Below, piece by piece: positions 1 to 64,000 of a DNA stretch of 64,000 nt (positions are counted from its first letter, which is position 1; every line of letters starts with the position of its first letter). Location: NCBI GenBank assembly GCA_964252035.1, contig OZ176206.1; one strand, written 5' to 3'. Source of the stretch: Podarcis erhardii. Lineage: Eukaryota. Position numbers and translations under genes: made by a program. Under the pieces are notes generated by a model that was not told the DNA's origin, did not search any database, and was given only the letters and a program-made list of their open reading frames with translations.

Positions 1-220
1 AGCCAGCACCAGTGCAGCACACGGAAACGCCGTTTACCTTCCCACTATAAAGTGGTACCTAGTTATCTACTTGCACTTAGGGGTGCTTTCGAACTGCTAG
101 GTGGGCAGGAGCTGGGACCGAATGATGGGAGCTCACCCCGCCGCGGGGATTCGAACTGCCGACCTTACGATAAGCAAGTCCTAGGCACTGAGGTTTTACC
201 CACAGCGCCACCCGCGTCCC
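1..220 (-). mobile_element. Sauria SINE, 5' part (runs off the window start)
   Basis: Reverse strand begins GGGACGCGGGTGGCGCTGTGGG (pol III A box) and carries a GTTCGAATCC B box. The body matches the copy at 13613-13891. Confidence 0.85.
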
Positions 221-222
221 TA

Positions 223-365
223 ATAGAATCATAGAACTGTATAATTGTAGTTACAGATAGGTAGCCGTGTTGGTCTGCCATAGTCAAGACAAAATATTTT
301 ATTTTGTTTTGTATAATTGTAGAGTTGGAAGGAACCACAGGGGTCATCTAGTCCAACTTCCTGCG
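223..365 (-). mobile_element. CR1 LINE 3' tail remnant, interrupted by a short insertion
   Basis: ATAGAATCATAGAA...GTAGAGTTGGAAGG...GTCATCTAGTCCAAC is the reverse complement of the CR1 3' end seen at 56060-56105. Boundaries approximate. Confidence 0.65.
251..309 (-). mobile_element. Short Penelope-like terminal fragment with 13-bp TSD
   Basis: Flanked by TGTATAATTGTAG at 238-250 and 310-322. The sequence CAGATAGGTAGCCGTGTTGGTCTG resembles 32281-32305. Confidence 0.6.
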
Positions 366-932
366 GTACACAAATCCTTTTGCCCAGTGTGGGTCTCAAA
401 ACCATGATACTGAGATTTAGAGTCTCATGCTCTACCATTTGTGCTGAGAATGTTTGCTGCTTGTTTCAAATGCATGGAGAATTTCACATCTGTATTAATA
501 CAACTAAACAATTTGATGTCACTAGTTTGTATGATACATTTCTGGATTCTGAGTTCTAATTTTGGTTGTTGTATGTTGGCCAAAAATGCTCAAAGGAGGA
601 GGGTACTGCTACAGAGCAGACTTTTAATGCTTTTAAGAGCCATAGTTTTATTTTCCTCTGTGTCATGGTATGAACCAAGGAATGCCTTAATGCTGATGCC
701 TAAATATGCTGCAGTCAGGCTGCTGCACTACAGCAATGTAAACTGGAAAAAGTTCTCTGTAGTGTGATGCTCAAATCCTCGGGGAGGAAAATCATGGCTA
801 AGTGAAAAATTTGGACAATTCTGGTAAAAGATTAGCCTATTGTACTTGTATTGTTACATCTTTCATTGCCCTGGGCTGTCAGTTTTCACTGCTTTTTCTT
901 TTTCAGTTGCTGGCTCCGACTGAGGATTCAGA

Positions 933-1031
933 ATGGGAGACAAGCCTATTTGGGAGCAGATTGGTTCCAGCTTTGTACAGCATTACTACCAGTTATTTGA
1001 TACAGACAGGACTCAGTTAGGAGCAATATAC
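933..1031 (+). CDS. NUTF2: Nuclear transport factor 2, coding exon 1 ([33 protein letters not shown])
   Basis: Recognisable NTF2 N-terminus. Acceptor TTTCAG at 906 (exon starts 907), ATG at 933, donor GTAAGT at 1032. Confidence 0.98.
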
Positions 1032-1355
1032 GTAAGTAGCTATTGGAACACATTTTTCTTGATTATTTTAAACTATTGCTCAATTATTCCAACACGCCCC
1101 CTCCCCGGTTATGTGCTTGTCCATTACAAACTCTTGCACAGAGATACCTGGCAGTTAATCTGAACTCCGGAAATGAGGTTGTAATTATTGCTATATCATT
1201 TGTATGAATTTTTAAAAACAATTTATAGTGCACTTGCAGTATGCAGACTGCTGTACCTTTTGGCTTCCGAACAGCCCTGTGAAGTCGGTTGCAATCTTTT
1301 GTTATCAGGGAAAGAATTAAGGCAAGGGCATGTTTACTTGCCAAATGATACACAT

Positions 1356-1493
1356 CAGGTGTGGGAAACCTTTGGCTCTCCAGATGTGCCTAAACTACAA
1401 CTCCCACCATTCCTGGCCATTGGCCATGCTTGCTGGAGCTGATGGACACTGCAGTTCAGCAACATCTGGTGAGCCAAAGGTTTCCCACTTCTG
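1356..1493. mobile_element. Palindromic hAT-type MITE of an abundant lizard family (GGGAACC...CCAGATG...ACTACAACTCCCA...CATCTGG...GGTTCCCCA)
   Basis: Terminal inverted repeats. Related copies lie at about 15915, 24430, 25903, 36578, 37820, 44345, 46306, 47690, 56640, 60607 and 60835. Confidence 0.65.
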
Positions 1494-2241
1494 ACATACA
1501 CAGTTATAAATAGGCAGTCTTATTTGGTCAGTTACTTGCTTAGATATTCTAGTCAGTTGAAAAGTACCCACCCCATTGATTGGTCAACATGTTCTATGAC
1601 TTTGATTTGATGCACCACTCGGCATTCTAGTGGCCTCATTTTACAGTAGTTACAGTAAAGCAAGTTATAGTAGTCAAGAATGTGAGGTTACCAAAGCATG
1701 GCACCTTCACCCGGTGGTATATCACAGGTGAAACTCCCACTGCTCCTGCAGTATACCACTGGGTGAAGACGCCATCGCGCTTGGCCCTCAAACCGAGGGA
1801 GGAACAGACTGATGGAGCTTGTTTTTCCCTCTGCGTGTCAGGTGCTGCCTAGCATTTATAGGCATGAAGTGCAGGGATCGAGCAGATTTAGTTGGCTGAA
1901 TAGCTTCAGGCGTCTTGTTCAAATTCTTAGCATGCAGCAACTGAAATAAATGCCCCACAATTTGACAAAATGGTCTCCAGACATTCCCTCTGATACTGTA
2001 TAAACATTATTGTTTAATTCAGAATGAATGTGAATGGTTTTACCTTAAAAGTACTCTAAAATGTGTCACTGCAGGCCTCAGAAGGTTCATATATTTCCAA
2101 GGGGGGTAGATTTTGCCAACCCATTCGCCACCCTGAGAAGCTCTGCTGGATGTCTACTAGAGGATGCAATTGTGGCAGTGAAGTAAACATTCTTCATTGC
2201 CATGTGGTAGGCATGATTATGCACTCATCAGCACAAAGTCA

Positions 2242-2602
2242 GAACTGTGGTGCTGGAGGAGACTCTTGAGAGTCCCATGGACTGCAAGAAGATCAAACCT
2301 ATCCATTCTTAAGGAAATCAGCCCTGAGTGCTCACTGGAAGGACAGATCGTGAAGCTGAGGCTCCAATACTTTGGCCACCTCATGAGAAAAGAAGACTCC
2401 CTGGAAAAGACCCTGATGTTGGGAAAGATTGCGGGCACAAGAAGAAGGGGACGACGGAGGACAAGATGGTTAGACAGCGTTCTCGAAGCTACAAACATGA
2501 GTCTGACCAAACTGCGGGAGGCAGTGGAAGATAGGAGTGCCTGGCGTGCTCTGGTCCATGGGGTCACGAAGAGTCGGACACGACTAAACGACTAAACAAC
2601 AA
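2242..2602 (+). mobile_element. RTE-BovB LINE, 5'-truncated 3' end
   Basis: Open RT C-terminus (ELWCWRRLLRVPWTARRSN...HGVTKSRTRLND*), CAA tail, 12-bp TSD AGCACAAAGTCA at 2230-2241 and 2603-2614. Confidence 0.92.
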
Positions 2603-3892
2603 AGCACAAAGTCACACTTGCTAGGAGACTTAAACCATTTGTGCTCTGCCTGTTTTCGCTACCTCCTGCTTCACCCACAACTCCCCAGAAAACCAGGGTC
2701 TAACCATGCTCTGCAGTGCTGGAGAGGCCCTTGGGAGTGACTGTGTCGACCACTCCTTCCATATCACTGTTCCAAAGAGAAACCAGAGTTCTAATAAATG
2801 TTGACATTTCCACTCTAGATGTTCAGTTGCCTTTCTAAATAAACTAGGATCTCCTAGGCAGATCAGTAATACAGGATGAATTGTTAATATGAAACAAAGA
2901 AATGAAGCCTTAGTAATGCTTAGACTAAAGTGATCAGCAGCACAGTGCTGATTTAACTTTTACACATGCAGTTTTTGTCTTTTCTCCGAGTTGCTGTCAG
3001 CAAACTAGGGGAGGGTTCAAAATACACTTCAATACATTGTATATAGCTTAGAGGCTGTACCTGACCTTTAGGTTGGCATTGCCTGAGTGTTTCAAGAGAA
3101 CTAAGTGCATTTAGGGACTGCCTGAATGCATCAGAATGCAAGAGTGATGCGCATGCACATAGGACTCTAAACTTCGTTGGCAGGAAAGCATGTTTTACCT
3201 CAAGCATTCATACTTTGCTATTACTAGATGCTGTCCATACTCTAGCACTATTCATGGGATAAATTGAAATGGATTTTCTGATTTTTTAAGGTTTGAGTAC
3301 CTAAAAGCAAAAAAAGCCAGGGAACAAAGTGGGAAATTCTTCCTTTGTCTGACAATTATTTTTCTGGAGGGAATTAAAAATGGCATTTTGACCATATTGA
3401 AACATGGATGATTGCTAAGCATATTGGACTACTTATGTGAGAATGAAATGCTACTTATAACTTCTTTGCCCAGGCCACATCACTTCTACTTATAGCAGGT
3501 GATCTGGTTTTATATTGGCGGGTCATTTTCACTTCCAAAGGTTCTGGTGAAAAATGGCAGGTGGTAGAGATTGCGGATCCAATTGGAAAATGCTCCTGGA
3601 TGAAATGATGAATTGCAGCTGCTCTGAACAATTGGCAGTCCTTTTTTATGTGGGTGTTGAATGACAGTTTGCATCATTCTGTATTGTTAAAACTTTATGG
3701 GAATGAAGGGCCTCAACAGCTGCCTTTTTTGTTTGTTTTTTGTTCTTAATAGTGTATACTTCACAAGGGAAAGCCATGAAAGCTATTGGAATGACAATTT
3801 TAAAAATGGTGATTGACTGACTTTGGTCATTCCTAGTTCCATATAGCGTATAAGTTACCAAAGAGTGTTAGATTTATAAGATTTGTTGTATA

Positions 3893-4104
3893 CAGTGGTG
3901 CCCCGCAAGACGAATGCCTCGCAAGACGAAAAACTCACTAGATGAAAGAGTTTTCCGTCTTTTGAGGTGCTTCGCAAGACTTTTTCTAAGCCGCTAATAG
4001 CGCTAATCCACTAAGCCGCTAATAGCCGTGCTTCGCAAGACGAAAAAACCGCAAGATGAAGAGACTCGCAGAACGGATTAATTTCGTCTTGCGAGGCACC
4101 ACTG
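3893..4104. mobile_element. Tc1/mariner-type MITE
   Basis: TIRs CAGTGGTGCCCCGCAAGACGAA / TTCGTCTTGCGAGGCACCACTG, flanked by TA duplications. Confidence 0.85.
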
Positions 4105-5018
4105 TAAACTGAAGTAGATGGGAGCTAGAAAGCTGAGGGTCCAAGAACAGGGAGAGGTTAGACTATAGATCTTTGACCAAGAGGTAGTTGGCTGGAAGAG
4201 TGGAGCAAAGATGGGAGACCACAGCCTTCCTCCACCCCACCCATTGGCTTCCTAGCAAAATTGCAAAAGCCCATTTTCTAAATGGCAAGCTTTAAGTGTG
4301 TCACTGTCTAGTGGTAAGCATGATGGGCAACCAAGCTTCCACTCAACTTAGAAGCTGGAGATGTGGGTGAAGATTCTTCAGCACAAATGCATACCCTGCT
4401 AGTTTTTCCTGTTCCAAGTCGAGACAGAGAGCATTGGATTAAGCAGTTTGAAGGCACTGAGGCAGTAGAGTCCAATGGCCTGCACTCCCCCCCCCCACCA
4501 AAAAAAAAATTGCCTTCCCCAAATTAAATACCCTGGCGGTAAGGTCTTGACAGGTGGGGAGGCCTGGCAATTTCACTTTTTGGCATGTTCAGCAAGGCCA
4601 AATTGTAGACCTCCTAGATGGACAGCTCTTAAGCAATAAGTAGCTTCTAGAAGGCAAAATGTGGCCTGTGGGTCTATAGTTGCTGCGTAGAACACATACA
4701 TACCCTATACTTACGAAATATAGCCTTATTGTATGGGCCAAAAGTAAGGCGTCTGTGATTGGGGTGGAGGATGTTGCCTGCTGTGGTGCACTACTAGGAC
4801 TCAAAATTTGCTGGATATCTTTGGCATGGAGCCAACCTCTGATTCAGCTGAGCCTGTGCTTAGCCCTTCTGAAAAAGGTGCAAACTTACTGCTCTCTGTT
4901 TCTGTGTGTAGCTGAGAGAGTTTAATAACTATTGCTGTTTTCTTTATGCAAAATGAAATCTTACTTTTCCAAGCAGATTTTTACCGTCTCCCTCTCCCTC
5001 TTCTTTTAATAATTTTAG

Positions 5019-5090
5019 ATAGATGCCTCATGCCTTACATGGGAAGGACAACAATTTCAGGGCAAAGCAGCTATTGTTGAAAAACTCTCA
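5019..5090 (+). CDS. NUTF2: NTF2 coding exon 2 ([24 protein letters not shown])
   Basis: TTTTAG acceptor, GTAAGT donor, 72 nt, phase 0. Confidence 0.98.
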
Positions 5091-6245
5091 GTAAGTTCCT
5101 GTCCTCTTCATCACCTGACATTTCTGTTCAGCTCAGAATTATTTTTGAAATATTTGCGTTTTGGTGCAGGCCAAGTTCTGGTGTTACTTCTTTTGTATTA
5201 TTTATAGAAAGCAGGTTCAGGCTGCACCCTTTTGCATTTCTAATCTGCCTGTCTGAAATTGTACTGATTCCAGTTCCAGAAATGTAAAGCACAGTTAACT
5301 TAGAAAGTAAGTCCCATTGGACTCAGTGATAGTGAGGATGAAAAAAACACCCTTAGATTTATATAGTGTACTTGAATGTTCAAAGTGCTTCACATGCATT
5401 ATTTTGTTCTAGTGCTAACTCAGTAAAGTGGTTCAGTTTTATTATCTCTAGACTGCAGATGAAGTCTGAGGAGGTGTGTCTAGCCTAAGGCTATCTCTTG
5501 AGTTCCAAGCAGATGAAGGCCCAGGGCATCCTGATTGGTGGCTCAGTCTGTTAGCCACCTAGCTACACAAAACCTTATTTGCATGTGTTCCAGACAGCAC
5601 AGTTGCATCCTCTTTCATCGTGGTTGCAGTCTATATAAAGCAGGGGTGGTGAACCTGTAGCCCTCCAGATGCTTGTAAAGATGGTTTTAAGTTTTTAAGT
5701 ATACAACAACAATAAGTGATTATACAGTGTCTTTTATTTTGCACTCATGTCTGTATTGTATACTGAGAGCAGATACAGCCTTGCAACAGTTTCAGGGATT
5801 ATAACATGCTAATTATCTCAGGATAAAGCTTCTCCTAAGTGAGAGGCAATGGTAGTCTCTGGCAACCATCTACATGTTGCTGAATGCCTGTTGGCCTCAG
5901 TCAGCATGATAATGAACAACCAGACTTATGGTCTATAACATCTGGAGGCTACAGGTTCTCTTTCCTTGTTTTGTGTGTACACTGTCCAGAATGAGAACAG
6001 CAATGGAGCTCAAAAGAAAACCCTTTGGAGTAGGTGAGTTTCTCCTTAACAGGGCTGAATTCAGAGGTCCACATTTTTTGCCTAACCTTAATAGACCAAA
6101 AAATATGACTGCACTTTCCTATGTTTTTGATTTCACATGACACTCTATACAAGATCTGGAATAATTCCTTGCTCCCCTCCTCAGCTCCAAGTTTAGAGCT
6201 GGAAATAAGGTGGGAGGGTGGCTTGTTGGCTGTGCAGCTTAAGTG

Positions 6246-6269
6246 CAGCAGCAGCAGCAGCAGCAGCAG
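6246..6269 (+). repeat. (CAG)8 microsatellite, NUTF2 intron
   Basis: Read directly. Confidence 0.95.
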
Positions 6270-6624
6270 CTTAAACACACATCAGCTTCCCTTGGAGCAG
6301 GGGAGGAAGGAGGTGGGAATCACCATGAAACAGCTAGTACAATTACTGCCTCGCAGCTGCACGGTTGGGAGGAATTGCTTACAAGAAAGCAGCAACATGC
6401 TTACCATGATGACCAAAAATGTGGGAGCCTGGCTAGGCCTTTCACATGCTGTTTTAAACAAAAAACTGGTCAACGATTGAATGAATACATTTCAGGGTGC
6501 TTGCATTTTCAGAATTAATTCAACACCTAAGAACCTGGCTTGGTGCCACAGATTGCTTCACAGATGAGCTTAACCATAAAAATTTTAAGCAAAACTTTAC
6601 ATTTTTTTCTCTTTCTGTTTGCAG

Positions 6625-6723
6625 AGCCTTCCCTTTCAGAAAATACAGCACAGTATCACAGCGCAAGACCATCAGCCCACGCCTGACAGCTGTATACTCA
6701 GTATGGTAGTTGGGCAGCTTAAG
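6625..6723 (+). CDS. NUTF2: NTF2 coding exon 3 ([33 protein letters not shown])
   Basis: TTTGCAG acceptor, GTAAGT donor, 99 nt, phase 0. Confidence 0.98.
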
Positions 6724-7102
6724 GTAAGTGCTTTTTTCAACTTTTGGTCCTGTGAAAGGAATAGTTGGAGTCCAATTTCAGAACTGGTTCAGGGTGTAGC
6801 CACTGCAAGTGAGTTTTGGGCTCACATGTCCTCTGCCTCCCTCACCCCCACTCTTTGGTTTGCTCAAACCAAGGAGAGAGAGAATTAGAGCACAAAGAGG
6901 AGAGGGGGAGTAGGTGTGTTTGAGCCCAAAGCCTGTTCATGACTGCCAAACCACAGTTTGATAATTACATATGAAACAGGTCTAATCCATTAGGGCAGGT
7001 TGTTCTAGCACTGCAAGTGAACAGGCCTACTTTTGCTTGGGTCATGGAAGCTGAATGACCAGGGCTGTTTCTCAGAGGGGTCCCCGTCCCTCCCCTCTAA
7101 TA

Positions 7103-7344
7103 CAGTGGTACCTTGGTTCTCAAACTTAATCCGTTCCAGGAGTCCGTTTGACTCCTGAAACCGTTTGAGAACCAAGGCACGACGTCTGATTGGCTGCAGA
7201 AGCTTCCCGCACTCAAGCGGAAGCTGCGTTGGACATTCAGCTTCTGAAAAACGTTCGCAAACTGGAACACTTACTTCTGGGTTTGCAGCGTTTGGGAGCC
7301 GATTTGTTAGGCAACTAAGCCGTTAAAGAACCAAGCTACCACTG
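7103..7344. mobile_element. Tc1/mariner-type MITE
   Basis: TIRs CAGTGGTACCTTGGTTCT / AGAACCAAGCTACCACTG, TA duplications. Confidence 0.85.
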
Positions 7345-8460
7345 TATGTTGTATTGTCTTTGAAAACGTTAAATACTCCTATGTCTTGTTTTGACTGATG
7401 TGGGTGTAAAGGCCTTCATGCTACCAGTTGGAGGGGAGGAACCAAAGGAGTCACCAAGTTTGTTACAACTGATGGAAAGAAGAGCCGGGGCCTTAACCAA
7501 CACACAGCATTGTTCCCTCTCTGACAGAGGAGCTTAAACAAAAATCTCTAGGTGGAGCCGTGGTTAAAGAAGCTTGTTATCTTGTGCTGTCTTGGAAACT
7601 GAAATACCCCTGTGAGCAGGCAGGCTTGTGAGGCTATTCTCTGAAAACTTAGACTTTCAATTGGACAACTTTAAAGAAAACTGTTTGGCTACACTGAACT
7701 TGGAATGTTGGTCACAAGGACTTTGGTAAGCACTGCGTCACACATCAAAGGTGTTGTCCCTTGACACGGCCCATCGGAAGGAGGCACAAAGAACTTTTCC
7801 GTCTTTGGGCCTGAGTTAGGTGCATATGGACACACTTTGCCCCACATGTAACCCAGCTTCAAAATACTTTTACTTCATAATACCTGCTAGGAATGTAAAA
7901 ACAACAAAAGAATCTTGTAGCAGCTCAAAGGCTAATATATTGTGGCAAAAGCTTTCATGGGCTGTAGCTTATGACAGCTCACACCACTATTCTTCAGCTG
8001 GTGGGTTAGGGCCCACTACTGGATCATAGTCCTGTCCAAGGTGGGTTGCCACAGCATTACTACTGCATGCAGTTATATGGAAAAAGATTGAGAAATGGGT
8101 CCCCAAATACATGCTTGTAGTTAAAGGTGGGTCCTGAGTCCTGTAAGATTGAAGACTACTGTCTTATGCCATAATAAATTAGTTTGTCTCTTAAGATGCT
8201 GCTACAAGACTTTGCTGCAACAGCCCTTTGGAACTACCCCTTTGGAAATTGCTACAAGTTTAACTTTACTGCAAGAGTTGAAGAGAAGCCTGCAAAAGTG
8301 GCATGAAAAAACAAGGGGGTGCACATTACTCTCCATGGGTCCATCTGTACTGGTATCACCTTTAGCAGCTTTGTGCTTGGAGGGAAGTCCTCTTTGTGCC
8401 TTCAGTCTAAACACACAAAGAGGTTTACATGGAGAAACAATTTAGCTCCACCTCCTAGAT

Positions 8461-8617
8461 CAGGCATGTCCAAAGTCCGTTTCAGGGGCCTAATCTGGCC
8501 CGCTGGTTGGTTTAATTCGGCCCCAGTTTATTTCCTGGGGTAAAATCCTAAAAAAAACCTCACGGCCCTTCACTTCATCAAATCTGGCCCTCTTTGAAAA
8601 AAGTTTGGACACCACTG
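8461..8617. mobile_element. hAT-type MITE
   Basis: TIRs CAGGCATGTCCAAA / TTTGGACACCACTG. 8-bp TSD TCCTAGAT / TCCTAGGT (7/8 match). Confidence 0.75.
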
Positions 8618-9933
8618 TCCTAGGTGCTGATACACAGTCAGCACCAGTCTGAAACAAGTTTAACGCATGTAGAGTTTGTGTTCTTGTAGAGAGAGTCCTA
8701 TGAAAATGGAATTAGTGAGCTTCAGAAAGATTATTACCCACACTGGATCCACTTCAAACTGATGTTTGTGCGATGTCTGAGAAGTATGGCTGACATGAGT
8801 GTCAGCATCTAGGCTAGCCCACCCAAGAACGAGAGCCTGTTTACAGGTTTTCAAGCCAACATGTGAAGCAGTAATCTAAAAGAATGCACATCTTCTTGTT
8901 ATATACAGAGGCTATGTAGAAGGATTAATGTATGGATGGGGTGATTTTTTATCAATAGAAGATAAAGCTTATATACTTTTTTCTGAATGCTGTTTCAGAA
9001 GCGATGCAAAGAGAAAGGGCTTCACTTCTATGTCTTGCCAGAAATGAATCATGTGCATCTTCCCGGGCACTTTTAGGCAGAATGGGAAAGTGCAGATCAG
9101 TGGTGCTTCTTATATCTTCTGCATGTTGCCCTGTCCAAAAGAGTAGTCAGTGTGATATCACTAGTATTCATTATCAGTGCATACTTGTTGCATCACTTGG
9201 CAGATGAAGGCATTTAGGAAGATAGATAATGGAAAGAAGAAAGTTAATCTCTATCTAAACATAAAGATTACTTAGTGTAGCTTTATAGACAAACACCTGT
9301 TTTCTAATAAGTTTTATGCTAACCTTTCAGAGTTTACTTGGCATCTTCATACTAGTAATAAAATTGAAAGGGCCCAAACTCCATGGTAAAGCAAGTATTT
9401 TGTATGCAGAAGGTTCTAGGTTCAGCCAATGACACCTGCTACTCAAATGCTTGCATGTAGAAGGGATGGGAAAGACCTCAGAGGTGCTGCAAATTGGAAT
9501 TGACAGTGCAAGGTTGGGTGGAAAAATAGTTTGACTGTATAAGGCAGCTTCATCTGTTCAAAGCTTCACAGATAAGCACCTTTAGTTTACAGGCTTTTAG
9601 TTCATGGTTTGCATTTGGCTTATTGTAAGCTATTGGAAGATTTATTGTTGCGAATGAAATTATATGAATCACCCATTACAAAAACCTCCAGGAAAAAAGT
9701 TAATGTAGTCCCTTTAATGTGGACTGAAATTATTTTACTAATTTTTAAGCTTGTCCTTGTCCTTATTGTACTGCTCCAGAGTAATTGGCAGCAGTAGAGG
9801 TACCTGCTGCATGCCTGGAACATTCTTTCTAAGTGCAGTAAATACACTCATAATGGAATCCTGCAAGGAGACTGGCATTCTGTATCTACAGAGCCTATCA
9901 CTTTAGTAATGATTTCTCTCCTGTTCTGCTCAG

Positions 9934-10044
9934 GCAGATGATGACCAAATTCTAGGTTTTCATCAGACCTTTTTGTTGAAAAGCTTACAAGGTGCGTGGG
10001 TGTGCACCAATGAAGTCTTCAGGCTAGCACTCCACAATGTTTAA
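9934..10044 (+). CDS. NUTF2: NTF2 alternative terminal coding exon 4a ([36 protein letters not shown])
   Basis: Pyrimidine-rich acceptor TTTCTCTCCTGTTCTGCTCAG, phase 0, open to TAA. 25/36 aa identical to exon 4b. Usage is inferred, not shown. Confidence 0.8.
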
Positions 10045-12084
10045 CCTCTGGGCGCCTTCTACCTCTGATCTTCACAGTCCTCACTGAGTAAGAAGCACAC
10101 TGCTTGCTCCTGTATCCTAGTTGAACTTGCAGTCTGAACAGCATGGACATTGCTTGTGTGTTCTTAAAGCAGGGTTGAAGAATGAGAATCCTGCTCATCT
10201 CAGGGTTGTGGCTTTTGAAATAAGAAAATGGAGTTTTCCACTTGGAACCAGCTGCTGCGGAATTAATTTAGCATAACTTTTTATGCCAATCAGTTGCTTG
10301 CCTAACATCCTAGATCTAGCATTGCTTAGCAATCTAGGACATCTGTGTGGCACACAATGAACACTCACCTTGTTGTGTTTGAAGCTGTCTGAGCTAGAGC
10401 CTGTAGGTATATCTGTGCAAGATTCCTCTTACATCAGCAAAATTCCCTTAAGCCAAGGTCAGGTTACTACAAATGTGCAGCTCATAAACACAGTTGGGTC
10501 TGGGCTTCAGGACGTTTACTGTTTAAATAACAAGAGTGTTGGAGGAGATGGGAAAGGGAAATGGCAAAGAATGGGTGAGCAAATGTATTTATTTTAGGTT
10601 TTGTTTCAGTTAGGGATGAGGATTAAGACAAAGGCTTCACAGAAAAAGTGGGGTTTTAAGAAGGATTTGGCAGGTGTTTTTAAACTGCAGCAGTAAGAAT
10701 GGCTCTTGGTATGTACAGCATGGGTCTGTGGGGCCTCTACATATACCTGATTTGGTTGCTAATAATCAGAGGGAGAAACAAATGTCGGGGATATGCAAAA
10801 ATACTTTCTTTTTAGGAAGCATTTATATATGTCTCTTCTGTGGCACTCTGAAGCCACTTTTGCCCACTGGTTTCAGCTTCAGTGGAGATTGTGTGTGTGA
10901 ATGGCATGGACAGGTATGCATTAAAGTTTATTTTAGAATCTAGATCTGGTTATTTTTGAGTGCAGAGTGCATTTTTAGTTTTGGAGCCAATCTGCTGAGT
11001 GCAGCCATCTTTTGGATAAGGTGACAGTCAAAGCACAGGTCATAGTTCTAATTATTCAAAATATTTGACATGTAGGTTTGCTTTATCCCTGGCAACAGCA
11101 AGAACAGGGAAGAAGCGTGGCACTTAAGAGCAGTGTGCTGGTGCACACAGGAAGTTTGCATTAAACCATGGGCATAGCCAGGGGAAGCAGGGGCACAACA
11201 AGTAAATAAATGAAAAATACTTAAGTGCCCAATTGCAACACAGATAGCTCAGTCCTGCCCCCCCCCCAGCAATAATGCTTGCCTCCCCTTAAAAAAAAAT
11301 CCTGGCTATGCCCATGCATTAAACCATAGTTTATTCTAAACTATGAGCAAACTAGCTCACAGTTAACTGCTCCATGGAATTCTGCAGAAAAATTATATGG
11401 AGCTGAAACACAACATTATATGTACTGGTATATATTCTAGAAGATGTAAACAAGTCAATAATTACCAGCCTTTCCCCACTGAATGTCACTGTAATGGCTT
11501 TATTCCTCCTATTTGAAGGGAGTCATTCTTATGCCAAATATATTAGTGATTGTTATAAGGACATGGCATTTTTCAAATTTTTGACCACCACTCACCACCC
11601 CATTTTTTTTTTTTTTGCCCTATCTTTTTGTACATTCTAAACCTTATGCCTATTTTGTTGGCTTTAGCAGGACTTAACCTTGAACTCTCAAACACACTAC
11701 TACCTCCTCAAATTGTTGTTAAGGGGTTGTATTGATTCTCAAGAAGCTTATAATTCTCAACTTCCATAAGCATAAACATTATCTGTAGTGCAGCAGTAAT
11801 TGCTACAGTGATAATGGATCATCTCCATGTTTCTACTGCTCTTTGAGTATTGTCCATGCCATTGTAATTTTGCATCATTAAGACCCAAAAATGCATGTCA
11901 GAATCTTGCCTACCTTAATTCATTAGCACAGGGATGACATGATAAATCTGAAAGCTGAATGTTGGTGCAGACAGGTGAAGTATGCATGACAGCATTTGGC
12001 ACCAGCTGCAGGAATTTGCCTTGTTAGACATTTGCTGTAGTAGAGAATTTCTAAAATTTATTTATTTATTTTTTGTCTTCACAG

Positions 12085-12198
12085 GCCGATGAAGATCCTA
12101 TTATGGGATTTCACCAGATATTTCTATTAAAGAACATCAATGATGCTTGGGTTTGCACCAATGACATGTTCAGGCTAGCATTGCACAACTTTGGTTGA
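12085..12198 (+). CDS. NUTF2: NTF2 canonical terminal coding exon 4b ([37 protein letters not shown])
   Basis: TTCACAG acceptor, TGA at 12196-12198. Total 33+24+33+37 = 127 aa, the length of vertebrate NTF2. Confidence 0.98.
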
Positions 12199-12604
12199 GA
12201 CAGCATCCCCGAGGCACCTGTACTTTTCTTTTCTCCTCTCCTCCTTACAGATATTAATCACATTCATGGAACATTCCAAATATCATACACAAACCTGCAA
12301 CACCACGGCAAGCAAGCAAGACCTGCGTGCGACATGCCCTTCTGAAGAGTTTATGTTGTGTCACTAGAAGAGTTCCTTGTGCATGATGTTTGGAAGTTAG
12401 ACTTAGCTGCATTTGACAAGGGAAATATGTGTTTTTACCAGCATGCCTCGGGAAGCATCCGTAATACAAAAGGTTGTGTTTCTGTACTGACAAGTTTCTC
12501 TAATAGCCCAAAGAAGCAAAAGGAAAGGAAAGAATGGCAGCCTGAATCCAGCTGAGATACTGATTTTTTTTTTTTTGTTCAGATGTTTCAGTGCTACATT
12601 ATAC

Positions 12605-12610
12605 AATAAA
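12605..12610 (+). terminator. NUTF2: Candidate NUTF2 polyadenylation signal AATAAA (exon 4b 3' UTR)
   Basis: First AATAAA, about 400 nt after the stop codon. Confidence 0.55.
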
Positions 12611-13612
12611 ACCATGAAATTTTCTTAACAGTTTACATTGTTGGATGTTCACTATGTAACTAGATTCTTGCATCTTCAGCTATACATCTGAATACCTAGC
12701 CTGGAAACGCACGACTTGGCAGAACTTTGAAGTTCTTAACGTCTCCATAGCTCTTTTGTAGAACATTTTTGCCATTGTTTAAGGCTTAACAATTGCTCCA
12801 TATACCTGAAAGTTGAGACATTTCCTTCCCCTGAAAGTCATAATACGGATTTATATTAATTACTTACGTGTAAAGCAGATCATTACACTGAGCATCAATC
12901 ATTTTCTTCAGTCCTTCTTACAGAAATAGATGGAAAACCATGCATAAAAACAGCAATGTAGAATGTACTTTTTCCAGGCTTCCAGGGTTGTTTCTCTACA
13001 CTAAGCTCTCAAGATTTAGCATATTCATACCATTTGCTTTTCCTCTAATGTTCAAGAGATGGGTCCGTATATCATCATGAATTGTTTAGAGAGTTTTGCC
13101 CTTCCAGGACAGCCATTTTAAAGCAAGCTACAACTTTAGCCTAGTACAATCACACTACTTTTTACGTTTGCCTGTGGCTTGCTTCGGATAATGTCTTGAA
13201 TTATCGTAGTATTGTTGCTGAAGTAAGCAGCACCCACATGCCACCAATAGCAGTGTTTCAGTAATTAAATAGTACCAGTACTACCAAACTGCTAAGAAAA
13301 TTCCAAATACGTTTTCTCTGCTGATTTGCTGCAACAACATAGTGGTGGAGACAACACATATTTTCAAAATGGCCAGGTCCTTATAGGATTTTTTATTAAT
13401 GAGCTTAGTATGAGGTGAGCAGACTTGCATCCATGGGCCTTTCCTAAAGTTTAACTGAGCTATTTCCAAATTGTGCTGATCACTTGACCTGATACTTGTT
13501 TAGTTTCATATGCCAATGAGTAGGAGGAACAGTAAGTGTGTTTTTCTCAACTATGGAAAAAGATCTCTTGAAGGGATGGATTTGCTATCACATCTACTGA
13601 TAGGTGGCTGTA

Positions 13613-13891
13613 AGGTAAGGTAAAGGTAAAGGGACCCCTGACCATTAGGTCCAGTCGTGGCCGACTCTGGGGTGGCAGTGCTCATCTAACTTTATTGGCC
13701 GAGGGAGCCAGCATACAGCTTCCGGGTCATGTGGCCAGCATGACAAAGCCGCTTCTGGCGAACCAGAGCAGCGCACGGAAACGCTGTTTACCTTCCCGCC
13801 AGAGCGGTACCTATTTATCTACTTGCACTTTGACATGCTTTCGAACTGCTAGGTTGGCAGGAGCAGGGACTGAGCAACGGGAGCTCACCCC
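13613..13891 (-). mobile_element. Sauria SINE, 5'-truncated
   Basis: Body matches the copy at 1-220, with a (TTTACC)n-type tail. 9-bp TSD GTGGCTGTA at 13604-13612 and 13892-13900. Confidence 0.88.
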
Positions 13892-16800
13892 GTGGCTGTA
13901 GTCGGCACCAAATCAATATAAAAACCAAGGCAAGGAAGGTATGCATTTCCAAGCATATCCTGAAATAAAGGTACATTTCTAATTCCCCCTGGATGGTTTA
14001 CAAAGGTCCATTTCAGCTTCGCTCTGGTTTGGATTCCTTGCTCTGATCGTTCTACTTCACCCACTCTTTTTGTGCTTTCATTTTCCTACACAGAAGTGAT
14101 CTAAAGGACTGTCACTGTCCCTGGCAAACCAATGCTTTTGGGGTGACTACAGCTGCCGCTTACGGTCCTTGAGGTGTAGTTCCATAGACATCACTTCATT
14201 GCAAGGATTTTGGTTAACATTAGCCAGTTACATGAATTTAAAATGTGCTTGTGGAAGAGGGCTTAGGCTGGCATCCATGCCTTAATGCATGTGTACAGGT
14301 TTAGTTTGCAGAAGTCCCAATGATGTGTAGAACTTAGTGCCAAGTTCTTAGTTTGCTTAGAAGTTCTTAGTTTGCTTAGAACTTCACCCTTCAAATCAGG
14401 TGATCAGGCAACTATTGGGAAACGGTTGTCTCTGTATCTAAATAAGATGAGGCAATTCCAGATAGCCTCATTTTAAATTTAGCACACCAGATGAAAATCT
14501 TGGGTGAGGTCATCATAGGTACCATGTTTTGAGTTGGATGTTGTATAAGTCTTGGTGAGAGCTTTGCTTAATAGCCATATGAAAACAAAATGCCTTATAA
14601 AACTTCATGAGAATGTCTTTCACAGGCAACATTTTGTTGGAAGGGGGGCATTACTCTTTGGCCAAGCTTATGAGGAATGTTTATTATCATCCATGAGAGA
14701 AGAGTGACTGTTTCCCAATATCTTGTGTCACCTTCACAACATCAGCTTATGGCATTTTATTAAAAAATGGCTTGCCCTTTGAGAAAATGTTAAAGTCAGT
14801 AGATAGAGGCTGCTCAGAAGGGCAATAAAAAGTTGTGTTCTCCAACCCAATTTGAAGGAGAAATCCATCCTTCCTATCATCCCTTAATGGAAACTGCCTT
14901 GTAATCATTTGTTTTCAGAGCAGAAAACATCCTTAGGATATTATAAACTGCTACAAGAAGGTATATGATAGAAAGCCTGATCTAGGATTCTAGATTATGT
15001 GTAAGGAGATGAAAGCTGTTAAACTGCTCATTCTGAAAACAGTAAATTCTTTCATAAAACTGCTAAGTGCTACTTTGCTTTGGGGCAATACATAGAGCAG
15101 ACCTGTGCAACTACCAAAGCACAGCCCATCAGCCACATACCGTGGCTTGCCACATGCTCCATAAGTGTATTTTTGCAGTTCTAGGCCAGCACCCAAAACA
15201 GCAGGGTTTGGATCCAGTTAATATTGTGGTGGGGTTCTCCTTTTTGTGAGGGGTATACAAAAGAAGGCACTGAGAATTCGCTTCTATACAAGCTTGTCAT
15301 CAGTTGACAGTAGAAACATCATGTTCCAAAAACAGCAGCAGCTTACATACTGCTTTATAGCAGATGCTTGATGTACATGGGGAGAAAAACACTATTTGTA
15401 GAAATGCAGAATTTCAATTGCAGAACAGCACTACCTACCTTTACCATATCTACTGTATAATCTTGACTTATTAAGATTGTACCAGCAGCAAATGTTTAAA
15501 TAAAGGCTCTTTAACAAATACTGTTGCTTTAAGACTAGAAACCAGAAAAAGAGTGAGGAAATGTGTGCTGTCTTGCTTCATGAGGCAGCATAAGAATAGG
15601 GGGCCAGCATAACTCATCTGTGTTTAGATTGTTGTGTGAGGACATCTCTCATCTCTGAAATAATAATCTTGTGGCCAATTTCCCTGTTGTCTAGTGATAA
15701 AAGGGAAGGGACAGCACTTTATGTGAACAAGCCTAATATTGTCACCATTTGTTTATTGGTGGCAGCCCCTTTTCCTTCCCATGTAATTTCCCATGTCCCA
15801 CCCACCCTGGAGAGGACTTGATGATCAGCCCCAAAGAGAATAGTTATCCTGACCACTTAGTGAATTCTGAAAGAACAAAATGTGTGATAACATGCCTACT
15901 TGTAGAATAGCTTTTCCCAACATAGTGCCCTCCATTTCCCTGGACTGCAACTCCCATCATCGGTGATGCTGGCTGGGACTGATAAGAAGGCTGGTGAAGG
16001 GTAAACTTTCTGTTTTGTTATTGACGTGCAGTCTACAGATAACAGAATACATGAAATGTGAGGCACGCATACTTGCCTCTATAGGTTATTAAGACAAATT
16101 TTCATGTTATGCACACTGCAGTGCACAATATGGGGATAACTACATCATGCTATGCAATCCTTTGCAGTCCATGTATGTATTCATCATGTGTTATAAAAAT
16201 TATTTAAAATATGTATCTCTTCAGTCAAAAAGGGCGGCCAAAATGACTTACAAATGTCAATCATAAGACAGTCCTTCCCTTCAGGCTTACAATCTAAAAT
16301 GCATGACATTCAAGGGAAAGGGACTGAGGAGTAAAGAAAATAACACGGGCATTATTTCTGGTTGTAAATTGTCTGTTGCAATGATGTTGCAAAGGTTTTG
16401 AACCAGAACAAGCCAAAGGTTAGTGGAGGCACAGCCTGAAAGGTATTACCACCTTAGATGTGGTTTGTGGATTTGGGAAACAATAGCAACACTGGTGCAT
16501 TTCTAGGCTTGGTATCCCAGGAAAGCTTTTCCATTTAGAAATCTAGTGTAATTTTCCTTGTAGAGGTGGGTAGGGATAAAGGAAAGTTGCTGTTCTTGAC
16601 AGAGTAATTTAGTATGTGGATAAGAAGCTTCTAGCATTGCCTCTATTCTGATTGGCCGCAATTCTTCCAGGTTGGGATAGGTTTTCCAGGTTTTACTACC
16701 CAAGAGCCTTTTACCTAAATATGCAAAGGATTGATCCTAAGGTCTAATGCATGCAAAGCAGATGTTCTAGGTCAAACAAGCCTGATATGGAACCTTAAAA

Positions 16801-17688
16801 CAACAATGTTGGGAAATATAAAAGAGATTATTTTCACTGCTTTGTGCAGAACTTGCCTTAATATGTCTTGTGGGTTGGGGGAGGGGTTTAACAGGTTATT
16901 GCACATGTTCATGCAAAACTAAGGAAATGAGAGTGATGGTGAAATTACTTCTAATTCCATAATGTTAAAAAATTTCAAGTAATTTATCAAGAACAGTGGA
17001 CAAATTACTTATGTACAGCAGCTGCTGACAGTATTTCATTTTCTGTATGCTACAGGCTATTCTCTATATTAATAGGGTTGGTGTATTTTTAAATTGACAG
17101 AGGCTCTGTGTAACAGGCCAAAGTCAACAGACAAAGGCAGTGCTGAAAATGATGGTACAGAAGCTGTCCCTACAGCTTTGTCTGCTTGACATGCAGGGTG
17201 TTTTTAAGGAACAGAGCGCAGCCTAATATACTTGAAATGACTGGAAATGCCTGCATTTGTATGCAAATCATCTTCCTGTCTCGGTAAGTATTTTCAACGT
17301 GCTTCTTTCTCTGATAAGGATTTTGCATAACTGGAAAACTTTTGAATGGCCAGATTATTCTAGACTAGCGTGTCTGTCTGTGTGTATGCACGCACTACAC
17401 AAACGGATATGCATGAGTTAAGAGTGAGAGAGAGAAAGAGAAAAAACTAAACAGTGGGGACTAAAAAACCGTTGAATCGTAAGAAGCGCATCCTACGATG
17501 TTGCAATGCAAAATCCCTTGTATCTTAGGTGACGCTGCCTCTCAACTTGCTTCCGCAAGTGGTGTCGTCCATCTTTATTTCATATGGTTTGGGGGTTTGG
17601 GAGTCAACACATCAGGTCTACTCCACTCAAATATTACATTCATTGGGACTTTGTGACCCAAACATAGTGACGCTCATTGGGGCGATCC

Positions 17689-17712
17689 TACATACATACA
17701 TACATACATACA
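17689..17712 (+). repeat. (TACA)6 microsatellite
   Basis: Read directly. Confidence 0.9.
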
Positions 17713-18034
17713 TAGCTCTGTGGTTTTTAAGGTTAAGCAGTGTATAAATTCTGCTAAAAAATAATAATTTGGCAGCACCACCTAACATACTACTTGGAAG
17801 TGACGCTGTGTGTTCATTTGGGGCTTAACGTCCAGGATATGTATGTCTGCAGCTCAAGCTGTAGCTTCTCCTCCTGCAGAGAACTGTCCCGCATTTCTGT
17901 ATCTTTATTTTTTAGGGCCCAAAATGAACCCCAGACTAATTTTATTTATTTATTATGTTTATTTAAATTCTATACTGCCCTTTATCCGAGGATCACAGTG
18001 CGGTTTACAATATAAAAATACAAACATACATAAT

Positions 18035-18265
18035 GTTGTTGTTTGGTCGTTTAGTCGTGTCCGACTCTTCGTGACCCCATGGACCAGAGCACGCCAGGCA
18101 CTCCTGTCTTCCACTGCCTCCCGCAGTTTGGTCAGACTCATGTTTGTAGCTTCGAGAACACTGTCTAACCATCTCGTCCTCTGTCGTCCCCTTCTCCTTG
18201 TGCCCTCCATCTTTCCCAACAGCAGGGTCTTTTCCAGGGAGTCTTCTCATGAGGTGGCCAAAGTC
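18035..18265 (-). mobile_element. RTE-BovB 3' fragment inserted into an L2-type tail next to the EDC4 promoter
   Basis: Reverse complement is near-identical to 2370-2600. 20-bp TSD AAAATACAA(A/G)CATACATAAT at 18015-18034 and 18266-18285. Confidence 0.9.
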
Positions 18266-18339
18266 AAAATACAAGCATACATAATAAATGAACATATAAA
18301 AACAATACCCCCCCCCAGCTACCCACAGTTTAAAAGGCC

Positions 18340-18900
18340 GCAGGTTGTACGTGCGAGGGGGGCCTCTTCCCGGCCCTCGTTCTCCTTTCTGCGCGCTTCT
18401 GCCTGCTTCGTACACCATCTGTATTTATTCTCTGCTGGGAGAGGCGGAACCCGGACGTCTGGGTACCATTTGCCTGGGGTAAGGAAAGCAATGACCGGAC
18501 CGGAAGCGGAAGTGGGGGCGGAGAAGCGGGGTTTGGCCTGCCCGGGCGGTGGAAGCCGCGGTAGCTGTGGTACTGCTGGCGGACTTGGCGGGGCCCAATG
18601 GCCTCCGCGAGCATCGATATCGAGGACGCGACTCAGCATCTCCGAGACATCCTCAAGCTGGACCGGCCGAGCGGTGGGGCTCTCGGGCCGGGACCCTAAC
18701 AAGGAGGCGGGGGGTTTTCTTGGAAGCAGTTCCTTTGGGGAGTGAGCGGCTGAAATGAGGCTCGTGGTCTCGGGCGGCGGTGCTCCCCTTTGCTCAGCCC
18801 ATCCCGCGTGAGCGGGAAGGCGCCCACTGCGCTGGCAGGAGGGCGGCAGGCGACGGGCGGGCGAAGAGCCCAGGGGGGCGCGATCCTATAGACACGCTTA
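18340..18900 (+). promoter_or_regulatory. EDC4: EDC4 CpG-island promoter with tandem ETS/GABP sites and a GC box
   Basis: CpG-dense. CCGGAAGCGGAAGT at 18500-18513, GGGGCGGAG at 18515-18523, no TATA box seen. Confidence 0.8.
18598..18673 (+). CDS. EDC4: EDC4 exon 1 (MASASIDIEDATQHLRDILKLDRPS-G)
   Basis: ATG at 18598. Donor G|GTGGGG is forced by the in-frame TAA at 18697 and by the phase of exon 2. Confidence 0.9.
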
Positions 18901-21182
18901 TTTGGGAGTAAACCCAACGGAGCATGATGGGATTTGTTGTCTGGTTGTGCCGGGTTACGGTAGGGAGTTGCCATCCTGCGTCTACTTGTTTGGAAGTGAG
19001 CCTCCTTGAGCACAGTGGAGACCTACTTCTGAGTAACCAGAACTCAAGGATGGGGCTTCCCGTTTGGGGCCAAAAAGTCCCATCTGACTAAAAAGGTCCT
19101 CTGCAACTGTGGCTCCTGCATTAGTACTTTCTGCTCTTTTTGGTGGAGTGTGGTGCTCAGCTTTCTTTCAAACGTAGCTGCCTCTTTCTACCCCACCCCC
19201 TTCATCTTCTGCTTCTGCCCCGCCCCCTTCTTTAATGGAGCAGGCACTTGGTTTGACTTTGACTGCTTGTTTTTTTAAAGGCCATTTCCCCCTGCAGCTT
19301 TTTAAGCCTGCAGCCCAGAGTATGGTGTCATATATCTGCAGATGATTGTGAAGGCACTCTAGGCAAGGAGGGGTTGGCCAGGCTGCTCAAGCTGGCGCTG
19401 AGAATGAACAACTAGCAATTCAGTACTGTTATTCTATGGCTCTTTAACAAATACCGGATAACTTGACTTTTCCTTAATGTACATTGTTTGGTTTCTTTGT
19501 TTTTGTAGTCATATTCCAGTTGTAATTCTCTGTATTAATAGCTGCTCTTGCTACATTTCTCAAGTTGGAAGGAGGACTGAGCAATAGTGTTGTCAGATCT
19601 AAACCCTATTTTACCACCTGGTAGGGTCTTGTAGAGCCAGAAAAAAATGATGGCCTTATCTGACTTACCAAGGCATGAGTTAGCCACTCCTGCTGTAGAT
19701 CATAACATTTTTGTATACTGAACATATATCTGGTGTGCCTGGTCTCCCACTCCTGTGTCTCTCCGCCCCCCCCCCCCCAGCTGCTTTCAGAATTTTTTTG
19801 GGTGGGGGCACAGTTAGTTGTGGTACTCCACAAGATGTTTTTCTCAACAACTACATGAAGGTGCTGGGAAATATCAGAGCTTTGGAGTTGGATATAATTA
19901 ACAAGAAGGTGACACCCAGGTTTCTAGTTCATTACGTAAGTGTCCAGCAATGGCTGCCTCAGATCTGAACAGTGTGAGGAGGCCACAGGCAAGTGGATGA
20001 TATAAACAAAACACTTGAGATTGAATCCAGACAAGGCAAAGATGAAGGTAGGGGTAAGACGGTGGCTCATGCCAGAGTCATGCCTGAGCAGGTTCCTTAC
20101 CTATCCAGAGGGAGGTCTGGGCAGTGCTCCAGAATGTATCCTGCACTGGACATGACAAGGCAGCCAAATCAAATAGTGCCCTTGCTGAGATGCTATCTCC
20201 CCACTGATAGGTGATCTGGCTGGTTAGTATCGTGGTAAGAATGATGTGGGGATGGAGTGATGGACAAAGTTGAGTGAGTAGCTTTCTAGTTTTGGAAATT
20301 TCATAAATTTAGAAATATCTGCAGTGCAGAGTATGGGAGAGGTTTGTCTTTAAAGGGATAGTTTGAAATGCACCTGTTGCTTTAGTAAAGTGTCTAATTA
20401 GCATGCTGTTCTGTACTTTATTTGAGGAGGAAATCACAACATTTCTGCCTTGGAAACTGCATTAGCCTCACAAGACCATTGGTATATTGGGGCAATGTTG
20501 TCTTTCTCCATTGGTGTAAAAACAACTGAATGGCTAGTATGAATATGATATACCTATCTGCACATATTATAATACTAATACAGTATACTTAGGTGCAGGA
20601 TGCATCCTAGATTTTTATCTGAACTTCTGCTGTGCCAGCCAGATCCCTCCCTTTTTGCCTTTTGTGAGATACTGTTTCCATGGTGCTTGCAGCAGTAACC
20701 ATTTCATGTGAGCAGTGTACTGTGCCTGTTGACATTTCCTGCCATAACCTCACCCGGCTCTGTTGGGCTAAATGGTGGCATTTAGTTCCTACTGTGCTGC
20801 ATGCATATCCAGCTTTTGAGCAAAGGCTCCGCTGTAAAGTATTCACCAATCTCTTAATTATTTGTAGGAAGGACTTACTATATTCAGATCACTGACATAT
20901 CCCAGGGCAGAGTGTGGATTGATTGCAGAATTACTGGGGGTGGAGGGCAATGATATGGATATTAACTTAATTTGCAGTAGGCAATTTCTTTATTCTAGTG
21001 GAAAATAGGAAATGCCTTTGCTACTATTACTTTCCTTTCCTTGAACTTGCTCTGGATTTTGATTCCTCCAGTAGGCGTTATCTTTGTTATTCAACTGTCC
21101 CTGTAACCACAAGAAACCATGTGAAACTAAGTGAAATGAAAGCGAAAGTTGATTCTTAGTATTCTGTGTGATTCACTGATCA

Positions 21183-21418
21183 GCATAGGAATATATAGAC
21201 ATCGTTCACTGCTGGTCACTGCTTTATACCAAGCCAGAGCATTGATCCACCTCACTCCGTTTTGAGTCTACCCAAATTGGCAACTGCTTTCCAGTCAGAC
21301 TTCAGGCAGGATCCTCAATTGAGAATCTTTCCCAGCCCTACCTGAACATGCAGGGAATTGAACCTGGGATCATTCGCATGCGAAGCATGTGCTCTGCCCC
21401 TGAGCTTATGACCATAGG
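21183..21418 (-). mobile_element. Degenerate tRNA-derived SINE (Squam3-like)
   Basis: Reverse strand has a tRNA-like head (AGCTCAG...AGAGCACATGCTT..GCATG...CCCAGGTTCAATTCC). Related copies at about 9390, 25090, 30884, 38000 and 57683. Confidence 0.55.
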
Positions 21419-22534
21419 CATGTACATTTTCATACAAGGCTGGGACCCCATTTTCATGGAGGGTCCTGTGTTCTGGTTGGGTGGAACTTACATTGTATGT
21501 GAGGCAGGCAGCTGACAACAGCCAGCTCTGCCTTTCCTCAACATGCCTTCTGTGTCTCCTCAGGCAATCTTGGTTTGGCAAGGGTGGGGGAACTTAGCCT
21601 GAGGAGGGCAGAGAGGGAACTTTCCCCCTGTGGTCCATTCACTGTCTGTACAGAACTAACCATTGTGTGCTCTGCCTACATGCCACCCACCCACCTTTCC
21701 TCTTCTCACGGTGTTACTTTATGGCATTGAGCCATGCTGCACTCTAGTATGAAACTGGCATTAGCCATCAGTTAACAGGACTGAGTAGGAATTTTACCCA
21801 GGATCATCAGCTGACTTCTGTAGCCCTGGGTTTTTGGATTCTCTGCAACAATCCCCTGACTCAAGATGGCTGAAGCTATTGATTTTTACCTTCTAACATC
21901 TACCCAGCAGGATTGCTGAGCCCCAACTTCTGACAGCACATGAAACAGCAGAAATAGGTTCTGTGCCTGTATGTCCTGTTTTTGCTACTGGTAAACCTGC
22001 CTAGAAAAGTTGATTTTTGTCTTTTCTCTAATTCCGTGGTCTGTTTGTTTCTAACTCCCTTCCCAGGTCTATTCTAGCCTTCAGGAACAAACAGAAGTCA
22101 GCATCTGGAATGGCAGTTATCCAGAGATTTTTAAGTGTTCTGGCAAAATCATATAGTCCCATCAAGAGTTTGGGGACCACCTTTCCCCACACAGTCCTCC
22201 CCAGTTGAAGCCTAGTCATCAAGTGGTGTTGCTGGCTCCATGCTTATGGCTCATTAGGATAGGCACAGCTAGAAGGCGAGCCTTCTCAGTTATAATTTCC
22301 AAACTTGGAAACCAGAAGAGAAGCAGGCCACAATTTTCATTTTCCCTGCCCACCCTTTCATTCTCCTCTATTCTTATAGTATGGAGGCTTCTCACTGAAC
22401 TGGAGTGGTTAGAGGAACTACCTCTCCATTGAGCTTTCATAGCGATTCTAAAACTTTCTTTTTTAATTAAGCCTTTGGCTGAAATAGTCTTTGTGTGTAG
22501 TTATGTCATCATCCATCATGCTTTTATTGATTAA

Positions 22535-23270
22535 TAATAATAATTATTCTATACCACCCTTCATCCAAGGATCATAGGGTGGTTTACAATATAAAATCAC
22601 AAAAATATGTAGCATACTAACAATACCAAAAAACAAACCCCAACACACAGTTTAAAAGGCAATAGTTTGTTTAATTAGCCAAAGGCCTGGGAGAAGAGGG
22701 ATGCATTTTTGCCTGGTGCCTAAAGATATGTAGCACAGGCTCCAGGCAAGTCTTCCTGGAGAGGGCATTCCACCAACAGGGAGCCACTGCAGAAATATCC
22801 CCTTCCTGTGTTGGCACACTCTGGACCATGGGTAGGCAAAGTAAGGCCCAGGGGCCCAATCGCCTTTTAAATCTGGCCCATAGACGGTCAGGAAATCAGC
22901 ATGTTTTTACATGAGTAAAATGCAGCTCTGGGTTATTTGCGGGGCATAGGAATTTGTTCATTTCAAAATATATATAGTCCAGCCCCACAAGGTGTGATGG
23001 ACAGTGGACTGCCCCCCTGCTGAAAAAGTTTGCTAACCCCTGCTCTGGACCTTTCACGAAGGAGGCACACAAAGAAATGCCTCAGATGATGATTGCAGAT
23101 GATGATTATCGGCTCATATGGGGAGAGGCAGTCCTTGAGGTATTGCGGTCCTAATCTGTTTAAGGCTTTATAGGTCAAAACCAGCACTTTAATTGGGCCC
23201 AGAAACTAATCGGCAGCCAGTTCAGTCAGGCCAGGATTTGCGTTATATTCTCAAGCCGTCTTTCCTTGAG
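22535..23270 (-). mobile_element. L2 LINE 3' fragment
   Basis: Minus-strand peptide VLTYKALNRLGPQYLKDCLSPY resembles the L2 RT C-terminus at 58886-59170. Boundaries approximate. Confidence 0.7.
22827..23042. mobile_element. hAT MITE nested in the L2 fragment
   Basis: TIRs CATGGGTAGGCAAA / TTTGCTAACCCCTG. Perfect 8-bp TSD CTCTGGAC at 22819-22826 and 23043-23050. Confidence 0.85.
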
Positions 23271-23573
23271 CAAAACACTTGCCTTTTTATCATAGAGGAG
23301 AACCACTGATTCAGATTTTCTGTCCTTGGACAGAATGTTTTTCATATCTTCTCTAGAACATTACTATCTTGTTGGGCTCCTTGTTTCCTGTTTCAGTAGA
23401 AAGAGAGAGAGTTTGGCATTTCTTTTGAATGAAACCACTCTCCCATGTTATGTTCTTTTCATCTGGGACAGGGGACCATCAAAGGGAGACTGTATGGTTC
23501 AGAAACTTTCATGACCCTTTAAATGGCTGCGTAAATGTGAACATTGGCTCTGTTCCCCCCTCCCCCCATTTAG

Positions 23574-23730
23574 GTTCAGTCAACGAAAACCAGAGATCAT
23601 CCACTTCATACAATGGAGACCTGAATGGTTTGCTGGTGCCAGATCCCATAGCATCTGGAGATGGTGCTTCCTTGACAAAGCCAGTACCCCAAGCAGTTCC
23701 TCTGGGAGCACTTCAGGAGAAGCAAGTCAT
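23574..23730 (+). CDS. EDC4: EDC4 exon 2 (SVNENQRSSTSYNGDLNGLLVPDP...LQEKQV)
   Basis: TTAG acceptor, GTAGGT donor, 157 nt. Confidence 0.93.
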
Positions 23731-24239
23731 GTAGGTATCTTGGTGGGAGAAAGTGGAGAGCGTGTCATGGGTCTGCTGAAAAATCTCAGCTCGGTAATTG
23801 CTCCTACAAAGACTGGGCTTCCAGCTTTCTTGATTACTGCTTTAAAGTTGTGTAACATTGTTTGTAGCTTCTGTTCCAGAGAGACTCAAATTTAAGATGG
23901 TGTGTTGTCTCCACAGTTGAGGGACTACATTCATACACAGCTTAATGGGGATACATTTTGTACAGTAATGGAGGCTTCATTGACAGTGCTGGGATTGAGG
24001 TTTGCAACTTGTGGTTTGCATTGTTTGCTGTCTTGTGTTGCTTCCAGTAAAACGCTCATTTGTCCATGAAAGACCATTTGCAGCAGGAAAGACAAGTGGT
24101 AAAATTGCTACTTCATAGTAACAGGCATGTTTGTTTAATTGGGGGCCTTCAGTAGTCATATCCCTAACTTTTCTTCATAACAAAAGCTGTTTGTCCTTGA
24201 GGTCTTTTGTTTTGACTACTTCTTCTCCTTTTCTTTTAG

Positions 24240-24351
24240 CTGCCTCTCTGGAGATGATAGCTCTACCTGTATGGTGATAACTGCTAAAGATGTTGAGATA
24301 GTAGCCAGCAGCGACTCTAGCATCACCAGTAAAGCTAGAGGGAGCAACAAG
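24240..24351 (+). CDS. EDC4: EDC4 exon 3 (CLSGDDSSTC...KARGSNK)
   Basis: TTTTAG / GTAAAA, 112 nt. Confidence 0.95.
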
Positions 24352-25337
24352 GTAAAAGTGGAAATATTCATCTGGACAATGTACAAAACCAGTTGGGTCA
24401 CCACTTGCCATCTTTTCAAGCGTGTAAAGCAGGGATGGGGAACCTGAGATCTTCCAGATGTCATGGGACTACAACTCTCACCATCTCTTACCATTGGCTA
24501 TGCTGAATGGGGCTGATAGGAGATGGAGTTCAACATCTGGAGACCTGGTTCCTCAGCCCTGATTTAAGGAGTCAGTGCCTGGATTGCTGGTGAATGAGGC
24601 TGAAGAGCGTAATAAGTTGGAGGGGTGGATTGAGTACTGTGGTGCTTCTCTTAGACTTTTTTTAAAGCAAGCATTCATGCCTCAGTCTTGGAATAGCCTG
24701 TTTTCTGTGCATATTAGCATTCCCTCTAATGTTCAGTGGTGATAGGCCTAAGTGCCATGGGAAGCCTTTGTTCACAAGAAAATGGTTGTGTGAGGTTGGG
24801 GATTGAGGCACTAGCTTCAAACTGCTGTCTTGGGCTGGTTCAGATGTAGCCTTTAACCACTTGATGATATATGAAAAAGTCCTTAAGAATTCCCACGTCC
24901 CCGAGTTCCTTTCCAGTCACCTTCCTTTCACGTGCCATGGTTCCCTCCCTGCCTTCTCCTGGTTTATGACAAACTGTAGCTTGCAATTTCATCCCAAACA
25001 GTTTCTGCAAACCAGAGAGGGCAGTGGGAATCATGGTACCTGGGAAGAAGGATTACGGTATAAGAGCCCAAAGGTCCCTAAAGACTCGTTCACATAGTGC
25101 CACACAGAGCACATACTTTCCATGCAGAAGGTCTCCAGTTCAGTCCCCAGCATCTCTTGAAGAGGGGAACAGGATTGGTGACTCCTGAACTAGGTGTTGG
25201 CTGTTTCCTCTCTCCTCAGCATATATAGATGATATTACAGTTTTATGTTCAGCAATGGATGCCTTGTCCCTATTTTGGCAAATGTTGAATTTAATTCCAC
25301 ACTTTAGCTGGTCTTTGTTTTCCTTTTTGCCCTCCAG

Positions 25338-25437
25338 GTAAAAATCCAGCCAGTGGCCAGGTATGACTGGGAGCAGAAATATTACTATGGTAACCTGATT
25401 GCTGTGTCAAATGCCTACCTGGCATATGCCATTAGAG
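25338..25437 (+). CDS. EDC4: EDC4 exon 4 (VKIQPVARYDWEQKYYYGNLIAVSNAYLAYAIR)
   Basis: CCAG / GTGAGG, 100 nt. Confidence 0.96.
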
Positions 25438-25601
25438 GTGAGGCATCTCTCCATCAACTTGGTTCTTTTGGCTAGGCTAGGTTTCTTGCAGTGGCCTTGT
25501 GTTGGGCTGAGGTCCTCTTTCTTTCCCCACAGCTGTAGAGAGTGCACTGGCATTGCCTCAGCCATTTTAACTGTCATATTCTTGTTGCTGTTCTTTGACA
25601 G

Positions 25602-25791
25602 GTGCCAGCAATGGCTCTGCAATGGTTCGGGTCCTGAGCGTTAGCACGGCAGAGCGAACCCTGCTGAAGGGCTTCACAGGTGGAGTGGCAGACCTGGCTT
25701 TTGCTCACCTCAATTCCAACCAGCTCGCTTGCCTGGATGAAGCTGGCAACCTCTTTGTCTGGCGCCTGGCCATGGAGAATGGAAAAATCCA
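25602..25791 (+). CDS. EDC4: EDC4 exon 5 (ASNGSAMVRVLSV...AMENGKI)
   Basis: ACAG / GTATCTTA (U12-like donor), 190 nt. Confidence 0.95.
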
Positions 25792-26683
25792 GTATCTTAT
25801 CTCTCAGTTCTGTTCTTCATAGGAGATAGCTGCAGTGTTGTTAGATACTGAGGCAACTTTGTAACTACAAGATAGGAAGTGGGCACTGTTTATTTCTGTA
25901 TCTTAGGCAGGGAACCTGTGGCCTTCCAGATATTGTCATTCTTAGCCACTGACCATGGTGCCTGGGGCTGATAGGTGTTGACAACTGAGAAAATCTGGAA
26001 GGCCAAAGTTTCCCCATCCCTGCCTTAAAGAGATGTACTAGTATTTATTTCTGCCAGCCAGCCAGCATCCAAGCATTATACATATTTTCTTCTTGCAAGT
26101 TATCCACCCAGGAAACAAGACTCTGACTCCTTGTATTGTGACTCAAAGGTCTCATTCACCAGTAACAATTGTGGCTTAATAAACTATAGCTCATTAAGAT
26201 GAGAATAGACATCAAGCTCTCACATGTGTATGTCACATGTGTTTTATTGTATTTTTAACATTTTGTTGGAAGCCACCCAGAGTGGCTGGGAAAACCCAGC
26301 CAGATGAGCGGGGTATAAATAATAAATTATTACTGTTATTATTATTGTTTTGCTTAAACCACAGTTACCCAATATATCCAAACCAGGAAGCTGTGGTTTA
26401 ATCCTAGTTTACTACCTAGCACAGGGCAGCCCAACTTTTCATACCAAGTGGGCTGCAAAGTACTTCAAAACGGATCCTGCGGGCCACACACTGCATTGTT
26501 GCATAGTGGGTGGAGTGAGACCAAAACATGATGCCCCCATCCCCCACTCAGCCCTCACACTGCCTTCCCAAAGCCGACTATGCAAGGCTCTGTGTTTGTT
26601 TCTACTACATCTCGGATAAATCACAAAGCAGTTGATACTACAAAGGAAAGTGATTTGTAGCTGTTCCTTAACTTGGTGATCAG
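25792..26683 (+). other. EDC4: U12-type (minor spliceosome) GT-AG intron, EDC4 intron 5
   Basis: Donor GTATCTTA, branch point TTCCTTAAC at 26664-26672, no polypyrimidine tract. Confidence 0.8.
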
Positions 26684-26831
26684 AGAGGAGATCCTGGTAA
26701 ACATCAAGCGACCTGATGGGACTCCTCTGAACAGCTCCCGGAGGATCATATGGTGTCCCTTCATCCCAGATGAGAACGAGGAGAGCTGTGAGGAAGGCAG
26801 TCAGACCCTGGCACTCTTACATGAGGATAGG
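26684..26831 (+). CDS. EDC4: EDC4 exon 6 (EEILVNIKRPDG...LLHEDR)
   Basis: TTCCTTAAC branch point then ATCAG, GTAAGC donor, 148 nt. Confidence 0.95.
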
Positions 26832-27229
26832 GTAAGCAGTTTTGATTTTTTTTCTTTCGTAAGGCGGTCATTCGTATTGAGGTACTAATAAGTTGTAGAT
26901 AAGGAATTAGAAAGATGTGCCCCATGGTTAGGTCAATTTTCCAGGTTCTCCTACATCCATGCACAAAGCACCTCACAGCATGTAAACTGGTACAAGTTTA
27001 TCAAGTCAGCCTCTGCTTTTATTTAAGTAAGTCTGGCAAGTGTGGTTGTCTTGTGCTATTTCTGGGTGTGGTACTTGTGAGGAATAAACACAGGAGATGG
27101 TGCAGAGTGCATGGGAGGATAGTGAATGCAGAGCGAGGTGGTAACTGGAATGGCAGGTGACTTTATGTTCACTCCTGGCAGAGCTTCAGTATGCAGTTTG
27201 TATGCTTCCTTCTTCTCTTCGTTTTGCAG

Positions 27230-27334
27230 GCAGAGGTTTGGGACCTTGATATAATCCGAGCCAATCATAATTCATGGCCAGTAGAAGTGACCAGCATCAA
27301 AGAGGGCTTTATTGTGGTAAAAGGTCACAGCACG
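27230..27334 (+). CDS. EDC4: EDC4 exon 7 (AEVWDLDIIR...KGHST)
   Basis: TTGCAG / GTAAGA, 105 nt. Confidence 0.96.
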
Positions 27335-28708
27335 GTAAGAGTTCTGCTGCTGTCATTGGTGTCTGTCTCCCGTTACAGAGCTGAGCCATCTGTTACATAT
27401 GTTTAATTCCTTAATCCAACAGTTTTCAATATTCTGAAGAGGCCTGTGGCTTCATCCACTTGGTTTATGGGATCAGTGGCAAAAGGGTCTGAGTGTGTGA
27501 GCTATTAGACCAGAAGCAGAGGACCTTTGGCTCTGCAGATTTTGCTGAACTACTACTCCTATCATCCCTGATCATAGACATGTTTGCTGGGGCTTATTAG
27601 ACTGTTGCTGAGTTCCTGCTTTTCCCATATGGCAAAGAACAGGCCTTTATGACTGGACAAGTAAAGATGGCATCTTTTTCACCTTTCCAGTGTGGTTTTG
27701 TGGCAGTATTTCCCTCCCCCTCGAAGCACTCTTGTTAAGGGTTATGGGTGGAAAACTTCCAGCCTCTGCTTATGGGGGCTCTTTGTATTGCACAGCTTTA
27801 TGTTTTGGTTTAACAGCACTGGGGACAAAAGAAGCCTCTTTAAAATGGGAAGTGAGGTGAGAGGGCACAGCGTGATGTTTGAGAGCATGATTGGGTAAGA
27901 GTCCTGCTGTGAATGGAAAGGTGCTTGACACTTCACTGATCCAAACATGCATGAGGTAGTGGGAGAAGTTAAAATAGTCAGAGTCAGAGGAAGTCAGTGC
28001 ATTGATGGCAGCTGAGCCCAAGATAGTGATGGAGGCTGTCACCTGGAGAATACAGAATGAAAAAGTACTGTAACAAATATCGCCTCAAATGTTTTAATTT
28101 TTTATCAACTTAACATAGTGAACACCTGGGAAATCGAAAGTACTTTGGCTCAAATGGGCAATATGTGCTGCTGCTGATATAAAAGTTGATAAACATTCAC
28201 TGTATAAAAAGAAAGAAGGGAAGAAACATCAGGTTATTAATGTGATTCACATGTATATCACAACCATGTTGGGTTTTTTTCACATGTAACACTAACTCGT
28301 AACTTTGCTTTGTTGAACAAACCAGGATGACAGATGAGCAAAGTGACCACAGCTTATTTCACCTTACATTGGTTGCATTTTCTAAACACTTGTGTATCTG
28401 TAGCTGGGTCATGGTCTGGGGTAGGGTACCAAAACAAGCTAGAATTAAGTTCAGGTGTAATAAGAAGCCATGGTTATTGCAAGCCTCAATTCATAAGCCA
28501 GTTTTAAACCATGATTACATACAGTATTTTAGTTTCTTGGCCACAAGCAAGCCACAGTTGACCAGGTTCGGTTCAGGCATACAAGCAAGCACATTTAAGC
28601 TAAATAAACCACAGCTTAGCATTGGGTGCAAACCAGGTCGTTGCTTTGTATTTCATTGAAGTTGTATTGCTGAGTGAAAGCTGATTTTTTTTCCCTGTCC
28701 CTGTCTAG

Positions 28709-28818
28709 CGTCTGAGTGAGGGAGCCCTTTCCCCAGATGGAACTGTTTTGGCCACCGCAAGCCATGATGGCTTTGTCAAATTCTGGCAGATTTACATAGA
28801 AGGACAGGATGAACCAAG
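28709..28818 (+). CDS. EDC4: EDC4 exon 8 (RLSEGALSPDGTVLATASHDGFVKFWQIYIEGQDEP)
   Basis: TCTAG / GTAACT, 110 nt, WD40 motif. Confidence 0.96.
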
Positions 28819-29190
28819 GTAACTTCAGAAGCTCAGTGTCTCTTGATTTGGTGTGCCTCAAGCCTACTTACATGCACAGTCCCTTGCTCCAAATATAGTC
28901 TCAATTTGGCATGACTTTGTTGTTCTACAACAATATTCCTGGTGCTCTCCAGATATTTTGGGTTACAACTCACACCATCTTCTTTCCCGTGCTGATTAGA
29001 GCTGATGAAATTGTAGTCCAAAGCATCTGACCTCCAAGCTTTATTAAAGTTCTTGTGCTCTATTGTCTGACCGTCCACTTGTAAATAGTTTGGATTCTTG
29101 AGAGCAAGTTGCTGACTAAAGGAACCATTTCACACCTGCAGTTATGAAGGAGCGGGCTCTCAGTCATCATTTCTTTGATTTCCTACCTAG

Positions 29191-29274
29191 GTGCCTGCAT
29201 GAATGGAAGCCTCATGATGGTAGACCTCTCTCCTGCTTGCTGTTCTGTGACAACCATAAAAAACAAGATCCAGA
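29191..29274 (+). CDS. EDC4: EDC4 exon 9 (CLHEWKPHDGRPLSCLLFCDNHKKQDP)
   Basis: CCTAG / GTAAGA, 84 nt. Confidence 0.96.
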
Positions 29275-30667
29275 GTAAGACATGATTTTGTTTTTATTTG
29301 CTAAGGGTGTCCCATTTCTGGTGGGAAGCAGGACAGTATGGAAAAATAAATATATTTGCTCTGTATTTACCCCATGAAGGTTCATTGCTATAATAAAGTA
29401 ACAGGACCCTACAGATCAGTCATTTACAACTTTCTAGTCTAGTTCCTCTATTCCTCCAGGTGTAAGTGCTGGCAAGGAAGAGCCTTTATGTCTGTAATTT
29501 TAACTTAAAGATTATTTCTGAAGCATTGTGGGATGCAACATAGGCATGCCTTGTAGTTTTCCCCTCATTACTTGAACACTTGTGGCTGGAGTGTCTATGA
29601 GCCTGACGTAAACTGGGAACCTAGTCTCTGGCTTCAAATTTGGTGTCAGTTCTGGCTGCCTGTTGATCCATAAGCTTTATTAAGGTTCCTGAGTTCTGTA
29701 CTCTTTTTAAGATAGTGTACATTATAGGGAACAAGTTACTGGAAAACGAACTCCCCCTGTGTTTGCAATAAGAGTAGAGTGTGGCATAATATGACCTAGC
29801 ACTGCTGCTGTACCAGAAAATGTTGATATACTTACCTACCTGCCCCTCATTCCCAAGTACAGCATGCAATGAGGAGCAGATGTTGAGTGGCAGTTCTACC
29901 CATGTGCCCCACAGAAAGAACAACCCCTCTTTCCTCTTCCTTCCCCCTCCTTGCAAGAAGTTAACAGACGGGAGCAGACCCACAGGAGAATGGGCTAAGG
30001 CTCCCAGCAGCTGATGGTATGCTGATTACCTATGCACACATGAGTACAATTCACATGTCCTGTAGGTCCAGTCTCTGTACCACAATCTTGTAATGCTTTG
30101 GTTTGAGCAAAGAGAATCAGCCAGTTAAGAGAGTCTGGTATCTAGTTGTTTTTGAGGAGAGGCATCAACTTGTATGAGAGAAAATCTGCCAGTTAAGAAT
30201 TTTCAGAGGCTTGCTGTTCAGGCTTTCACCCCTCTACACAATTGGAGAAGGAAAGTAGGGGTGTGCTCATTGGCCCCACCACCTCCATTATGTTCCTGAG
30301 GGCTCATAGCTATCTTGACTTCTATGGGTTTTGGCTGAGGTCTTGCAGTGGGGAGCCTTTTCTACTTCTATAGGCGCCCCACATGATTTAGGTCCCTGCG
30401 TGTTGAGAGTTCTGTATGGCGCAGGAAGCCTACACAGATAGAGGAGGCGTCCCATGGCAGAAGTTGAGCCTGAATGTGTGGAGGACTTGGAGAGATGACC
30501 TGTTGGGAACGTGACAGAGCACAGCCAACATCTCCCCACATCCCGACTCCCCACTTACCTGGCTGGAATAGTGTGAAGGCAAACAAATTAATAAAGCTAT
30601 GGAGCAAGCAAAATGGCCATTTCTAGTCATCACTCGTTCCTTCTCATCCATCCTTTCATTTCTGCAG

Positions 30668-30763
30668 AGTTCCCTTCTGGAGGTTTCTCATCACAGGAGC
30701 AGAACAGAATCGAGAGCTGAAGATGTGGTGCACTGTATCATGGACCTGCCTACAGACTGTCCG
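30668..30763 (+). CDS. EDC4: EDC4 exon 10 (VPFWRFLITGAEQNRELKMWCTVSWTCLQTV)
   Basis: TGCAG / GTAAGT, 96 nt. Confidence 0.96.
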
Positions 30764-30883
30764 GTAAGTATTGCTCTAGTCATCAGTTGTGCATGGTAGG
30801 AGCCCGTAATGAATGTGTGTGTGTGTGTGGAAGGATAACCGAGAAGGGCAACTAACAGTCTTTGTCCCCCTGCCAATGATTTA

Positions 30884-31057
30884 GCTCTGTGTTAGAGCAT
30901 CTGTATTGCATGCAGAAGTTCCGAGATTCCATCCCTGGTGTTTCTAGGTAGGATTGGGGAATACTTCTGGTTGAAATTCTGGAGAATCGGAGTAGACCAT
31001 GCTGAACTAGATGGACCAATGGTCTGATTCTGTATAAGGCGGCTCTCTATGTACCTA
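30884..31057 (+). mobile_element. tRNA-derived SINE (Squam3-like)
   Basis: Head AGAGCATCTG..TTGCATGCAGAAG and tail CTAGATGGACCAATGGTCTG...TATAAGGC. Confidence 0.6.
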
Positions 31058-31153
31058 AAAAGGCAGGCTTCAGCAATGCACACAACACGTCACTAAAGAG
31101 AAAGATTATTAGTAGACATCTGAGGGAAACTGTTTTCACTGTGTCATTTTCAG

Positions 31154-31256
31154 ATTTTCTCCGGATATATTCAGCTCCATGAGTGTCCTTCCTAGTTTGA
31201 AGGCCTGCCTGGATCTCTCAGCTGAATACCTGATTTTGAGTGATGTGCAGAGAAAG
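31154..31256 (+). CDS. EDC4: EDC4 exon 11 (FSPDIFSSMSVLPSLK...SDVQRK)
   Basis: TTCAG / GTAGGC, 103 nt. Confidence 0.96.
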
Positions 31257-31646
31257 GTAGGCAAGTTCTGTTGAGAGGTTGGGTGCAAGAGGAAAAGGCA
31301 TCTGCAATACTGCTAGGCTAGGGAGTGTGGGGCCTGTTGTTAACATATAAAAGAGATGGTTGGGGCTAGCAGCAGCTGTTTGATTAAGCAAAGCATTTGG
31401 TTCCTTTTAGTGGGTGTAAACTTTTAAAAGTTCTCATTTTCAGAAAAGATCTGTGAATCCAGAATTAGTTCAGTACTGCTGACCAACTTTCATGCTGGGT
31501 TTGGGGAGAGGCAGTGTGTTGGCTTCTCCCATTGTCCCTAGCCTGTTCCTTGGCCCAAGGTGCAGGTGCACTTGTGTTCTTCCTGGTACAAGAGCCCCTT
31601 ATTGCTTACGTTACTGCAGGGTATCTACCTGATTCTTTCCTCTTAG

Positions 31647-31827
31647 GTCTTGTATGTGATGGAACTTGTGCAGAACCAGGAGGAGGGCAAAGCTTATTTC
31701 AGCTCCATCTCAGAGTTTCTGCTGACCCATCCAGTCCTGAGTTTTGGCATCCAGATGGTCAGCCGCTGCCGGCTGAGACACACAGAGGTCCTGCCAGCGG
31801 AAGAGGAGACCGATGGCCTTAGTGCAG
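31647..31827 (+). CDS. EDC4: EDC4 exon 12 (VLYVMELVQNQEEG...DGLSA)
   Basis: CTTAG / GTGAGT, 181 nt. Confidence 0.96.
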
Positions 31828-32277
31828 GTGAGTGATAAAAGATGTGTCTCATCAAAAGTAAGGAAGATAAAGATGACTGTCTCTCTGGTAGCTAGCCTGA
31901 TTCTCCAAATGCTAGGCAAGCTTTGCTTCTCTAGTCACACAAAACCACGGTTTACAAAGTTTAACTGGTTTGTCATGGTGTCCAAACCTGTAAACCATGA
32001 TTGGTCATTGGCCCACAAACTATAATGTGAAACCCATAGTTTGAAGCTGACTTGAAACCTGCCATTTGGACTGAAGTCTGAATTGTTGGTTTGGGAGTCT
32101 GCCATGCCTGATTGGATGGAAACAGAAGTACTTGAGTGGCTCTTAGTTTGGGTTCCCGGTGGTCACCCAGCTAACAGTTTGCCTACTGCTTTGGTCTCAG
32201 CTGTTAATGTGATTGCCAATATATCAACAGTGTAAGACAAAGATGCCAAAACAGAAGCAAACAACAGATGATGCTAG

Positions 32278-32540
32278 ATTCAGGTAGGTAGCCATGTTGG
32301 TCTGGTGCAGTCGAAATATATTAAAAAAATTGTCCAGTAGCACCTTGGAGACCAACTAAGTTAGTTCTTGGTATAAGCTTTCGTGTGCATTCACACTTCT
32401 TCAGATACACTGAAACAGACGTCGCCAGACCTTTATATACAGTGGGAGGGTGGGGTGGGGGTTTTCTCAGGAGGGTAGTAGGAGATGGGTGATTGACTCA
32501 GTGGGTATGGTAAACCTGTTGATGACTGTTAATGACTGTC
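32278..32540 (-). mobile_element. Penelope-like element terminal fragment
   Basis: CAGGTAGGTAGCCATGTTGGTCTG...GTAGCACCTTGGAGACCAACTAAG...AGCTTTCGTGTGCA.TCACACTTCTTCAGATAC is a terminal-repeat motif I associate with reptile Penelope elements. It contains a hammerhead core. Right boundary approximate. Confidence 0.7.
32371..32408 (-). ncRNA. Minimal type I hammerhead ribozyme motif
   Basis: Minus strand reads GUAU-CUGAAGA-A-GUGUG(AAUG)CACAC-GAAA-GC-UU-AUAC. Stem I (4 bp), stem II (5 bp), an AGCU palindromic stem III and the core are all present. Confidence 0.75.
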
Positions 32541-33073
32541 AGTTTTTTGCAATAGGCCAAAGCAGAGCATTTAAGGGACAGCATCCCAGGGATTCCACGG
32601 GAAGTAGGCAAGAAAACACACAGTATAAATGATGGTTTCATTATATCTTTGGAGCACACCGTGGTTTGTTTTTAAACTGCTGTTAGCACAAGCCATGGTT
32701 TTGTGGGATACTGGAATTCTGTCATAGTCTTTCTTCTCAAGTGTTGAGTGTTAGAATGGTACATACCCCCTTGGCTCCTTCTGCCTGAGAGCAGGTAAGG
32801 CTTGTACTTTTGTCCCAGAGCAGCCATCCTGAGCACTTTCTTACACTGTGAGCAGCCTTATCCTACTTTACTCAGAAGGTAAGCAAGGAGACTTTACCTG
32901 CTAAACATGGAAGGAAACATGTTTTTTTAAAAAAATATTTTGAAATGTTTCTGTTTTTACTGATTATTTTAATATGTCTTGTAAACCACTTAGAAGTTTT
33001 ATTACAACCAAGCAGTGTATATATATTGTTATAAAGAAAAATAAAAATTCATCCATTTTTTTCTTCTTCCTAG

Positions 33074-33146
33074 AAGGTACTCAAGGTACTGGAGCGGTGG
33101 AATCAGCAGCAGGGGTGCTTATCAAACTCTTTTGTGTCCACACCAA
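33074..33146 (+). CDS. EDC4: EDC4 exon 13 (GTQGTGAVESAAGVLIKLFCVHT)
   Basis: TAGAAG tandem acceptor / GTGAGT, 73 nt. Confidence 0.92.
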
Positions 33147-33786
33147 GTGAGTATTTTGTAGGACAGCTGTTCTCCAGGCCTGCCTTTTAATTTTTTAACA
33201 AGACTTTACTAACTTAATACAGGTTCAGTTTTTGCCAGCCCACAAGATGGGATGGTACCATAGGTAACTAACTGCCTCTTAACTGCCCTGGAGTGAACTT
33301 TCATGCTTTTCCTCCAAACAGAGATAACTTTTGCTTGCTGCTGCCAAAACAGCAGTCCTGGGCTTTGTGACCAAAGGGTTACATCATAATGCAAGTGGTT
33401 CTCACCAAAATAATTCCATTTATGTACCAAATAAACCCTCATTCTGCACCTGGAATGCAATGCAAATATTAGGTGCAGATAATGCAAACATTTTGTTGTT
33501 GGGATTATGAACATCTCTTTAATAGGGGATGTTATGGATTGCAGGATCACAAGGCATGTGTGTGCAGGGGAGCAGTGGGGACCCAGTTGCACCTGTGCTT
33601 GAGGCTTTAGCAAACAAGCTACAAGTGTCAGATGCAAATGAGAAGTGGCAGTGGAGTACACTGTTTTAATGGAATCTCTGTCTGCTACTGGTTTTCTTTT
33701 GCACAAAGCAACGTTGCTTGTTTAGCATGGTGTTTGCCTATCGAGGCCAAGTTTGTAAACCAAAACAATCTATCTGGATGTTGCAG

Positions 33787-33878
33787 GGCCCTTCAGGATG
33801 TGCAGATCAGATTTCAGCCTCTCCATAGTCCAGACACAGCTGCTCCAATTCCTCCCCATGGCTCCCATGAAGATTTTG
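33787..33878 (+). CDS. EDC4: EDC4 exon 14 (ALQDVQIRFQPLHSPD...HEDF)
   Basis: TGCAG / GTGAGT, 92 nt. Confidence 0.95.
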
Positions 33879-34505
33879 GTGAGTCCTCTGTTCTAAAAAA
33901 TGTTTGTGTTTCCTTGTTAATTTGACTATCCCATCTGATATCAAGGTACCCTAATTTGAAAGTTTGCTATGTCTCAAAGCTGACAATGGAAATTCTTGCT
34001 AGTGCTCAAGAATTCTGGATACCAAGTCTGTTGTAGTTGCTGAGTTATTTTTGGACTGTGGGCAATCCTTTTGTCAATTGTGGTACTTCATTTCAGGAAA
34101 GGGACCTTAATTCAGTGGTAGAGTACATCAGAAGATGTATTGGCTTGTTTATTACATTTATTTATATCTAAGTTTAGTCCCTGGCATTTTCAGTTGCTGC
34201 CAGGCAGAGTAGACCATGCTGGGCTATATGAACAAAGAGTCTGATCTGGTATAAGGCACCTTTGTATAGCCTAGGTTTCTCTGCCTCTGGACAAAATCTT
34301 GCCTGGCCCTGACTTTTGCTGTCGAGTCTCTGGGAATAGCCAGGGACCTTGGTTTGTCTTGCAGTCTGTACCCCTACCCCTCCCCAACCTGTGTGTGTTA
34401 ATATTAATTTAACTGAGTGGCTGGTGGAAGGAGGCTGTGTGGTTTTAAATGTCTGTTTTCTCTCTCTGTACAAGTTGCTTTTAAACTGTCTGGTGTGTTT
34501 TGAAG

Positions 34506-34702
34506 CATTCCCAGATCACCTTGCTGACCTGGGCGCAGAAGGGCTTGGATCAGAGAAGGGATCCGTGCATGGCTCACAGCCTGACTTGCGCCGCATTTCA
34601 GAGCTATCTGTTCCCGTGGATTTCCTCTCCCCTTCCAATGACACAAAACCCAAGCTCATGACTCCAGATGCATTCATGACTCCCAGTACATCTCTGCAGC
34701 AG
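34506..34702 (+). CDS. EDC4: EDC4 exon 15 (FPDHLADLGAEGLG...KPKLMTPDAFMTPSTSLQQ)
   Basis: TGAAG acceptor (in-frame alternative CCAG at 34514) / GTAACC, 197 nt. Confidence 0.88.
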
Positions 34703-35274
34703 GTAACCTCCTTAGAGTGTGTTTCAGATGGGAGCAAATTCCTTTGCTGCCTTCAATTTGGACATTTTAACGTAAAAGACTTGGGATTCCTTATAGCAAG
34801 AGTGGAGAACCTGTGGCTTGGAATGTTGGGACTTCTAGACTACTGGCTCTACTGGCCGGGCTGATGAGAGTTGTCATCCAAAATATCTAGAGAGCACCAT
34901 GTTGGGGAAATCTGGATTAGATAGTGCTCAGGACAACAAAGAACAGAGAAGCAATTTCCTTTGTTCCTTGTATATATTTTTAAGCCAGCAGTTACTCAAA
35001 TCTGTTCTAAGCACTAATTGGAATTAACTATTTGACCCAATTTGTACTACTTTGTATGCCACTTAATTGTGCAATTATGCACTTAATTGTAAGTAAAACC
35101 TCTGAGCTCTTTAAAAGAATATAAAATATATGTTAAAAATGTCAGTAAAAGTCAAAGTTAAAAACAAGCTTTAAGAAAATCAGAATTGTAAGCAGAAGTA
35201 AGGAGAAAGTGTGGTGCTTCTTATAATGGCAAAATAGAAATAGTATTCAGGTGGTGCAGAGTTAATTTACTCCA

Positions 35275-35276
<2 letters not shown>

Positions 35277-35320
<44 letters not shown>
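35277..35320. repeat. (TA)22 microsatellite
   Basis: Read directly. Confidence 0.95.
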
Positions 35321-35328
<8 letters not shown>

Positions 35329-35426
35329 TACAAGAGGAGTGTTTACTAGCAGGCAATACTGTGTATGTATTCAATTAAAATGCTTGCTGGCAGAGTTTTC
35401 TAACACCATTGAATTTTCTGTGCCAG

Positions 35427-35515
35427 GTCACGGTGTCACCTGGAAGCAGCATTAGTTCCCTCACAGCTGTCACAACCATAAGCACTTCTTCCGTCAGTGA
35501 CCCCTCCATTCCCAG
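35427..35515 (+). CDS. EDC4: EDC4 exon 16 (VTVSPGSSISSLTAVTTISTSSVSDPSIP)
   Basis: GCCAG / GTAAGC, 89 nt. Confidence 0.92.
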
Positions 35516-36318
35516 GTAAGCCCTAGGCAAGGACTCCTTCCCAGTGCTACCCACTGAGTACTTTCAAGGGCAAGGAGACTCCCTTCAGAATCAGGCATGA
35601 AAATGAAATGGCTCACATGGATATCTCAGGGAGCTTTTTTTAAGGCAGAGCTTCTGTCATCTTCAGAGTTGCAGCTGTCAAATGCACTATTCCTATTCCC
35701 AAGGAGAGGCATCCCCTTTGTTCTTCGGCTCAGTTCCCCAGAACATTTCCTGAGATTTGTAGCTTTTGCTTCATATAATTGGAATAAATAGCAGAGGCTG
35801 GTAATGAAGTGATCTTGTAGGCAGATAGTGGAGGATCCTAGACTTGCAGGACAGGGGAGGAACCCCTGTTCCTTGGAATATAGCTGTAGGATATAGAAGA
35901 GCACAGAGGCCAGTTCAGCATTGTTTACCAGGCAAGAACCACGAGGGGCCATTAGGCTTCAGATTTCTCATGTACTAACAGTTAGTGAGACAAGTAAGAC
36001 TGCAATCACTGCTCTCCCACTAGCTTCTCACCACAGCTCTGAATTACTTGAGGGAATGGATGACCACCTCTTGTAGGTCCCCTTCTAGCTTTTTAGTATT
36101 CATTGTTTCAGCTTCTCCCATACAGTGTCCCCCAAGGAAGTCTTCTTTATGAGAGCATTGCTTGGGTAACAGTCCCATAGGACAGTAAAGTCAATGGCAC
36201 AGTTCCTTAAGCATGCTGTGGTCAGAATCCTTCTCCCTGGGCTGATTTTTAATTGGGGTTTGCAAGACCACTCTCTTTTGTAACCTCTATGGACAAATTT
36301 GCCTTTTGCCCGCTGCAG

Positions 36319-36472
36319 GCCAGCTGAAGAAGTGTCTCTGAGCCCAAAGATGCAGCTTGATAGTAGCCTTACCCTAAGCGGCAGCAGTGGAAGTCTGCAG
36401 ACAAGCCCTCGAAGTCATTCAGTCCTCCTCCCTGGCCTTCCTGACAAACTGACCCCAAAGGCCCCCATCCCG
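36319..36472 (+). CDS. EDC4: EDC4 exon 17 (PAEEVSLSPKMQLD...DKLTPKAPIP)
   Basis: TGCAG / GTAAGG, 154 nt. Confidence 0.94.
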
Positions 36473-37328
36473 GTAAGGTGTATTCTCTATGAGCATGCAA
36501 AGATTTACCTTTCTCCCTGACTGTGTCATCGTCTACACTGTGTGCATGTGGTATGGGTGCCCAAAGCCACTGGAGCACAGGGGGTGGGGAACCAGTCCCC
36601 CTCCCTAGATGTTACTGACTACAACTCCCATCAACCTTAACCATTGGCCATGCTGGCTAGGGCTGATGGAAGTTGGTTGGAGTCCAACCAACATCTGGAG
36701 GCCCAAAGGTTCCTCATGCCTGCACTAGAGTGCACTGGTCTCGGGTATACTGTCTGATTTCTGCCATACTGAGTTCAATGCATGTGTTCTTCCCCATAAA
36801 TAGGAAGAGGGGGTGCCCCAACGTGGTCATTACGTGTAGAAAAATATATTTGCTTATGTAAGCTGTCCCAAGACATATAGTTGTATCAAGCTGTATGTTA
36901 AAGATATATAGGTATTCCCCATGACCTCTTTTCAGTCCTGAGTTTCCTGTGCCACCTAGAATCATAGAATTGTGGCTTATCTCATGTTGTGAGGATAAAA
37001 CTGGGGTAATCATATATGCTGCCCTAATCTCTATAAGGGAAAGGCCTACTAAAAACAAAGTAATAAAATGATCAGTAAATATTGCAAAGCTTTTAATCTG
37101 TTTCCTCACTATGTACAAATCATCATCATGTTTTCGATTTGCTGTGTTAATTGTACACTGCTTTGGGGGCATCTTCCAAAAAAGCAGTCTATATATACTT
37201 AAAATGTAAGAAGAAAAAAATGGGATTAGGAAGGAAGGTTGTCAAGACAATTGGGCATCTAAGTAAACTTCCTAGGTAGTGTGGAGAATGGAAGGGAAAA
37301 GGTTAACTTTTTTCCTTCTCTGGTCAAG

Positions 37329-37792
37329 GTTTCCCCAGGGAATGCCCCTCTTGCGCTAGAGCGGCAGGAAGTGGAGCCTCTGGTGGTGCCCCAGTCTTCG
37401 CCTACTCGTGAGCGCTCCCCAGACGTCATTTCCTCTGCCTCTACCGCCATGTCTCAGGACATCCCAGAGATTGCCTCTGAGACCCTGCAGCGCAGCTTTG
37501 GAGGCGGCCCCCCTGGGCTCCCCACAGAGATCCTGGATTCCAACCATCATGCGGACAGTATGGCTTCCGCAGCATCAGCCTTGCACTTGCTCTCCCCGCG
37601 GAATCGTCACAGCTCGGAGCACAGCCATCACTCCTTGGACATGGCCCCCAATGAAGTGGACATGCTGACTGCGCCTTCGCTGCTGGAGGCAGCCTTACCT
37701 CAGGAAAACGTAGCTTCTGACGCTGGCGTGAGCCAACCATGGCCAGCTGCCCCTGACATCACCAGGGAGACCAGGAACAGCATGGCAGACAG
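37329..37792 (+). CDS. EDC4: EDC4 exon 18 (VSPGNAPLALERQEVEPL...DITRETRNSMAD)
   Basis: TCAAG / GTACCT, 464 nt. Confidence 0.93.
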
Positions 37793-39213
37793 GTACCTGC
37801 TATCTCCTTCCTTTCTTTTGGGGAAGCACCAATCTTGTCCCTCCAGATGTTTTCGGAGTCCTCTTTCCATCAGCCACAGCCAGCACAGCCAATGGCTTTG
37901 GATGTTGGGAGTTGTAGTCCAGCAAGATGATGTCCAGGGTCACAAGTTCCCTGATATGGGCCATCACATGTTGTCTTGAACTCCCATCTCCTTTCTACAC
38001 AGGAAGATCAGCAGCTGCCTTATCCCAGGTCAGCTTATTTGTCCATCTGGCCCATTGAGTAGGCAGTGGTGGAATGTCAGGGATAGAGGGGCCTATGCCA
38101 GCCCTCTCACATGATTCTTTTAAAATGGAGATGCCAGGAATTGAACCTGGGGATTTCTACATGCAAAGCCTGTGCTCTGCCATTTCCCCTCCACCTATTG
38201 CAGTCATGTCTAGTGTTGCATAGCGTTTATGAGATTGTTGAGCTAAGGTTTTAGAGACTCAGGTTCAAATCCCCTCTTGGCCACGAGGCTCACTGGGTGG
38301 CCTTGTTATCTCTAAGGTTAACCTAATTCAGAAGGTTGTTGTAGGGCTAAAATGGAGGAGGAGAAGAGTGAGGTGCCTTGCCTTGGAGGCTATAAATAAA
38401 ATAAGAGATAATAAGTCTTCATTGACACAATTGCTGCCTAACCCCAGCTCTACTGTTTGACCCTTTCTTTTAATGGCTGTTTGGTTTGAGCCCACAGACC
38501 AGCCTGAAAGAAAATCATACTTGCTCTGGGTGTTTCGCACAGAAATGAAAGCTTCAGCACTTACTTTGTACTTGAGTGCTCAGCTCCCATCCTTTGCATG
38601 GATGAGATCTGAGACTTCAGTACTTGCCAGAGTACCCCACCATACCAACTGTCTCGAGCCCTGAAGCCAGCAGTAGGGGTGCTACTAGTGGTCCTGCCTG
38701 TGAGTGCTGCTCATTATGCAGGGGCCTGGAAGAGGGCCTTATATGTGGTGGCACCCTCGTTATGGAACATCCTCCACTCATAAGCATGGATTGCCACCAC
38801 GTTAATGGGTTTTACCAGACCCGTTTGCTTATTATAAAAGTCTTTGGAGCTGACTCTGTTTTCTCCAATTCGGCCCTCTTTCTTGTTCCATTGTTGAGTG
38901 GCATGAAAACTGCTAAGAATTATTTTGTATACTTTGAATGGTATGATACTTAGTTTGTTTTGAGTTCTAGCCAATGTTAGTTCTGCTCAGAGTAGATGGA
39001 CATAACTAACATAGGCCCATGGATTTCAGTGGGTCTCCTCTGAGTACTTATACAACCCTTTCTTACTATAGCTGTATATTTCTATGGAAGCTCACTTTGA
39101 AGTCTGTGTAACATAAAGGGGCATATAAGAAAGTTAGATAAATAAAATGAGGCAGAATAAATTCAGTGTGATGGAATTGTTTCCTCCTCTTCCCCGGTCT
39201 CTCCTGCCCTTAG

Positions 39214-39312
39214 CCCCAGGAACGAAGTGGAAGAAAAACACAAGAGCTCCTACCACAGGCACAGCTACCACCTCCTGCAGCATGACAGCCAGGATGCCAG
39301 CGCTGAACAAAG
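39214..39312 (+). CDS. EDC4: EDC4 exon 19 (PRNEVEEKHKS...QDASAEQ)
   Basis: CTTAG / GTATTG, 99 nt. Confidence 0.93.
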
Positions 39313-40125
39313 GTATTGGCAGGTGCCAATCCCCCTCTCTTTTCCCTTTGCAGTTTTCTGATGCGCTCAGCGGACGTTTCTGGGCACAGTGAATCAGTTG
39401 AATTTTCACCTTGTTTTGCTCACTGAGGACACATGCTGCCCTCTGACCTTCTGCATGCAACAACTGGCTGCTTATTGTTGGAAAAATGCCCGCCCGGGAA
39501 GGGTGCCAGCATCCCAGGCACTCCGGGGCCTTTCTCTGGAGGTCACTCTCTGCCTGGAATCCACCTTCAGTCCAGAGAGACAGATGATAAGCGACCCCTC
39601 CCTCCTGAGAGGAGCACGCTAGCAATCTTCTGGCATCTCATCACAGAAGAAAGAGAGGAGTCCATAGTCTACTGCTACTTTATTAAGACTGTACAAATCA
39701 TATCTGCTCACCTGAGCAGTACAACAGAAGAGTCTACGACTCGACTCTGCTTCTACCCAGAAGCGAAAGGAAAAACACTTAGTAACTCCACCCGGTTACA
39801 CTGAGAACTGGCTAGGAATTTGGATGTAGCATATGCCCTACTGGCACGAGCAATACCTCAGGCTCCTTCTCCTGTGACACTAGTGCCACAGGCTGGCTAA
39901 TCATGATGGTACAAAGCTGGGTCCCTTAGATAAGAGTGGAGCTATCTTTGTTAAATTTTGAAACTAGAAGCAGCTTTCTTGTAGAAGATTGTGGCAGCGT
40001 CAATTGGCGCATTACCCCAGCTCCACTTAGGTGGTTTCTGCCCCTTTTCTGTTGCTGACCACAGGGTCTGTCTTAAGACTGCTGTGTTGGGGCAAGTACT
40101 CATCAGGACTGGCTTCCCTCTGCAG

Positions 40126-40278
40126 TGACCATGATGATGAAGTTGCAAGCTTGGCTTCTACGTCTGGTGGATTTAGTGCCAAAGCAGCTGCACAGCGCCT
40201 GCCTGTGAAGGACTGGAAAGCCAAAGTGTCGCCTCGAGCATCCCCAAAGCTAAAGAGGAAGGGGAAGAAAGATGATGG
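40126..40278 (+). CDS. EDC4: EDC4 exon 20 (DHDDEVASLAS...SPKLKRKGKKDD)
   Basis: TGCAG / GTGAGC, 153 nt, basic NLS-like motif. Confidence 0.95.
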
Positions 40279-40481
40279 GTGAGCATATGCTGCTTGGAAG
40301 GTTGGGAATGGTGGCAAAGTGGAGCCTCCTTATAAGGCTGGAAACGGTGGTAGGGTTTGTATTAAGTGACCAAGCCTCTGTGAACCTGTGAAGCCTTAGG
40401 CTCTAGCTTTCCCCTCTTCACAGGGTTCACAGAGCCAGGAGGAGGAATAAATCAGGATTCTGTGCTTCTTCCCCAATTACT

Positions 40482-40680
40482 GGCTTGTCATTACGTACAA
40501 ACCAGGAATCAGGGTTTAAAATAAAACCTAGTTCGCAAAACAAGCCAGCTTCATAACTGTGATGTGAGGGTGATCTGGCTGCGACATCATAACCCACGGA
40601 TGGCTTGAAGGTGGCTTGTTTTGAAGCTGATTGGAATTTATTTTAAACCATGATCCCTGTTTTGCACGTATCAACGAGCC
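40482..40680. mobile_element. Old imperfect palindromic MITE-like element
   Basis: Arms of about 70 nt (GGCTTGTCATTACGTACAAACCAGG...CAAAACAAGCCAGCTTCA) are imperfectly reverse-complementary. Confidence 0.6.
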
Positions 40681-40988
40681 CGAAATTGGCAAAATTAGAA
40701 ATGAATCCTGCGTTTGTTCCTCCTCTTGGTCATTAGGGAAGAAGAGATGAGCAGAAGTGTAGAAAATTTGTTCTTAAGTCTTCATTCAGCTCTGTACTTT
40801 TCAATTGGTGTGTGTGTGTGTGTAGCAGAGCCATTTCCAAGTCAGAAAAGACACGCTTTATTTTTTTGAAGCAGTCAGGACATTTGTAGCAGGCCACATT
40901 TCTGGTATAATCCCCCTGGTTATGCATGCAGTGCTTGTGATGTGCAATTCACGCAGTCCTCACATTAACATCTTCCCTTCATTTCCAG

Positions 40989-41025
40989 GGATGTGCAACA
41001 GTCCCCAAGAGCTTTTGATCAGCAG
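40989..41025 (+). CDS. EDC4: EDC4 exon 21 (DVQQSPRAFDQQ)
   Basis: TCCAG / GTGAGT, 37 nt. Its phase bridges exons 20 and 22 and the size fits the 12-aa human segment as recalled. Confidence 0.85.
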
Positions 41026-41905
41026 GTGAGTATTTTTCTTTTAGAAATTCCATATACAGCAAAGCTTTCAGTTCTTCCTTCTCAAAAGGTGGGGTGGGGA
41101 ACTTTTTCTTGTGTCAGAGATCAAAAATAGGACTCTTCTCTCTCTCTCTCTCCTCAACCCTCTTCCTCCTAGTCTAGCAGGCTGCAGGGAGAGGGAAAAG
41201 TCACTTTTGCCAGTGATTCCAACTCACTGCTTGCACTGAGCTTCCCTTCTATAGCTCTGTTCATTTCGGCTCTCCCCCCCCCCCTCTCTCTCTGCTCCCC
41301 TCACTCCCCACATGAAATCAGGACAAGGCATACCAGTGCCACATTCCTTCTGTGGGGGATGCCCTACATCTCTTCCTCCTATGGAATTGTACAGACTTAG
41401 GGTTCAAAGACTCAGTTTTTAAAAGGTGGAGAAGTGGGTAAATGGACACCCCCATGTCTTATGCCCCTTTTTAACATTATTATGTTCTGGTCTGACGCCT
41501 TTTGCTAAGACTCTGGCCACTGCTTGTTTTTTATATAGTTCACCCATCGCCAACCTAGTGCCATCCAGATGTTTTGGGGTACACAAATCAATTACAGCTG
41601 TTATGATTGTCCTCATCCATCGTCTAAATTTGTTTTGGGAATCCAAAAATGAAGGATTATGTTGAGATCTGTTCATGGCAATCAAAAGCTTTGTCTGCCT
41701 CAGGAGAAATATTGACTCAGAATTCAATTGCTCTTCTGCGATTGCATTGATGTCTGGCAGACACCGAATATGATTTTCTTCTTGCTTCTGCCTCACACAC
41801 TCCACCTGGTCTGTGTTTCAGATCAAGCCTAGAAGCACTAATGGAACCTGTTTAGTAAAACAGATGTCAAGATTTTTGAAACCCAGCCAGATGGGTGGGG
41901 TATAA

Positions 41906-41908
<3 letters not shown>

Positions 41909-41960
<52 letters not shown>
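41909..41960 (+). repeat. (TAA)17 microsatellite forming the tail of an L2-type 3' end
   Basis: Follows ACCCAGCCAGATGGGTGGGGTATAAAT, the same tail as at 26290 and 59220. Confidence 0.9.
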
Positions 41961-42416
41961 TACTATTATTATTTCCATACCAAAACAAGAAATCTTTTTG
42001 GAGCTTGATTATTCCTGATCCAGTATTGAAACAACACTCAATAATTTAGGTGGTTGATCCTCATATTACTACTACTACTGCTGCTGTTATTACTATATAC
42101 CACCCTTCATCAAAAGATCTTATGGCAGTTCACAATATAAAGACACAAGATAAAAGCACAAATAAATAATTAAAATATTTCTTCATTTTTTTATTTGCCT
42201 GTGGTTTACCTACCATATTCCTCCACTAGGATACTCATCTGAGCCTGGGACTTTCTGCATCTTGAGATTTGCTAAATTTGCTTTTTTTGCCCTTCTCTAA
42301 AGTGGCTCCCTATCATTGGGTTGAACTCTTTATGTTGTTGCCTCCCATGTAACACAGAGAGGATCCAGTGAGAGTGCTTGGAGTGCTTACATTTCCCCTG
42401 CTTCCTCTTCCAATAG

Positions 42417-42597
42417 GTCGCTCCGGAGTACCAGGATGAGCTGTTGTCTCTTCTGAGGACCCAGCAGAGGGAGATTGTTGAACTGAGACAGAACCAGATG
42501 GAACTCATGCAGAGGCTCACCGACCACCTGGATGCTGTGCAGAGCTCCCTCATGGGCCACATTGAGCGAGTGGTGGATTCCCAGCAAGAGCAGGAGC
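42417..42597 (+). CDS. EDC4: EDC4 exon 22 (VAPEYQDELLSLLRTQQRE...SQQEQE)
   Basis: AATAG / GTATCCTT (U12 donor), 181 nt. Confidence 0.95.
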
Positions 42598-42929
42598 GTA
42601 TCCTTCCCAGAAAAGTGCCTTCTGGGCCCTTCTCTGTCTTGGGTTTGTCCCATTCAAAGCTGAGCGCTTATGAGGACTCTGGCCAGTTTCCGTTGGAATC
42701 CCTGATGCTTTTTTAAAACCACATATTTAAATATAGCTGACTGCCTTATGGAGTGAAGGGAAATCTCCATTAAATTTTATTGTGTCTAGTTTAGCCATTG
42801 CTCTGTCCCGGAGTGGGGAACCCCATTCCCAAGCCACGCCTCTCATCAGTCCTACTCCATGCTTTTGAATGCTTTTGCTTAGCTGGAATAAGACACTGGC
42901 CTCCTGCTTCTCTGGGTGAATAGCGGAGA

Positions 42930-42973
<44 letters not shown>

Positions 42974-44078
42974 CCTCTTAACTTTTGCAAGGCTAGAATG
43001 TTGCCTGCTGTCCAAAGGCAGGAATTGTATCCATTGCTCCACCCACTTTTTTTCTCTCTGGCCACACCCACCACCAACATTTGGCCCCCAGGAGATGGCT
43101 GCCAAGGAAATGTGGCCCTTGGGCTGACAAGGCTTCCCTGCCCCTGCTATAAAAAGAGTGACAGAGGAGAAAATATCCAGCAAACAAAAACCCATACCAG
43201 TCTAACAAAGAAAATGGGTGATATTCTTAATATTAAATCATTAATTTTAGAATGCATTGGAACAATGAGTGCAATATAATGTGTTGATTGTGCACACCTT
43301 TTAAGACCTTTGTCATATTTGTCCATAGAATTTATTCCATAGTTTCCTCTCTTCCTTCAGTGGCGGAGGTTATCCAGGAATGGTTATTTCTGCCTTCTCT
43401 CTCTTTGTAGGTAAGGCTAAACAACTGCCTTAGTGCTTGGGTCCCTTTCAATGAGAAGAGCCTCTTAAGTTCCAGTCCTGAAAGAAAAGGCGTGAAATAC
43501 CACTTGTAGAAAATAAAACTAAATATACACTGTTAACCTTCATTATAAAAAGTTTTTTAATGAAAAACATTCGGGTCCTGCTTGCCGTAAGCTTCTGGTT
43601 GGCCACTGTGAGAGCAGGAAGCTGGACTTAGATGGGCTTTTGGCTTGATCCAGCAGAGCTCTTCTTGTGTTCTTACATTTGTATCCTGCTTTTCTTCCAA
43701 GCACTCTTCTATTTTTTCCTTGCAAAAGCCCTGTGAAGTAGGGTTTATACTCCAAAGGCAATATATGCAGATAGGTGTATATAAAAACATTTTTTTCAAT
43801 TATTTTTTGCTCATGTTGGTGGTAGCGGTGCTGATAAGGTATGAGGAATGAGGATCCTACCTGATGGTTTGGGAGGAAGCTGCCCCAGGCTAGGTCAGGC
43901 TGTTGATCATCTAGCTCAGCAGCGGCTGTCCACAGAGTTGAGGGCCGAGGCCTCTCCCAGCACCTGCTGCAACTTCCTTTGTAGCCGGAGGTGGCAGAGA
44001 CCATTCGTATGCCATACATGTCTCCTACCGCAGAGCCATGGTCTCTCCCTTTGCTTTCCTTAACTCCTGCGGTTTCAG
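42598..44078 (+). other. EDC4: U12-type GT-AG intron, EDC4 intron 22
   Basis: Donor GTATCCTT, branch point TTCCTTAAC at 44056-44064. Confidence 0.93.
42933..42968 (+). repeat. (TG)18 microsatellite inside the U12 intron 22
   Basis: Read directly. Confidence 0.95.
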
Positions 44079-44234
44079 AGCGGAGGCTGGACCAGGCCTT
44101 AGCTGAGGGACAGCAGCGCAGCGGGCAACTGCAGGAGCATCTGTCCCAGCAGCTTTCCCAGTCCCTCTCCACGGCTGCCTGCAACCGGCTGGAAAGGACC
44201 ATCCGCGAGGAGATGAAAAAGACGGTGCCCCCGT
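44079..44234 (+). CDS. EDC4: EDC4 exon 23 (RRLDQALAEGQQR...MKKTVPP)
   Basis: TTCCTTAAC branch point, TTCAG / GTAAGT, 156 nt. Confidence 0.95.
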
Positions 44235-44763
44235 GTAAGTCCCGCATCTTGGATTCTGATCAGTTTGCAAAACAACAAAGGAGGTGCTTCTTTGGAAGTA
44301 GAGCAGCCTTCTCCATCCTGCCTCCCCCCCCCCCCCCCCCCGCTTTAGACTACAACTCCCATCGGTGCTGGCTGGGACTGATGGGAGTGTTGGTCCATCT
44401 GTAGGGCACCAAGCTGACAAAGGCGGCAGCAAGTGGTTATCCTGTGGTGTCCAGAAAGCTTTCTGGCATGGGGTTTGGATTTTGAAGAGAAAAACAGGAA
44501 AGGCAATGCAGCCAGCCCAGTGAAGATCTGGGTTCCCAGGATTTGCTGAGAGCAGAGCCCGAGAGTTTTCTCTGCTACAGATAATCGACATATTCCAGTT
44601 TCTTTCTCCCTGGAGAGTTAACAAAGCAGGAAGGGTTGATGCCATTGTTTCAAGGGATGGTCCATGCGTGGACCTCTCCCAAGGTCCTCATATACTTCTT
44701 CATTTATTTAACAGGGATAAAATGGGGGCATGACTTTTGTTTTGTTGTCTCTCTGCTAACAAG

Positions 44764-44879
44764 GTGTTTCCAAGACTTTGGATCCCATCACTGGGCAGCT
44801 GAATAACACCATTGCCACCAAGCTTACAGCCATTGAGGGGACACTGAAGGAGAACGTCACCAAACTGGTGAAATCAAAG
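44764..44879 (+). CDS. EDC4: EDC4 exon 24 (VSKTLDPITGQL...KLVKSK)
   Basis: ACAAG / GTAATG, 116 nt. Confidence 0.94.
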
Positions 44880-45126
44880 GTAATGGGTGGGGTTGGCTGC
44901 TGGGAGCAGATTCCTGCCAGTTTGACCGGGAGGGAAGCTGGTTTGTGGTGCTGGGGTAGCAAGTGCTGGTCAGGCTGCCCATTCAGCTGCAACACTGCTG
45001 CCTCCCAGCACCTTTTCAAGGTGTTGATGTGCTAGGCCAGACATCACCTCATATTTTTGATGGCTGCAACACCTTTTTAGACCAGAAACCTCAGTGAATG
45101 GAGCTGTGATTGTGTTTTAATTGCAG

Positions 45127-45292
45127 AACCTTACAGATGCCATTGCCCGGGCGGCTGCCGATGCCTTGCAAGGCCCCATGCAGTCGGCATACAGGGAGGC
45201 CTTCCAGAGTGTGGTGCTTCCTGCTTTTGAGAAGAGCTGTCAATCAATGTTCCAGCAGATCAATGACACCTTCAAGCAAGGCACACAAGAAT
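45127..45292 (+). CDS. EDC4: EDC4 exon 25 (NLTDAIARAAAD...KQGTQE)
   Basis: TGCAG / GTATGC, 166 nt. Confidence 0.96.
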
Positions 45293-46711
45293 GTATGCCC
45301 CACTCTCTGCTTCTCTCCTTTTCAGCTTTGTATACTGTCAGTCGTGGGAAACACTAGTTTACAGAACTGTGGGGCAAAAAAGAGCCTCCAGAAAGGAGGA
45401 ATGCCCTTTTGAAAAGCCATCATCATATCCAATAGCCTTGATAGGCTTCTCTTTCATGAATCTGGAGGGGAGTGTTTCTTAAGGCTACCAGCCACTATGG
45501 TTAAATGGAACATCCCGTGCTTGGAGGCTACCAGAAGGCTATGTAGAAAGACTCATACCTTTTTCTCCAGCACGTAGGCTTCCTAGAAGCAGCTAAGTAG
45601 TGTGGGAACAGAATTCTGGGCTATGTAGACTTATGGTCCAGTGATGGCTGCTAGCCGGGACTGCTCTTAAGGTGATAAAGCTGCAACACCTTTTGTCAAG
45701 CTCAGGCCTAAGCAGCTGGTGCAGAATACAGGAGTGGCACATTGATCCAGTCCTACAGACTATTTTTCTGTTGATTTTAGGGCACAATTCATGGTTCAGA
45801 TTTTGACTGATGAAGCACTTCCTTGACTTGAACAGCAGTATATTTTGGAGCCTGCTTGCTCCACGAGATCCCTTCTCGTTCTCCTAAACTACAAGTGCCT
45901 TCTTAGCAGTACCCTTTATGACAAAAAGGGTGAACCAGGAGGCATTCTCAGTGGTTGCTTCAAGACTAGTGCCCTCTCCATTTGAAAAAAAAAAATGCCT
46001 GAGCATCCCTTGAGAAGGTCTTCCTCTTCAGGTCAGCTTTTAGGAGTCAGGGTTCAGCTGGTAGATCAGGATACCTAATACTTGTTAAATCTTTAAGGTT
46101 CTTGAATGGGATTCAAATGGAATTGTTAGTGAGATGCTTTCTCCTTTCTTACTGCCCAGAACCTTTGATAATGGGGCAATGCTCCTGGTAAAGAGTCTTG
46201 TGGTTGCCGTTGGAGAAACACAATGTGAGCGTACCAGACCAGCAGTTTAGGCAATGGACCAAATCTCTCTGTTCCTCAGCAGAAATAAAAAAGGTGCCTT
46301 TGATCAGGGGTGGGAACCTGCATCCCTTCAGATGTTATTGGACTATAACTCCCATCATTTCCTGCCTGCATGGCCCAATGGCCAGGGATGATGATGATGA
46401 TTTTATTATTTATACCCCACACATTCAGCTGGGTTTTTTCAGCCACTCGGCTTCCAGCACATATAAAAACATAATGATGGGGTTCGTAGTCCAGCAACAC
46501 CCAGGGGGCCACAGGTGAGGCCCACCCCTGCATTAGACAAAACTCCTGTGTGTTTTTTCGTGCCTTGCTGCAGAGTTTAAAGTATGAAAGCTTCGGGAAC
46601 ATGAAGGGGAGCTGGACTTGAGGGTGATGTGGTAGAGAGGCCAGAGGCCATGGGAATGGACTCCAATGGTACCCAGCTGGCTTTTGAGTAATTGTGAATC
46701 TTCTCTTGTAG

Positions 46712-46898
46712 ATATTCAGCAGCTGGAGACCCACATGAAGAGTAAGAAAGCGCGAGAGCAGGATGCCCGGGACTCTGTGGTGAGCCAGCTGCGGCAGCTA
46801 GTCAACAACTTCCAGAGCACAACTGATCAGCTGGCAGCCACCATTACAGCCAGCATGCACTCCGAGGTGCAGCATCAACTTCACGTCATCGTGGGCAA
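46712..46898 (+). CDS. EDC4: EDC4 exon 26 (IQQLETHMKSKK...HQLHVIVG)
   Basis: TGTAG / GTGAGT, 187 nt. Confidence 0.96.
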
Positions 46899-47324
46899 GT
46901 GAGTGGCAGAGCAGATGGGGGCATCTCCCATAGAAAGAAGGGCAAAACAGAGAGTCTTGTGGCAAATTAATAGCAGCAGGTCCTGAGATCTGCATGAAAC
47001 TGACTCATCTGATCCTTCACATATAAGATGAGAAAACAGGGCACACACCCGCTTTGAAATTCCCCTGCCCTGCCACACTGGTCATAAGCAGTGCAGTTTT
47101 CTACCAGCTGGGCAATATCAGTATTGGAAGCTTCCCTACATCCAGGGTCTTCTCTGCTCTGTCTTGGGAATGGGCACAATGTTCAGAGAACAAAATGGGA
47201 ACGTTATCTGGAATTATGTACAACCAGTCTCTTGCTCCTGCAGACTTCCCACTTCTGTCCCCCCACCGCTGCCCCCCTGGATCTACACAGCCCCTCCAAG
47301 TTCCCTTTTCCCCCTTCTCTCCAG

Positions 47325-47544
47325 CATGCAGGAGTCCATCCTGGCCCAAGTCCAGCGGGTGATCAAAGGGGAGGTGAGCATGGCCATGAAGGAGCAGCAG
47401 GCTGCTGTCACCTCCAGCATCATGCAGGCCATGCGCTCTGCTGCAGGCACTCCGATCCCTGCCACTCACCTCGACTTCCAGTCCCAGCAGGCTCACGTGT
47501 TACAGCTGTTGCAGCAGGGGCACCTGAATCAAGCCTTCCAGCAG
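47325..47544 (+). CDS. EDC4: EDC4 exon 27 (MQESILAQVQR...GHLNQAFQQ)
   Basis: TCCAG / GTACGC, 220 nt. Confidence 0.96.
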
Positions 47545-48159
47545 GTACGCATCTCTCCAACCATAGAGGCAACACACCGGCTACGCAACTGCTCTCTGAA
47601 GGACCCAGATGGCCACATCCTCAAGGAAGCAGGCACAAAGCTCAGGAGAGAGAGAACCGTGAGGTTTTTAAAAAGAAGAAACCCAGGTGTTGCTGGACTC
47701 CAACTCCCATCAGCCCCGACCAGATAGTCAGTGGGCTGGGATGCTGGGAGTTGTAGTCCCAACAGCTTCTGATGGGTCACAGGTTCCCCATCCTTTTTGG
47801 AGGCATCTTTCTGGGAATCACGAAGGGGCAGCTGGTGGTCTGCCTTAGAACCAGCAGGTGGCGCCCAGAACAGCTGTCTTATAGTTCAAAGTGTATCATT
47901 TAAGCATGACTACGTAGCCCTGCTGGTGCATATATAACCAACCTATATGTTGTGTGTTCAAGGCAGTTTAGCATGGATTAAAAGTTGCTGTGTCTTTCAT
48001 ACTTCCACTCAAGTTTGAGGAAAGGGTTGTTTTCCATCAGTGTTTTTAAGTCTGTGAGGCTTATAAGATAGGGTATGGTGTGGAGAAAGTGGATAGAGAT
48101 ATTTTTTATTCTTCTCTCATTATAGTAGAACTTGAGATCTCCCAGTGAAACTGACTGGC

Positions 48160-48310
48160 AGTATTCAGAGGGATTGCTGTGTTAATCCGTCACAGCAAAT
48201 ACAGCAGAGGCTTGTGGCACCTTTTTAGAGACCTAACACATTTATGACGCCATATGTTTTAGTGGACCAGACTCCACTTCATCAGTTGCACAAAGTGTAA
48301 TCCTAAATTG
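48160..48310 (-). mobile_element. Degenerate Penelope-like terminal fragment (second family)
   Basis: TTCAGAGGG.T.GCTGTGTTA.TC...GTGGCACCTT..AGA..CTAACACATTT...GTGGA...TCCACTTCATCAG. A shorter relative lies at about 57105-57190. Confidence 0.55.
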
Positions 48311-48559
48311 GCCGCTATATATACATGCACACAGTTGGATGGTGATATGTGTGCCAACAGCAATAGCAGGCTATTTAACATCAGTCACTCATTTGTTTGT
48401 GTCCTGCTTTTCCACAAGATGGTATCCAAAGCGGCTTTCAGCAATGTATGAACAAAATGGCCAAGAGTACTACGTTATTGTGCTCAAAGCCTTATTCAGC
48501 CATATTGAGCTTCTCTCGAAATGTAGATTTCTAACCAGGGCACTCTCTTCTCTCTACAG

Positions 48560-48723
48560 GCTCTCACTGCAGCTGATTTGAACCTAGTCCTCTACGTCTG
48601 TGAGACAGTTGACCCTCAGCAAGTGTTTGGGCAGCATCCTTGCCCACTGTCCCAGCCTGTCCTCTTGTCTCTCATTCAGCAGCTCTCCTCAGATTTGGGA
48701 GCTCGGACAGAACTGAAACTGAA
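48560..48723 (+). CDS. EDC4: EDC4 exon 28 (ALTAADLNLVLYVCE...RTELKL)
   Basis: TACAG / GTGAGT, 164 nt. Confidence 0.96.
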
Positions 48724-49179
48724 GTGAGTATCGCCCAGTGGTGCCTAACAGTAGATGCAGCCTTTCCTTCCACAGGGAAGTGGCAAGTGCTTCCTACTTC
48801 AGGGCCCTGTATGTTCCGCCCTTTAAAATGCAGACAAAATTCCTGCATCTGGGAAAAACTTGTGTTCTTTATCTTACTTTGTACAAGTCTGTTTTTGCTG
48901 GCCATGGAAGGATGCCGTGCAGGACACTAAAGGCCCAGCTATACCTGCTAGACATCTTATTCAGCCATCTCTATTTCTGAGTTTAACAGATGTTGTACAC
49001 ATACCTTCAAGTGCACCTTTAAGGTCTGGAAACTTGCTTTCTTCACACATAAAACAAAGAAACTCGGGGAGCTCAATTCTGCCCATTCCCTACACATTCA
49101 TGGAATGTCATTCTATACACATGCCTGCAGTTTTGCAGCCAGGATCACAACCGTGCTGTGCTCTCTCTCTCCTTTGCAG

Positions 49180-49372
49180 TTACCTGGAGGAGGCAGTGAT
49201 GCATCTAGACCACAGCGACCCCATCACCCGCGACCACATGGGCTCTGTGATGAACCAAGTGCGGCAGAAGCTCTTCCAGTTCCTGCAGGCAGAGCCTCAC
49301 AACAGCCTGAGCAAGCCAGCCCGCCGACTCATGATCATGCTTCAAGGCCTGGTCACACCCAGCATGTCCTAA
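49180..49372 (+). CDS. EDC4: EDC4 exon 29 (YLEEAVMHLDHSDP...LVTPSMS*)
   Basis: TGCAG acceptor, TAA at 49370-49372. Confidence 0.97.
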
Positions 49373-49994
49373 CAAGGCTCAAGCAGCCTCTCCACAAGGG
49401 CGTCCATCATTGCTAACCAAATGTGGCTTTTTCTTTTCTTTTTCTAATGCTCTTGCTGGGAAAATACGTCCACGCTACAGATGTGTGGGATGGATAGAAG
49501 GGTCTGAGCCCCAGCTGTGTTAGCCCCGTATAATCCAGTTCTTTTCTGTGTGAGCAGACCATGGCCCTACCCACCACCTGCCTCTCTTTGTACTGTACAA
49601 GTTAGATGCGCAGACACTAATCCCATCTTCCTCCTATTTTCTAGCTTGGAGCCCCTCCCCAAGAATTTGAGGGGGTTGGCAGAGCTTGGCAAGCCTTGCC
49701 CTTTCGTTTCAGGAGTACCCTGCCAAGGTAGTCGGAGGTCAAAGGTGCCAGCGGGTTGTGAGTCACAGCAGCCATAGTGAAGTATTGCCTCCACCTGCAC
49801 TGCTTGTGGGTGAGGGATGAAAAGTTCATGAAGCCCACCCGTCCTGGGAAGCAGCATTGGTTCTTTGTGTGGTGGAGCATGTTCATGAGTTAGACAACTC
49901 CTTTCATTATTATTATTATTTTGCTTTTTCACCACTTTTTTCCTTTTTATCTAGACTCTTAATCTTTCATTTTTGAATAATGTTTAACAAGTTC

Positions 49995-50000
49995 AATAAA
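49995..50000 (+). terminator. EDC4: Candidate EDC4 polyadenylation signal AATAAA
   Basis: About 620 nt after the stop, with U-rich sequence upstream and a GU/U-rich stretch downstream. Confidence 0.65.
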
Positions 50001-53000
50001 TGACTTTTTTGGAGGAAAAAAACCTGCTTCTGTTTCGTTCTGGGCCTGGTGGGGGAGCTCACTCTCTTAGTCAGCGCTGGTCACACTGCAACTGATGGGT
50101 AGGAAACTTTGAGGCCACTGGTCCGATATGGCCTACAGCACTCCTCCTCACCCTCACCCCTGCATGCTGCAATTAGGCCTGAAAGCAGCCTTTGAGCCAA
50201 TAGGAAGCTGTTTTCAAGCCTAATTGCTTTGGGAAGGAACCTTGCGGGACTGCCTTTAGGTAGGTAAGGGTTAACCCTCTCTGTGTGCTGCGCCTCTGCC
50301 AAAATCCTCCCCAAGTAGTCTTGGAAAAGAAGTTTCATTGTCCGAGAGGCTGTTCTCAAATGTATAGATGTCCAGGGTGGGGACTTGAAGCCTAATTGCC
50401 TCTCCTTAGGGGATAGTCTCCAAGCTTGATGGTTGCTGCTGGGGTGGGTGTGTGCGCGTGTGTGTAAAAGAGAATTAGGGGGGCATATGAACAAATGTAC
50501 TTATTGGCAAGCAGCCCCTGGAAGGTTAGCTATGAAGAAATGTGACCCTTTGGCTGAGAGATTTAATCCCCACCATCACCCATCCTCAGGGAGGATTCTG
50601 ACTCCCTTTTTATGCCTGAAGCTGCCAAACCAAAGTGATATCAGGTAAATTGGAAAGGCTTTTTTTTTAGCAAGACTGCTTGTTGAAGGGGCATTTCCTC
50701 CCCCTCTCCCAGTTATCACAGCCAGAGGGCCCGTCTCCATGAACCCTGTTGAATGTACGAGTCATTCATTCAAAGAGAAGCTTCATCATGCCATGTTTAT
50801 TTAGTCACAGCCTTAGCTATTCCTGTTGCCGCATCCCTCATTACATTGCTATCAGTCCCACGGTGGGGTGCCTCTGTGACATCTGACATGCATTTTCCTG
50901 GAGTAAACCTTCAGCAGTCTTCTTACCCCAGCCCTCCTTTTAAATCCGTCTCTATCCTTGTCAGTGTTGTTCTTTAGGGACACAAACCTGATACAAAAAA
51001 ATCACAGCTAGAATGTAATGTACACTTTTGCCGACACTGGAACATCAAGCAGGATACAGATGGCCCAGACTGAGAGGGGATGCACAGTGTCAATGGCTGA
51101 AATTTAATTAATTCAGCCGCACCCCCAAAATTAAAGTAAACAACTGCAGGTCACCAGCTGTTTGCTCCTTCCTCAGTATTTCATTAGTTCAATGCATCTC
51201 CCCTTTTTTGTGACTCTCTAGAGCCCCCAGTTGCTCCCAACCCAAGAAGCAAGAAAGCCATTTAACAGGCTTTATAGCTGTGACAAACCAATGAGATTAT
51301 TCCTGTTGCCAGGGCATCAAGCTTTTTGTGGGCTAAGGCAGATGTTGCAGCATCCAACATCCCTGGGATACATTTTTTTAAATCACAAGTAGAACAAGAA
51401 AGCTGCTGTGGAGAGGGTTTTTCTTTCACCAGAACACATGGTGCTGTTTGAATGCTGGAGCGTGCTTTTTCCCCCTTGTTCTTCCTACCACTGTCTAAAA
51501 TGTGCTTGGGACCACTTTGCAAATCTGCTTTTCCACCTGCGCACATGCAGTGTACTCTGAAGCAATACTTGCTATGAGTTTCTTATAGTTTCTTCTGCAA
51601 CCTGGAAAACCTAACAAGTCATCATATAAACCCAACAGATCAGTAATTCCAAAGTTCAAAACAAACTCTTGGGAGCTGTTGATGTAGATGATGCACGTTT
51701 ACATGCACAATAAAATTCCACTATGCATCCTGAAGGTTAAGCCAATCCTTGTAAGGCCTTAAGATAGTATGTAATCTCATATACAGGATTATTCCATTTG
51801 TTTTTATACCAGAGCATCACATCTGACTCCTGTAACATTTTCCATTTTTGTACAATAGATAAATGCACAGCAACTAGTAAAAATTTACAAGTTATTTACA
51901 TGCATGTGTATATGTGTAATTTATTAGATTTATATATTATATCTAATAGATCACACAAGATAAAGGCACAAATAAATAGTTAAAACCGAAACAACAAAGC
52001 AATAACCGCCTCCCACGAACACATTTAAAGGCTGTAGAATACTAATCAGCAGTGTAGAACAAGATTTCATATTATTGAGATCTGAACTGGGGGTCCTATA
52101 TCATCTATGTTAAATATTTCAAGTTTTCCTAATATTTGCCAATATAGATACTATTGGCTGCTCCAACCTGATTCCCCCCCAATCTAGCTTTCAGATTTGT
52201 TTTTGAAATAGTTTCCAATCCTGTCCTTGGGCCCAAAATAACATTAAATAATTCTGCATAAAGTTCAGCAACCAATCCTTTCCCAGAATAAACCCTATTC
52301 AATATAATACCCTCTGAACTTGTGTAAGAAGCCAGGGAGTCTGGGCATGGATCTGAGAGTCTGACAACAAATGAGATACTTGACGTAAATGCAACCCACC
52401 CATGCCCAGGTCTCCAGTCTTCACAAGGAGTTGTTCCTGAGTAACAGACTTGGGTTTTTTTTATATAAAAATCCCTCATTGTAAAAGACCATTTAACCTC
52501 CCATTTCAATACCACTTCCATTACATTTATGACTCATTCCTAAAACATCTTGAAGTGATTTAACAATAAAAACAATTGTGTGTGCGTGTTTGTGTGTGTG
52601 AAGAGGCTGGAGCCAGATAGCAGTTGGGAATGAGGGCTTTAGGGATTAAAGTATATTCTGAAGGGAAATATCCCTTTCCCAGCTGGCTTCTGTGCCAGGG
52701 CTGGGGGTGGGGAAGGGCTGAGATGCCTGCCTCTCAGAGGCTGGCCAGCTTGCTCAGATCTGAGAGCAAGTGGGGTGCGGGCTAGCAAAGAAGGGCAATT
52801 CTCTCATGCATCCGTCTTCCTTCTTGAGGCAAGCCCCATCAATCGCAAGCTGTCCTCTTCCAGCCCACACCTGCCTGCTTGCCTGCTCACTTGCATTCTC
52901 CGGTCCATGGGGCGGCACTCACGGTCAGCTTCCTCTCCCTCAATCTCAGTGTTGCCATTGGATAGGACAGTAGGGAAACAGGTGTAGACAAAACTAGGAT

Positions 53001-53009
53001 GAGTTGGCT

Positions 53010-53730
53010 CTGCCTAAGAACAAGGAAGAGTCTGCTAGATAAGGCCAATGGCCCATCTAGTCCAGCATCCTGTTCACACAGTGGTTGAATAGTTGCCTCT
53101 GGGAACCAAGCAAGCAGAATTTGAACCCAAGAGCACTCTACCCTCCTGTGGTTTCAAGCAACTGGTATTCAGAAGCATTGCTACAGCTGCAGCTAGTAGC
53201 CACGGATAGCTCTCTCCTCTGTTAATTTCCATTCCCGTTGGCGGCCATCACTGCCTCCTGTGGAAACCAGTTCCATATGTGCTGCCTGAGGGAGTGCTTT
53301 CTTTTATCTGTCCAGAACATCTTCCAACATTCAGCTTTGCTGTATGTCTACAAGTTCTAATTTTGTGAGAGGGAGAAAAGCTTTTCTCTATCCGCTTTCT
53401 CCATGCCAGGCATCATTTTATCCATTTCTATCATGTCACCTCTTACCTTTTCTTCAAACTAAACATGGCAACCTTTCTTCACAGGAGAGTCACACCATTT
53501 GATCATTTTGGTTGCCCTGTTTGGAAACTTTGCCAACTCTTTTGAGGTGAGGTGACCAGTGCTGTATACTGTATTCCAAATGTTGTTGCACCATAGATCC
53601 GTATAATGGCATCAGTTTTATTTTCAGTTCCTTTCCTAAGGATGCCTAGCATGGAATCTGCATTTTCCATGGCTGCCACAAGCTGGGGCGACATCTTCAT
53701 CGAGCTATTTACTATGACCTCAAGGTCTCA
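53010..53730 (-). mobile_element. Old CR1 LINE 3' fragment
   Basis: Minus-strand peptide MKMSPQLVAAMENADSMLGILRKGTENK resembles the CR1 RT at 55392-55931. Frameshifted; boundaries approximate. Confidence 0.7.
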
Positions 53731-54900
53731 CTTGTGGTCTATGGACTAAGAGTGGACGCGTGGGCACACTTTTGAACAGATCATGTGGCTCTGGTTGTCA
53801 TTGGCTCTGGTTTCACATACTGTTTAGGCCAAGTTCAAGTAACTTATTGCACTAGCGGGAGCTGGCACAGTGATTCCTGCTAGAGCAATGGGAATTCCCT
53901 CTCTCCTCCCCCAAGTTCCCTCCCGACTATACCCTGCTCTGGAGGGTTGGGAGGATACCCAAAAATAGATTGGGGGGGGGGGAACGCTGGGGAAAGAGGT
54001 TCCAATCTGCAAGGAAAATCCTTGTGCTGATGGAACTCCATGGCCTTAGCACTGCATTGAAGGCAACCTATTGTCTCCCTATCTTCCCCTGCACCTGTCA
54101 GTCCCCCTGCCTAAATCCGACTAACCCTACTGTGTAGGGTGGCTGCCTAGGCAACTAATTGTTAGCTATTTTATTTGTTATTAATGGTTGCAACCAACTA
54201 AGTTCTACTCACTCAGAGGAATACATTGAAGTTAATAGACACGACTAATTCAGACCCATTAATTTCAACAGGTCTACTCGGAGTAGAACCTAAAACCGGT
54301 TTTTATGGCCAAGAAGAGGAGAGGTGCTTGCAGGGTTTTCTGCTCCAAGTGTTAAAATAAGCTGGCTGGATTTGGCCGTTATTTTGGTGGTGCTAGGTAG
54401 TCGGGCTATTTGCTGCTCCCTGATCTATGCAACGCCAGCGCCCTAGCTGTTGTTGCTGCGGCTGCCGCCTCCGCCTTCTCCTCCATCTGCGGCCAGCCGC
54501 TTCGAGGGTTGAGGGAAGAGCAACTTTTTACAAGCTTGCTGCCCGGGCAGCAGCCACCGCACTGCGGCTCCGGCGGGGCTAGAGACTTTAAGACGAGGCA
54601 AGAGAGAGAGAGAAAACTTCAGTTCCTTACGAGCTGCAGTGCAGGACGACGACACCAGGAACTTGCATGGATCCTGTGCCATTTAAGAATAGTTTGCTCC
54701 AGGTTTCCGCGCGCGCGCTCGGAGTGGGCGCTCGGCAGAAGGCAGGTGCGCAGATCAGTTCCACCTCGGCCCGCTCCTAGAGGCCGCGAGGCGAAGCTCC
54801 GCGGGCCGGATCCGGGGGGCGGGGCGCGGGGGCGGGGCCGAGAGGGGAGGCGCTTGGCGCCGCTCGGCTTCTTGCTCTCCCGCCTGGCTCCGCACTGAGC

Positions 54901-54902
<2 letters not shown>

Positions 54903-54935
<33 letters not shown>
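54903..54935 (+). repeat. (CTG)11 in the probable 5' UTR
   Basis: Read directly. Ends 21 nt before the ATG at 54957. Confidence 0.95.
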
Positions 54936-54937
<2 letters not shown>

Positions 54938-54956
54938 ACTGAGCGCCGGCACCACC

Positions 54957-55011
54957 ATGGGCTGCGGGGCGCTGCTGGGGTCCTTGGCGCTGTTGCTCCC
55001 GCTGCACCTGG
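54957..55011 (+). CDS. NRN1L: First coding exon of a secreted/GPI protein, probably neuritin-1-like (MGCGALLGSLALLLPLHL-)
   Basis: Strong Kozak context CACCACCATGG, hydrophobic signal-peptide-like sequence, 55 nt with a phase-1 GTGAGT donor. The name rests on recalled NUTF2-EDC4-NRN1L synteny; no mature-domain exon was seen. Confidence 0.6.
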
Positions 55012-55350
55012 GTGAGTATCAGAGAGGTGTGCTCGGGTCTAAGCCGGGCGGCGAGTGTGCAACGGGAGTGCAAGAGGCCAGGCGAGGGAGTTGAGTGTGC
55101 AAGCTGCCAGCCGCGTAAGGGGTGGGGAGAGAGGGCAGCCCGGCGCTTGGAGGAGCGTGCAAGGGGGACAGACGAGAGGCGTGCAAAGTCTTTCGAGCAA
55201 AGGAAGACCGCGAGCATCGCTGCGCCTGCTTGGTAGCTCGGGAGCGGGGCTTGTGTCCCAGTGGGCGCGGATCGGCTTGGGCTGCACGTGCGTGTGTGTG
55301 ATGCTCGCGATGAAAGAACGGGGACAAAACGAGCAAAATTATTTTCCATA

Positions 55351-56105
55351 GGGACAAATGTCAGGTTCTACACTTAGGCAGGAAGAACCAGTTGCACAGT
55401 TATAAGGCGGCGGACACCTGGATTGGCAGTAGGACATGCGGAAAGGAACTAGGGGTCTTAGTAGACCACAAGCTGAGCATGAGTCCTCAGTGTGGTGCAG
55501 CAGCAGAAAAGGCTAATGCTATTCTAGGCTGTATCAACAGAAGTATAGTGTCCCGAACAAGGGAAGTCATAGGACCGCTCTATTCTGCCTTGGTCAGTCC
55601 ACACCTGGAATACTGTGTTCAGTTCTGGGCACCACAATTTAAGAAGATTGACAAGCTGGAACATGTGCAAGGGAGGGTGACCAAGATGATAATGGGCCTG
55701 GAAACCAAGCCTTATGAAGAACCGTTGAGGGAGCTGGGTATGTTTAGCCTGGAGAAGAGGAGACTGAGAGGAGATAAGATAGCCATTTTCAAATATTTAA
55801 AGGGCTGCCCCAGGGAGGATGGAGCAAGCTTGTTTTCTGCTGCTCCGGAGGCTAGGACCCAAACCGATGGATTCAAGTTACAAGAAAGAGAATGCCAACT
55901 AAACATCAGGAAGAACTTCCTGACAGTATGAGCTGTTTGACAGTGGTTCAGACTCCCATGAGAGGCGGCAGACTCTCCTTCCTCGGGGGTTTCTAAGCAG
56001 AGATTGGATGGCCACCTGTCTTGTATGGTTTTGTTGAGATTCCTGCATTGCAGGGGGTTGGACTAGATGACCCTTGGAGTCCCTTCCAACTCTACAATTC
56101 TGTGA
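55351..56105 (+). mobile_element. CR1 LINE, 5'-truncated (RT C-terminus and 3' UTR)
   Basis: ORF 55392-55931 (LGVLVDHKLSMSPQC...LYSALVSPHLEYCVQFWAPQFKK...LGMFSLEKRRLRGD) and terminal TCCCTTCCAACTCTACAATTCTGTGA. Confidence 0.92.
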
Positions 56106-57682
56106 CAAGTGTTCGTGAAGATGCCGCTGCTTGGTTCTGCAGCCGCGCGCCTGTGCATCTAATTTTGCGATCTAATGGCAAAAGTGCATTACTTAAGGAT
56201 GTAAGCCCCGCTGCGTTTGGGGGGTACCCTCAGCTCATCCTGCTAAATAGGACCCAGAACATCGGCCTCCAAGTCCTGCCCTGCAATGCTCGGAGCGCTT
56301 TAGACTGCCTCTCTCCCTCCCCCGGCCCCAGCCCAGGGCTCCGCGCCAGGAGGATCTCCCTGCTTCCTGTCTGCGGTCTGCCTGCTATGAATGGAGGCGC
56401 CGTGCGCGCCTTCCCCTAAGTGTGTGAACACCGGAGACCAGCGTTCCGATCCTCCCCTCAAGCCCCGGGTGCGTTGCCAGGCCAGCAGCGGAGACCTCTG
56501 GCTCGCCAGTTTGTTCTCCTGCACCTTAGAAACCCTGCGCGCTCGTATAGGAAGCCCTCTCCCGGGGTGCCTTTTCTTCAGCACCACGATCTCCAACAAC
56601 CGGTCCGTTTTCTGGTGGTATGGCTCAGCCTTCTCCAACCTAGTGCCATTCAGATGTTGTTGGACTACAACTCCCATCATCTCTGACCATGCGGCATGTA
56701 GGGGCAGGTGGGAGTTGGAGTCCAATGAACATCTGGGGGAGCACCAGGTTGGAGAAGTTTGGCACAGCTGCATCCTCTGTTACGCTGGCAAACAAAGGAT
56801 GTGGAATCCTACATTGTGGGTTGTATCCAGTGTTACCCCTACGCAGAGTAGACTTACTGGAATTAACTGACATGACTTAGGTCCATCAATCTCAATGTGT
56901 CTACTAGGAGTATAACTTGCTTGGGTACAATCCAATATTTCTAACAGATGGCTTCACATGTTGAAAGCACTCTTCTTCCTCCCCCCTTTTTTTGGCATGA
57001 TCAAGGTGGAGAAAAAAGGGGTTGAATTTGTTTCCTTTTTCCTTCCCCCCTTTTCAAATGCCTTCCTATGGGTGGACTGGTATTTTGAATTTGTTCTGGG
57101 GTGGGGGTGGTAGCTGTGCCAGTCTGCTACAGCAAGCATAACAGAAAGTCTAATGGCCCCTTAAAAGACTAACAGGTTTGTTGTGGCAGCTCTTTTAATG
57201 AGTGTGTGTGTGAGAGAGAAGCAGGGTGTCCTTGTTAATCTGGAATCTGGAGCAAGAGGGCACCACATTGCCATGCAATTGCCCAGAATGGATCCCCTGG
57301 GAGTTGGAGCTGTCTTTAGCTCAGCTTGGCAAAGTCTTTTCAGACGGATGGAGTTTTCATTGTGGCTTGAATCGTGGCGTTTCAGTTGAGCTTGGCATAA
57401 GTGGCATAGAGTTATTTCCTGACGCTGAAAAGACGGTCAGTGACCCCAATGTGCCCTCAGTTGCAGTGATGTATCTGTGGATGGGGGGGAGGCAACAATT
57501 CCAGCAATTGTTGCTTCTGATTGTATTGCAAAGTATGTTGCATTCCACCCGTCTAGACCTGTTAAAATTAATGAACATTACTGATGTAGGACTGTTTGTT
57601 TCAGTGCATCTACCCTGAGCAAAAGTTAGTTAATTACAATCCTTTGTTTGTTCCTCTAGCCTAGCATGAATTATTTATCATT

Positions 57683-58030
57683 AGGGGAAAGGCTGTAGCT
57701 CAGTGGTTAGAGCATCTGCTTTGCATCTAGAAGGTCTCAGGCTGACTCCTTGGCATCCCCAGGTGGGGCTGAGAGAGACCTCAGAGTGAAACCCTGAGTG
57801 TAGTTCAGGGGTTCCCAAGCTGGTCCATGGACTACCAGTTGCATTCAGACTTCAGCACAGCACATTATAGTTGCTACAATTGTCAGAAAAACCCTTAAGT
57901 GGTCTGCCAAGGTCCTCTGCAGTTTTCAGGTGGTCCATGTGGGGAAGAGATTGGGAATCCCTGGTGCACAAAATTCTGAGTTAGATGGACTGATGGATTT
58001 ACTTGGAATACAGGAAGCTGCCATATTATG
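57683..58030 (+). mobile_element. Squam3-like tRNA SINE interrupted by a hAT-like MITE at 57806-57963
   Basis: Head GGGGAAAGGCTGTAGCTCAGTGGTTAGAGCATCTGCTTTGCAT. Inner TIRs CAGGGGTTCCCAA / TTGGGAATCCCTG. The SINE tail resumes after 57963. Confidence 0.6.
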
Positions 58031-58819
58031 ATGTGCTATTTTTGTTCCATCCTTTCTTCCCATTTTATCATAACAACAACCCTGTAAGGTGGGCTAAACT
58101 GAGAGTGTGGCTAGTTCAACATCACCCAGGAGACTTCATGACTGAGCAAGGGTTTGAACCCGGATCTCCTGGCTTCCAGTCTGTTAATCTAGCTGCTTTG
58201 TTGTGTATTCTGGTAGCTGATCTTCAGGATCCCAGGCTGGTGGTCTGTTCTACCTGACCCTTTTACCTGGAGATCTGCTAAGGTATTGAATGTCAGGCCT
58301 TCAGCATGCAAAGCATGTGATATGCCCCTGAGCTGTGATCCCTCACATTCAAGCATAAATTGCAAGATCATCTCTAGAACATCTGTTGTAGTTGGTTATT
58401 TGTAATAATCAGAAATAGTTGGCACAAACTGGCATAACAATTCATGGAATATTTCACACCTTGTTTTGGTTATCCTCTTAGGCTGTGATCCTATAGACAT
58501 TTACCTGAGTTCAACAGTACTTACTTCTGAGTATACATGCCTAGGGTTGTGCTGTCAATCTGTCTTCTGGCCCTGCCATAGTGGCACTCTCTGGTTTTTG
58601 CCCAGCCTGGGGTGTGGTAGTATCAGTTTGGAAAGGACAAGAATGAATGAGGATTTGCAGTGCAGCTGACATTTGAGACTGAGTACACTCTTGTTCTGCC
58701 CCCTCTCCAACGTCAGAGCAATGTTCCCAGTGACGGACAGGCAGTGAGGTAATTAGGAAGCTTTACAAATCTGTGATTTGTTGACTCACCTTATTCCAGT
58801 TGGTTAATATGTGGGCATA

Positions 58820-59260
58820 TAACACATAACACAGGTTCTGAAAGACCTACATTGGCTCCCAAGATGTTTCCGAGCACAACTCAAAGTGTTGGTGGTGCTG
58901 ACCTTTAAAGCCCTAAACAGCCTCGGCTCAGTATACTTGAAGGAGCGTCTCCACCCCCATCGTTCTGTGCGGACACTGAGATCCAGCACCGAGGGCCTTC
59001 TGGCAGTTCCCTCACTGCAAGAAGCAAAGCTGCAGAGAACCAGACAGAGGGCCTTCTCAGTAGTGGCGCCCGCCCTGTGGAATGCCCTCCCATCAGATGT
59101 TAAGGAGATGAGTAATTATATAACATTTAGGAAACATCTGAAGGCAGCCCTGTGTAGGGAAGCTTTTTAATGTTTAATGTTTTACTATGTGTAAGCCACC
59201 CAGAGTGGCTAGGGCAACCCAGTCAGATGGGCAGGGTACAAATAATAAATTAGTAGTAGT
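58820..59260 (+). mobile_element. L2 LINE 3' fragment
   Basis: HITQVLKDLHWLP...VLTFKALNSLG...RAFSVVAPALWNALP and a tail ending in (TAG)n. Confidence 0.85.
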
Positions 59261-61490
59261 AGCAGTACACATTGGAAGGGGGAGAAATTTGCTTGGCATT
59301 TTCACTTGAATCTACTTAATTCACACTTCTGAAATAATACACAAACTGAAACGTAGTCATCCTTCTAAAATTGCACTTCTCCAAATCTTGTGATGCAGCT
59401 GTCCGGCCAAGTAGTGTCCACAGAAATCTATATTCTAGAGTAAAATGTGCATAAAATGTATAAACAAGTGAAAAACAAATACAAATGGGAAAATTGCTTG
59501 CAAAAATGTGTTTCTAGGGGAAATTGTATACACAAATCAGGATAATGTGCACTAAAATACTGGTGACTTTTAATGAGGGCTTAAACAAAATTCACAAACT
59601 GATGCCGAAGTACGGAGAGTTGAATTTAAGATTAGGAAAAAAGGAGAAATTAAGAAAAACAAAAAATTGACAGATCTGTCCACCTCTATCTGGATCTACA
59701 CCTCAAGTATCTCTTTCTCTGTAAGTGTGTATGTGTATATGTGTACACATCAGATTTAAATGTGATGGTTCCCTTCAAAATCCTGGGAACTGTAGTTTTG
59801 GTGATAGCACAGAAAATTCCCAGGTTGAGATACCTAGCCTCTCTCCTCCCAGAAGTTAAAAATTCAGTGTTCTCTCAGGAGAGGAAATGACAAATCAGTG
59901 TCAAGTCTGTGCTGTAGCTATGCCATAATTGTGTGTGTGTGTTAGAGAAGGAGTATTCTGTAGTTCCATCCTCCCTTTTTAAAAAAGACATTTTAATATT
60001 ACGCTCGTGAGCATGAAGTATCTATCTATTCTATTATGGGGCCACTGGGTCATCTTTTCTTTCATTATTCCACCTAATAAGATCTGGACAAGCCATGAAG
60101 GAGCTCTCTCAGCCCTTTATAGAGTCAGCAGCCTCTGAGATATCTAATAAGAGACTTTTCTTCCAAGTGTTGCTCAGGAACTGGTTTTAATAAATCGGTG
60201 GCAACAAAGAAAGAAGCAGACATGAATGCAATCTCAGCAACAATTGTCTTCTTCCACCTTTGGCTATTTACGTTTTTTCTGCCCCCCTTTCTATGCCTGT
60301 CTCTTGCTTGGAAAGGGACCTATATTTTAAGGGGGGAATTTGTACAGCCTTCTCTTTTTCCTGTTGCCCACAGAGGGGTCCCATCTCTTTCTTCTATCCA
60401 TACGCTTCAGACCACAAAGGTAGCACACACTTCAAGCTCATCCTTCCTTTCCATATACAATTAATGTGGTACAATGCTAAGGAACCATCATGTTTGGGAT
60501 TTGCTGTGCAGACAGACACCCTAGAAGTCAGTGCATGGTCCATAGAAGGTAAGCCCATATAGAAGAAGATGCTCATGCACTGCACTATACCAACAAGTTT
60601 TGAAACAGGGGATGGGGAGCCTGTGGCTCTCCAGATGTTGTTGGACTTTAGCTCCCATTACCATTCCATTACCCACTAGGGTTAATGGGAATTGGAATTC
60701 AACAGCGCCTGGAGGGCCACAGACTCCCATCCTACAAGCTGACATTGTTTGTGGTATGTGTGTTAGAGAGAGAGAGATGGAATATTTATTCAGCAGTGTT
60801 GACTGTAGGGAACTTCTGACCCTGTGATTCTGAGACAGGGGTGGGCAACCTGTGGCCATCCCTGACCAGAGGTCATGCTAGCTCGCTGGGTCTTGCAGGA
60901 GGTGCAGTCTCCATAATCTCTGGAAGGCCATGGATTTCCCAACCCTGGTGTCAGTTGAGAAGAGCCAGGTCCTCTCTAGAAGAATTCAGGGCATTTCTTA
61001 TGATTGAATGATTGCTGAAGCAGAAGTTCTCATTGCTGTGAAGCATATGAAAGTTGCAATTTGTTTAAAAAAGATTTCTTCAGAAAGTGTTTGGTAGAAA
61101 TTCTTGTGGCTTCAGGAAGCTGCAGCCGCTCATCCTGATTGAAATACACATTTGGGGAAATTATTGGATAAAACACAATGTTTTGGGAAGTTAAATGGCA
61201 GAATTCAGCCATTAAGCACCAGGACATTTGGGTATGGAAACATAAAGTATTCCTTCATGTAAAGTGCCTTCTTTGGCTGGATTTGGTATAGTTCTAAATT
61301 CCTGTTGTGTATTTGTATGCCCACAGAATGTTCTATGGATGGCATCTCCCGCCCCACAGCAAACTTTTCTTTGGATGCTAATGGTTGGGAGGGAGTTCAT
61401 TTTCTTTAATCTCCAACCCCCTCCCCCCCACTAGGGGTTGGAGCAGTGTGTTTACATTTGCAACCTATACTTGTAGCACCAAGTTCAGAT

Positions 61491-61492
<2 letters not shown>

Positions 61493-61538
<46 letters not shown>
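61493..61538. repeat. (AT)23 microsatellite
   Basis: Read directly. Confidence 0.95.
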
Positions 61539-61540
<2 letters not shown>

Positions 61541-62249
61541 CTTTTATTTTGCTTTAAACAAATACATATAAATATAGACAACCAAAATTACAAAAGAAAA
61601 TTCCTTAATAATAATAATAATAATGAAAAAGACTACAAAAAATATCAAAGTACATGCACAGAACATATTATTTCTCATACTGAACCTCTTCCTGATTTAG
61701 AGTGAGAAGCATGAATTAGCTAGTTTTATTACTGAGTTTCAGTCACTGAAATTTGGCTTCCAGATTTGGTGCAAAAAGTTTAAATTGTGTCAAATGAATC
61801 TCCTTCCTACCCCCAGATGCTTGCAGGATCAAGCATAATAATCCTGTACTAAATTTCAACCAGAATCCCAAGTTCTGTAACTGGAAATCCATTATGCATT
61901 TATGCCCATCTGTGTTATGTGTTTAAATATGCTTCTGTTGCTTTTTATGTTTTATCCTGTTTACCATCCTTTTGGTTGATTCTAGACTTTGTTTGAAATT
62001 TTCCAGTACAGAATCCTGGTGCTAGAAATAGGTTTCAATAGGCTGTTAATTATAGCTAATGGATACAGCCTAGCTTCATTCATTTCAATGAGATATTGAC
62101 AGTGGATTGCTAAGTAAATAACAGTGCAGGCCTATACTCAAAAGTTAATCCTATGGGGCTTATATTGAAGTATGTGGGTGTAGGATTTTAGCCTAAGTCC
62201 CAAAGTCAGTCGTCCTTTTCGTTGCTTGGAAAGCAGAAAACTCAGTCCA

Positions 62250-62421
62250 CATGTTAGGTATCAAAATATCTGATGCTGGCTCTTTTGGGATCTCTTGTGA
62301 AACTCAAGTAACATGCCAACACTTATCTGTATCAAGTTGCTACTGAAACTGTTGGCATGTTACTTGAGTTTCACAAGAGATCCCAAAAGAGCCAGCATCA
62401 GATATTTTGATACCTAACATG
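62250..62421. repeat. Perfect 72-bp inverted repeat with a 28-nt spacer
   Basis: Arms 62250-62321 and 62350-62421 were checked base by base as exact reverse complements. Confidence 0.97.
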
Positions 62422-64000
62422 AATAATCCCATGACAAGCCCCACTCTCTTTCTTTAATTCACATGGGCCATAAGCTACTTAAATGTTCCCCTGTACTGTA
62501 CAACCATCATTGGTTTAAATGGGACCTGTGCATTCATCCACAACTGTTCCCTTACTCAGCTCCTGTTTGTCTATATGTGGCTCAATTGAGAGAATATCAC
62601 AGCAGACTCTGCCACAAATCAGATTTCTCTCCCCTCTACCCCCGAGCAGCATCCAAAATCTGCCACCTAAAGCAGCAGCCTCTACTTGCTTCAGGGCACT
62701 GCCCATCTGTGGGTTCCAAATAATTATTTTATTGCTTTGAATATTATGGGCACTGGAATATTTAGGCTTTCAGTTCTTCACAGAGAATAACAGTAAAAGT
62801 AGCTTATGGCACTGCCTTCTACCATGAGGCCACTGAGTCTTCTAGCCAATGAGTCATAACTCAGTGGCAAACCACATGCTTTACAAGCAGAGGGTAGTTC
62901 TGTTACCTGAAAGGCTTTGAACTAAAGATGCTTAGATTGACCTTGGGACCTTCTGCATTCACAGTATATGCTCTGAACTCCCTCTCCCCCCCAACCTTTT
63001 TTTAAAGTTACAAGCTTCATGCAAAGGTTGGGGGTTGGAGGGGGAGAGAAAGCAGGATTAGAATTTAGATCTCTGCACTTCCTATCAGCACAGCCACAAA
63101 ACAGGCTAAAACTAGGTGTTACCATTTATAATCATCATAATCATCATCTGCCGTATTATGAAGGCTCAAGGGGCAGTATAAAGAAGAATTCCTGGATGCC
63201 AAGATCCAAGTTTGGGGCAAGTACTTTTTGATGAAAGTACCCCAGCAGTGATTTAAAATCACAAAATATGCAACAAAGTAAAGTATGGAAGTATAGGTTG
63301 TTAGACCTTTAAAATATGCCTTTCTGAGTTCCAAAATTTCCCTCTTCTCCCAGCATAGGAAAAGACCACACATTTGGTAAGTTTAAAATTGGTTTACTTA
63401 CACTCTTCAAAGGTCAGGTTCATGTGCTTTTTCCATACATCAGTCAGAAAAATTGCACAGGCAGTAAGACTTAGTTTAGTTCCAAGATGGTGGAAGTTCA
63501 TAAATTATTGGTATAGGAACCCAAGAATGGCTTGTGAGAGCCATGCAGCTAATCTGGAACAACCATCTTGGCCTCTTCACATGCTGAGTTCATCCAGTAG
63601 ACTGAAGAGGAACAAAGTCTTGATAGTCCCTCCCAAGATGAGTTAAGCCTGGCAGGACAGCTTACTCTGTGGTCTTAACCCCTTCATGCATTAATTAGAC
63701 TTTAAAATGTTAGTTATATGAGGCTGCTTATCCCACATTTGACTAATCCCTAGAGTAGGGATGAGCAGAAATATACCTAGGCTCCCTTGCGCCCTTGACA
63801 GGGAGCTATACCAGTGCACATGTACCTGGTCCCTTGCACAATTGGCAAGGAAATGTATCAGCGCCTCCGAATCTGGGTGAGACCATGGAACAGAAACTTT
63901 AAAAGTTTGCTATTCGTCATCTTTCACACTCCACCAGTGACTTCCTTTGCAACCATTGGGGTTCGGACTGTTCTGTTCCACCTTCTCTCCCCCTCCTTAC

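What the first reader, a model, noticed from the sequence alone, without database searches (positions are those of the whole stretch)
9934..10044. Hidden duplicated terminal exon of NUTF2 predicts a second NTF2 isoform with an alternative C-terminus
Seen in sequence: 2.1 kb upstream of the canonical last exon (12085) lies a second phase-0 exon with a good acceptor (TTTCTCTCCTGTTCTGCTCAG|GCA). It reads [36 protein letters not shown] against canonical [37 protein letters not shown]. The two are 25/36 aa identical with no indels or internal stops. 11 of the 25 identical residues use different synonymous codons, and the flanks share no visible similarity. Inference: an old tandem exon duplication kept under purifying selection and used as a mutually exclusive last exon (126-aa vs 127-aa protein). 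It is too short to appear in the ORF track. I know of no such exon in mammalian NUTF2. I recall Drosophila Ntf-2 having isoforms that differ in the C-terminal exon, which would make this a parallel design, but that needs checking.
Basis: partly seen in the sequence, partly recalled or inferred. Interest (0 to 1): 0.92.

Follow-up and report, generated by a model that had tools for sequence, protein, structure and literature searches.

The report
Conserved alternative NUTF2 exon, already annotated
The lizard NUTF2 gene carries a real, very old duplicate of its last coding exon that gives a second, 126-residue form of nuclear transport factor 2. Public databases already annotate this isoform in lizards, birds, frogs, fishes and sharks, and it is spliced in as a cassette rather than used as a separate last exon.

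Summary

It is a functional coding exon.
- It is intact in all eight other sauropsid loci sampled: skink, three snakes, two geckos, turtle and falcon.
- Orthologue dN/dS is 0.04-0.08, and 16 of 21 variable sites are third codon positions. The neighbouring intron is only about 50% identical.
- 4a-type peptides from sharks to birds fall on one side of a tree branch, so the duplication predates jawed-vertebrate radiation.
- Two placental mammals (dolphin, vole) lack it.

It is not hidden. The window's exon 1+2+3+4a product is identical to XP_033014822.1, "nuclear transport factor 2 isoform X2 [Lacerta agilis]", and to a Podarcis muralis UniProt entry. Matching isoform X2 models exist in birds, frogs, axolotl, cyprinids and skates or sharks.

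It is not a terminal or mutually exclusive exon. Skate and cyprinid RNA-seq contigs read exon 3-4a(stop)-42 to 51 nt-4b. All nine sauropsid loci keep an invariant TGA|GTAAG donor 43-47 nt after the stop. That is close enough to the junction to escape nonsense-mediated decay.

I found no paper describing the isoform, and its function is untested.

The parts
933..1031 (+). NUTF2 coding exon 1 (ATG at 933, 33 codons)
   Evidence: Six-frame translation. The spliced product equals P0172 and P0199.
5019..5090 (+). NUTF2 coding exon 2 (24 codons, contains Glu42)
6625..6723 (+). NUTF2 coding exon 3 (33 codons, ends in phase 0 at 6723)
9913..9933 (+). Pyrimidine tract and CAG acceptor of exon 4a
   Evidence: Read. 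TGCT(C/T)AG|GCAGA is conserved in 9 sauropsid loci.
9934..10044 (+). Coding part of alternative exon 4a (36 codons + TAA)
   Evidence: Intact orthologues in 8 other sauropsid loci. dN/dS 0.04-0.08.
9934..10087 (+). Full exon 4a as predicted (154 nt cassette exon, stop 43 nt before the junction)
   Evidence: Invariant TGA|GTAAG in 9 loci. The matching exon is 153 nt in skate and 162 nt in cyprinid transcripts. The junction is inferred for this species.
10085..10093 (+). Predicted 5' splice site of exon 4a, TGA|GTAAGA (GT at 10088-10089)
10141..10145 (+). Invariant intronic GCATG, 53 nt into the 4a-4b intron. Candidate RBFOX-type enhancer (inferred).
   Evidence: Invariant column block in alignment A3. 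Distances 49-55 nt in 8 of 9 loci. In the turtle the script's first match sits 5 nt from the donor, and its copy of the conserved block is seen only in the alignment.
10150..10162 (+). Conserved GU-rich block TTGCTTGTGTGTT next to the GCATG
   Evidence: Its role is unknown.
12085..12198 (+). Canonical last coding exon 4b (37 codons + TGA). It becomes 3' UTR when 4a is included.

Best explanation
Exon 4a is a functional, protein-coding alternative exon of NUTF2. It arose by tandem duplication of the last coding exon before jawed vertebrates diverged. When it is skipped, exon 3 joins exon 4b and the canonical 127-residue NTF2 is made. When it is included (3' splice site at 9934, predicted 5' splice site at 10087/10088), translation ends at the TAA inside 4a and exon 4b becomes 3' UTR. 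The result is a 126-residue NTF2 whose last 36 residues are replaced by a homologous segment. The stop lies only 43 nt before the final exon junction, so the mRNA should escape nonsense-mediated decay. The substituted segment keeps the RanGDP-contact residues Ala91, Asp92, Asp94, Phe119 and Leu121. It changes Met97 to Leu, position 102 to Thr, Asp117 to Glu, Met118 to Val and the C-terminal Phe-Gly to Val.

Shown: the exon, its conservation, its annotation, and the cassette architecture in skate and cyprinid. Inferred: the 4a-4b junction in this lizard, escape from decay, regulation through the conserved intronic GCAUG, and any functional difference between the isoforms.
For: The sequence and paralogue statistics are. 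The window's spliced product is identical to P0172, which is XP_033014822.1 (isoform X2, Lacerta agilis), A0A670IK40_PODMU and CAI5782199.1. 4a-type C-termini are annotated in birds, frogs, axolotl, a caecilian, bichir, cyprinids, a salmonid, sharks and skates.

Intact 4a lies between exon 3 and 4b in a skink, three snakes, two geckos, a turtle and a falcon. Orthologue dN/dS is 0.04-0.08, 16 of 21 variable sites are third positions, and exon identity is 89-96% against about 50% for nearby intron. All 4a peptides sit on one side of a branch with support 93/97.

RNA-seq contigs L005 and L006 (skate) and L007 (cyprinid) read exon 1-2-3-4a-4b, with 42 and 51 nt between the 4a stop and 4b. An invariant TGA|GTAAG lies 43-47 nt after the stop in 9 sauropsid loci, and an invariant GCATG lies about 50 nt further on. 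Both isoforms match the full Pfam NTF2 domain (114.9 and 119.3 bits). The Ran-contact residue list comes from PMC3549806, citing the 1A2K structure.
Against: I could not obtain any transcript from this lizard or from any sauropsid, so the 6723^9934 and 10087^12085 junctions are inferred here. The evidence for them is the RefSeq model, conservation, and fish and skate transcripts. The exonic side of the predicted donor (TGA) departs from consensus. Inclusion level and tissue pattern are unknown. No protein-level evidence was seen. The tree rests on only 37 columns.
Confidence: 0.85

Rival explanations
1. One reading: 4a is an alternative terminal exon with its own cleavage and polyadenylation site, used in strict mutual exclusion with 4b.
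For: 4a carries its own stop codon, and the protein products are mutually exclusive. I have no sauropsid transcript that excludes a minor polyadenylated form.
Against: The first AATAAA or ATTAAA after the stop is at 10920, about 875 nt downstream. An invariant GTAAG donor lies 43-47 nt after the stop in 9 loci. Skate and cyprinid mRNAs carry 4a and 4b together. Bombina RefSeq models also splice 4a to 4b.
Confidence: 0.08
2. 4a is a regulatory 'poison' exon. Its inclusion would introduce a premature stop that sends NUTF2 mRNA to nonsense-mediated decay, so the peptide itself would not matter.
For: It is a stop-containing cassette upstream of the normal last exon, with conserved flanking intronic elements.
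Against: The stop lies 42-51 nt from the last junction in every species measured, at or below the 50-55 nt rule (the rule is established knowledge). Constraint acts on the protein: dN/dS is 0.04-0.08 and synonymous third positions vary freely. The peptide also keeps the NTF2 fold determinants and Ran-contact residues.
Confidence: 0.05
3. 4a is a decaying relic of an exon duplication that annotation pipelines pick up by homology but that is no longer used in squamates.
For: Many bird entries are homology-based predictions. No squamate transcript was seen here.
Against: The frame is intact in all 9 sauropsid loci, with conserved splice sites and dN/dS of 0.04-0.08 over deep divergences (lizard-bird dS 0.67). 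The adjacent intron has diverged to about 50% identity.
Confidence: 0.02

Closest known systems
RefSeq XP_033014822.1 'nuclear transport factor 2 isoform X2 [Lacerta agilis]' (also UniProt A0A670IK40_PODMU and CAI5782199.1)
   Same: Identical over all 126 residues to the window's exon 1+2+3+4a product.
   Different: Nothing at the protein level. These are computed models, and I found no experimental characterisation.
NUTF2 isoform X2 models of other non-mammalian vertebrates (Hirundo rustica and 74 Passeriformes, 37 other birds, many frogs, Ambystoma, Carassius gibelio, Amblyraja radiata, Mustelus, Scyliorhinus)
   Same: The same exon in the same position, sharing the diagnostic residues Thr102 and Glu117-Val118 and the loss of the terminal Gly; Gln95 is shared by most but not by the skate, which keeps Pro. 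Transcripts show the cassette architecture.
   Different: There are 1-9 residue differences. Bombina models use donors inside 4a.
Canonical mammalian NTF2 (rat, PDB 1OUN/1GY6; RanGDP complex 1A2K)
   Same: Residues 1-90 are nearly identical. The NTF2 fold, Glu42, Asp92, Asp94 and most cavity residues are kept.
   Different: There are 12 changes in the last 37 residues relative to the rat protein, counting the lost terminal Gly. These include Met97Leu (Ran cavity), position 102, which was engineered as M102E in 1JB4, and the C-terminal dipeptide. The two placental loci examined lack the exon.
Tandem-duplicated exon substitution events / mutually exclusive exons (PMC8373072, PMC9741552; listed, read here only as title and start of abstract)
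   Same: An ancient tandem exon duplication that gives isoforms differing only in a homologous segment, under strong purifying selection.
   Different: Exclusivity comes from a stop codon in a cassette exon, not from mutually exclusive splicing, because both exons sit in one mRNA. NUTF2 did not appear in the search listing that returned those papers.
Drosophila Ntf-2 transcripts RA and RB
   Same: The fly NTF2 gene also has a transcript-specific alternative exon. Its functional meaning is described as open (PMC8645118).
   Different: I did not verify that the fly exon is C-terminal or homologous to the one it replaces. Independent origin is likely but was not tested.

Membership tests
NTF2 (Pfam PF02136), RanGDP import factor | Full-length NTF2 domain | tested here: met
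   P0172 (4a isoform) scores 114.9 bits over profile positions 1-116 of 116. The canonical isoform scores 119.3 bits. E = 1.4e-77 to rat NTF2 structures.
NTF2 (Pfam PF02136), RanGDP import factor | Ran-binding residues: Glu42, Asp92, Asp94 and cavity residues Ala91, Met97, Phe119, Leu121 | tested here: met
   The residue list is from PMC3549806, citing 1A2K. In 4a all are kept except Met97, which becomes Leu. Actual binding was not tested.
Mutually exclusive tandem-duplicated exons | Adjacent homologous exons of the same phase and near-equal length | tested here: met
   36 versus 37 codons, both phase 0, 69% residue identity, 2.1 kb apart.
Mutually exclusive tandem-duplicated exons | The two exons never occur together in one mature mRNA | tested here: not met
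   Skate (L005, L006) and cyprinid (L007) transcripts contain 4a followed by 4b. For the lizard itself this is inferred from the conserved donor.
Alternative last exon with its own poly(A) site | Poly(A) signal shortly downstream and no 5' splice site | tested here: not met
   No AATAAA or ATTAAA before 10920. Invariant GTAAG donor at 10088.
NMD-inducing poison cassette exon | Stop codon more than 50-55 nt upstream of the last exon junction | tested here: not met
   43 nt in the window, 43-47 nt in eight other sauropsids, 42 nt in skate, 51 nt in cyprinid.
NMD-inducing poison cassette exon | Constraint on the nucleotide sequence rather than on the encoded peptide | tested here: not met
   16 of 21 variable sites are third codon positions, and dN/dS is 0.04-0.08.
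RBFOX-regulated cassette exon | Conserved (U)GCAUG in the proximal downstream intron | tested here: inconclusive
   The GCATG core is invariant in 9 loci, about 50 nt from the donor. The preceding base is A or C, not U.
RBFOX-regulated cassette exon | RBFOX binding and RBFOX-dependent, tissue-specific inclusion | not testable with these tools
   No expression or CLIP data were available.

The most novel reading that the evidence does not exclude
Most jawed vertebrates, but not placental mammals, make a second NTF2 that has never been studied experimentally. Its replaced C-terminal strands (Met97Leu, Thr102, Glu117, Val118, loss of the Phe-Gly end) would alter dimer stability, heterodimer formation or nucleoporin and Ran handling. 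Its inclusion would be tissue-regulated through the conserved intronic GCAUG/GU-rich element, and a conserved stop-to-junction spacing of 42-51 nt would protect the mRNA from decay.
Probability: 0.35. Interest if true: 0.5.

Novelty: already known. Interest (0 to 1): 0.3.

Why it matters
As a discovery claim it does not stand, because the isoform is already in RefSeq and UniProt for lizards and many other vertebrates.

Three things remain useful.
- The exon architecture should be described as a stop-carrying cassette exon spliced on to the canonical last exon. The stop-to-junction distance is kept within the decay-safe range from sharks to birds.
- The exon is as constrained as the canonical one over the whole span of jawed vertebrates, yet is missing from the two placental mammals examined. 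Work on rat, human and yeast NTF2 has therefore overlooked it.
- No paper on it turned up in the searched library, so its biochemistry and expression are open questions that standard assays can address.

Tried and rejected
- Three locus look-ups were not on record, because only the longest product of a gene is indexed: Sceloporus isoform X3, Chelonia isoform X5 and lamprey isoform X2. I therefore could not test whether the lamprey has two tandem exons. The lamprey peptide groups with the 4b side.
- No identifier was available for a monotreme, marsupial or crocodilian NUTF2 locus, so the point of loss in the mammalian lineage is not resolved.
- Four literature searches found no description of this exon or isoform.
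- I did not type the 126-residue spliced protein into any tool. I reached it through a search with the stop-free reading frame around exon 3 and then cluster members.
- The decayed-relic and poison-exon readings were considered and rejected on conservation pattern and stop position.
- I did not run a structure prediction. The isoform is about 90% identical to solved NTF2, and a monomer model could not address the dimer or Ran interfaces.
- The B10K model P0067, which reads 4a and 4b in one frame, and the Bombina X2 and X3 models were treated as prediction variants, not as evidence about the lizard.

Full report
**Observation.** window:9934-10044 on the + strand reads as 36 codons plus TAA, directly after a pyrimidine tract and CAG. 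The canonical last coding exon of NUTF2 is at 12085-12198.

The two exons compare as follows:
- 25 of 36 residues and 78 of 108 bases are identical.
- Eleven identical residues use different codons.
- Differences fall 7, 4 and 19 on codon positions 1, 2 and 3.
- Nei-Gojobori dN is 0.20 with saturated dS, giving a ratio near 0.09.

The flanks do not align. The other coding exons are at 933-1031, 5019-5090 and 6625-6723.

**Is it already known?** I searched with the stop-free reading frame around exon 3. It returned many NTF2 proteins, and sorting them by C-terminus showed a set ending in the 4a-type peptide. These came from several bird clusters, frogs, a caecilian, bichir, cyprinids, gar and sharks. 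A second search focused on that C-terminus added axolotl, a salmonid and more sharks.

Listing cluster members gave the decisive result. P0172 carries three labels: XP_033014822.1 "nuclear transport factor 2 isoform X2 [Lacerta agilis]", UniProt A0A670IK40 of Podarcis muralis, and CAI5782199.1. A script showed that the window's exon 1+2+3+4a translation is identical to P0172 over all 126 residues. It also showed that the 4b version is identical to P0199, the canonical protein of several squamates. So the exon is annotated in lacertid lizards, and the window is probably from one. Isoform X2 entries with the same exon exist for Hirundo rustica, many frogs, Ambystoma, Carassius gibelio, Amblyraja radiata, Mustelus and Scyliorhinus.

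**Is it functional?** I fetched genomic NUTF2 loci for a skink, three colubroid snakes, two geckos, a turtle and a falcon. Each has an intact 4a between exon 3 and 4b, with 34-35 of 36 residues identical to the window.
- Pairwise dN/dS among orthologous 4a exons is 0.04-0.08, the same range as for 4b.
- 16 of 21 variable columns are third codon positions.
- Exon identity to the window is 89-96%, while intron 100-400 nt upstream is about 50% identical.

This is selection on the peptide, not just on RNA.

A tree of last-exon peptides puts all 4a sequences on one side of a branch, with support 93/97 and recovery in 97% of bootstrap trees. That side includes skate, catshark and chimaera. The other side holds all 4b sequences, the separate NUTF2-like paralogue and the lamprey. 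With only 37 columns this is indicative rather than firm. It agrees with the shared diagnostic residues and with both exons occurring in tandem in cartilaginous and bony fishes. The duplication therefore predates the split of jawed vertebrates.

The dolphin and vole loci have no trace of 4a between exon 3 and 4b, and no mammalian protein hit carries it. Monotremes, marsupials and crocodilians were not sampled.

**Architecture.** Three contigs assembled from public RNA-seq runs encode the 4a isoform exactly: two from a skate and one from a cyprinid. They are fully spliced and read exon 1, 2, 3, 4a, then 42 nt (skate) or 51 nt (cyprinid), then the complete 4b with its 3' UTR. So 4a is a cassette exon of 153 or 162 nt, and the two exons sit together in one mRNA.

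In the nine sauropsid loci the acceptor is conserved. The sequence TGA|GTAAG is invariant 43-47 nt after the stop. In the window the GT is at 10088-10089, which gives a 154-nt exon, 9934-10087. The first poly(A) hexamer after the stop is about 875 nt away.

By the established 50-55 nt rule, a stop 42-51 nt before the last junction should not trigger nonsense-mediated decay. That this spacing is kept from skate to falcon suggests it is itself under selection. This last point is inference.

About 50 nt into the next intron lies an invariant GCATG (window 10141-10145), followed by a GU-rich block. This looks like an RBFOX-type downstream enhancer. The usual leading U is missing, and I cannot test binding.

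**Protein consequences.** Both isoforms match the whole Pfam NTF2 domain and align end to end with rat NTF2 structures.

According to PMC3549806, which cites the 1A2K complex, Ran Phe72 sits in a cavity lined by Trp41, Leu59, Phe61, Ile64, Leu89, Ala91, Met97, Phe119 and Leu121. Glu42, Asp92 and Asp94 surround that cavity. Of the residues encoded by the last exon, 4a keeps Ala91, Asp92, Asp94, Phe119 and Leu121 and changes only Met97, to Leu. RanGDP binding is therefore probably retained.

The changes that recur across vertebrates are:
- Pro95 to Gln (most lineages; the skate 4a keeps Pro)
- position 102 to Thr
- Asp117 to Glu
- Met118 to Val
- an aliphatic residue in place of the final Phe-Gly

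Position 102 is the site of the engineered M102E mutant in 1JB4. From memory, that mutant series (84, 102, 118) was made to weaken the dimer. I could not confirm this in the library, so a change in dimerisation or nucleoporin binding is only a hypothesis.

**Literature.** Four searches found no paper on this exon or isoform. The searches returned catalogues of human tandem-duplicated exon substitutions without any co-mention of NUTF2. That would be expected if humans lack the exon, as the two placentals sampled do; I did not examine human sequence. The Drosophila parallel is real in outline. PMC8645118 states that Ntf-2 has four annotated transcripts and a transcript-B-specific exon, and that the RA/RB difference is not understood. 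I did not verify where that exon lies.

**Verdict.** It is not a discovery, because databases already hold the exact isoform. It is also not a terminal or mutually exclusive exon. It is a stop-carrying cassette spliced on to the canonical last exon. The residual interest is that an uncharacterised, deeply conserved second NTF2 exists in most vertebrates and is missing from the two placental mammals examined.

Noticed in passing
window:2182-2592 (+): A 137-codon open frame in NUTF2 intron 1 whose sequence looks, by my recognition only, like the C-terminal part of a Bov-B/RTE LINE ORF2. This fits a squamate genome.
   Followed up: no
window:~18598-18683: Similarity to the first EDC4 exon of the skink locus (tblastx 1e-9). 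EDC4 also follows NUTF2 in the skink, falcon and dolphin loci, and a long downstream gene with no domain hit on record follows it in the vole, so the synteny is conserved.
   Followed up: partly
L013:7992-8300 (Microtus ochrogaster): The end of exon 1, then exon 2, exon 3 and exon 4b lie contiguously without introns. This block sits where 4b should be, next to an N and a sequence that looks to me like a B1 SINE, while normal exons 2 and 3 also lie upstream. It explains the odd 190-residue model. It could be an assembly artefact or a partial cDNA-mediated conversion.
   Followed up: partly
Proteins P0085, P0099, P0101, P0117, P0091, P0055: A separate 'NUTF2-like' paralogue gene, with a C-terminus ending ...FRLALYNFA in amniotes, is present in geckos, monitor lizard, turtles, marsupials, sharks and gar. 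It forms its own group in the tree.
   Followed up: partly
Proteins P0102, P0105 (Bombina bombina isoforms X3, X2) and P0067 (Antrostomus): These models join 4a to 4b through donors inside 4a. The result is either an in-frame partial 4a plus 4b, or a frameshifted reading of 4b. They may be real minor splice forms or prediction artefacts.
   Followed up: no
window:6243-6270 (+): A trinucleotide repeat that reads as poly-Gln or poly-Ser in NUTF2 intron 2, upstream of exon 3.
   Followed up: no
L004:7918-7959 and L013:8492-8545 (minus strand): The NUTF2 3' UTR of the dolphin and the vole share a block that gives a weak spurious tblastn hit to 4a on the opposite strand. It is probably just conserved 3' UTR.
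   Followed up: no
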